Position numbers and translations under genes: made by a program | The notes under the pieces: generated by a model | Told to the model about the DNA's origin: nothing | Seen by the model: the letters and a program-made list of their open reading frames with translations, nothing else | Databases searched by the model: none | Shown here: positions 1 through 36,691 of the stretch, piece after piece | Position numbering within the stretch: position 1 is the first letter of the stretch | How the letters are laid out: every line of letters starts with the position of its first letter | Virus record (IMG/VR): IMGVR_UViG_3300045988_081277 | Coordinates: 1 to 36,691 of that record | DNA length: 36,691 nucleotides | Direction: 5' to 3' (one strand) | DNA from: a virus

Positions 1-29
1 GTGAGGGCTATCCCTCCAGTGGTTAAAAC
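1..29. repeat. Terminal direct repeat, identical to 36663..36691. It is most likely an assembly overlap of a circular or circularly permuted genome.
   Basis: gtgagggctatccctccagtggttaaaac is read at both ends of the window. The small ORF at the 3' end and a hairpin (16..35) run across the junction. Confidence 0.9.
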
Positions 30-54
30 CACTGGTATCTCGCCCACTATATCA

Positions 55-825
55 ATGAAAGATATACAAGTATTTAATTATAACGATGTTGAATTACCAG
101 TGAGAACAAATAATGATGGTTCAATTGAATTTGATGCTGAACAAGCTGCTATTGGTTTTGGAATTTGTCTTGAAAAACAAGGCGTTAAATATGTTCGTTG
201 GGAACGAGTGCGAAAGTATTTAAATTCTCCACAAGTGGAGAAAGGTGATTTTATCACTGAACCACAGTTCTACAAATTAGCAATTAAGGCAAATAATCCA
301 GCTGCCGAAAAATTCCAAGATTGGGTTACTAGTGAAGTACTACCATCCATCCGTAAACATGGTACCTATATGACGCCGGACAAGATCGATGAAATTTTAT
401 CAGATCCAGATACAATTATCAAATTAGCTACACAATTAAAAGTAGAACGTGAAGGACGACTAGTTGCTGAACAACGAGTTAACGAACTGACACCTAAAGC
501 TAGTTATTATGACCTTGTTCTACAAAACAAAACGCTGGTTACAATTACACAAATTGCCAAAGACTATGGTATGAGTGGCCAAGAGCTAAACCGTAAGTTA
601 CATGAGCTAGGCGTTATCTATAGGCAAGGTAAAACTTGGTTATTGTATAGCAAGTATCAACGAACAGGTTGGACCCAATCAGAAACGTTTATGGCTCCTA
701 AACCAGACGGTACACAGAAGGCTGTGATGCATACCAAATGGACACAGAAAGGACGCCTGGGCTTATATGAGTTGCTGAAGCAAAACGGGTTCTTGCCATT
801 AATCGAGTTAGAAAGTGAAGACTAA
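55..825 (+). CDS. Phage antirepressor, Bro-N domain plus KilAC/ANT-type C-terminal domain
   Basis: The N-terminus MKDIQVFNYNDVELPVRTNNDG..FDAEQAAIGFG and the FQDWVTSEVLPSIRKHGTYMTP motif are typical of Bro-N. The C-terminal part (ASYYDLVLQNKTLVTITQIAKDYGMSG..LN) is typical of KilAC. ATG 55 is chosen over GTG 1 because the domain starts there. It is a paralog of 30710..31480. Confidence 0.85.
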   Translation: MKDIQVFNYNDVELPVRTNNDGSIEFDAEQAAIGFGICLEKQGVKYVRWERVRKYLNSPQVEKGDFITEPQFYKLAIKANNPAAEKFQDWVTSEVLPSIRKHGTYMTPDKIDEILSDPDTIIKLATQLKVEREGRLVAEQRVNELTPKASYYDLVLQNKTLVTITQIAKDYGMSGQELNRKLHELGVIYRQGKTWLLYSKYQRTGWTQSETFMAPKPDGTQKAVMHTKWTQKGRLGLYELLKQNGFLPLIELESED

Positions 826-839
826 AGGAGACGATAAAA

Positions 840-1046
840 ATGGAATTTGTAGGATATGTTGTAAAAATTAATAATTGTTATTATAGATCACAAATAAATG
901 GTGATTATATGATCTGTAAATCATTTGATGAAGCGATGAAAATTACATCAATTCGTTATGCTAGAAAAATCGCTGAAGAAACTGGTGGAGTAGTTAGACA
1001 AGTGTATGTTTCAGATGGAAAAATTGATGAATGTGGGGAGCGATAG
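840..1046 (+). CDS. Hypothetical protein
   Basis: ORF preceded by aaggagacgataaaaATG; no recognisable motif. Confidence 0.6.
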   Translation: MEFVGYVVKINNCYYRSQINGDYMICKSFDEAMKITSIRYARKIAEETGGVVRQVYVSDGKIDECGER

Positions 1047-1048
1047 TT

Positions 1049-1276
1049 ATGAAAATGCTAAATAAATTATTAACTTGGCTAGTAGGAATTGCAATTTTAG
1101 CAAACGGTATAATCTTGGTTTTAGAAATATTCTACTTCCCTGATATGTTTCTATTCAAGTTGTGGATCGCTGAGTTAGTAGCAACACTTGCAATAGTAGG
1201 GATCAAAGCGCATGTATCATATAAGGTTTTTGAGTCAGAGGAGGAAGAAAACAATGGAATTGATGGAAGAAATTAA
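1049..1276 (+). CDS. Small membrane protein (two predicted TM helices)
   Basis: MKMLNKLLTWLVGIAILANGIILVLEIFYF...; the internal ATG at 1049 follows ggggag. Confidence 0.55.
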   Translation: MKMLNKLLTWLVGIAILANGIILVLEIFYFPDMFLFKLWIAELVATLAIVGIKAHVSYKVFESEEEENNGIDGRN

Positions 1277-1640
1277 AGAGCTTAAAAAATACAAAGAAGA
1301 TAAAGATTTACCAATTGCAGAATTAGCAAGAAGGATTGAAGCTGATGATACAACGGTTGGCAGATGGTTAAAAGGTATGGCTACACCTAGCGACTATTCT
1401 TTACTCAAAGTGCGAAGATTTTTAGATAGTGTCAAAGGCTGGGAAGGCTCGAAAACACTAGAACCATTTAAAAATAAAATAACTAGAGAGCACGAACGAG
1501 CAAAGAAAGATATTAACTATCTAAAACAACGTATTAAGGCTTTAAACGATATTGAAGAGTTGGATCCACTGGTGGCCGAATTAAACACCATTACACAGCT
1601 TGGAAAACTTATGCTTGATGCTTACGACACTACATTTTAG
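1254..1640 (+). CDS. HTH-containing hypothetical protein
   Basis: ATG 1254 follows gaggaggaag. LPIAELARRIEADDTTVGRWLKG looks like a helix-turn-helix. Its 3' end is duplicated at 1971..2097. Confidence 0.7.
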   Translation: MELMEEIKELKKYKEDKDLPIAELARRIEADDTTVGRWLKGMATPSDYSLLKVRRFLDSVKGWEGSKTLEPFKNKITREHERAKKDINYLKQRIKALNDIEELDPLVAELNTITQLGKLMLDAYDTTF

Positions 1641-1664
1641 ACACCAAATTAGGAGGACAAACAA

Positions 1665-1949
1665 ATGAATTCAGAAACAGATATCAATTGCAACACCGAT
1701 TTTGCTGAAGTTAAATCAGAAGAAGAAAAAATTAAGTGTAAAAAAGTGGCGGTTTTTCTAGCCAATGGTACAGAAATGGTAACTAACAACGTTTTGAGTG
1801 TTAGTGAATACACTAACGAACGTGGCGGGCTTGCACTTGAACTTTGTGGCAAAAGCAAAACAGGGAAAACCAAAAAGATGGTTTTCAATCTAACAAGCAG
1901 TAACGTTATTGGATATTCAATAGAAGATCAAGAAACGAGCAAATCTTAA
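1665..1949 (+). CDS. Hypothetical protein
   Basis: Strong RBS (taggaggacaaacaaATG); no motif recognised. Confidence 0.7.
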   Translation: MNSETDINCNTDFAEVKSEEEKIKCKKVAVFLANGTEMVTNNVLSVSEYTNERGGLALELCGKSKTGKTKKMVFNLTSSNVIGYSIEDQETSKS

Positions 1950-1962
1950 GGCTTGACCTTAA

Positions 1963-2097
1963 CAAGTCGTAAACTATCTAAAACAACGTATTAGCACTTT
2001 AAACGATATTGAAGATTTAGGTGCATTAGTAACTGAATTAAATATTATCACACAGCTTGGAAGCCTTGCGCGTGATGCTCACAAGACGTCATTCTAA
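1963..2097 (+). pseudogene. Start-less remnant copy of the 3' end of gene 1254..1640
   Basis: It translates to ..NYLKQRISTLNDIEDLGALVTELNIITQLGSLARDAHKTSF*, against INYLKQRIKALNDIEELDPLVAELNTITQLGKLMLDAYDTTF* at 1515..1640. There is no start codon or RBS. Confidence 0.75.
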
Positions 2098-2122
2098 AAA
2101 TATCAACAAAGGAGAAATTAGC

Positions 2123-2383
2123 ATGAACTATCAAAAGAAAGTAGATATGAAAGAAGTTAAAGAAATACAGAAACAAACAACTGAGATAGCTAAAATTTTG
2201 AAAAAAGAGGGCTATGAAGCGGGAGTAATAGCGTTAGGCAAAGGCACAGGAGTCGCGACTAATGTTTTTGGCAGCAGAAAAGATGTGCTATTTACTGTAT
2301 ACACTATTTTGGAAAATTTGAAAGAAGAAGACAAACTAATACTTTTATCTATGATCTCAGGTATCAAATTAGGAGATAAATAA
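2123..2383 (+). CDS. Hypothetical protein
   Basis: aaaggagaaattagcATG; MNYQKKVDMKEVKEIQK... Confidence 0.7.
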   Translation: MNYQKKVDMKEVKEIQKQTTEIAKILKKEGYEAGVIALGKGTGVATNVFGSRKDVLFTVYTILENLKEEDKLILLSMISGIKLGDK

Positions 2384-2400
2384 TTAAAATTTTGACCTTA

Positions 2401-2436
2401 GTTTCAGAGGAATGTTAAATCAATTGACCTTAGCAC
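2401..2436 (+). repeat. Solitary CRISPR-repeat-like unit, copy A (type II-A-like 5' handle)
   Basis: The sequence is GTTTCAGAGGAATGTTAAATCAATTGACCTTAGCAC. Its core matches 36509..36531 at 20/23 positions. It is bracketed by TTGACCTTAG at 2392..2401 and 2424..2433. Confidence 0.4.
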
Positions 2437-2871
2437 GTCATTAAACTGCTAAATACTGACGTGGTTATTTGAACGGTATACATTCACAAAAAACCGTAAA
2501 TCAGGATCTCGCAAATAACGACACAGTACAGGCTTAGCATCTGTCGAAGGGTGCTGAGTCATAGGTGGTAAAGATGCAAGGAAGCTATAAAACAAAAATT
2601 TATTAAAAAGGTAGGTGTAATTTCCCTTTCTCATTAATTCATGCAGTAGCAGCCAAGCAAATTTATTGCCGAAACTAGACTATCCTTAGTTGCAGACTGC
2701 AAATTGTGAGCAAAAAAATTATGAAAGAAGGTTCAAGCCTTCGTATATTCTTCGTATCTTGTTTGCAACTAATCTGCCTTGTATCCGCAAGATTTGAGCC
2801 GGTCACACGTTTTGAGGGCGTGGCAAGGTATTTATACCGGTATAATATTAAAACGATAAGGAGAGGTAAAA

Positions 2872-3366
2872 ATGGAGCTTATAACAGCAATTCACAACTT
2901 AGAACAATGGAAACCGATTATGGAGTGGGACGATCACATAAAGGAGCTGCCAGACGGGTTAAAAGAAAGCTGGAATAGAATTTTACAAGCCAGAGATATA
3001 GGGCTGATGGATAGATTAGGGTTGACACAAACCGAAATCAGAGAAATATCCGAGCTGATAAACAATGATGTGCTACCGACTGAAGCATTTAGAAGATATG
3101 GGATCAAGTATGCCAAACGCCTAGCCAAGAGACTGGGTATGGAAGATGTGATTGATAATTATTACAAGCGGGTAAAGTCGTATTATTTGATAGACCCTGT
3201 TACTAAAGAAAAACATCAGTTTTATAGGTTACAAGATGCGGCTGAGTTTCTAGGAAGAAAAGACTATAGATCATTGCCACAATACATTGATAGAGCTTTG
3301 CTCATTCCAAGAACAAGCTACAAGATTTATAGATACAGAACATTCAAGAAAAGAAAGAGGTTTTAA
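2872..3366 (+). CDS. Hypothetical protein
   Basis: taaggagaggtaaaaATG; 164 aa with a basic C-terminus; no motif recognised. Confidence 0.7.
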   Translation: MELITAIHNLEQWKPIMEWDDHIKELPDGLKESWNRILQARDIGLMDRLGLTQTEIREISELINNDVLPTEAFRRYGIKYAKRLAKRLGMEDVIDNYYKRVKSYYLIDPVTKEKHQFYRLQDAAEFLGRKDYRSLPQYIDRALLIPRTSYKIYRYRTFKKRKRF

Positions 3367-3367
3367 T

Positions 3368-3559
3368 ATGAAAAAGATCATGGCGTTAATTTTTACAATA
3401 ATTTCAGGAGTAAGCATGTTTGGAGTCATTACAGGATATATACTTGATGCACTTGGCTTATGTGGAGCAGGCTTCTATCTAATAGGAATTGGAGAAGTTG
3501 TATGTGTTGCATCTGCAGCGGTAGTTGTCACAATTGGTATTTTTAGTTATTTAGAGTAA
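3368..3559 (+). CDS. Small membrane protein (two TM helices)
   Basis: MKKIMALIFTIISGVSMFGVITGYILDALGLCGAGFYLIGIGEVVCVASAAVVVTIGIF; ATG 3368 follows agaggtttta. Confidence 0.6.
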   Translation: MKKIMALIFTIISGVSMFGVITGYILDALGLCGAGFYLIGIGEVVCVASAAVVVTIGIFSYLE

Positions 3560-3646
3560 TAGGGTATAAAAAAACGTACTCCTACAATAAAGAAGTACGC
3601 GGATCATATTAGTTTAAACAATTATATCATAAGGAGTGCAGGCTTT

Positions 3647-4087
3647 GTGGAAGATATGTTACTAGATTTACCTCAAATTGATTATGATGGAACAGCTGAT
3701 AACGTTGTAAAGTTCCTGACAAACAGAAGTTATTACCCTAGATTGTATGATATATACATGCAAGCTAATCCAGAGAAATTACAGAGTCCAAGTTTGAGTG
3801 GTATGCCTGGAGGTAGTGTTGGAAACAGCAACGAAAATAAAATGATCAAATATTTGTATGCAAAGGCAATTGTGGATGGAGTTAGGCAAACGATAGACAA
3901 GGGTTCGCATGAGTTAAAAGTAGTGTTTAGTAACATAACCGGAGAGATAAGTGCGGTTGAAGCGATGCGAATGCTACACTATGAAAAAACAAGATACTAC
4001 TTAATTAGAAAACAGGCTTTAAATGAATTTGCCGATATTTTAGAAGTTCAAAATTTGCATTGCCCAGATCTACATGCTTATATTTGA
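3647..4087 (+). CDS. ArpU-family phage late transcriptional regulator
   Basis: Its length, its position just upstream of the packaging module, and motifs (VVKFL..., LQSPSLSGMPGGSVGNSNENKM, RYYLIRKQALNEFA) are characteristic of the ArpU family. The start is GTG 3647 or ATG 3656, after aaggag. Confidence 0.8.
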   Translation: MEDMLLDLPQIDYDGTADNVVKFLTNRSYYPRLYDIYMQANPEKLQSPSLSGMPGGSVGNSNENKMIKYLYAKAIVDGVRQTIDKGSHELKVVFSNITGEISAVEAMRMLHYEKTRYYLIRKQALNEFADILEVQNLHCPDLHAYI

Positions 4088-4148
4088 ATATTGCATAAAA
4101 GTGGAGGTCAAAGGGATTTGTTGAAAACGTACATTGAAAACAAAAAGG

Positions 4149-4177
4149 ATGCAATCAAACGGAAAAGGTGTTATTAT
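4149..4177 (+). promoter_or_regulatory. Sigma-A-type promoter with extended -10 (ATGCAA, 17 nt, TGtTATTAT)
   Basis: It has the same gtgttattatat core as the promoter at 24991..25018. It lies in an ORF-free region. Confidence 0.55.
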
Positions 4178-4184
4178 ATTATTG

Positions 4185-4559
4185 TCGAAAGACATAGTTA
4201 ATCATTCATTTCAAAATTAAATAGTTTGCTTTTCAAAGACAGTGAGATGAGTTCGACTCGTCTCTTATGTGGTGTGTAGGAACACCGCACTCTGACATTA
4301 AATAACTTTAGCGTGATATTCTTTAGTTTCTCATGGCTGAGAATAAGCCTCCTTTAGAATGATATTTACTGGAGTGTGGTTCCGGTTCGACCCCGGAACA
4401 CTGCTTTGTGTGTATAGCACTATCTATACCGCAACCACGGCGTTATGTGGTTATAATTGTAATTCCTACTGTTATTTATGTTTGGTTTTTAACTATCATT
4501 TTTCATTTTATTCCATTTCTTTACTAGAGATCAGTCTGTTAGGCTGGTCTTTTTATTTT
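4185..4559 (+). ncRNA. Candidate structured non-coding RNA of about 370 nt (unclassified)
   Basis: It has its own promoter and an intrinsic terminator. Hairpins lie at 4244..4264, 4269..4288, 4328..4343, 4376..4401, 4412..4429 and 4433..4452. There is no ORF with an RBS. Confidence 0.5.
4529..4559 (+). terminator. Rho-independent terminator
   Basis: gatcagtc-tgtta-ggctggtc is an 8-bp stem (two G-U pairs) followed by tttttatttt. Confidence 0.7.
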
Positions 4560-4582
4560 GCAGAGAAGAGGGGGTAATACTA

Positions 4583-5476
4583 ATTTTACGACTAGACGAA
4601 AGAAAAATTCGAAAAGGAAAACCTATTGGACTCCCATATGTTGGAAGCAAGAAAAAAATATCAAAAAAAATCGTGGAGATAATCAAACAAAACTTCGGAA
4701 CTGATATACCAGTTTACGATGTTTTCGGCGGTGGTGGCGCAATTACTGCAGAACTGCTATTGAATAATATGCAGGCCCACTACAATGACTTAGACAGCGA
4801 TGTTACAAGTATGTTTACCAGAGTTATCTCACAAGATAGAGAATGGATCAAAACATTGGCTGTTTCACGCGATGAGTTTCTAACTATCCGTGATAAAAAA
4901 GGAAAAACAGTTGATGACAATTTGAAGTTACTGGTCAATTCTTTTGCGAATAATTCAAAAAATTACTTGTACTGCAAAGAACAGTCCAGGGCAAAATACA
5001 ATCTCGCAATTGAAATTATAAAAAAACATGATGTGTTTAGTGGCTACAAGCAAACGGGAACCTATCGAAACGCTAAACAATCATGGCGACCGGAGCAGTT
5101 AGAACGACTACAACAATTAGAACAACTACAACAATTAGAACAACTACAACAGTTGAAGGAAGCGCGAGGCCCAGAGATAACTAATTATGACTATACAGCA
5201 TTTTCAAATGTTGAGAATGCTATTTTTTATCTGGACCCGCCATACCAAAACACAATGAATGGATATAAATTTGAGTTCAATCATTCGTTATTTTATGACT
5301 GGTGTGTTGAGATGGCAAAAAAAAATATTGTAATTATTTCCAGCTACAGCATTCCAGATCCGCGTTTTAAGGTTGTTTGGGAGTTTAAAACGGCACGTGG
5401 TTCGTTTGCTGGAGGCGTAAATAAGAAGTATGAGCAACTTTACATGGTTTCGGAAGGATTAAATCAACTAAGCTAA
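4583..5476 (+). CDS. Orphan N6-adenine DNA methyltransferase (Dam-like, DPPY class)
   Basis: It contains VFGGGGAIT (FxGxG SAM motif) and FYLDPPYQNT (motif IV). The conserved N-terminal PYVGSKKK box lies upstream of the GTG 4673 used in the ORF track. That upstream extension has no ATG/GTG/TTG, and a GAGGGGG SD at 4568..4574 points to an ATT/ATA-type start near 4577..4583. Confidence 0.7.
   Translation: MLRLDERKIRKGKPIGLPYVGSKKKISKKIVEIIKQNFGTDIPVYDVFGGGGAITAELLLNNMQAHYNDLDSDVTSMFTRVISQDREWIKTLAVSRDEFLTIRDKKGKTVDDNLKLLVNSFANNSKNYLYCKEQSRAKYNLAIEIIKKHDVFSGYKQTGTYRNAKQSWRPEQLERLQQLEQLQQLEQLQQLKEARGPEITNYDYTAFSNVENAIFYLDPPYQNTMNGYKFEFNHSLFYDWCVEMAKKNIVIISSYSIPDPRFKVVWEFKTARGSFAGGVNKKYEQLYMVSEGLNQLS
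5096..5155 (+). repeat. 18-bp in-frame tandem repeat (3.3 copies) inside the methyltransferase gene
   Basis: cagttagaacgactacaa / caattagaacaactacaa / caattagaacaactacaa / cagttg; it encodes (LE[RQ]LQQ)n. Confidence 0.9.
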
Positions 5477-5484
5477 GGCAGAAG

Positions 5485-5979
5485 GTGGTGAGTATTGGTA
5501 CTATGGCAAAAGGATTGTATCAAAAGTGGCTAGAAGATGATAATTTAGTTTTACTCCAGGGATGGAAAAGAAATGGCCTAACTGATGAACAAATTGCTCA
5601 TAATATGGGCATAAGCGTCCACACTCTCAACCATTGGAAGCAAAAATACAAGCAGATAAGGCAATCTCTAAAAGTGGGACGCGAAACGGCCAACTTCATT
5701 GTTGAACGAGAGTTGTTCCAAAAGGCCATTAATGGTAATACTACTGCTATGATTTTTTGGCTAAAGAACAATTGGCGCGATAAATACAACGATAGTGAGT
5801 TGTCGCCAGAAGAACGTAAACTTGCTATTGCACGTATGAAGAAATTAGAAGTTGAAACTAAGAATGTTCAATTACGTAACAAGTCACTTGAAGAAAATGG
5901 CACTGATATTGAAGAAACACTTGATAGAATTATGGATAAGCTTAGCAGTGAAAGCAACAAAGGAAATAATAATAAATAA
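5485..5979 (+). CDS. terS: Terminase small subunit
   Basis: It has an HTH (LTDEQIAHNMGISVHTLNHWKQKY) and the NGNTTAMIFWLKNNWRDKY motif, and lies immediately upstream of terL. The start is GTG 5485 or ATG 5503. Confidence 0.8.
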   Translation: MVSIGTMAKGLYQKWLEDDNLVLLQGWKRNGLTDEQIAHNMGISVHTLNHWKQKYKQIRQSLKVGRETANFIVERELFQKAINGNTTAMIFWLKNNWRDKYNDSELSPEERKLAIARMKKLEVETKNVQLRNKSLEENGTDIEETLDRIMDKLSSESNKGNNNK

Positions 5980-5993
5980 GAAGAGCACTCACT

Positions 5994-7274
5994 ATGAGTG
6001 ATTTTTTATTTGAAAGGGGGTGGTTAAGGTTGGCGTTATCAGATATTCTTACAGCAAAGCAGCAATCTGTATTACAAAGTTATTTACACGATGATTGGCG
6101 TTTGATGATTTTAAACGGTGCTGTTCGGAGTGGGAAGACGTACATTGATAATTGGCTGTTTCTAATGGAACTTAGACGAGTATCAAAACTCGCTAAACAA
6201 CGTGGGATAAAAAATCCCTTGTATATCCTTGCTGGTTTCTCAAGTAATTCTATCTATACAAATGTTATTGCGTCTTTTTATGATCAATTTGGGATAGAAC
6301 TAAAGCCGGACCGCCACGGCCATTATCACTTTATGAATGTAGAAATCATTCCGAGCTACACAGGCACTGAGCGTGGTGTAAATAGTATCAGAGGTGCAAC
6401 GGTATTCGGTAGCTACATCAACGAATGCTCGTTAGCTACTCAGCCCGTGTTTCAAGAAATACTACAGCGTTGTTCAGTTGAAGGCTCAAGAATTATATGT
6501 GACACCAACCCTTGACCGGATAGCCCTAACCACTGGCTAAAGGTGAATTACATTGACAAGAAAGACGATCCCAAGGCTAGGATTAAAGTTTTTAATTTTA
6601 CGATTGATGACAATACGTTTCTTGATCCAGAATATGTAAAAGCTTTAAAGGCACAAACCCCTTCGGGAATGTTTACAGATAGGGCTATCTATGGTCTTTG
6701 GGTATCTGGGGAAGGACTAGTATATCGTGACTTTGATAAAGACAGAATGATGATTGATAAACTGCCGCCTAACCGCTCATATAAATATTATTGTGGGGTT
6801 GACTGGGGCTTTGCTGAAGGGCACGATACATCAATTACAGTGTGGGCCGACGATGAGCAAGGCAACACTTATTTAGTTGAAGAACATACCGCAAACCGCA
6901 AGTACATTGATTACTGGATTGAGGTAGCTAAAGGTATTCAGAAGAGATATGGATACAACATTACCTTTTGGGCTGATAGCGCCCGCGTTGATTATGTGTC
7001 TCAATTTGTCACTAATGGTATACAAGCTCGAAACGCAAGGAAGGATGTTTTGGCCGGGATTGAGTCAGTTGCAGAGCTGATGACTACTGGGCACTTCTAT
7101 GTGCTGAAGAGCGCACCTGATAAGTTCCTTGATGAAATTTATCAATATGTTTGGGATAGCGACAAAGGGGTGCCGATTAAGAAGAAGGATCACGTACTTG
7201 ACAGCACAAAATATGCGATATTTAACGAACATCTAAACAACGACGCTCAATTTATTAATTCAGTTTATATTTAG
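5994..7274 (+). CDS. terL: Terminase large subunit, interrupted by a single in-frame TGA at 6513..6515
   Basis: Walker A NGAVRSGKT is present. The two listed ORFs (5994..6515 and 6543..7274) share one frame, and the conserved DTNP[TGA]PDSPNHWLK motif runs straight across the stop. An alternative start is TTG 6030, after aaaggggg. Confidence 0.8.
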
Positions 7275-7285
7275 GAGGTGGTAGC

Positions 7286-8701
7286 GTGGCAGACAGTGTA
7301 AAGATTGCTGGCAGTGCTTATATATCCAAGGAAGGCTTGTATCTTTATCCAAATGAAGAACTAACAGGCGAAGACGTTTTAACGTTTATTAACTATAACA
7401 GAGGTATCACAACGTATGGAGAGAACTACCGTTACTATACAGGTGAACATTCTATTTTAAAGAAAAAGTTTGATCCTAACAGCTTTAGACCAGATAACAG
7501 AGTGATTAGCAACTGGGCTAACTATGTTGTGGATACGTACATCGGTTATTTTATGGGAACGCCGGTTAAGATACAATTAGAAGACGATAACAAGAATAAG
7601 CTGCTGCAGAATTGGTTGAAGGCTAACACGTTTACAGACAAATTATCAGAGGTAGCCAAGCAGGTGGCAATCTATGGTTCGTCTTATATGTTGGCGTATC
7701 AAGATGAAGATAGCAATACTTGCGTTGCGGTAGTGCCGCCAGATGAAGGCTTCATCATCTATGATACAAGCATCAAGCGTAAACCTATCGCGTTTGTTAG
7801 ATATGCTTATTTTAATTCTGAATTAGTCGGAGAAGTCTATACTGACAGCAAGATTTATAGTATTGGCAGAGATGGAGCACTTGAAGAAACAGGAAATATT
7901 GTGCCATTTAAAGAAGTTCCAGCGGTAGAGTTCTATGCGAACGAAGAACGTTTATCTTTAGTTGGCAAGATCAGAACCTTAGTTGACACGTACGATAATG
8001 CAATCTCACAAAAAGCTAACGAACTTGAATATTTTGATCAGTCTTTCCTTCTAATGCTGGGCATTAATTTACCTAAGGATCCTAAAACAGGCAAGCCAAT
8101 CCTTGATTTTAATGGTGGCAAGCGTGTGTTTAATGATCCATCGCCAGAAGCAGCCAATGCGAAGTTTGAATTCTTATCTAAACCGGACAGCGACAATATG
8201 CAAGAGAACATGCTTAATCGCTTGGTTAATGATATCTTCCAAACAGCAATGGTAGCCAACTTAAACGATGAAGCATTTAGTGGTAATTCTAGTGGTGTGG
8301 CTATTAGATATAAGCTGCTAAGTATGCAAAATCAAGCAGCGTTAGAAGAACGCAAATTCACGATAGCTTTGACTAATTTCTTAAGCAACATTGCAAGTCT
8401 AGGCAAGGTTACCGGCAGTGTTACTTCCGATGAAGTCAAGGCTGGATTATCGTTCACATTCAAGCGTAACATACCGGTAAACGATGCAGACGAGGCAAAT
8501 ACAGCTAAAACGCTTGAAGGTGTTGTATCTAAGGAAACTCAGCTTAAAGTGTTATCTATTGTCGATGATCCTAAGGCAGAAATCGAAAAGATTGATACAG
8601 AAAAGGAAAATCTCATCAAACAATCATTACAAAACTCGATCAATGCTACTGATATGTTCAAAGGCGGTGTAGATGATGAAGCCGAAGAACAAGCAGAATG
8701 A
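7286..8701 (+). CDS. Portal protein (SPP1 gp6-like)
   Basis: Supported by size, position and the N-terminal region YYTGEHSILKK...PDNRVISNWANYVVDTYIGYFMGTPV. GTG start after taggaggtgg. Confidence 0.85.
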   Translation: MADSVKIAGSAYISKEGLYLYPNEELTGEDVLTFINYNRGITTYGENYRYYTGEHSILKKKFDPNSFRPDNRVISNWANYVVDTYIGYFMGTPVKIQLEDDNKNKLLQNWLKANTFTDKLSEVAKQVAIYGSSYMLAYQDEDSNTCVAVVPPDEGFIIYDTSIKRKPIAFVRYAYFNSELVGEVYTDSKIYSIGRDGALEETGNIVPFKEVPAVEFYANEERLSLVGKIRTLVDTYDNAISQKANELEYFDQSFLLMLGINLPKDPKTGKPILDFNGGKRVFNDPSPEAANAKFEFLSKPDSDNMQENMLNRLVNDIFQTAMVANLNDEAFSGNSSGVAIRYKLLSMQNQAALEERKFTIALTNFLSNIASLGKVTGSVTSDEVKAGLSFTFKRNIPVNDADEANTAKTLEGVVSKETQLKVLSIVDDPKAEIEKIDTEKENLIKQSLQNSINATDMFKGGVDDEAEEQAE

Positions 8702-9695
8702 AGAGTACTGGAAAACCAGGGAGCAAACAGAAAAAAAGTGGATAGCTCAGAACCTGAAGAACGACAGGAAGTTTAATGATAAGCTTGCTGAGTATTACGA
8801 GAGAGCCGTTGACAATATTTGTGATAAAATTGATGTAGAATATCAAAAGATAGTCGAAGTGTATGGCGATGATATCAACGTTACGGGGGCTTACAAGGCA
8901 GTTAACAAGCTTGATATAGAAAGATACGAGCGCGAAGCAAAAGAGCTTGTAGCTAAAGCAAACAGGCTTAGAAGCCGAGACAAGAAAGTGTCGCATAAAG
9001 ACTTTACAGGCGAAGAAAATGCACGTATGAAAGTATATAATGCTACCATGCGGCTTAATCGGCTAGAGTATCTAAAATCACAAATAGGGCTCGCTATGGT
9101 CGATTTAGGTATGAATATAGATGATGAGATGCGAGAAAAAATCCAAGATGATTACATGGGCGAAGTCAAGCGACAGTCCGGTATCCTAGGCAAAGATTTA
9201 ACTAAGACGTCGTTATGGACTAGCAAGGAAATTGCAACGGTCGTGATGGCTCAAACAGGTAGTGTTAATTTTAGCCAACGCGTATGGGCTAATATAGACG
9301 CTTTAAAGGCTGAATTAGATGCAGTTATATCCACAGGTATTATACGCGGAGATAATCCGCGAGAGATGGCAAGGCTACTTAAAAAGCACGTTAAAACGAC
9401 AGTTGCTAACCACAGATATGTTGCCGAACGTATTGCACGTACTGAGAGCGCTAGAGTGCAGTTTGTGGCACAAAAGAACTCGCTGATTAAAGCAGACTAT
9501 AGATTTTGTAAATGGCATGCTGAGCCTGGTGCATGTAAGATTTGTAGTGATATTGCGAACAATGACGATGGTTGTGGCAAAGGCGTATATGAGATAGACG
9601 ATTGTCCAATTGTTCCAGCTCATCCATGTTGCAGATGCGGGATTAGTGCTTACTGGGTTGATGGCGAGAATAATTCGTACAAACACAGCAATTAA
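8673..9695 (+). CDS. Head morphogenesis / minor head protein (SPP1 gp7 / Mu F-like)
   Basis: It sits after the portal gene. The C-terminal RTESARV ... CKICSDIANN...PAHPCCRCGI motif is typical of this family. Confidence 0.8.
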   Translation: MMKPKNKQNEEYWKTREQTEKKWIAQNLKNDRKFNDKLAEYYERAVDNICDKIDVEYQKIVEVYGDDINVTGAYKAVNKLDIERYEREAKELVAKANRLRSRDKKVSHKDFTGEENARMKVYNATMRLNRLEYLKSQIGLAMVDLGMNIDDEMREKIQDDYMGEVKRQSGILGKDLTKTSLWTSKEIATVVMAQTGSVNFSQRVWANIDALKAELDAVISTGIIRGDNPREMARLLKKHVKTTVANHRYVAERIARTESARVQFVAQKNSLIKADYRFCKWHAEPGACKICSDIANNDDGCGKGVYEIDDCPIVPAHPCCRCGISAYWVDGENNSYKHSN

Positions 9696-9785
9696 CATTT
9701 TGACTTTTTCCATGCTTGCAGTCATTAAAGAACAACTTGAGTAAACCGCCTCCCAAGGCGTTAAATGCGAGCAGGAGGTCCAATT

Positions 9786-10394
9786 ATGGATACAGAAGAA
9801 ACAACACAAGTAACTGAAGCTCAAGACAATCAAGAAAACGTCGAAACGGTTGAAAAGGACGTCCAAGATAAGAAGCCGGTAGACGCTGACAAGATTGCCA
9901 AAAAGTTACAAAAGCGTATTAGCAAGGAGCAAGAAGGCAAGCACCAAGCTTTGAAAGAAGTAGAAGAGCTTAAAGCCAAACTTGCTAAATACGAAAACAA
10001 CGACAAGAGTATCAAGGAACTTTCAGATGAAGAGAAAGCTAAACAGGAAGAAGACGCCAAAGATAGACGTATCAAGGAACTCGAAGACCGTTTAGCACGT
10101 AATGAAGCTTTAAAACAAACTAAACAAGTGTTTGAAGAGTCAGATATCCAAGTTTCAGATGATGTTCTCGATATGGTTGTTGTGAATGATAACAAAAAGA
10201 CTGTCGCTAACGTTCAAGCGATTACTAATTTTATTGAGAAAATCAAGGAAGATACACGCAAGGAATTGTTAGCAGGCAAGACTCCACGAACAACAGGAGT
10301 CAAAACTAAAATGACAAAAGAACAAATTAGAAGCATCAAGGACACAGCAGAGCGTCAAAAAGCAATGCGCGATAACTGGGCCTTGTTCAATTAG
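9786..10394 (+). CDS. Scaffolding protein
   Basis: A highly charged coiled-coil protein directly upstream of the capsid gene. RBS gcaggaggtccaattATG. Confidence 0.7.
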   Translation: MDTEETTQVTEAQDNQENVETVEKDVQDKKPVDADKIAKKLQKRISKEQEGKHQALKEVEELKAKLAKYENNDKSIKELSDEEKAKQEEDAKDRRIKELEDRLARNEALKQTKQVFEESDIQVSDDVLDMVVVNDNKKTVANVQAITNFIEKIKEDTRKELLAGKTPRTTGVKTKMTKEQIRSIKDTAERQKAMRDNWALFN

Positions 10395-10408
10395 GAGGAA
10401 ACAAAATT

Positions 10409-11344
10409 ATGGCAGATCCAAAATTAATCAAAACACCTGATATGGGCGATGTACAAGCAAAAGACTTTGTAGAACGTTTTTCAGAAAGTATCACAAAATT
10501 AACTCAAGCATTGAGCACTACACGTCCACAAGCAATGACTCAAGGCAATACTATTCAAATGTATAAATTCACTACTGATATGGCCGAAACAACAACTGTG
10601 GCTGAAGGCGCAGATATCCCATTAAGTGGAGTTAAACGTGTGAAAGATCGTGCTTTCACTGTTGGCTTTGAAAAAGCGCGTAAGGCAGTAACCATTGAAG
10701 AAGTTCAACGTGTTGGTTATGATATGGCAGTGCTACAATCAGACAAGCGTATCTTAAAGGAAATCCAAAAGAATGTTCGTAAGAGTTTCTTTGATTTTCT
10801 TGCAACAGCACCAACAGATTTAAAAGCTCAAGGTGGCTTACAAAATGCAATCGCTCAATCAGTTGGTAAATTACAAGTATTGTTTGATGATGATGCAGTA
10901 GAAACAATCGTGTTTATCAACCCAATGGATGCAGCTAAGTATTTAGGTGCAGCAGATATCACAAACGGAGCAAGCGTTGGCTTTGGTTTAACATTGCTTA
11001 ACAACTTCTTAGGCGGCGTTACTTTAATCATGAACTCTAGTGTTCCAGAAAACACATTCTATGCAACTGTTAAAGATAACATTAACTTGATGTACTTAGA
11101 TACTAACGGTGAAAGCCGTAAGCTATTTGAAAACAAGTCTATTACAACAGACGAAACAGGTTTAATCGCCTTAGTTCGTGATGATAACACAACAAACTTG
11201 ACAAACCAAAGTACATTGTATTGGGGCATTAAGATCTTCCCAGAAGTTGCTAACGGCGTAATCAAAGGAACTTTTGCTGCACCAGCTACAGACGAAACAG
11301 GCAAAAATGATCCATCCACAGGTACAGAAGGCAAAGGCAAATAA
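10409..11344 (+). CDS. Major capsid protein
   Basis: Supported by position, size (311 aa) and a strong RBS (taggaggaaacaaaattATG). Confidence 0.8.
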   Translation: MADPKLIKTPDMGDVQAKDFVERFSESITKLTQALSTTRPQAMTQGNTIQMYKFTTDMAETTTVAEGADIPLSGVKRVKDRAFTVGFEKARKAVTIEEVQRVGYDMAVLQSDKRILKEIQKNVRKSFFDFLATAPTDLKAQGGLQNAIAQSVGKLQVLFDDDAVETIVFINPMDAAKYLGAADITNGASVGFGLTLLNNFLGGVTLIMNSSVPENTFYATVKDNINLMYLDTNGESRKLFENKSITTDETGLIALVRDDNTTNLTNQSTLYWGIKIFPEVANGVIKGTFAAPATDETGKNDPSTGTEGKGK

Positions 11345-11365
11345 GTGAAGAAAGGTTAATGACTT

Positions 11366-11722
11366 ATGGAACTATCAGACTTAAAAATCATGTTGGGGCT
11401 ATCAGATGAGAATAAGGAGTCTGATAGTCTTCTACAATTAATCATTAGAAATACAGAGTTGTCATTGCGATTTAAGCTAGGTTTAAGTGCTGATGAAGAT
11501 ATCCCTGGTGAATTATCGTATATACCTCTAGAAGTCGCTGTGCGTCGCTTTAACCGTGTTAAAAACGAAGGTATGACGTCTTATTCTCAAGAAGGCGAAT
11601 CTATCACGTTTAGCAACAATGATTTTGACGCCTTCGAAAGCGATATTGAGGAATACAAGCGCAGAAACAATTCAGATGGATTGTTATATACGATTGATCC
11701 TTACAGGAGGTATGACGTATGA
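11366..11722 (+). CDS. Head-tail connector (gp6-like DNA-packaging / connector protein)
   Basis: The LSDLKIMLGLSDENKESDSLLQLIIRNTE N-terminus is typical of the Phage_connect_1 family. Position also fits. Confidence 0.7.
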   Translation: MELSDLKIMLGLSDENKESDSLLQLIIRNTELSLRFKLGLSADEDIPGELSYIPLEVAVRRFNRVKNEGMTSYSQEGESITFSNNDFDAFESDIEEYKRRNNSDGLLYTIDPYRRYDV

Positions 11723-12024
11723 GATTTGATACTTTAGTCAGCTTCTATTCCGAGAGCCAAAAGCATTATGATCCTTCAACGCATGGATATGTTGGGGGAA
11801 TTGACTTACTCGGGAGCTGTATGGCTAACGTTACAGATATAGGAACTAACAGGGCTGTTCAATTATTTGGCAAGTTTGATGTTAACAGTCTAGTCATTAG
11901 AGTTTCGGAATTGCCTTATCAAAGTTGGGCGTTCGTTACTGTTGGAAACTCTGATACTAAATATCGGCTTCAGACCATGCGACAGACGCAGAAAATGACA
12001 ACTCTAATTGTTGGGGAGGGTTAG
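11719..12024 (+). CDS. Head closure / head-tail adaptor protein
   Basis: Assigned by synteny; the start overlaps the stop of the upstream gene (ATGA). Confidence 0.6.
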   Translation: MRFDTLVSFYSESQKHYDPSTHGYVGGIDLLGSCMANVTDIGTNRAVQLFGKFDVNSLVIRVSELPYQSWAFVTVGNSDTKYRLQTMRQTQKMTTLIVGEG

Positions 12025-12027
12025 GGT

Positions 12028-12273
12028 ATGGCACGAATTAAAATAACAGGTGTCAAGGAATTGAAAGCTGCTTTAGAAGGAAACGTTTCACGATTTCCGA
12101 ATGAAGTTGAGCAGATTGTGGCAAAACACGGTGCTAAATTGCAAGATCAAACTCAATCTAACATGGATAGAGCGTATACGGCTGGATATAGTACGGGAGC
12201 TACCAAGCGAAGCGTTACTCTAGAAAGAGGTAAATTCAGAGCTGAAGTGCAACCACATACTAGCTATTTTCCT
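12028..12273 (+). CDS. HK97 gp10-like head-tail joining protein, exon 1
   Basis: The ...RAEVQPHTSYFP sequence stops short of the conserved Y[LV]EYGTR box. In the unspliced reading, an in-frame stop follows 7 codons after the proposed 5' splice site. Confidence 0.7.
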
Positions 12274-13254
12274 TACAAAGATAGGGCTGTTGCATAGTAA
12301 TATGTAACTTAGCATCGACCAAAATCGGTGAAAAGCTTGGTTTAATAATTGTTTTACGAATATGGAACGTGATATAATTATAGTGAGGTGATTACTATGG
12401 ATATTATTGATGTTTCTAATCGTAAAGGCAACGGTTTTAATAATCTAACCGGAAAACGTTACGGAAGACTAATAGTTATTGGCTTGTCTCCTAAGAAAAG
12501 CGGGAGAAAATCATATTGGGCTTGCAAATGCGATTGTGGGAACACATTAGCTGTTAGAGGCGATATGTTAAAAAACGGTAACACACGTTCTTGTGGCTGC
12601 TTAAAGCGTGAACAAGATAAGATTAATCTTTCTAAATTTCACAAAGGTTACCACACGCCAAACCGATTGTATGACATATGGAATAACATTAAAGGCAGAT
12701 GCTTAAACCAAAACGACAAAAATTATTATCGTTATGGGGGTAGAGGCATAAAAATTTATCCGGATTGGATCCATGATTATAGCAAATTTAGAGATTGGGC
12801 TTTCAATAATGGATATAAAAAGCATCTAACTATCGACCGTATTGATAATAATGGGAATTATGAACCTAACAATTGCCGTTGGGCAACTATGAAAGAACAA
12901 GCTAACAACCGCAGAAGCAACATTAACGTTTTCTGGAATGGTGACACACACACGTTAGCGGAATGGTCCGAAATTTATTCGATTAATTACGGCACATTAC
13001 GAGACCGCTATTATCGCGGTGACGTTCCACCACGATTGTTCAGACCAGCCGAGCCAAGAGGACACCGAGGTAAACGCCAGAATTAAAGCGCTGGCGTCAC
13101 CGTAGAGCACAGGGGTTGAACCTGTGTTTTCATTTTACACAGAATAAAAGACCCCCACGAGTGGCCGACAACCATATATATGGTTGAAAATGTGTGCCGA
13201 ACTTGCAGGTGACTGTAAGAAGTAAAGGATAAAAAGCCTTTACGGTAACAGATG
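12274..13254 (+). mobile_element. Group-I-intron-like intervening sequence (981 nt) carrying a homing endonuclease ORF
   Basis: It splits a conserved gene. The only junction that restores ..SYFP|YLEYGTRYM.. has U as the last exon base (12273) and G as the last intron base (13254). Hairpins flank the ORF (for example 13108..13126). Confidence 0.6.
12397..13086 (+). CDS. HNH-type homing endonuclease (intron-encoded)
   Basis: It contains a CKCDCGN...CGC zinc-finger-like motif and LTIDRIDNNGNYEPNNCRWATMKEQANNR (HNH_3-like). ATG 12397 follows gtgagg. Confidence 0.75.
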   Translation: MDIIDVSNRKGNGFNNLTGKRYGRLIVIGLSPKKSGRKSYWACKCDCGNTLAVRGDMLKNGNTRSCGCLKREQDKINLSKFHKGYHTPNRLYDIWNNIKGRCLNQNDKNYYRYGGRGIKIYPDWIHDYSKFRDWAFNNGYKKHLTIDRIDNNGNYEPNNCRWATMKEQANNRRSNINVFWNGDTHTLAEWSEIYSINYGTLRDRYYRGDVPPRLFRPAEPRGHRGKRQN

Positions 13255-13362
13255 TATCTTGAGTATGGGACTCGTTATATGAGTAGGCGCCCTACATTAG
13301 GCCCAGCGTTTAGCAAAATAGAGCCACAGTTTAGAGCAGACATTACTAAGTTATTCAAGTAG
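13255..13362 (+). CDS. HK97 gp10-like head-tail joining protein, exon 2
   Basis: It translates to YLEYGTRYMSRRPTLGPAFSKIEPQFRADITKLFK*, the conserved C-terminus of this family. There is no convincing RBS of its own. Confidence 0.7.
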   Translation, partial: YLEYGTRYMSRRPTLGPAFSKIEPQFRADITKLFK

Positions 13363-13370
13363 GTGGAATT

Positions 13371-13763
13371 ATGACACCAGATCAATTAATTTTTGATTAT
13401 ATTTATCAATTATCATTAAATTCAGGTTATACGACATACGACCATTTGCCACTAGAGAGTGAAAATGCGCCTTATCCGTTCGTTTTAGTCGGGTCAGTAC
13501 AAACACTACCGGTTACGACTAAAAACGCAATACAAGGCCAAATAACGGCCAATGTGGACGTGTGGGGAGATGGAGAGAGTCGTTTTAAAGTTTCTCAAAT
13601 AATGAACGATATCTTTATTCAGTGCATGCAGCCGGTAAAGCTAGGCAACACGTTCGTTAGATTACGTATAGACCAGTATGATAATCAAATAATTCAAGAC
13701 ACAAGTGTCCCGAACACTGTGTTAAACCACGGTATGATGACGCTTGTATTCAATTTAAGCTAG
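13371..13763 (+). CDS. Tail completion / tail terminator protein (DUF3168-like)
   Basis: Assigned by synteny and the TTYDHLPLESENAPYPFVLVG motif. Confidence 0.65.
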   Translation: MTPDQLIFDYIYQLSLNSGYTTYDHLPLESENAPYPFVLVGSVQTLPVTTKNAIQGQITANVDVWGDGESRFKVSQIMNDIFIQCMQPVKLGNTFVRLRIDQYDNQIIQDTSVPNTVLNHGMMTLVFNLS

Positions 13764-13777
13764 GAGAGTGACAAAAC

Positions 13778-14365
13778 ATGGCAAGACCACAAATTTTACA
13801 AGGGATGGATACCTTGGCATACATTCGTTTGCTAAAGAATGCAGCGACAGAAGAAGGGCAATTAATTCCTTATCAAACATCTTTATCTTTTGATCCACAA
13901 CGTGATAGTGACACAACTCAAACAAAAGATGGTGCTGTTGGTACGTCTAGTTCCTTAGAAACTGAGATCGAAGTTGAATTTGTAAACAACATTTCTAAAG
14001 TTTCAGATGATTTATATGATGCTTTGATCAAGAATGAAAAGGTTGAAATTTGGATCGTAAACATCTCACGTAAGAATTCTGAAGGCAAAGTATTTTCTTG
14101 GTATGCTCAAGGGTCAGTAACAGAAGATAGCAGCGATAACGACCCAGATGATAATTCAACACGAGACGTAACGTTTAGTGTTGATGGAGAACCACAACGT
14201 GGCTGGTTAGAATTGCCAGCAAGCGCAAAGGAAGAATTGGCTTATGTATTTAGAGGCTTAGGCGTTGTTTCTAGCGCAGACGCAACAGGCAAAGGCACAG
14301 CATGGAAAGATGCAGACCGCGGAACAGGTTCAGCAACAGTAGCAGCACAAGCAAGCCATTCTTAA
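13778..14365 (+). CDS. Major tail protein (TP901-1/phi13-like)
   Basis: Supported by position, size and a strong RBS (taggagagtgacaaaacATG). Confidence 0.75.
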   Translation: MARPQILQGMDTLAYIRLLKNAATEEGQLIPYQTSLSFDPQRDSDTTQTKDGAVGTSSSLETEIEVEFVNNISKVSDDLYDALIKNEKVEIWIVNISRKNSEGKVFSWYAQGSVTEDSSDNDPDDNSTRDVTFSVDGEPQRGWLELPASAKEELAYVFRGLGVVSSADATGKGTAWKDADRGTGSATVAAQASHS

Positions 14366-14384
14366 TCTGGGAGGAAATCGCTAA

Positions 14385-14726
14385 ATGAAAATTAAAATTA
14401 ATAATACAGAATACGAACTAAATTTCGGTATTCGCTTTGTTCGTGAATTGGATAAGGTGGCAAGTGTTTCTAACAACGGCATCTCACTTGGCATGGCTTT
14501 AATGCGTACTTTACCAGCGTTACAAACATATGATCCAGTGGCGTTGTGTAACGTAATTTATGCATCGGCTTATGGCAATAAACCACGTCCAAGTATGAAA
14601 GATGTAGAACGATTTATCGATAAAGAAGTTTCATTTGAAGATTTAGAAAAGTATTTTGACGATATCCTTAAGGAAATCAACGAAAGCACAGCTACAAAAC
14701 TTGTAGCAAAAAACCTACAAGCCTAG
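14385..14726 (+). CDS. Tail assembly chaperone (gpG-like)
   Basis: It lies immediately upstream of the tape measure gene and ends just after a slippery heptamer. Confidence 0.75.
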   Translation: MKIKINNTEYELNFGIRFVRELDKVASVSNNGISLGMALMRTLPALQTYDPVALCNVIYASAYGNKPRPSMKDVERFIDKEVSFEDLEKYFDDILKEINESTATKLVAKNLQA

Positions 14727-15184
14727 ATACTGAAGAAACGGGACTATCAAGCGAGCAAATGTATCACGAGATAGTCCTTAATTCTTTGGCATATCTAGGT
14801 TTAGAGAATATGCAAGAGATTGAGAAAATGACGTTTGACGAGTATCTGATACGTTTAGAGGCGTTTCAACTCAGAACGATTAAACGTAATGAGGAACTAG
14901 CTTATCAAGCATGGCTTAATCAACAAGTGCAAGCTACAACAGGCAGTGCTAAGAACCCTAAGCCTAAGTTTAAAAGGTTTGATCAATTCTTTGATGCTAA
15001 CAAAATGGTCGATGAAGTCAGAGGAAACTTTGAGCCTGATTACAAGGCCACAAGTAAGCAAAACACACTACAAACCAACGAGAATTTGTTTGTAGAACGT
15101 CTCAAAGAGTTTAGAAAGCTCAAGAAGCAAGGAAAGATTATTCCTTGGAACATGAGAACTAAAAAGGAAAGGGGGGAGTTCTAA
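14385..15184 (+). CDS. Tail assembly chaperone frameshift fusion (gpGT-like; -1 shift at 14714)
   Basis: The downstream ORF (listed as 14759..15184) is in the -1 frame relative to 14385..14726. There is no stop between the slippery site and its listed start. Confidence 0.7.
14708..14714 (+). promoter_or_regulatory. Programmed -1 ribosomal frameshift slippery site A_AAA_AAC
   Basis: The zero-frame codons are gcA AAA AAC. The -1 frame is open from here through 15184. Confidence 0.75.
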
Positions 15185-17791
15185 ATGGCACAATCATTCA
15201 GCGTTAAAGCGGTATTGCAGGCTGTTGATGAAAACTTTACGTCAACTACAAACAAAGCTATGCAGGCAATGCAAAAGCTACAATCAGCAAGTGATACTGC
15301 ATCAAACGGCATGAGCAAAAACGCAAACTCAATGAGTAGCACATTCAAATCGATGGCCGGAGCTATGGGAGTTGTTCAAATTGCTGGTAAGGCTTTTGAT
15401 GTTGTTAAGGACTCATTAGATGGAGCCATTAGTCGTTTTGATACTTTGAATAAGTATCCGGTTGTTATGAAGGCTCTGGGCTATTCAGCGAGGGACGTCT
15501 CTAAGTCAACTAAATTGTTAAGCAATGGAATTGATGGATTGCCAACGTCGCTAGATGAGATCACCTCAAGTGCTCAACAGTTAGCACCCCTTGTTGGTAG
15601 CTCTCAAAAGGCTGCAAAATCAGCTTTAGCACTTAACAACGCTTTCCTAGCCAGTGGAGCAAGTGCCGGAGATGCAAGCCGTGGACTTACACAATACACA
15701 CAAATGTTATCTACCGGTAAAGTCGATATGATGAGCTGGCGGACGTTAATGGAAACCATGCCTATCGCCTTGCGCAAGGTGGCTAATTCGTTTGGCTATA
15801 CTGGAAAATCGGCAGAAACAGACTTATACAACGCTTTACAAAAAGGCAAAATAAGTGTAGAGCAGTTAAACGATAGGTTCATCAAGCTAAACGGTGGGGC
15901 AAATGGTTTCGCCAGCTTGGCAAAGAAAAACAGTGCCGGAATAGCAACGTCATTCGCCAATTTAAAGAATTCTGTAGTTAAAAATTTAGCTAATATGGTT
16001 ACGGCCATTGACAAAGGATTTGCAAAAGCTGGTTTTGGTTCTATTGCTCAACAATTAGATAACCTTAAGTATGCAATCAATGGAGCATTTACAGCAATAG
16101 GCCCAGTTATTACAAAGGCAGCATCGACAATTTTAAAAACCCTGTCAAGCATTTTTAATTTCGTTAGTCAAAACAAAGATTGGCTTAGCCCTTTGGCGGC
16201 TGGTATAGTTACTTTCATCGCTGCATTTAAAGGCGTTAAAGTTGCCACGAACGGCATTATAGCATTAATGAGTGGTTTGCAGAGCTTGCGGACATTCGTA
16301 CAATTGGTATCCGGTGCAAAGAACTCTCTAAAAGCATTCTTTACACTTTTAGGATTAAACCCGTGGGTTGTATTAATTGCCGGTGTTGCTGCAGCTGTTG
16401 CTGCTTTAGTTTGGTTCTTTACACAAACAAAAACTGGTCAAAGATGGTGGAAAGCGTTTGTTGATTTTCTATCTAACGCATGGCAAGGACTAGTTTCAAT
16501 TGCTCAAAGCGTGTGGAGTGCGATAACAAACGTGTTTACGGTGGCTGTTGATAAAGTCAAAAGTGTATGGAGTGGTATAACTGATTTCTTTTCAAATCTG
16601 TGGCAAGGAATTGTTTCAGTAGCTACACCTATTTGGAATAGTTTAGTAACAGTTATAACTACTGTATGGAATACAATTAAAACAGTAGTTCAAACAGGGA
16701 TTACCGCTATATCAACAGTAATTCAAACTGTTATGACAATACTACAAACGATTTGGTCAACGGTTTGGAATGCGATTGTATTAGTTGCTCAAACTGTATG
16801 GAGTGTGATTACAACAGCAATACAGACAGGAATGACAATGATTTCATCTATAATTCAAGCAACACTTACGATTATTCAAACGGTTTGGTCAACAATTTGG
16901 AACGTACTTGTAATAGTCGCTCAAACAGTTTGGGATATGATTGTAACTGTAATTTCAACAGCTATTAATGTAGTGGCTAGCATAATTCAAGCTATTACAC
17001 AAGCCATTCAAGGCAATTGGTCGGCAGTATGGGACACAATTGCTTCAATTACTGCTTCCGTTTGGAGTAGCATTACATCCGTTGTAAGTGCTGGGATTAA
17101 TGGTGTTAGAAGTGTGATAACATCTGTAATGAATGGCTTAAGTTCTATTGTCAGCACGGTATGGGGTAAGATCAAGAGCATATTCCAAGCCGGCGTAAGT
17201 TTCATCAAGTCAGTCGTTCACATTGACTTAAGCGCACAAGGTGAAGCAATCATGAACTCTTTCCTTGGCGGTTTAAAGTCAGCATGGGAGTCTGTTAAAT
17301 CTTTCGTCAGTGGTATTGGCTCATGGATCAAGAAACATAAAGGCCCTATCAGCTATGACCGTAAGTTGTTAATCCCTGCCGGTATTGCAATCATGAATGG
17401 CTTTAATAAAGGATTGCAAGGCCAATTTGAAACAGTCAAGGCAAATGTATCTAGTATGGCTGGTACGGTTTCTGATGCAGTATCTAGCAATTTAGAAGCA
17501 ATCGCAGTACCAAGCCCAGATACAAGAAACTTTATGGCGACAATGAGTGCTTTACAGAGTGCTAGTCAAAGTCTTTATAGACAGCATTCAGTAAGTTTTG
17601 GCGGGGCTTTCAGTGACAATTTAACAATTGATAGCCCTACTGTGGCACAGGAAAATAACAGTCTATTACGGAAAATAGCAGATAAACAACAGGATATTTA
17701 TCTCGATGGTGATGTGTTAGTCGGTAGTACGTACGATAGATACGATAATCGTTTAGGAAATCGAGTAAATTTAAAAGGTAGGTGGAGCTAA
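15185..17791 (+). CDS. Tape measure protein
   Basis: 868 aa, with a central hydrophobic region and many W-x-x-I/V periodic repeats (TVWSxI...). Position also fits. Confidence 0.9.
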   Translation: MAQSFSVKAVLQAVDENFTSTTNKAMQAMQKLQSASDTASNGMSKNANSMSSTFKSMAGAMGVVQIAGKAFDVVKDSLDGAISRFDTLNKYPVVMKALGYSARDVSKSTKLLSNGIDGLPTSLDEITSSAQQLAPLVGSSQKAAKSALALNNAFLASGASAGDASRGLTQYTQMLSTGKVDMMSWRTLMETMPIALRKVANSFGYTGKSAETDLYNALQKGKISVEQLNDRFIKLNGGANGFASLAKKNSAGIATSFANLKNSVVKNLANMVTAIDKGFAKAGFGSIAQQLDNLKYAINGAFTAIGPVITKAASTILKTLSSIFNFVSQNKDWLSPLAAGIVTFIAAFKGVKVATNGIIALMSGLQSLRTFVQLVSGAKNSLKAFFTLLGLNPWVVLIAGVAAAVAALVWFFTQTKTGQRWWKAFVDFLSNAWQGLVSIAQSVWSAITNVFTVAVDKVKSVWSGITDFFSNLWQGIVSVATPIWNSLVTVITTVWNTIKTVVQTGITAISTVIQTVMTILQTIWSTVWNAIVLVAQTVWSVITTAIQTGMTMISSIIQATLTIIQTVWSTIWNVLVIVAQTVWDMIVTVISTAINVVASIIQAITQAIQGNWSAVWDTIASITASVWSSITSVVSAGINGVRSVITSVMNGLSSIVSTVWGKIKSIFQAGVSFIKSVVHIDLSAQGEAIMNSFLGGLKSAWESVKSFVSGIGSWIKKHKGPISYDRKLLIPAGIAIMNGFNKGLQGQFETVKANVSSMAGTVSDAVSSNLEAIAVPSPDTRNFMATMSALQSASQSLYRQHSVSFGGAFSDNLTIDSPTVAQENNSLLRKIADKQQDIYLDGDVLVGSTYDRYDNRLGNRVNLKGRWS

Positions 17792-18552
17792 TGCAGTATG
17801 AGTTTAGAAACCTCGATCCTATAGAGGAGAAAGCCAAGTCAAACATAGCAAGCGAAGGCTTTGTCTTTAACAATTACGATACACGCTTAAATGGCTGGTG
17901 GTTAACTGAACGAACAGCTCCAACACCTGAAGAACAGGAGATTACCGAAAGTGTGCCGTATCGTCAAGGCAGTTATGACTTCTCAATGATTGATAATGAA
18001 CGGTTTTTCAACAACCGAGAAATCACATACAAGTTGCTATATGTTGGCGAAGAGTACCACAATCGCAAAGGTTTTGAGCAAGAACTAAAGCGTCAACTAA
18101 TGCCACACAATTGGGACAAATTAGTTGATACACACGAGCCGACTTATTATTGGCGGGCCAAGTGTAAGAGTGTTGAAATTGACGATAACAGCGATAATGA
18201 AACATTAGAAGCGACAATCGTGTTTACAGCGTACCCTTATGCTTACACAAACCATAATGAAGGTGCTGATTATTGGGATGACGTTTTCTTTCCTCATTGG
18301 ATATGGCAACAAGTCAAGTTCAGCGTCAATGGTAGCCAGGACGTCAACGTCAAAAACATTGGCTCACGGCCGGTTTTATCGTCTTTTGTGGTAACTGGGA
18401 ACGTCAAAGCAAAAGGGAGCTTTGGTGAAGTGTCGTTAAATGACAGTAACTACAAGCAAACACAAGTAGTGCTTGATATTGGTGATAACAAAATCAACTT
18501 GTCTGGCAACGGCACAATCGAGTTTATCTTTAAACGCGAGGAGATGGTTTAA
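17791..18552 (+). CDS. Distal tail protein (Dit, siphovirus tail component)
   Basis: Assigned by synteny after the tape measure gene. ATG 17791 overlaps the tape measure stop (TAATG) and follows aggtggag. Confidence 0.75.
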   Translation: MQYEFRNLDPIEEKAKSNIASEGFVFNNYDTRLNGWWLTERTAPTPEEQEITESVPYRQGSYDFSMIDNERFFNNREITYKLLYVGEEYHNRKGFEQELKRQLMPHNWDKLVDTHEPTYYWRAKCKSVEIDDNSDNETLEATIVFTAYPYAYTNHNEGADYWDDVFFPHWIWQQVKFSVNGSQDVNVKNIGSRPVLSSFVVTGNVKAKGSFGEVSLNDSNYKQTQVVLDIGDNKINLSGNGTIEFIFKREEMV

Positions 18553-20849
18553 TGTATCAAATTATCGGATATAACGAGCCAACCGACAAGAATGGCTTTA
18601 TCGTGCTTGATCAACGAGTTAATCGCACGGTTAGCGAAGGCAAGTTAACGATCAAAGAAACCGATATTGATGACCTGGAGCTCACTGTAAACCGTGATAG
18701 TTTGCTGTTTGATAACGTTAGGCCAATGCACACGCACGTTGAAGTATACGACGATGATAAGCTGTTGTTTCGAGGCCGAGCAATCAAGCCAAAGAAAGAA
18801 ATGCAATCAAGCGGGAATTTTATTAGAACGTACGTGTTCGAGGATATTGAAGCATACCTGCTTGATAGTGTTCAGCGGTTTTATGAAGCTGTTGGATTGA
18901 AGCCAAAAGAGTTTCTACAGTCACTATTGGATGTTCACAACAGCCAAGTGCCACAGTACAAACAATTCAAGTTGCGCAACTGTAACGTTGTTAACAGCAA
19001 AGATGATGCTTACCGACAAATTGATTATCCCAAAACACGGGACGCAATCAAAGACAAGCTAATTAACGAGTTAGGCGGCTATCTAGTAACAGAATATAGG
19101 CCAGGCGGGCCAAATGTGCTTGACTATGTAACTGATATTGGCAGCGATCATAAGAACGATACACCTATTCAGTTAGCGGTCAACATGCAATCCGCGAGTC
19201 TTACGATTGATCCCACAAAAGTTATAACCAGGCTTATACCTTTAGGAAAACAGTTAGAAAGTAACAAGGTTGAAGTTGACGGTGAAAGCTCAACAGTAAC
19301 GACTGGCGGCGGTGCAACTACCGCTATTAATGGTGATTGGACTGAAGCAATTAAGCATGCTGCAAAGATGATGAATGTTAACCTTGATCAGAATGGCTTG
19401 AGCGCCGTTTTAAGGCGTATTAATCAAGAGTCTGGCGGTAGTGAGACTGTTACAAACAACTGGGACAGTAATGCAGCAGCAGGCCATCCATCAACCGGTT
19501 TACTTCAGTATATTCAGCCAACTTTTGACGCTTGGAAGGTACAAGGATATGAAGATATCCACAAAGGCTTTCATCAGCTTTTAGCATTGTTTAATGACTC
19601 TAATTGGCTAGCCGATATCTCACGCGCTGGTGGTTGGGGCCCAACTGGTACACGACGAGTTAATGGACCTGTGAGTGATACCACAACGACAACAACATCA
19701 AACAGCTGGGGTTGGCCATTTCCTAGTGTTGGTGAAGGTGGCTTCTCTGGAGGTCAATTATTTGGCGTTCACCCCGGCGGTGAATTTAGACCCAATGGTT
19801 TTCATGACGGTTTAGATTTTGGATCTGTAGATCATCCGGGTAGTGAAATACACGCTATCCATGGCGGTACAGTGGTTTTCAAAGGCTATATGGGCGGCCT
19901 TGGTAATTATGTTGTGACACATAGTACTGACGGCTTTAATATCGTATATCAAGAAGCTTTTAGCAGTGCTAACCAAATTCGAGTAAGCATTGGTGATAAA
20001 GTCAAGACTGGTGATGTTATTGGTTGGCGAGATACTAGCCACTTACACATTGGCGTTACTAAAGCTGACTTTTACGAAGCTGTCAGGAAATCATTCACGA
20101 ATGATGGGACGTGGTTAGACCCGCAAGCATTGATAAAAAAAGGTGGCGATGGCTCACAATCTAAAGATGAAAGTAAAAAAGATGAGATTAGTGACTCAAA
20201 TGCTGCTAAGCCCAAACTAACAATTACTAGTGTTAATGGTGGGCGTGATTATATTGATATACCAGATTTGCAAAAGGAATTCGGTATTATCTGTGGTACA
20301 GTTGAGTTCAGTGAGGTAACCGATGCTAATGTTCTAATGAGCCAAGCGAAAGCATGGATAAACGCACAACGAGTACCAGAAAATTGGGAAGTTAGTGCAA
20401 TCGAACTGAATTTACCTAATTTCAACCATTTCAAAGTTGCTGACCGATATATGTTTATCAATCCATACGTTGCACAAACTCAGTCATTACGAGTTGTACA
20501 GAAAGAAATTGATCTATTAAGGCCGCACAAATCAACGTTAACCATTGGCGATAAATCATTAGGGTTGACTGATTATCAGGCAGAAACAAACCGACAATCT
20601 CAAGATTTAGAGCGAGTCAAGGTTATTGTTGGCCGTGTAGCTGAGGTCCAAGCAAGTGGACAATCTAACGTATCAAGCACTACTACAATCATTCAGAATG
20701 GAGCAAGCAGTGAAGATGTAACACAGCTTAAGTTTGATATAAAACAGCTGCAAACGGTTATCAATGACAGAATTCCAGCAGGATATGTATCACAAGCGGA
20801 CTTCAATGCACTAAAGGCCGAAGTTGATAAGTTGAAGGGAGAAGGTTAA
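18552..20849 (+). CDS. Tail-associated lysin (Tal) with lytic transglycosylase-like and M23 peptidase domains
   Basis: INQESGGSETVTNNWDSNAAAGHPSTGLLQYIQPTF is SLT-like. GFHDGLDFG...HAIHGG...SHLHIGV is the M23 HxxxD/HxH pattern. The N-terminal region is typical of prophage tail endopeptidases. Confidence 0.85.
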   Translation: MYQIIGYNEPTDKNGFIVLDQRVNRTVSEGKLTIKETDIDDLELTVNRDSLLFDNVRPMHTHVEVYDDDKLLFRGRAIKPKKEMQSSGNFIRTYVFEDIEAYLLDSVQRFYEAVGLKPKEFLQSLLDVHNSQVPQYKQFKLRNCNVVNSKDDAYRQIDYPKTRDAIKDKLINELGGYLVTEYRPGGPNVLDYVTDIGSDHKNDTPIQLAVNMQSASLTIDPTKVITRLIPLGKQLESNKVEVDGESSTVTTGGGATTAINGDWTEAIKHAAKMMNVNLDQNGLSAVLRRINQESGGSETVTNNWDSNAAAGHPSTGLLQYIQPTFDAWKVQGYEDIHKGFHQLLALFNDSNWLADISRAGGWGPTGTRRVNGPVSDTTTTTTSNSWGWPFPSVGEGGFSGGQLFGVHPGGEFRPNGFHDGLDFGSVDHPGSEIHAIHGGTVVFKGYMGGLGNYVVTHSTDGFNIVYQEAFSSANQIRVSIGDKVKTGDVIGWRDTSHLHIGVTKADFYEAVRKSFTNDGTWLDPQALIKKGGDGSQSKDESKKDEISDSNAAKPKLTITSVNGGRDYIDIPDLQKEFGIICGTVEFSEVTDANVLMSQAKAWINAQRVPENWEVSAIELNLPNFNHFKVADRYMFINPYVAQTQSLRVVQKEIDLLRPHKSTLTIGDKSLGLTDYQAETNRQSQDLERVKVIVGRVAEVQASGQSNVSSTTTIIQNGASSEDVTQLKFDIKQLQTVINDRIPAGYVSQADFNALKAEVDKLKGEG

Positions 20850-21026
20850 ATGGCTACTACTGATGAGATGAAGAGCATCGCTGAAACAATCCGTAAGGCC
20901 CAATATGGTAAGGATGTTCGGGAAGCTATAGCAAAAGGTTTTGAACTGTTAGCTGCAAAGCAGGACAAAGTGGATGGCTTCTTGAGTTCGTATGGGCTGG
21001 ATGAAGACACTATAGATGAACAATGA
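20850..21026 (+). CDS. Small tail/baseplate-associated protein (58 aa; not in the supplied ORF track)
   Basis: It reads MATTDEMKSIAETIRKAQYGKDVREAIAKGFELLAAKQDKVDGF.... The start abuts the Tal stop (TAAATG). The YGKDVREAIAKG motif recurs at N-termini of phage tail fibre and baseplate proteins. Confidence 0.55.
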   Translation: MATTDEMKSIAETIRKAQYGKDVREAIAKGFELLAAKQDKVDGFLSSYGLDEDTIDEQ

Positions 21027-21042
21027 AAGAGGGAGTGAATAA

Positions 21043-22392
21043 ATGGCTTTACGAGAGAAAGCACGGCTAACGCTTGATCTAACACGATATCAAGACCAAG
21101 TTTTAGATATTAGTGGTTATTTCAAAGGCCGTGTAGGAGACACAGACGACAATTTGCCAGTGTATATCACTAGCAACGGCTTGCCAGTTAATATGAGCGG
21201 CTGGAAATATGAGTACGGCGGGGTAGATAATCAAGGATACGCGCATAAACATATCTATCCAGTAAGAGGTGATGACCGTAACGACCAAATTATGTTGGGA
21301 CGAGTAACGCTGCACTTTGACGAACATACGTTTAACGTTCCTGGACGCTGGCAACAATTCTATGTCAGATTTATTGGTAAAGATGGTTCGACCGTATCAA
21401 CTGTTGATATGGATTTCAATGTTATTGATGATCAGTTTTTCGCACACATTGGGAACGCTGGCAGAGATTACATTGATGAATTCGAAAAAGTTTTGGATCA
21501 AGTAACTAACAAAGGTGAAACGATCAAAAGTGAGCTCACTGAAAAAGGCGAAACATATAGTCGAGAGTTTAGTGAGTGGCTAGCTAAATACAAGCAATCA
21601 TTAAATGATGCAATGGCAGAAATCAATGATCCTAAAAATGGTTTGTACATTCGCTATAATCAATTGTTAGAAATGACAAAACAAATTCAAGAAACACTGA
21701 AGCAAGCCCAATTCCATGATCGAGTATGGCAATTCAGTGATGTTCCAACCATGCAAGCCTATACTCCACTAGCTGCAGGCGATCTTGCAATCACAAAAGG
21801 CTGGGACAACTATGACGATGGGCATGGAGCTGTTTGGCAAATTCGCGTTAAACATAAGGATGAAGTTCCAGATGGCGCTAACGTCATCGCGTTAGCAAAT
21901 GGTGTGGTTGCTGAACGTAATGCAAGTATAGTAACAGCTGACAGTTTAGAAGAATTAATGTACGGCTACAAAATCACAATCGTGCATAATCAGAAAGACT
22001 ATCCTAAACCAACTGTATTCTACTATGAAAATGCGATTGGTACTGAAATCGGTGGTTTAGGTTCTGGCTCATTCGGTGAAACTCTAACTAAGTTAATTCC
22101 TTGCGAAGCTGAGTATACAAATAACAACTCAATTGTTGTACGCATACCACGCAATTTTTACATGAACGCTGCACCATTCTACAAGTATGGTGATTGGTAT
22201 TTGAGAAGTGAGAACAAAGTGATTAAAATTAGTCTAGGTGATGTTGATGATGCTGCTGCTAAGACTGGAGACGGCAAAGGAAAAAGCACTCTTGCCGGCG
22301 GATCTGGTTACTTTAGCAAGCCAACAAGTCCCTCCGACTTACGTGCTAGCTATATCGATCAACATACACCACGCCTAGAATGGCGTAAATAA
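21043..22392 (+). CDS. Baseplate upper protein / receptor-binding-complex protein (BppU N-terminal domain)
   Basis: LTLDLTRYQDQVLDISGYFKGRVGDTDDNLPVYITSNGLPVNMSGW matches the BppU_N pattern. Position after Tal also fits. Confidence 0.7.
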   Translation: MALREKARLTLDLTRYQDQVLDISGYFKGRVGDTDDNLPVYITSNGLPVNMSGWKYEYGGVDNQGYAHKHIYPVRGDDRNDQIMLGRVTLHFDEHTFNVPGRWQQFYVRFIGKDGSTVSTVDMDFNVIDDQFFAHIGNAGRDYIDEFEKVLDQVTNKGETIKSELTEKGETYSREFSEWLAKYKQSLNDAMAEINDPKNGLYIRYNQLLEMTKQIQETLKQAQFHDRVWQFSDVPTMQAYTPLAAGDLAITKGWDNYDDGHGAVWQIRVKHKDEVPDGANVIALANGVVAERNASIVTADSLEELMYGYKITIVHNQKDYPKPTVFYYENAIGTEIGGLGSGSFGETLTKLIPCEAEYTNNNSIVVRIPRNFYMNAAPFYKYGDWYLRSENKVIKISLGDVDDAAAKTGDGKGKSTLAGGSGYFSKPTSPSDLRASYIDQHTPRLEWRK

Positions 22393-22414
22393 AAAAGAAA
22401 GAAGGAACATAACC

Positions 22415-22807
22415 ATGGCAATAGATTTTGAACCTATTTTTTCTGAAATGCAAAATGGTCCAGAAAAAATCAAAGAAAATTTTGATAAAGTAAACAATGG
22501 CTTACTTTGGGGACAACCACAGAACTTTGTAAATTTAGAAGGGATTGGTAATTCCAATTCTTACAAAGTTAGAAATGATGGGAGCTTAGTCTCAATAACA
22601 ATGTATATTACTGGCGATGGGAATGGATCGTGCTATTTACCAGTATCAATTTCAAAAAAGCTTGATTATAATTCAATAGTTGGGCGTACAGACAATAAAG
22701 GAATTGGCTATATGAACATTAATTCTGCTACTGGCAAATGTACGTTCTACAAACCAGATACATCAGGAATGTATATCCAAGCATTAATCCCATTGATAGA
22801 ACACTAG
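22415..22807 (+). CDS. Hypothetical tail/baseplate protein (possible receptor-binding head)
   Basis: Assigned by position only. RBS gaaggaacataaccATG. Confidence 0.5.
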   Translation: MAIDFEPIFSEMQNGPEKIKENFDKVNNGLLWGQPQNFVNLEGIGNSNSYKVRNDGSLVSITMYITGDGNGSCYLPVSISKKLDYNSIVGRTDNKGIGYMNINSATGKCTFYKPDTSGMYIQALIPLIEH

Positions 22808-22818
22808 GAGGAGAACAA

Positions 22819-23289
22819 ATGAAGAAAGTATATTTTTATGATAATTCCACAAAGGAATTTGCTGGCTATGATGTAATTGATGATGCTGCAGAAATTCCAG
22901 CTAACGCCACAACAATAGAGCCCACTGGCTTGTATGCTCCAACATGGAACAAAAATAAAAATTCTTGGGATAGTTTGACAAAGGAAGAATGGGACCAAAA
23001 GCATCCTGTTCCAGTACCAAAGCCAACACCAGAACAAATACAATTAGCGGCTTTAACTAAGCAAGTTATGGCATTACAAGCAGCAGCTGCACAACAAGAA
23101 TCAACGGATCCAAAAGAAACAAGCGAAGTAAACGAAGCAATGTATGCAATGTTTAAGGCGTACTATCCACTAGGATTATTTACTGTTGATGATTGCCGCT
23201 TAGCTGTTAAAGTTCATTATTTTGGCAAGAAAGAATTTAAAGAAATTACTGGCCAAGATTATGATACACCAGAGGCTCCAGTAGCTTAA
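22819..23289 (+). CDS. Hypothetical protein, tail-fibre-assembly-like N-terminus
   Basis: taggaggagaacaaATG. YFYDNSTKEFAGY...ANATTIEPTGLYAPTWNKNKNSW resembles Tfa-type chaperone N-termini. Confidence 0.5.
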   Translation: MKKVYFYDNSTKEFAGYDVIDDAAEIPANATTIEPTGLYAPTWNKNKNSWDSLTKEEWDQKHPVPVPKPTPEQIQLAALTKQVMALQAAAAQQESTDPKETSEVNEAMYAMFKAYYPLGLFTVDDCRLAVKVHYFGKKEFKEITGQDYDTPEAPVA

Positions 23290-23333
23290 GATAATGACAG
23301 GGTGGGCGGGTAGGATTAAGCAGGTGAGTATAT

Positions 23334-23642
23334 GTGCATTCATTATTAGGATATTCATGGACGGATATTGCGGCGATGTTGGCGGCTGTTTCTGCTCTTT
23401 TTGGCGGAGTCTGTTGGCTAATTAAACGTGGTGCTGACGTGATAAACATGGCAATTAATGCCGGGACATTCCCACTACAACAACAGTTTAAAGAACTAAC
23501 CAATACGATCAAGCAACTTAACAACAATCTCGAAGAGCAGCACAGAGACTTAGAGGAAGTAAGAAGAGAAGTTGGTAGGCACCATGACGTATTGATTGAA
23601 TTTAAAAATCGAATTGAAAATTTGGAGGATGGCAAAAAGTGA
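23334..23642 (+). CDS. Membrane/coiled-coil protein of the lysis region (XhlA-like?)
   Basis: An N-terminal TM helix (IAAMLAAVSALFGGVCWLI) is followed by a coiled coil. GTG start, directly upstream of the holin. Confidence 0.55.
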   Translation: MHSLLGYSWTDIAAMLAAVSALFGGVCWLIKRGADVINMAINAGTFPLQQQFKELTNTIKQLNNNLEEQHRDLEEVRREVGRHHDVLIEFKNRIENLEDGKK

Positions 23643-23998
23643 AAATTATCAATGATATCATCGAATGGTTAATACAGACGGGTTTATTATCTGTGTTGGC
23701 TATTTTTTTACTTAAACAGCTCAAACCAGTTTTAGATAATAAGGCTGAACATGCATCCACTGAGCAATCTAAAGCACTTTGGATGCTACTTGAACAAGTG
23801 GCGGATATGGCAGTTACAAGCTTAGTTGGCCAAGATAAGAGTGGACGTGAAAAGTTTGATGAAGCTAGTATGATTGTTAATGATGTTATGAAGAAACAAG
23901 GATATAAATTAGACTCACAAGTTATCCACACCGCTGTTCAGTCAGCTTACGAGAAATCAGATTTAACACCAACCGTTAAAATTAAGGAGGATAAATAA
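23639..23998 (+). CDS. Holin, LL-H family
   Basis: An N-terminal TM helix and the long charged C-terminal region are typical of LL-H holins. It lies immediately upstream of the endolysin. GTG start overlaps the upstream stop. Confidence 0.75.
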   Translation: MKIINDIIEWLIQTGLLSVLAIFLLKQLKPVLDNKAEHASTEQSKALWMLLEQVADMAVTSLVGQDKSGREKFDEASMIVNDVMKKQGYKLDSQVIHTAVQSAYEKSDLTPTVKIKEDK

Positions 23999-24000
23999 TA

Positions 24001-24930
24001 ATGGTTATGTACACAGTAGACGTTTATTCAGGGTCAGATGATAGTATCATTCGCGATCCACACGCTCAAGGCGTAATTGTGAAGGCTACTCAAGGCACAG
24101 GATATGTTAATCCAAAGTGTAATCACCAATGGGATCTAGCCGGAGAACTTGGTAAAAAGCGTGGCTTGTATCATTATGCTGGCGGTGGTGATCCAGTAGC
24201 AGAAGCACAATATTTTATCAATAATATCAAGAACTATGTAGGTCAAGGTATGCTAGCGATTGACTGGGAAAAATATCAAAATTCAGCATTTGGAAATACT
24301 AACTGGGTTCGTCAATTCGTAGATGAAGTACACCGCCTAACTGGTGTATGGTGTGTAATTTACGTTTCAGAGTCTGCATTATGGCAAGTAGCCAACTGTG
24401 CCAAAGATTGCGCGGTTTGGGTAGCCAAGTATGCATCTATGGACTGGAACTCTTGGACGGTGCCAAATATGAATGTGTCTAGTGGTGCTTTTGCTTCAAT
24501 TGCTGGTTGGCAATATACAGGTGGAGATATGGATAGATCTATCTGGTATCTGGATGCTAACGCTTGGGATAAGTTTGCTAAGGCTGGATCAAAGCCACAA
24601 ACTGAAGCGCCTAAACCAGCCCCAGCACCTAGCCAAAATAACGCTAAGTATGACTCATGGACTGATGAACTTGGCGTGAAATGGTACAAGGAAGATGGTA
24701 AATTTACTGTTACTGTTGATGAAGGTATTATGTTACGCTGGGGTGCAACAACAAACTCAGCTAAGATCGGTGCTTTGCCTAAAGGCTCAGTCGTTAAATA
24801 CGATGCTTTCTGCCATTCTGGCGCCTATGTATGGATCAGGCAGCCTAGAGGCAACGGACAATATGGTTACTTGCCAACCGGCGTAAGTGTAAATGGTAAG
24901 CGTGTAAATAGCTGGGGCAATTTTGAATAA
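24001..24930 (+). CDS. Endolysin: GH25 muramidase with C-terminal SH3b-like cell-wall-binding domain
   Basis: DVYSG...GVIVKATQGTGYVNP...YHYA...LAIDWE are GH25 motifs. A proline-rich linker (PKPAPAPS) follows, then an SH3-like tail. Confidence 0.9.
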   Translation: MVMYTVDVYSGSDDSIIRDPHAQGVIVKATQGTGYVNPKCNHQWDLAGELGKKRGLYHYAGGGDPVAEAQYFINNIKNYVGQGMLAIDWEKYQNSAFGNTNWVRQFVDEVHRLTGVWCVIYVSESALWQVANCAKDCAVWVAKYASMDWNSWTVPNMNVSSGAFASIAGWQYTGGDMDRSIWYLDANAWDKFAKAGSKPQTEAPKPAPAPSQNNAKYDSWTDELGVKWYKEDGKFTVTVDEGIMLRWGATTNSAKIGALPKGSVVKYDAFCHSGAYVWIRQPRGNGQYGYLPTGVSVNGKRVNSWGNFE

Positions 24931-24936
24931 TGTTTT

Positions 24937-24969
24937 AAGTCTACCTTAAGGGGTAGGCTTATTTTTTTT
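24937..24969 (+). terminator. Rho-independent terminator after the lysis cassette
   Basis: aagtctacc-ttaagg-ggtaggctt followed by atttttttt. Confidence 0.8.
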
Positions 24970-24990
24970 GTGTTTTTTTCAAAAAACCTA

Positions 24991-25018
24991 TTGCAATTTT
25001 ACACATATGTGTTATTAT
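24991..25018 (+). promoter_or_regulatory. Early promoter (TTGCAA, 16 nt, TGtTATTAT) followed by an ATAGTTGTAAGG box
   Basis: It has consensus-like elements, and related copies occur at 4149, 26029, 26151 and 29942. Confidence 0.65.
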
Positions 25019-25061
25019 ATAGTTGTAAGGAAGACATAAACAAACTAAAGGAGCGATTGAA

Positions 25062-25490
25062 ATGAGTAAGAGGCAAATCATGGAACAAGCATGGAAAATT
25101 GCTAAGAAAGCTGCTAAGAAATTTGGTGGGAAAGCAATCGAATACATTTCTGGGGCATTGAAGATGGCATGGAAAGCAACTAAAGGCTTAACAGAAGAAC
25201 AAATCAAAGCTTTGGTATCCAAAGGCTACAACCGTTGGACTACCGCTGATGGTAAACACGATCGCTTATACTTGAATATCTACAAACATGCTAACATGTT
25301 TGAATACGGCAAATGGAATGGAGAAGAAATTTTTCCATCTCGCCAACGTGCCATCAAGGTTATCAAAGTATGGATTGATGCTAAAACTGGTGAAGTTTTT
25401 AATCATTGCATGATGATTAACCGCTATGTTAGAGAATATCAAATTGCTTTAGTTGATGCTGTAAAAGCAGACTTAGCAAGCGTTAAATAA
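25062..25490 (+). CDS. Hypothetical early protein
   Basis: aaaggagcgattgaaATG. The basic helical N-terminus is MSKRQIMEQAWKIAKKAAKKFGGKAIEYISGALKMAWK. Confidence 0.7.
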   Translation: MSKRQIMEQAWKIAKKAAKKFGGKAIEYISGALKMAWKATKGLTEEQIKALVSKGYNRWTTADGKHDRLYLNIYKHANMFEYGKWNGEEIFPSRQRAIKVIKVWIDAKTGEVFNHCMMINRYVREYQIALVDAVKADLASVK

Positions 25491-25514
25491 GACGAACCAT
25501 AGGAGGACAATGTT

Positions 25515-26003
25515 GTGAAACTAGAACAAATAAAGAAAAATTTATTAAATAAAGACTTAGATATTAGAAATCTAAGTGAAACAACAGGATTAAGCAAGAC
25601 TGTTGTTTATGGTTTGAGAAACGGTAGTCGTGATTTTGACAACTTGACAGTAGGAACTGTTAAATTGTTAGATAACTACTTTGAAATGAGAAAACCAGTT
25701 TTCAAATTCAAAGTAGAAAATGAAGTTCAAGTTTTGACAGTCGAAGATACTTCAACAACCAAACCAGTGGAAACATTAACCAAATATGACGATTATGTTT
25801 TCTTAGAAGAAATTGCATATAACGGAAATTTACTTATAATTTCTGTTACAAATAAAGGTGAACGTGTAAGACGTTATGCAGTCAAAACACTTGAATTGTT
25901 GAAGCATGCTAAAGCCTTGACACGCAAGACAAATGAAAAAGATTGGCACAATGCAAGTGTCAAAGAAATGCAAGATGCAGGTTTGTATATACCAACAATT
26001 TAA
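25515..26003 (+). CDS. Hypothetical early protein with possible N-terminal HTH
   Basis: GTG start 8 nt after ggagg. IRNLSETTGLSKTVVYGLRNG is HTH-like. Confidence 0.6.
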   Translation: MKLEQIKKNLLNKDLDIRNLSETTGLSKTVVYGLRNGSRDFDNLTVGTVKLLDNYFEMRKPVFKFKVENEVQVLTVEDTSTTKPVETLTKYDDYVFLEEIAYNGNLLIISVTNKGERVRRYAVKTLELLKHAKALTRKTNEKDWHNASVKEMQDAGLYIPTI

Positions 26004-26028
26004 AGAAAAAATAATAAAATATTCTATC

Positions 26029-26056
26029 TTGTTATTTGCTTATTACGATGTATAAT
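26029..26056 (+). promoter_or_regulatory. Promoter (TTGTTA, 16 nt, TATAAT) followed by an ATAGTTGCAGG box
   Basis: It has the same architecture as the early promoters, but no ORF lies before the terminator at 26096..26128. Confidence 0.5.
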
Positions 26057-26062
26057 ATAGTT

Positions 26063-26128
26063 GCAGGCATTACAGTGTTGGTGCACTGACTAAACAGACC
26101 CTACTAAATTGTAGGGTCTTATTTTTTT
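26063..26128 (+). ncRNA. Candidate small RNA of about 65 nt
   Basis: It runs from the predicted TSS to the terminator. It contains hairpin cagtg-ttggtg-cactg (26073..26088) plus the terminator hairpin. There is no RBS or ORF. Confidence 0.45.
26096..26128 (+). terminator. Rho-independent terminator
   Basis: agaccctac-taaatt-gtagggtct followed by tattttttt. Confidence 0.85.
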
Positions 26129-26150
26129 CGCGTTTTTTATAAAAAAGGTA

Positions 26151-26179
26151 TTGAAATATACCTAATAATAGTATATTAT
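26151..26179 (+). promoter_or_regulatory. Early promoter (TTGAAA, 17 nt, TATTAT) followed by an ATACTTGTAAG box
   Basis: Consensus-like elements directly after the terminator. Confidence 0.65.
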
Positions 26180-26212
26180 ATACTTGTAAGATAAATAGAG
26201 GAGGTCATTATT

Positions 26213-26782
26213 ATGAGTATTGAAAAAATCTTTGATTTAGCCGAAGAGCTAAATCTGGTAAACAAGACGTTTACCACAGCAGACGGACGCGAGGGGGAAA
26301 CCGGAATTGATGGCTGGCTATACCTGCCAGAAACGACGGTATTCCGTGAAGGAAATAAAGTTGCCAGAGTTTTTGTTTCTAATTTCTTTGGTAACTTAAT
26401 TGAATTTACGGATGGTACAAGCTTGGATGTGTCCGAAGAAAATAGCTTTGATAAAGCTGTCAGCAAAATTAAAGCCACGGCCGGAAACATTCCAGATAAT
26501 TCACCATTGACGTTCAAAGAAAAGCATCCAGAAGAGATGTTTGATGTTGATGGACTCCCAGTTGATGATGCTATGATCAGTATTATCAACATGGTAGGGG
26601 ACAACTTTGAAGTCTTTTTCGATGTTCCCGATTGTGTCGATGGTTGGGCTATCGTCGAAATAAAGGACGATAACAACATCGTTCCCGTTGAAGTAGATGA
26701 TACTTCAATTAAATTAGATGATGAAGAAATAACAGCTGTCGAGCTTGTACATCATCTAAGCAAAATCTTCAAAGAACGATAG
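26213..26782 (+). CDS. Highly acidic hypothetical early protein (candidate DNA mimic)
   Basis: Strong RBS (agaggaggtcattattATG). The 189-aa sequence is very rich in D/E throughout. The 167-aa antisense ORF is a mirror artefact. Confidence 0.75.
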   Translation: MSIEKIFDLAEELNLVNKTFTTADGREGETGIDGWLYLPETTVFREGNKVARVFVSNFFGNLIEFTDGTSLDVSEENSFDKAVSKIKATAGNIPDNSPLTFKEKHPEEMFDVDGLPVDDAMISIINMVGDNFEVFFDVPDCVDGWAIVEIKDDNNIVPVEVDDTSIKLDDEEITAVELVHHLSKIFKER

Positions 26783-26795
26783 GAGGCAATTAAAT

Positions 26796-27008
26796 ATGCA
26801 AAAGTACACAACGCTCAGAGTTTTAAGAGCTGAACGGGATTTGACTCAAGCCAGCCTAGCCCAAGCACTAGGAGTCACGCAAAAAGTGATTTCATCGTGG
26901 GAGACGGGCCGAAGCAATCCCAGACCCGCGATGATGCAGAAAGTAGAGGATTATTTTGGAGTCCCAAAGGAAGAGATTTTTCTAAAAGCCTTTGGGAAGA
27001 ACGAATAG
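26796..27008 (+). CDS. XRE/Cro-type HTH transcriptional regulator
   Basis: LRAERDLTQASLAQALGVTQKVISSWETGRSNP is a classic HTH_3 sequence. Confidence 0.85.
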   Translation: MQKYTTLRVLRAERDLTQASLAQALGVTQKVISSWETGRSNPRPAMMQKVEDYFGVPKEEIFLKAFGKNE

Positions 27009-27019
27009 GAGGAACTAAA

Positions 27020-27706
27020 ATGAGTGATTTAGTAATTACGCATGATCAACAAGCAGTAACAACAAGTTTACAAGTAGCAGAGAATTTTGGGAAACGCCAC
27101 GATAACGTTTTGAGGGATATTGAAAATTTACGCAAAGATGTCCTCAATTTTGAGGAGATGTTTATAGAGTCCGCGGAATTAGATAGTTACGGACGCGATC
27201 GCCGTATCTATTATATGAACCGCGACGGCTTTTCATTATTAGCAATGGGCTTTACTGGCAAGAAAGCTCTTCAATTCAAATTGAAATACATTGATGCTTT
27301 CAACCAGATGGAAAAACAGCTTCAACAACAGAAACCGCTTAGCTTACCCGAACAGATTAGTTTGATCGCCAAGGGCTATGAGAGCCTTGCGATAGATGTT
27401 GATGATATTAAAAATCGGATGGGATTGCCTGGCAACATGGCCCACACGTTTACCAAAAAGCGTAACGCAAAGATTATCAATGTTTTAGGCGGTAAGAAAT
27501 CAAATGCGTATTGCGATAAAGTGGTCAGAGCTAAAGCCTATCGTGCCTTGTTTAGCTCATATCGCGAAGCATTCGATCAAGATAGATATAACGATCTACC
27601 AATGAAAGATTTTGATAAGGCTGTGGAGTTTATTAACAACTGGTATCCACCTTTTGAACTTAAAAATGAAATTGAAAAAGTAAATGCACAAGAAAACTTA
27701 TTCTAA
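27020..27706 (+). CDS. Rha-family phage regulatory protein with ORF6C-type C-terminal domain (antirepressor-like)
   Basis: ITHDQQAVTTSLQVAENFGKRHDNVLRDIENL matches the Phage_pRha pattern. The C-terminus (..FDKAVEFINNWYPP..) is paralogous to that of 28789..29505. Confidence 0.8.
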   Translation: MSDLVITHDQQAVTTSLQVAENFGKRHDNVLRDIENLRKDVLNFEEMFIESAELDSYGRDRRIYYMNRDGFSLLAMGFTGKKALQFKLKYIDAFNQMEKQLQQQKPLSLPEQISLIAKGYESLAIDVDDIKNRMGLPGNMAHTFTKKRNAKIINVLGGKKSNAYCDKVVRAKAYRALFSSYREAFDQDRYNDLPMKDFDKAVEFINNWYPPFELKNEIEKVNAQENLF

Positions 27707-27719
27707 GGAGGAAATTATT

Positions 27720-28388
27720 ATGACAAAGAAAATTAAAAAAGAAAACGAAAATGTTTATGTTGCAAAGAAACCATTTTATAAAAAAGCTTGGTTTTGGGTT
27801 TTAGCCATTTTAGCTATTATAGTTATCGGAGGAGCTGTAGGTAGTGGATCTGATCCAGATACATCGCCAACTTCAGAGAACAACTCAAGTTCAAGCTCAA
27901 GCAATAAGGTTGTCACTCAAAATACTGCATTTAGAAAGACGTTTGATAATATTGCTGTTGGCGACCTAATGAACCACGGTGATGGCGGAACAACCCTTGA
28001 TACTGTCGAAAAAGCTTTAGGCAAGCCTTCCGCAACATCGGCGACAACTGTACAGGGAATAGAAACTAAAAATTATATCTGGAGCAAAGACGGTGTGACC
28101 ATCACCGTTGAATTTAACGGCGACCAGGCTGTTTCTAAGCATATAACAGGTTTCAAGTTCTCACGCGCTTCTAAATTCACTCTAGACGCTTATAATAGCC
28201 TTGCGGATGGATCAGCCTATGAAGATGTTGTAAGCAAATATGGTGAACCTGATGGCTTAAGTGAAATGATTATTGGTGGAAACAAAAATGTTACTGCAAC
28301 ATGGGTAACCGGCACTAAAGGGGGTACAATTACATTAGAATTTACAAATGACAGTTTAGTTTCTAAAGCACAATCTGGTTTGAAGTAA
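27720..28388 (+). CDS. Membrane-anchored extracellular protein with two DUF3862/BLIP-like repeats (candidate superinfection-exclusion factor)
   Basis: It has an N-terminal basic segment, a TM helix (AWFWVLAILAIIVIGGAVG), a Ser-rich linker, then two similar repeats of about 75 aa (...VGDLMNHGDGGTTLDTVEKALGKP... / ...LADGSAYEDVVSKYGEPD...). Confidence 0.6.
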   Translation: MTKKIKKENENVYVAKKPFYKKAWFWVLAILAIIVIGGAVGSGSDPDTSPTSENNSSSSSSNKVVTQNTAFRKTFDNIAVGDLMNHGDGGTTLDTVEKALGKPSATSATTVQGIETKNYIWSKDGVTITVEFNGDQAVSKHITGFKFSRASKFTLDAYNSLADGSAYEDVVSKYGEPDGLSEMIIGGNKNVTATWVTGTKGGTITLEFTNDSLVSKAQSGLK

Positions 28389-28422
28389 CTATACAGTTCA
28401 GCTGAAAATTCAGTTCAGTATA

Positions 28423-28449
28423 AGCTAGGAATAATCTCCTAGCTTTTTT
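28423..28449 (+). terminator. Rho-independent terminator
   Basis: agctagga-ataatc-tcctagct followed by ttttt. It is near-identical to 29862..29890. Confidence 0.85.
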
Positions 28450-28509
28450 GTTTGCATTATTTATCGATTAAATAAAATACACTTTTTGAAAAAAAAGTTC
28501 AAAAAAGTA

Positions 28510-28537
28510 TTTACTTTTATGAAGAGTTTAGTATAAT
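28510..28537 (+). promoter_or_regulatory. Early promoter (TTTACT, 16 nt, TATAAT)
   Basis: Consensus -10. It lies between a terminator and the next RBS. Confidence 0.55.
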
Positions 28538-28566
28538 AAAAGCATAAAGTTAAAGGAGGCGAGAAC

Positions 28567-28773
28567 ATGGAGTTATTAAAAGACAATGCTAACTCTATTT
28601 TAAAGGAAGAGTTGAAAAATAAAGGTTTAAAGCAAAAGTTTGTAGCTGAACATATTGGAATTGCAAACACATACCTAAGCCAATTGTTAAATGGCAGTAA
28701 GCCTTTGACTGTTGAAGTTGCAATCAAAACGGCACGTTTCTTGAATGTACCACTTGAAAAGATTTTAAATTAG
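28567..28773 (+). CDS. XRE/Cro-type HTH transcriptional regulator
   Basis: LKQKFVAEHIGIANTYLSQLLNGSKPLT is an HTH_3-like sequence. RBS aaaggaggcgagaacATG. Confidence 0.8.
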   Translation: MELLKDNANSILKEELKNKGLKQKFVAEHIGIANTYLSQLLNGSKPLTVEVAIKTARFLNVPLEKILN

Positions 28774-28788
28774 AAAGGAAGATAAAAA

Positions 28789-29505
28789 ATGAAAGAACTA
28801 ATTAAAGTAACAAAAGATGACAAAGGTATTTCAGTTGTTAGTGGTAGAGACTTACACGAATTTTTAGGAATTAACACAGAATATAAGAAATGGTTTAACC
28901 GTATGACCGAGTATGGTTTTACAGAAAATGCAGATTTTGTAAGGGTGACCCAAAAATGTCACACCCCTGGTGGAATTCAAAACATCACAGATCACGCGAT
29001 AACTTTAGATATGGCAAAAGAAATATCTATGATCCAACGAACGGATAAAGGCAAACAAGCACGTCAATATTTTATCGAAGTTGAAAAAGAATTCAGAAAG
29101 CAATACGAACTACCACAAACACCAGAAGAGAAACTTGAATTAACGATGCAAGTAGCTTCAAGACTAGATAAACGCGTTAAAAGGCTTGAAAACAGCGTTT
29201 GTGAAATTCAAAACAAATCAGAAATTGACTCAGATCAGCGATATAAGCTTTGGGTTGCTAGAAACAAGAAAGCAGTCAAAACACTAGGCGGCAAAGATAG
29301 CAATGCTTATAAGAACAAGATTTTATCAAGAAGAGTATTTAGAGTTTTAGAACGTGAATTCAAAGAAGCATTTGTGATTTCACGTTACGAAGATCTTAGA
29401 AAAGAAAGCTTTGATAAAGCGATAGATTTTATTGATAACTGGTATCCACCATGTGTGTTAAGTCGAGAGATCGAAGCTATAAACTCACAAGAAGATTTAT
29501 TTTAA
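28789..29505 (+). CDS. AntA-type antirepressor with ORF6C-type C-terminal domain
   Basis: GRDLHEFLGINTEYKKWFNRMTEYGFTENADF... matches the AntA pattern. The C-terminus is ..FDKAIDFIDNWYPP... Confidence 0.8.
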   Translation: MKELIKVTKDDKGISVVSGRDLHEFLGINTEYKKWFNRMTEYGFTENADFVRVTQKCHTPGGIQNITDHAITLDMAKEISMIQRTDKGKQARQYFIEVEKEFRKQYELPQTPEEKLELTMQVASRLDKRVKRLENSVCEIQNKSEIDSDQRYKLWVARNKKAVKTLGGKDSNAYKNKILSRRVFRVLEREFKEAFVISRYEDLRKESFDKAIDFIDNWYPPCVLSREIEAINSQEDLF

Positions 29506-29519
29506 AGGAGATACAAGAA

Positions 29520-29720
29520 ATGGAATTTAAAAACGTGAAAGAAGTAATTAATTTCCTATTCGAACTAGGCGATCCAGCAACGGTGATCTTCGTTGATGAT
29601 ATAGAAGGAAATATTGATAATTACAAAGAAGAGCTGAGAAAAGCGTTGTATCAGCTTTGCGATATGTTAGGTATGGAAGACTTGTATCTTTATCCTAACA
29701 AGGATAAGGAGGCTGACTAG
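29520..29720 (+). CDS. Hypothetical small acidic protein
   Basis: aaaggagatacaagaaATG. It ends in TAG, followed in frame by a TM-helix-coding segment (29721..29825). Confidence 0.6.
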   Translation: MEFKNVKEVINFLFELGDPATVIFVDDIEGNIDNYKEELRKALYQLCDMLGMEDLYLYPNKDKEAD

Positions 29721-29861
29721 ACGGCGCCTATCTTAGCAGTTTTGATTGCTTGCCTGGTTTACATTGCTGTGTTTGTCGGTGTGAGTTGGGCCAAGGATAA
29801 AATTAATGATTGGGATGATAAATAATGTGGTCGCATTGAGCGGTCTTGGGTTTAAAGCATA

Positions 29862-29890
29862 AGCTAGGAGATTAATCCTAGCTTTTTTTT
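29862..29890 (+). terminator. Rho-independent terminator
   Basis: agctagga-gattaa-tcctagct followed by ttttttt. Confidence 0.85.
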
Positions 29891-29941
29891 ATTTGCATTA
29901 TATATCGGCTAAATAAAATATACTTTTTTTATAAAATAGTA

Positions 29942-29970
29942 TTTACAAAATACAAAGTATAGTATATTAT
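29942..29970 (+). promoter_or_regulatory. Early promoter (TTTACA, 17 nt, TATTAT) followed by an ATATTTGTAAGG box
   Basis: Consensus-like elements after the terminator. Confidence 0.65.
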
Positions 29971-30025
29971 ATATTTGTAAGGTTGATGCAGCCTTAACGC
30001 AATAAAAGATAAGGGGGCAACCAAA

Positions 30026-30220
30026 ATGCCAAAAATAACATTGAAAGCCGCCAGAGTTAACGCGGGCCTAACCCAAAAGGAAGCAGCTAAACTATTAGGA
30101 GTTCATTTCTTAACAGTAGCCAAATATGAGAAAGATAGTTCTAAAATACCTTTCTCGTTAGCTGAGAAAGCGTCTGAAGTCTATAAGATACCAATTGAAT
30201 ATTTGCATCTAGGAAAGTAA
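30026..30220 (+). CDS. XRE/Cro-type HTH transcriptional regulator
   Basis: AARVNAGLTQKEAAKLLGVHFLTVAKYEKDSS is HTH-like. RBS aagggggcaaccaaaATG. Confidence 0.8.
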   Translation: MPKITLKAARVNAGLTQKEAAKLLGVHFLTVAKYEKDSSKIPFSLAEKASEVYKIPIEYLHLGK

Positions 30221-30233
30221 GGAGAATAAGTAA

Positions 30234-30332
30234 ATGTGGTGTATATACGGAATATTTGCATGTATGGCGTTTGCCTGTAGTGTAGATTTTTATAGATGGA
30301 ACAAGAAACGTAAAGGAGGTGATGAAAAATGA
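30234..30332 (+). CDS. Small hydrophobic peptide (32 aa; not in the ORF track)
   Basis: aaggagaataagtaaATG; MWCIYGIFACMAFACSVDFYRWNKKRKGGDEK. Confidence 0.4.
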   Translation: MWCIYGIFACMAFACSVDFYRWNKKRKGGDEK

Positions 30333-30442
30333 TTGAATTAACAACAGCTGGTTATTGGGTCTTGATAGGATTGTCTGTATTAGGTGGCTATGTACTACAC
30401 GCCGCAATAGATGCAATCAAAGATGGAACTTTCTTCGATTAG
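30329..30442 (+). CDS. Small membrane peptide (37 aa; not in the ORF track)
   Basis: aaaggaggtgatgaaaaATG overlaps the upstream stop; MIELTTAGYWVLIGLSVLGGYVLHAAIDAIKDGTFFD. Confidence 0.45.
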   Translation: MIELTTAGYWVLIGLSVLGGYVLHAAIDAIKDGTFFD

Positions 30443-30550
30443 AAATAAAAAAGCTAGATCGTTAAGACCTAGCTCTTCAGGAAGACATAAATTTAAAATA
30501 AGAATTTAAAATTGAATTTGTGTCTTTATTATAACACAAGGAGGTAAGCA

Positions 30551-30706
30551 ATGGAAAGAGGAGAAATAGATCAAGCTATTGAACACCTATATGGCAAGGA
30601 TACGACAGCCTTACCAGATGATAGATATTTAGAACACAAAGGACAAGAATACCTTAACAGTCAAGGCTGGTTAGAACGTGAGTTAGGAAACAAGAAAGGA
30701 AGATAA
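30551..30706 (+). CDS. Small hypothetical protein (51 aa; not in the ORF track)
   Basis: caaggaggtaagcaATG; MERGEIDQAIEHLYGKDTTALPDDRYLEHKGQEYLNSQGWLERELGNKKGR. Confidence 0.5.
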   Translation: MERGEIDQAIEHLYGKDTTALPDDRYLEHKGQEYLNSQGWLERELGNKKGR

Positions 30707-30709
30707 AAA

Positions 30710-31480
30710 ATGAATGAATTACAAAAATTTAATTTTGAAGGAAACGAAGTAAGGACAGTAACTATTAATGATCAACCATATTTTGTAGGTAAGGATGTAG
30801 CAGTCATCCTTGGATACAAGAATACCAGAGATGCTTTATCGCATCATGTTGATGATGAAGACAAGGGAGTCGCAAAACTCGACACCCTCGGTGGAAAACA
30901 AAAACAAACTATTATCAACGAGTCTGGACTCTACTCATTGATTATTGGTAGTAAGTTACCGCAAGCCAAGAAATTTAAACGTTGGGTGACATCTGAAGTT
31001 CTCCCAGCAATCCGTAAACACGGTGCTTACATGACAGACGAGAAAGCCTTTGACGTCGTTCACAACGCTAGTGGATTAGCAGACTTACTACAACAAGCAG
31101 CTGACCAATTGAAAGCTAAAGATATTCAAATCGCTGAAATGAAGCCTAAAGCATTGTTCGCGGATAGCGTTGCAACAAGCCATACAACAATTTTAATTGG
31201 CGAGTTAGCTAAGATCTTACGAGGTAATGGAATTGATATTGGCGGTAATAGATTGTTCCGATGGATGAGAGACCAAGGCTATCTTATCAGTAGAAAAGGA
31301 ACGGACTACAATACACCAACTCAGAAAAGTATGGATTTAGGGTTGTTCAAGATTAAAGAGTCGACCGTTATACACAGTGATGGCTCAACATCTATCCGTA
31401 AGACAACTAAAGTTACCGGTAAAGGGCAACAGTATTTTATCAACAAGTTCATGAAGATGAAGGGGGAAGAAACATGCTAG
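30710..31480 (+). CDS. Phage antirepressor, Bro-N plus KilAC domains
   Basis: LQKFNFEGNEVRTVTINDQPYFVGKDVAVILGY..., KRWVTSEVLPAIRKHGAYMT and ALFADSVATSHTTILIGELAKIL are typical of these domains. Confidence 0.85.
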   Translation: MNELQKFNFEGNEVRTVTINDQPYFVGKDVAVILGYKNTRDALSHHVDDEDKGVAKLDTLGGKQKQTIINESGLYSLIIGSKLPQAKKFKRWVTSEVLPAIRKHGAYMTDEKAFDVVHNASGLADLLQQAADQLKAKDIQIAEMKPKALFADSVATSHTTILIGELAKILRGNGIDIGGNRLFRWMRDQGYLISRKGTDYNTPTQKSMDLGLFKIKESTVIHSDGSTSIRKTTKVTGKGQQYFINKFMKMKGEETC

Positions 31481-31995
31481 ATAAACCAAACGAAGAATTC
31501 GAAATTGAAAAAGAAGCTTACGAGATCACAAGCATGGAAGAGGCGTTGCTGACGTTTGAACAAATATTTGACGAGCAAAGCAAAATTAAGAATTTGAAGG
31601 ACAAAATAAAGCAAACTAAGAGCTTCTATGAAAATCAGATCAAGTATGAAGAGCTCAAAGTAGATAACCTTAAGAACGCTTTGCTTGCATATTACGAGAA
31701 ACAAAAGATGGCAAACCCTAAAGTTAAGATCAAATCACCATTCGGGAATTTTGTAAGTCACAAAGAAAAGCTAGATTTTGAACTTGACGAAGAAAAATTA
31801 ATTGAGAAATACAATGGAACTGATTTAGTTAAAACTACATCAGCATTGTATAAAGGCGATTTAAAGAAACGCTTATCAGTTATCGGAGACAAAGTAATCG
31901 ATACAGAAACAGGTGAAGTTGTAGATGGGGCTAATCCAGTAACTAAACCGGCTTATGTATCAGTATCAATCAAGAAACCTAAGGAGGACAAATAA
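31474..31995 (+). CDS. Siphovirus Gp157-like protein (Gam/host-nuclease-inhibitor-like)
   Basis: It has a coiled-coil N-terminus and sits upstream of the ERF recombinase, as in Sfi21-type phages. Confidence 0.55.
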   Translation: MLDKPNEEFEIEKEAYEITSMEEALLTFEQIFDEQSKIKNLKDKIKQTKSFYENQIKYEELKVDNLKNALLAYYEKQKMANPKVKIKSPFGNFVSHKEKLDFELDEEKLIEKYNGTDLVKTTSALYKGDLKKRLSVIGDKVIDTETGEVVDGANPVTKPAYVSVSIKKPKEDK

Positions 31996-31996
31996 T

Positions 31997-36691: not shown

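Follow-up and report, generated by a model that had tools for sequence, protein, structure and literature searches.

Solitary repeat units (SRUs) are said to have been noted first by Faure et al. in 2019. Francisella scaRNA and non-canonical crRNAs contain a repeat-like stretch outside any array that pairs with tracrRNA and is loaded into Cas9 with its flank as guide; they are host-encoded and have regulatory targets or no known role. Non-canonical crRNAs, which bear comparison with Francisella scaRNA, were reportedly described by Jiao et al. in 2021 as products of cellular transcripts. Racrs and SRUs were treated by Camara-Wilpert et al. (2023; PMC10651486), who catalogued type II SRUs and tested none of them; tracrRNA is never mentioned in that paper. 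The first reports of RNA anti-CRISPRs (Racrs) directed at Cas9 date from June 2026 and concern two kinds, single-guide-like RNAs and scaRNA mimics that bear a guide. According to the preprint by Feussner et al. (2026; 10.64898/2026.06.01.729453), a viral scaRNA (vscaRNA) joins a repeat-like element to a guide of ~11 nt that is identical to the guide of the host scaRNA and targets the cas9 promoter. The same preprint reports vscaRNAs in L. gasseri and Ligilactobacillus salivarius (pro)phages and in IMG/VR, and states that they 'also sequester endogenous tracrRNA'.

Two repeat-like units, copies A and B, occur in a phage genome from IMG/VR; by sequence they are solitary repeat units, and they probably serve as Racr-like tracrRNA-Cas9 decoys. 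The window, which is the whole stretch of DNA analysed, has 36,691 nt (positions 1-36,691 of record IMGVR_UViG_3300045988_081277). It is a circular contig in which nt 1-29 are identical to nt 36663-36691 (29-nt terminal overlap), so that A and B lie 2.58 kb apart on the genome (Table 1). Phage modules within it include Ant, RusA and an ArpU-like activator. All phage genes lie on one strand, and A and B are on the same strand, in crRNA sense, within an accessory region bounded by replication genes (RusA) on one side and by the ArpU-like late activator on the other. An ORF scan found no Cas9-sized ORF in the window, and no CRISPR array is present, the two widely separated units being its only strong repeat copies. 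The contig L046, otherwise identical, carries 2.3 kb extra at the end junction of the window (L046 4857-7161); this segment is flanked by ~55 bp direct repeats and contains an IS605-type TnpB gene. No relative of the copy-A locus was found among GenBank phages.

Table 1. Features at and around the two repeat-like units, with positions in the window.
Feature	Positions	Strand	Remarks
HTH_3-type regulator	1212..1640	+	HTH_3 E=3e-4, below Pfam cutoff; upstream of two small ORFs
Degenerate second R-element copy	1953..1995	+	Upstream of 86-aa gene
86-aa gene, function unassigned	2123..2383	+	SRU A lies 17 nt past its stop, in 3' UTR or read-through
Upstream TTGACCTTAG	2392..2401	+	Duplicate of first 10 bp of R-element; extra copy only in SRU-A phages
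SRU A	2401..2424	+	24-nt mimic of L. salivarius II-A repeat positions 1-24, 22/24 (core 21/23)
R-element TTGACCTTAGCACGTC...ACTGCTAAAT...GACGTGGTTATTTGAACGGTATACAT	2424..2480	+	Conserved promoter-like start of long leader; includes downstream TTGACCTTAG
salivarius-1 RNA (Rfam)	2776..2831	+	76.8 bits, E=2e-15; neighbour of SRU A, not part of it
Predicted sigma-70 promoter, TTGACA-16-TGtTATGAT	36458..36485	+	Near-consensus, 11/12 matches, with TG; would drive SRU B
SRU B	36509..36541	+	Full-length-type mimic, ungapped to repeat positions 1-33, 27/33
DUF5067 lipoprotein gene remnant	36575..36688	+	3' of SRU B; start lost by 12-nt deletion; truncated

The alignments trace the two copies to a type II-A CRISPR repeat. 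An earlier note on this DNA had described copy A as a solitary type II-A repeat-like unit with neither array nor cas genes, and the alignment scores and the ORF scan agree; the coordinates and sequences that it gave for copy A are exact, including TTGACCTTAG at 2392-2401 and again at 2424-2433. The copy A core, GTTTCAGAGGAATGTTAAATCAA, occupies 2401-2423, and 2401-2436 reads GTTTCAGAGGAATGTTAAATCAATTGACCTTAGCAC. Alignment with host repeats, a check that the note had suggested, returns significant similarity to the L. salivarius II-A repeat, which is GTTTCAGAAGTATGTTAAATCAAT[A/T]AGGTTAAGACC in eight cas9 loci (fetched via the Cas9 of one array-bearing locus): local alignment scores are 38 for A and 37 for B, and 150 Markov-shuffled windows give a maximum of 33 and a 95th percentile of 28. 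The portion of the repeat covered by A is that kept in mature crRNA, and the claimed likeness to the 5' part of the repeat that pairs with tracrRNA is thereby borne out. The second copy had been presented as a core at 36509-36531; its three mismatches to the core of A are as stated (matches at <=3 mismatches expected by chance: 0, from 100 shuffles), but the likeness is not merely that of a 23-nt core, since it extends over repeat positions 1-33. An insertion of 6-8 nt in copy B was considered and rejected, the ungapped alignment being simpler.

In degenerate form, the core matches II-A arrays with a 66-bp period across Lactobacillaceae (one genome per species), in Ligilactobacillus, Pediococcus, Lentilactobacillus, Limosilactobacillus and others. 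The L. buchneri-type repeat that the earlier note cited is real, with GTTTTAGAAGGATGTTAAATCAATAAGGTTAAACCC present in Lentilactobacillus arrays and a match to copy A of 21/24. Best 36-mer matches in 2.3 Gb of GenBank phages have E of at least 0.1, which is chance level, and no Lactobacillaceae phage with the repeat appeared there. Rfam searches around both copies returned no CRISPR-DR or tracrRNA family, even with E up to 10, and only salivarius-1. For the copy-A junction in IMG/VR, L001 is the sole genuine match, the seven others being chance 17-mers, and a metagenome scan for A11-type cores recovered the L001 contig again and one array variant, nothing else.

Among the spacers of the fetched L. 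salivarius II-A arrays, thirteen match the window at 1-5 mismatches, and the 3' flanks of these matches give a protospacer-adjacent motif (PAM) of about NGGnTA. The matches identify both the host and the selective pressure: the L. salivarius Cas9 system targets this phage lineage and, to judge from the spacers, repeatedly acquires new ones against it. Spacers, repeat and tracrRNA together point to Ligilactobacillus salivarius as the host, and the host genera proposed in the earlier note are wrong. Copies A (21/23) and B (27/33) show a significant likeness to a CRISPR repeat, lie outside any array in a window without cas genes, and are carried by a mobile element, recognizable by its phage modules, whose host has the matching CRISPR subtype. 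One host array also holds a self-match: the first spacer of the L030 array (16137-16166) is identical over 30/30 nt to 8311-8340, in a 2-hydroxyacid dehydrogenase gene ~1.7 kb upstream of cas9, with a non-NGG flank (GATATT).

The host tracrRNA gene sits in the cas9-cas1 interval, encoded on the opposite strand, and its anti-repeat is identical in 8/8 L. salivarius loci; published RNA-seq agrees with its orientation and size (PMC11288051). Folding of the units with this anti-repeat, which had also been suggested as a check, predicts pairing for both A and B. Predicted 24-nt duplexes with tracrRNA reach -22.3 kcal/mol for A, -19.8 kcal/mol for B and -18.2 kcal/mol for the native repeat, so that over the mature-crRNA portion both units are predicted to pair at least as well as the native sequence; predicted full-length duplexes are -32.7 kcal/mol for B versus -34.9 kcal/mol for the native repeat. 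B is the top predicted tracrRNA binder among 24,438 36-nt tiles from both strands of the window. The predicted duplexes of A and B have the canonical lower stem, bulge and upper stem, which are the features by which a Racr would enter the effector via tracrRNA pairing and which are present here in silico; a repeat part complementary to the anti-repeat, as in vscaRNAs, is likewise found in both. No structure is predicted for the SRU regions, which should hence be accessible.

Individual substitutions point in more than one direction. Both units carry A at repeat position 11, so that the U-U mismatch between native repeat and tracrRNA gives way to an A-U pair. B also has G25 paired with tracrRNA C15, a position at which the native repeat sets A against C. 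The substitutions C2, C24 and C29 of B weaken pairing and count against a decoy role. A11 is also found in the degenerate terminal repeat of host arrays and may therefore mark the donor sequence and not selection for tracrRNA pairing. That terminal repeat, GTTTCAGAAGAATGTTAAATTAATAGGGTCGAGGCC, lies at the array ends of L028-L031 (e.g., L029 16761); it has A11 like the phage mimics, and its predicted tracrRNA pairing is -38.2 kcal/mol, stronger than that of the regular repeat (-34.9 kcal/mol).

Two weaker resemblances lie within genes of the window. At 14864-14894 (+), inside ORF 14759-15184, TTTCAACTCAGAACGATTAAACGTAATGAGG resembles the exact complement of the tracrRNA anti-repeat, bulge included, with a 13-nt exact run, a score of 31 against a null maximum of 30 and a predicted duplex of -30 kcal/mol; this may reflect chance or a third tracrRNA-binding site, one that lies in an mRNA. 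At 5447-5472 (+), in the last nine codons of ORF 4673-5476, GTTTCGGAAGGATTAAATCAACTAAG resembles positions 1-27 of a G11-type Ligilactobacillus/Pediococcus repeat with one 2-nt gap and a score of 31 (3/200 null windows score at least 30), and it may be a decayed mimic. A comparable overlap exists in the relative L054, between its first tandem mimic and the final codons plus stop of a small ORF.

The interpretation that we favour, and to which we give an even chance on the sequence evidence, is that A and B are phage decoys that mimic the host II-A repeat and, independently of any guide, sequester tracrRNA and Cas9. It is supported directly by repeat origin, host match, strand and predicted pairing, and by gains and losses of the units among relatives. 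We infer that the units are transcribed, that their RNAs load into Cas9 and that inhibition follows. Transcription of B would start at its own strong predicted promoter and make B the 5' leader of what was a lipoprotein gene, now decayed; A would be transcribed within the 3' UTR, or by read-through, of an early accessory operon. The SRU RNAs would then pair with the host tracrRNA anti-repeat in the same stem/bulge/stem duplex as a genuine crRNA. Such pairing would titrate tracrRNA and load Cas9 with a useless phage-derived 'guide', and fewer Cas9:tracrRNA complexes would be left to carry the many phage-targeting spacers of the host. B would pair along the full repeat and, like a genuine repeat, might be open to RNase III cleavage; pairing of A would be confined to the 24 nt that mature crRNA retains. 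The 'guide' would be harmless to the phage itself, as in the phage's own copy of it the mimic (GTTTCA / GCTTCA) sits where an NGG-type PAM would be. Several observations count against decoys: host arrays of 10-57 repeats must be out-competed, SRU A lacks its own promoter and terminator, and no match to known Acr families or PDB chains occurs near copy A.

The surroundings of copy A explain the direct repeats that bracket it. The R-element has the conserved form TTGACCTTARCAMGTC...ACTG[C/T]TAAAT...GACGTGGTTATTTGAACGGTATACAT; it occurs without any SRU in L049, L051, L052 and L053, and directly after tandem SRUs in L054/L110. Since the element is present in mimic-less relatives, the bracket is a local duplication of its start and lies outside the mimic, and the earlier reading of the 10-bp bracket as a feature of the mimic does not hold. 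The 10-mer TTGACCTTAG is not unusual in the window, with four matches at <=1 mismatch against 2.35 expected. Its flanking copies were also considered as a mimic of the tracrRNA 5' end or as a guide to the tracrRNA gene; this was rejected because the element occurs in mimic-less relatives and because, at the tracrRNA site, there is a mismatch in the seed and no PAM.

Upstream of A, the 86-aa protein and the neighbours of A have no PHROG, Pfam or PDB-sequence match, and the AlphaFold model of the 86-aa protein is poor (pLDDT 61). Homologues of its gene in relatives follow an HTH_3 gene, and the HTH_3 regulator with two small genes resembles an aca/acr operon by analogy of layout. The region 2384-2871, in which A lies, holds no convincing ORF, as the earlier note had it. 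This ~490-nt stretch is a conserved non-coding leader upstream of a 164-aa gene; salivarius-1 lies within it, and the differences of L001 inside salivarius-1 include paired C>T / G>A changes. Between the window and L001, a whole block of 314 nt around A shows no differences, and the conservation is therefore not SRU-specific.

Copy B sits in a different setting, 23 nt past the -10 box of the near-consensus promoter. It is part of an insertion of ~66 nt that holds B and a new ribosome-binding site. The insertion is absent from L001, L118 and L124, which share the promoter and 5' UTR of the window and have AGGACAAACAA before the lipoprotein ATG in place of the block. B is present in L043 and L046-L048. 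In L043 (487-1341) the DUF5067 lipoprotein gene is intact (284 aa) alongside B; in the window and L046-L048 the gene lacks its ATG and is truncated, with promoter and B untouched. A search for the donor of the copy-B insert gave a single match, in a coding region and attributable to chance. Between RusA and the copy-B promoter, 36290-36420 (+) contains repeated GCTCTYAGARGAC motifs with a terminator-like hairpin (14-bp stem) at 36385-36417; a 78%-similar copy of this region lies elsewhere in L001, and no Rfam family is found in it at threshold.

Variation at the copy-A site is similarly structured. SRU A is identical in L001, L043, L044 and L045. L054 and the IMG/VR contig L110 have two tandem truncated mimics (21-24 nt) there with no spacer between them, GTTTCAGAAGAATGTTAAACCAAT then TGCTTCAGAAGAATGTTAAAT, abutting the R-element; the site is mimic-less in L049 and L051-L053. 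By these comparisons, SRUs were gained repeatedly and independently, at two sites. In every SRU variant the first nucleotide corresponds exactly to repeat position 1, and ~20 nt or more of the 5' handle are retained. All SRU carriers compared are phages more than 90% identical, and this close relationship leaves no useful covariation.

Other phages carry mimics in other arrangements. A different SRU, exact over repeat nt 1-26, occurs in the lysogeny region of other L. salivarius-type phages, L003 (6631-6925) and L002 (from 163); immediately downstream of it comes an 81-aa gene that is Tad2-like (anti-Thoeris). In L097 (minus strand), L104 (12224) and L004 (2753) a mimic has the layout of a stand-alone small-RNA gene, namely a -10 box, ~25-35 nt, a ~20-nt mimic and a hairpin terminator; these three units are candidate viral scaRNAs.

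The units could also be neutral scars, functionless fragments of host arrays captured by illegitimate recombination in a hypervariable accessory region. We consider this unlikely, although it survives better than the other alternatives. The region is a mosaic in which indels are frequent, L046 has an IS605 insertion and one gene has decayed; microhomology exists between the repeat (TGTTAAAT) and the R-element (CTG[C/T]TAAAT), and the conservation around A extends beyond the SRU. Random capture, on the other hand, would yield random parts of the repeat in either orientation, whereas at least five independent SRU variants start at repeat position 1 and keep the 5' handle that binds Cas9/tracrRNA. 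All of them are in crRNA sense on the transcribed strand, one follows a consensus promoter and two are in tandem.

Quite improbable is a strict vscaRNA, in which the ~11 nt upstream of each unit would guide Cas9:tracrRNA to repress the promoter of cas9 (or of tracrRNA or the array) without cutting. This exact class is reported for L. salivarius phages in the preprint (10.64898/2026.06.01.729453), B begins ~17-19 nt past the predicted transcription start, in the manner of a crRNA unit delimited by where transcription begins, and a promoter-guide-SRU-terminator layout exists in L097, L104 and L004. No 3'-anchored guide match of at least 9 nt was found for A or B in eight L. salivarius II-A loci with 10 kb on either side and five related-species loci, a set that leaves out the preprint strains S39, 778 and FYNDL5_1. 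The only near-matches of both guides do fall in the cas9-cas1 spacer, for A at the 5' end of the tracrRNA gene (10/11) and for B upstream of cas1 (9/11), but they have seed mismatches and non-NGG flanks (TTGATT, AAGATT). Moreover, the 'guide' of A is the conserved R-element, that of B is a pre-existing 5' UTR of the lipoprotein gene found also in SRU-less L001, and the tandem SRUs of L054 are guide-less. With no guide matching the cas9 or tracrRNA promoters in the eight host loci, A and B are not strict vscaRNAs.

A role at the DNA level is less probable still and, in our view, very unlikely. The AT-rich mimic would then be an UP-element or an extended -10-like box (TGTTAAAT) within tandem promoters built on the duplicated TTGACC box. 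The spacing is suggestive, since TTGACC (2392) lies 17 nt from TTAAAT (2415-2420) in a mirror of the R-element layout, and SRUs abut a -35-like box in both the window and L054. This arrangement leaves unexplained GTTTCAGA, the 21-27 nt of identity to the host repeat and the position of B downstream of a promoter; the scan also called no promoter at A, owing to the missing A at position 2 of the -10 box.

A somewhat slimmer chance attaches to SRU B as a weapon. A crRNA-like RNA with a 17-19-nt guide, transcribed from the promoter of B and processed, would direct host Cas9 against competitor phages, its guide being the old 5' UTR of the lipoprotein gene. L001, L118 and L124 carry the B 'guide' sequence followed by GGACAA, which resembles the observed protospacer flank CGACAA, and the copy of an SRU-B phage itself would be protected because the mimic replaces the PAM. 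If true, a resident or co-infecting SRU-B phage would turn host Cas9 on its sibling phages; one PAM-proximal and one distal mismatch in the B-guide match make this unlikely. Chance similarity is effectively refuted: the sequence is AT-rich and core 17-mers recur by chance in many unrelated viral coding regions, but two separate alignment scores exceed the null maximum, the best matches to the 36-mer in GenBank phages are at chance level and the host match is independently established by spacers.

The phage lineage of A and B offers a natural series, from no mimic, through one 24-nt mimic and two tandem guide-less mimics, to a promoter-driven full-length mimic. Such a series would permit a direct test of whether guide-less repeat mimics titrate tracrRNA enough to blunt Cas9 immunity, and it could show what copy number and repeat length are needed. 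Cell-free Cas9/tracrRNA assays exist for L. salivarius (PMC11288051). The question has practical relevance for phage resistance and for CRISPR-based engineering of probiotic L. salivarius.

Copies A and B can be set beside each of the described systems. Like Racrs, they are phage-borne solitary repeats of the host CRISPR subtype and would work by mimicking the repeat at the molecular level. The Racrs that were tested are directed at class 1 and type V systems, their repeat hairpin being what binds the Cas proteins; in type II, a mimic must act through tracrRNA pairing instead. A mini-CRISPR array would have at least two repeats around a spacer of ~30 nt, and here the copies are 2.58 kb apart and the L054 pair is spacer-less. 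Francisella scaRNA and non-canonical crRNAs differ in context, as A and B are carried by a phage that the same Cas9 system targets. With vsgRNA / rAcrIIA1, as outlined in two preprints (10.64898/2026.06.01.729453; 10.64898/2026.06.03.729762), the likeness is a phage RNA that would occupy Cas9; those RNAs are fused crRNA-tracrRNA molecules, single-guide-like and derived from tracr-L. Downstream of A and B there is no anti-repeat, nexus or tracrRNA tail, and the sole likeness to a tracrRNA tail (14/16 nt) lies in the leader and recurs in SRU-less relatives. Without a tracrRNA-like scaffold 3' of either unit, A and B are not viral single-guide RNAs.

The vscaRNAs are likewise phage II-A repeat-like elements complementary to the tracrRNA anti-repeat, and sequestration of tracrRNA and Cas9 is proposed for them in the preprint. 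The class is defined by the guide match, which was not found for A and B, and its members are stand-alone sRNA genes, whereas A and B lie within mRNA UTRs, several per genome. A type II-A mimic is less unusual than the earlier note supposed, given the type II SRUs catalogued in PMC10651486 and the vscaRNAs described in 10.64898/2026.06.01.729453. The interpretation in that note was right in kind, with the host and the bracket now corrected; copies A and B fit a wider class, that of SRUs and Racr candidates, and add a member to a kind of element described only lately.

Follow-up and report, generated by a model that had tools for sequence, protein, structure and literature searches.

The interval between the gene for an ArpU-family late transcriptional activator and the first gene downstream in the viral DNA analyzed here (36,691 nucleotides, positions 1 to 36,691 of IMG/VR virus record IMGVR_UViG_3300045988_081277; 'the window') is, as judged by sequence comparison, a real, conserved, strand-specific structured non-coding RNA that belongs to no described family. 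Our preferred interpretation, to which we give somewhat better than even chances, is that the region specifies a ~370-nt structured RNA on the + strand that is the 5′ leader of an ArpU-activated late operon. A preliminary description of this DNA had proposed an independently transcribed, hairpin-rich non-coding RNA at this location; all of the features that it listed are present in the sequence, at or close to the coordinates that it gave, and the points at which its interpretation changes are given below.

The activator gene, arpU (3647–4087; all features described here are on the + strand), was identified by its match to phrog_248 ('transcriptional activator', E 6e-23). The first downstream gene encodes a D12 DNA methyltransferase with its SD (AGAAGAGGGGG) and probable ATT start (4583) at 4564–4585; its reading frame is open from 4493 and contains no ATG, GTG, or TTG before 4673, the protein translated from 4583 matches PF02086 and phrog_56 from residue 2, and the downstream gene in L014 has the same SD/start arrangement. 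The sequence between these genes (4088–4582) is non-coding: no ORF within it has a Pfam or PHROG match, the reported gap without an RBS-bearing ORF is confirmed, and its minimum free energy (MFE) fold is more stable than those of shuffled sequences on the + strand only. That the region instead encodes a small protein, either a 72-aa ORF (4359–4577) or a 39-aa ORF (4408–4527), is scarcely credible: the ORFs exist, and a 71–72-aa version is open in L003 and L015, but they have neither an SD nor a family match, the lengths of the aligned indels are not divisible by three, and the 72-aa ORF, which only the closest relatives (two or three) keep open and which is missing from most homologues, crosses co-varying hairpins as well as the terminator (its lack of an SD and its passage through the terminator had been described correctly).

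The evidence for a structured RNA comes from folding and from 17 distinct homologues, each located directly after a close homologue of ArpU (73–97% amino acid identity). The + strand has an MFE of −100.9 kcal/mol (z = −4.3; 0/100 shuffles are as stable), with z = −1.9 for the − strand; the MFE structure contains seven hairpins, in agreement with the six or more described previously. Across the 17 homologues, 94% of the paired cells of the alignment retain pairing vs 37–53% in slid controls, and ten pairs are changed on both sides vs 4.2 ± 1.4 in shuffles and 1–3 in slid controls, so the covariation analysis that had been proposed as a check supports the hairpins. G-U cells far outnumber A-C cells (107 vs 9), which identifies the product as a + strand RNA. 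Two core blocks are 82–100% identical where the DNA of arpU drops to 75%; thus, the hairpin-rich non-coding RNA is confirmed by covariation, by the G-U asymmetry, and by a core that is more conserved than the adjacent gene.

The same asymmetry bears on the alternative that the region is a pac or cos site, that is, a DNA-level site for terminase with the hairpins as DNA structure. The region is conserved and is located upstream of the packaging module; however, G-U (in DNA, G-T) cells in such excess over A-C cells indicate selection on the RNA from one strand. In addition, terS is located at distances that vary from 0.1 to 1.9 kb, with differing genes between; L008 and L011 retain the element, and the downstream ORFs examined there do not match the TerS encoded by the window; and the linear ends of the record for Lv-1, which has an analogous leader, are ~1.6 kb further on, past methyltransferase and HNH genes. 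The portal of this phage is SPP1-like, and headful phages usually have pac within or beside terS. We therefore set aside the packaging-site alternative raised in the preliminary description as very improbable; the RNA is linked to arpU and not to the downstream genes, which vary among the copies.

No homologue of the region was detected by BLAST among 50,697 phage records, and the exact T-arm pattern (see below) had zero matches in IMG/VR; looser versions of the pattern recovered mostly members of the same phage family, to which they added three distinct copies from metagenomes that were new and two copies from IMG/VR that were truncated, as well as two metagenome hits due to chance. Behind more distant arpU genes, nhmmer detected no sequence homologue; in the genome collection, distant ArpU loci numbered only two, one in Ligilactobacillus agilis and one in L. 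hayakitensis, and the stretches read immediately 3′ of arpU there contain toxin-antitoxin-like ORFs and not the element. A covariance model built from the T-arm, H3, and H4 gave only weak hits (E 0.1–0.5) that point to Lv-1-type leaders. With Rfam (4227 models), a search of the whole window at the gathering score returned nothing relevant (the sole hit is salivarius-1 at 2776–2831), and a search of 3900–4800 at E ≤ 10 returned only chance miRNA/lncRNA matches (best E 1.8). The Rfam check that had been suggested therefore leaves the RNA as it was described, without an assigned family: it is neither ROOL, GOLLD, tRNA, nor tmRNA. ROOL and GOLLD are structured non-coding RNAs of Lactobacillales prophages that are often close to tRNA genes (PMC5737381); in contrast, the element is far shorter (~370 nt) and has no match to them at E ≤ 10.

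Transcription of the element is predicted to begin just downstream of arpU. The sequence contains a weak −35-like ATGCAA (4149–4154), a 17-nt spacer, and an extended −10 element, TGtTATTAT (4169–4177), from which we predict a start at ~4183–4186. As described previously, the promoter is present at 4149; its −10 block, TGnTATTATnnTATTGT, is conserved in 17/17 homologues as well as in far more distant ArpU loci, whereas its −35 element is poor and is not conserved. Upstream of the −10, the region 3′ of arpU (4090–4168) contains repeats that are putative activator-binding boxes: a direct repeat, TTGAAAAC, at 4121–4128 and 4134–4141, and GGA-rich boxes, e.g., AAACGGAAAAGG at 4157–4168; CGGAA-type boxes with ~11-nt spacing are found at the same place in related and distant ArpU loci. 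The ArpU of phage phiFL2A binds to direct repeats that immediately follow its own gene, and ArpU-family proteins switch on the late/terS promoter (PMC3753634); by analogy, the 4149–4177 promoter would be an ArpU-dependent late promoter. The promoter pattern has one exact match within the window. A second site at 24990–25026 shares a near-identical −10 and initial transcribed sequence; its −35 is good and it lacks boxes upstream, so the 4149 promoter could be partly constitutive.

The element ends at an intrinsic terminator (4526–4559) that was located with a terminator scan, a 12-bp stem at 4526–4552 (−13.3 kcal/mol) followed by the T-tract TTTTTATTTT that extends to 4559; the good terminator previously placed at 4529–4559 is thus confirmed. 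A terminator is found at the same position in all of the homologues, with an RBS 15–30 nt beyond it, and no + strand promoter-like site was found between the terminator and the late genes. With no room for a promoter between the terminator and the next RBS, the RNA would be a 5′ leader, and the terminator must be read through. This layout, that is, a promoter, a non-coding leader, and a terminator before the first late gene with no promoter between, is found again at other ArpU loci, and leaders exchange the terminator as a module. Inspection of the alignment revealed no antiterminator pairing with the terminator. The efficiency of termination, the start site, and the dependence on ArpU are proposed by analogy; the terminator would be expected to stop some transcripts and let others pass. 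The claim of independent transcription is probably misleading, since the promoter is located where ArpU-family activators act (PMC3753634) and no later promoter is present.

These observations also weigh on the possibility that the region is a free-standing gene for a trans-acting small RNA (e.g., a tRNA mimic, decoy, or sponge) with a role apart from transcription of the late operon, any read-through being incidental. A full promoter-plus-terminator unit is present, the structured core is conserved regardless of the downstream genes, a variable segment within a constant scaffold would suit a specificity region, and the related promoter at 24990–25026 looks constitutive. However, an RBS follows the terminator at 20–30 nt with no promoter between in 17/17 homologues and in other leader types, so the late genes must be transcribed through the unit; also, no part of the RNA has an antisense target in the phage (best E 0.15). 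We regard a free-standing gene as unlikely, although worth retaining; it is compatible with the leader interpretation, as a terminated leader may also act in trans.

Between the promoter and the terminator, the leader consists of conserved hairpins that are interrupted by one variable segment. Hairpin H1 (4244–4264; 9 bp) has 92% paired cells with three pairs changed on both sides. Hairpin H2 (4268–4289; UGUGGUGU / ACACCGCA) has an invariant GUAGG loop and is 98% paired with one-sided changes only; its 5′ strand (4269–4275) is shared with an alternative, acceptor-like helix that is described below. The variable insert (4294–4370; ~75 nt) occurs in three or four unrelated versions that are swapped between phages (identity to the window 37–39%). 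The anti-SD-like CCTCC noted in the preliminary description (4348–4352) is present, yet it is located within this insert, is missing from one insert type, and is not conserved. Downstream of the T-arm mimic, hairpin H3 (4407–4433; 10 bp with one bulge) is 99% paired and hairpin H4 (4435–4450; 5 bp, with an invariant CGUUA in its loop) is 98% paired, each with two pairs changed on both sides. A poorly conserved U-rich spacer (4451–4525) follows and contains a conserved U-rich box, ATCATTTTTCATTTTATTCC (4495–4514), in which ATCATTTTT is invariant across the 17 homologues; TTTTTCATTTTATTCC is found again in the Lv-1 group, and the L118 leader contains a similar U-rich stretch.

A further hairpin is a perfect mimic of the tRNA T-arm. 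At 4381–4397 we find the 5-bp stem, the G53-C61 closing pair, and a 7-nt loop, UUCGACC, that agrees with UUCRANN, both the tRNA pattern and the consensus of this family; the stem is 100% paired and can be extended to 7 bp (4379–4399). Loop positions 1–3 (4386–4388, equivalent to U54, U55, and C56 of tRNA) and 5 are invariant in the 17 homologues, and the stem contains compensatory pairs (C-G/A-U in 8/17 and G-C/A-U in 2/17). Two hairpins had been described with T-loop-like loops: the second, at 4381–4397, is conserved as such, whereas in the first, H1 at 4244–4264, the stem co-varies and the loop is different in each subgroup.

The T-arm mimic is also part of a candidate tRNA-like domain (4269–4405) with helices that can pair across the 17 sequences: an acceptor-like 7-bp helix (4269–4275/4398–4404; 100% paired, 17/17), a GG-containing linker (4276–4283), a long helix (4284–4293/4371–4380; 98% paired), the T-arm, and an unpaired U4405, with H3 beginning 2 nt past the 3′ strand of the acceptor-like helix. 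In this fold, the T-arm may stack on the acceptor-like helix to give a 12-bp acceptor/T-arm minihelix. Other ArpU leaders show the same layout, which favors the acceptor-like helix by analogy. The variation in the acceptor-like and long helices is restricted to transitions; because transitions opposite G or U maintain pairing in both folds, covariation cannot separate H2 from the acceptor-like helix. The folding predictions for H2 and for the tRNA-like junction are mutually inconsistent: the junction fold is no more than ~4 kcal/mol from the hairpin fold in 15/17 homologues; in the full-length ensemble, H2 is dominant in 12/17 and the probability of the acceptor helix is near zero in most. We infer that the core of the leader is tRNA-derived or tRNA-mimicking, with the junction fold as its predicted part.

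The element is not a conventional tRNA or tmRNA. With default settings, ARAGORN calls neither for the window element, which lacks both a D-arm and an anticodon arm with the 7-nt loop and does not reach a threshold score. When introns are allowed, a relaxed ARAGORN cloverleaf appears at 4269–4405; we consider it to be noise, with 54 such calls in the window and ~44 per shuffled copy, and its anticodon differs from homologue to homologue. A tmRNA was also rejected: the only call is at a 50–70% threshold with an implausible tag, the enclosed segment is not conserved, and no CCA follows 4405. Similarly, a suppressor tRNA for the in-frame TGA in TerL was rejected because its anticodon would have to come from the insert, which is not conserved. 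The element resembles tmRNA in its T-arm and, in the candidate fold, in an acceptor helix, a degenerate GG-containing substitute for a D-loop, and a long helix that encloses the remainder (G3-U70 is present in most homologues), and differs from it in lacking a conserved tag frame, pseudoknots, and CCA. With phage tRNAs it shares the canonical T-loop, the G-C closure, a possible acceptor-like helix that abuts the T-arm, and a genomic slot that is used by genuine tRNA genes in related phages, and RNase P and RNase Z would be expected to recognize it; in contrast to them, it encodes no D-arm, anticodon arm, or CCA, the 5′ strand of its acceptor is separated from the T-arm by a 100-nt insert, and it is part of an mRNA leader that also contains additional hairpins and a terminator. 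Phages are known to encode tRNA-like stable RNAs, e.g., 'species 1 and 2' in the tRNA cluster of phage T4.

The arrangement extends well beyond the close homologues. The box/extended −10/leader/terminator/RBS design is found in at least six unrelated leader types associated with ArpU homologues of 32–70% identity. In other ArpU phages of the Lactobacillaceae, the slot occupied by the element contains real tRNAs (one occupant is aberrant, its anticodon loop having 8 nt), tRNAs without arms, or minihelices of the acceptor/T-arm type (e.g., in Lv-1, L118, and phiJB), and each group ends in a terminator; the minihelices occur in arrays of up to four in other phages. The preliminary description did not connect the conserved T-arm with the tRNAs and tRNA-like elements that occupy this slot in other Lactobacillaceae phages. 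T-arm-like hairpins are concentrated in this location: the 94.6 kb that follow arpU contain 41 of them, and the 819 kb elsewhere in the loci contain 3. A 7–8-bp helix closes with its 3′ strand 0–1 nt past the T-stem in 14/15 of the T-arm hairpins checked downstream of arpU (10 when each set of near-identical copies from related loci counts as one); the minihelix type in L062/L086 is possibly due to chance. In the Lv-1 group, the acceptor-type helix contains two compensated pairs, and in one sister leader the Rfam tRNA model spans a module end to end, leaving out the D-arm and the anticodon arm (17.7 bits).

The mixture of real, aberrant, and armless tRNA-like sequences in one slot, together with the failure of tRNA detection on the window element, could be explained if the element were a pseudo-tRNA, that is, a decaying, functionless remnant of a tRNA gene that is conserved only by recent common ancestry. 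However, the core blocks are more conserved (82–100%) than the adjacent gene (75%), compensatory changes maintain the pairing of the stems, the T-loop consensus and its G-C closure are invariant, and H3, H4, and the U-rich box, which have no tRNA counterpart, are also conserved. We consider decay to be improbable.

In the leader interpretation, transcription would begin at the extended −10 promoter (4169–4177), which has no usable −35, downstream of the arpU-adjacent boxes. The transcript would then pass through H1, H2 or the acceptor-like helix, the variable insert, the T-arm mimic, H3, and H4, cross the U-rich spacer, and reach the terminator, 20–30 nt short of the first late RBS. The outcome would be either termination, which would free the ~370-nt RNA, or read-through to the genes for the methyltransferase, terminase, and structural proteins. 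The minihelix is predicted to be recognized by host RNase P and RNase Z; cleavage would free a small tRNA-like RNA, and the downstream RNA would keep H3 as a 5′ cap.

Known systems provide partial parallels for both steps. The lambda PR′-6S RNA-tR′ unit similarly has a late promoter, a short non-coding leader, and a terminator to be passed, and the HK022 put and EAR antitermination RNAs are structured leader RNAs located just downstream of a promoter; the element differs from these in having no sequence, structure, or Rfam similarity to them and an activator of the ArpU type, not Q; antitermination would be one hypothetical mode of passing the terminator. The RNA would also be present in any transcripts that continue out of arpU, which counts against a purely RNA-autonomous mechanism. 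For processing, the plant mitochondrial t-elements and the MALAT1 mascRNA (PMC1920247) are acceptor/T-arm mimics inside a longer transcript, as the phage element beside an mRNA start would be; in function, they would be the nearest parallel to the formation of ends by RNase P and RNase Z, although they occur in other organisms and the phage element precedes an intrinsic terminator and is arrayed in some phages.

A more speculative interpretation is that the leader modules are phage 'mini-tRNAs' that are excised by RNase P and RNase Z, receive CCA, and act in trans late in infection; we doubt this strongly, and we hold equally strong doubts that the window element is one such copy with a large insert. 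If it were true, the mini-tRNAs could be decoys or sponges for host enzymes or for immunity toxins that attack the acceptor end or elbow of tRNAs, and their action would coincide with the appearance of the capsid proteins.

ArpU/RinA-type activators govern the packaging and lysis genes in many Gram-positive phages, and published work places a promoter alone between the activator gene and terS. In phages of the Lactobacillaceae, a conserved, structured, tRNA-like leader closed by a terminator occupies that space. It defines one new RNA family or more for curation of the Rfam type, and, if the tRNA relationship is true, it would belong to a natural series that leads from tRNA down to a minimal mimic of it. 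Should the leader control read-through, or should tRNA enzymes process it, it would represent an unrecognized RNA layer in the late switch that governs transduction and prophage induction in the lactobacilli of gut and food.

The stretch of the window between arpU and the late genes encodes a conserved RNA scaffold on the + strand that includes a tRNA T-arm mimic; the arpU-proximal promoter lies on its 5′ side and a terminator on its 3′ side, ahead of the late genes. The ArpU-family activator (phrog_248; 3647–4087) is separated by a gap of 495 nt from a D12 DNA methyltransferase, the first gene 3′ of the gap; this is followed by TerS (5485–5979), TerL (5994–7274, split into two ORFs) and an SPP1-type portal. 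The window belongs to a phage or prophage of siphovirus type whose host is in the Lactobacillales, probably Ligilactobacillus; this host is suggested by a salivarius-1 RNA (RF03030; 2776–2831, 76.8 bits, Rfam) and by the ArpU, for which the nearest genome matches come from L. agilis and L. hayakitensis. The salivarius-1 RNA is located ~0.8 kb 5′ of arpU, and at least 10 related loci (L080 with two copies) have the motif 0.6–1 kb before arpU.

Two features of the neighboring genes are unusual. The large terminase is broken by an in-frame TGA at 6513–6515, within a 6-nt insertion (TTGACC) relative to homologues (NP*PDSPNHW in the window; NPDNPEHW or NPGSPVHY in homologues); the identical break sequence is present in an independent Logan contig (L119), and the prophage may be defective, the TGA may be recoded, or the two sequences may share an assembly origin. 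For the D12 methyltransferase, family matches begin at residue 2 only if translation starts from the ATT at 4583, 8 nt 3′ of the SD AGAGGGGG (SD and start region 4564–4585); the earliest ATG/GTG/TTG in this frame is 30 codons past the ATT, and locus L014 has an ATT in the matching position.

No match to the region was found in GenBank/INPHARED phages. All 15 IMG/VR contigs that encode an ArpU at 73–97% identity contain a homologous stretch after arpU (68–88% DNA identity to the window), and metagenome contigs supply further copies, for a total of 17 distinct sequences. The genes 3′ of the element vary: TerS follows at once or after 1–4 other genes, mostly methyltransferases, and in two loci (L008 and L011) the element is present and no ORF in the downstream DNA examined matched the window's TerS. 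Because the downstream genes differ, it is arpU and its promoter that the element accompanies, rather than the packaging genes. The copy in L013 is placed after two inserted small ORFs, not directly after arpU; L029, L030/L073, L064, L013 and L067 have small ORFs inserted after arpU that by eye resemble toxin-antitoxin genes (MazE/MazF-like, HicA-like), and in two of these loci, L013 and L073, the insertion separates arpU from the late promoter and leader.

The + strand folds at −100.9 kcal/mol (z = −4.3), and the − strand reaches z = −1.9 only. Over six hairpins (H1, 4244–4264; H2, 4268–4289; the T-hairpin, 4381–4397; H3, 4407–4433; H4, 4435–4450; and the terminator), 94.4% of the cells in the alignment are paired, compared with 37–53% for slid partners. 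Both-sided changes occur in 10 pairs (4.2 ± 1.4 in shuffles, 1–3 in slid controls). The preliminary description had proposed an independently transcribed, hairpin-rich non-coding RNA, and covariation among the 17 sequences supports a structured RNA. The paired positions contain 107 G-U and 9 A-C cells, so 13% of the pairs would be lost on the reverse strand. This strand asymmetry, the variable relation to terS and the ends of the record of Lv-1 (a Lactobacillus jensenii phage), which lie 1.6 kb beyond its analogous leader, lead us to reject the alternative that the region is a pac or cos site. The core blocks (4261–4300 and 4371–4455) retain 82–100% identity to the window even when arpU DNA identity is 75%; the segment between them (4301–4370) drops to 37–39%, having been swapped for unrelated sequence (3–4 versions). 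This indicates an RNA scaffold with an exchangeable insert under purifying selection; the pattern of conservation and pairing excludes a DNA site or mere shared ancestry.

All of the features listed in the preliminary description are found in the sequence, including two hairpins described as T-loop-like; the likeness holds for the second and not for the first (H1), in which the stem co-varies and the loop is not conserved. The T-hairpin has a 5-bp stem (up to 7 bp possible) with two compensated pairs, an invariant G-C closing pair, and a 7-nt loop with the variants UUCGACC, UUCGAUC, UUCAAUC, UUCAAGU and UUCAAGC, that is, UUCRANN, the tRNA T-loop consensus. The conservation pattern speaks against a functionless tRNA relic, which we consider unlikely.

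The preliminary description could not assign the RNA to a family; Rfam searches of the region at E ≤ 10 gave only chance miRNA/lncRNA matches and no ROOL, GOLLD, tRNA, tmRNA or YrlA; the sole match at gathering score in the window lies outside the region (the salivarius-1 RNA). ARAGORN with default settings found nothing. A cloverleaf at 4269–4405 (80% thresholds, introns allowed) is given no weight, because the window yields 54 such calls compared with ~44 per shuffled copy and the anticodons differ between homologues. A coding role for the gap is also rejected, its small ORFs having neither family matches nor conservation in the alignment. The element is absent from Rfam; the known kinds to which it is related are phage tRNA-like RNAs and late-operon leaders. 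Searches of the literature on ArpU with terminators or antitermination, and on elements resembling tRNA in the late leaders of phages or in prophages of Lactobacillus, found no description of it.

An ArpU-family protein binds to direct repeats that lie just past its own gene, and no other phage factor is required to turn on the late/terS promoter (PMC3753634). In the window, two copies of TTGAAAAC and GGA-rich boxes are immediately distal to arpU, and the promoter has a poor −35 (ATGCAA, 4149–4154), a 17-nt spacer and an extended −10 (TGtTATTAT, 4169–4177). Its assignment to the same family as the early promoters is partly borne out: a promoter at 24990–25026 shares a near-identical −10 and, in the initial transcribed sequence, ~24 of the 31 next bases, with a good −35 (TTGCAA) and without boxes. 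This sister promoter is strong and sigma-70-like (TTGCAA, 17 nt, TGTTATTATAT), 3′ of the lysis-module terminator and 5′ of an ORF (25062–25490). The sequences fit a single core promoter that would be constitutive at 24990 and activator-dependent at 4149.

The terminator (stem 4526–4552, then a T-tract ending at 4559; −13.3 kcal/mol) is followed so closely by the SD and start (4564–4585) that a promoter does not fit between them, and the + strand has no predicted promoter from the terminator to 5500; late-gene transcription must therefore pass through the leader and its terminator. Read-through may be leaky, via an ArpU-modified polymerase, or RNA-aided. Inspection revealed no antiterminator pairing. 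Leaders exchange their terminator modules, and the terminator of the window is like the one in the unrelated short leaders; this argues against a classical riboswitch-type switch.

Two folds compete for the 5′ strand of H2. In fold A, UGUGGUGU (4268–75) and ACACCGCA (4282–89) form the local hairpin H2, with an invariant GUAGG in its loop. In fold B, the 5′ strand of H2 (GUGGUGU, 4269–75) pairs with ACACUGC (4398–4404), directly 3′ of the T-stem, and a long helix, ACCGCACUCU (4284–93) with GGAGUGUGGU (4371–80), surrounds the variable insert; the modeled result would be a tRNA-/tmRNA-like junction in which acceptor and T-arm stack over 12 bp and the linker contains GG. H2, the acceptor helix and the long helix are pairable in 98%, 100% and 98% of cases in the homologues, and all changes in them are transitions opposite G or U, and so are neutral toward both folds. 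In constrained folding, the two are at most ~4 kcal/mol apart in 15 of the 17 sequences; minimum free energies of sub-sequences often select fold B, and full-length ensembles prefer H2 in 12 of 17. The window family alone thus favors neither fold.

The main argument for fold B is from the T-arm modules of a wider class of ArpU leaders. We collected 78 loci with more distant ArpU relatives; none contains a sequence homologue of the RNA. Many have the same design: repeated boxes directly after arpU (often (A/C)CGGAA, ~11-nt spacing), an extended −10 with a TATTATnnTATTGT-like block as in the window, a non-coding leader of 130–1000 nt, and an intrinsic terminator, with the RBS for the first late gene coming within the next 15–30 nt. 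T-arm-like hairpins (stem of at least 5 bp, G-UUCRANN-C) number 41 in the 94.6 kb 3′ of arpU (gene strand) and 3 in the other 819 kb. Some are genuine tRNA genes (Asn, Trp). Among phages with annotated genomes, the stretch that follows the 'transcriptional activator' has no annotation and contains tRNA-Tyr and tRNA-Ile (phig1e), a tRNA with a UUA anticodon and a T-arm element resembling an armless tRNA (LBR48), a tRNA whose anticodon loop has 8 nt (TMW 1.591 P1), or T-arm-like hairpins (phiJB), among them a continuous 12-bp helix with a T-loop cap. The unusual tRNAs are at 3150–3224 (L123, LBR48; of the ochre-suppressor type) and 3036–3112 (L122, TMW 1.591 P1).

The non-tRNA modules are acceptor/T-arm minihelices: a 7–8-bp helix with its 3′ strand beginning 0–1 nt past the T-stem, a linker of 9–28 nt, in most cases with a GG, and in most cases a hairpin immediately 3′, often with AUAG at its start. 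The layout occurs four times in L118 (3560–4140, an unannotated leader after an ArpU-like gene), twice in the Lv-1 group (L081, 3900–4125; NC_011801, 36697–37292), once each in L073 (4487–4531) and L116 (4582–4629), and in the L108 group; a minihelix is also found in phiJB (L124, 2956–2986). It fits 14 of 15 hairpins examined (10 of 11 with near-identical copies of related loci counted once), and in the Lv-1 group two pairs of the closing helix are compensated. One L118 module aligns with the whole length of the Rfam tRNA model except for the D and anticodon arms, which are deleted (17.7 bits against a threshold of 29 bits), and a covariance model of the window's T-arm, H3 and H4 gives weak matches (E 0.1–0.5) exactly at Lv-1-type modules. 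By this analogy, fold B, with the long helix inserted into the module, would have roughly even odds of being the relevant fold. Up to four minihelices occur in tandem, with a spacing of ~170 nt.

The window and Lv-1-group leaders are unalignable apart from a 16-nt U-rich box, TTTTTCATTTTATTCC (window 4499–4514; L081 ~4030–4050), and L118 has a similar stretch (~3815–3840); the box may be a protein site, an RNase site or a DNA element. In other L. salivarius and L. agilis phages, arpU is followed by a different conserved unit, made up of a sigma-70 promoter of consensus type, a ~75-nt RNA and a terminator (CCCTTCCG...CGGAAGGTTTTTTT; L061, L063 and L065, about 3570–3660; L072/L029, about 3460–3535), without an Rfam match at gathering score. 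A short leader type is seen in the first ~130 nt past the promoter in L054, L057, L078, L080 and L091; its closing stem GUAAGUU/AAACUUAC is AUAAGUU/AAACUUAU in L078, a compensated pair, and these leaders end in a terminator of the same kind as the window's.

We propose that ArpU switches on the promoter at 4149–4177 and that the transcript either stops at the terminator, to give an RNA of ~370 nt, or runs on into the late operon. RNase P may recognize the acceptor/T-arm mimic 5′ of G4269, and RNase Z may do so after U4405, with the invariant GUAGG (4276–4280) in a D-loop role against the T-loop; cleavage would free a tRNA-like piece and leave an RNA that begins 1–2 nt 5′ of H3. A 5′-terminal hairpin layout protects RNA 5′ ends in Firmicutes. 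A purely trans-acting sRNA is a possible alternative that is compatible with a terminated leader; no antisense target was found within the phage. The window family is narrow and the function of the leader is only proposed; the RNA itself is real and belongs to a wider, apparently unrecognized phenomenon.
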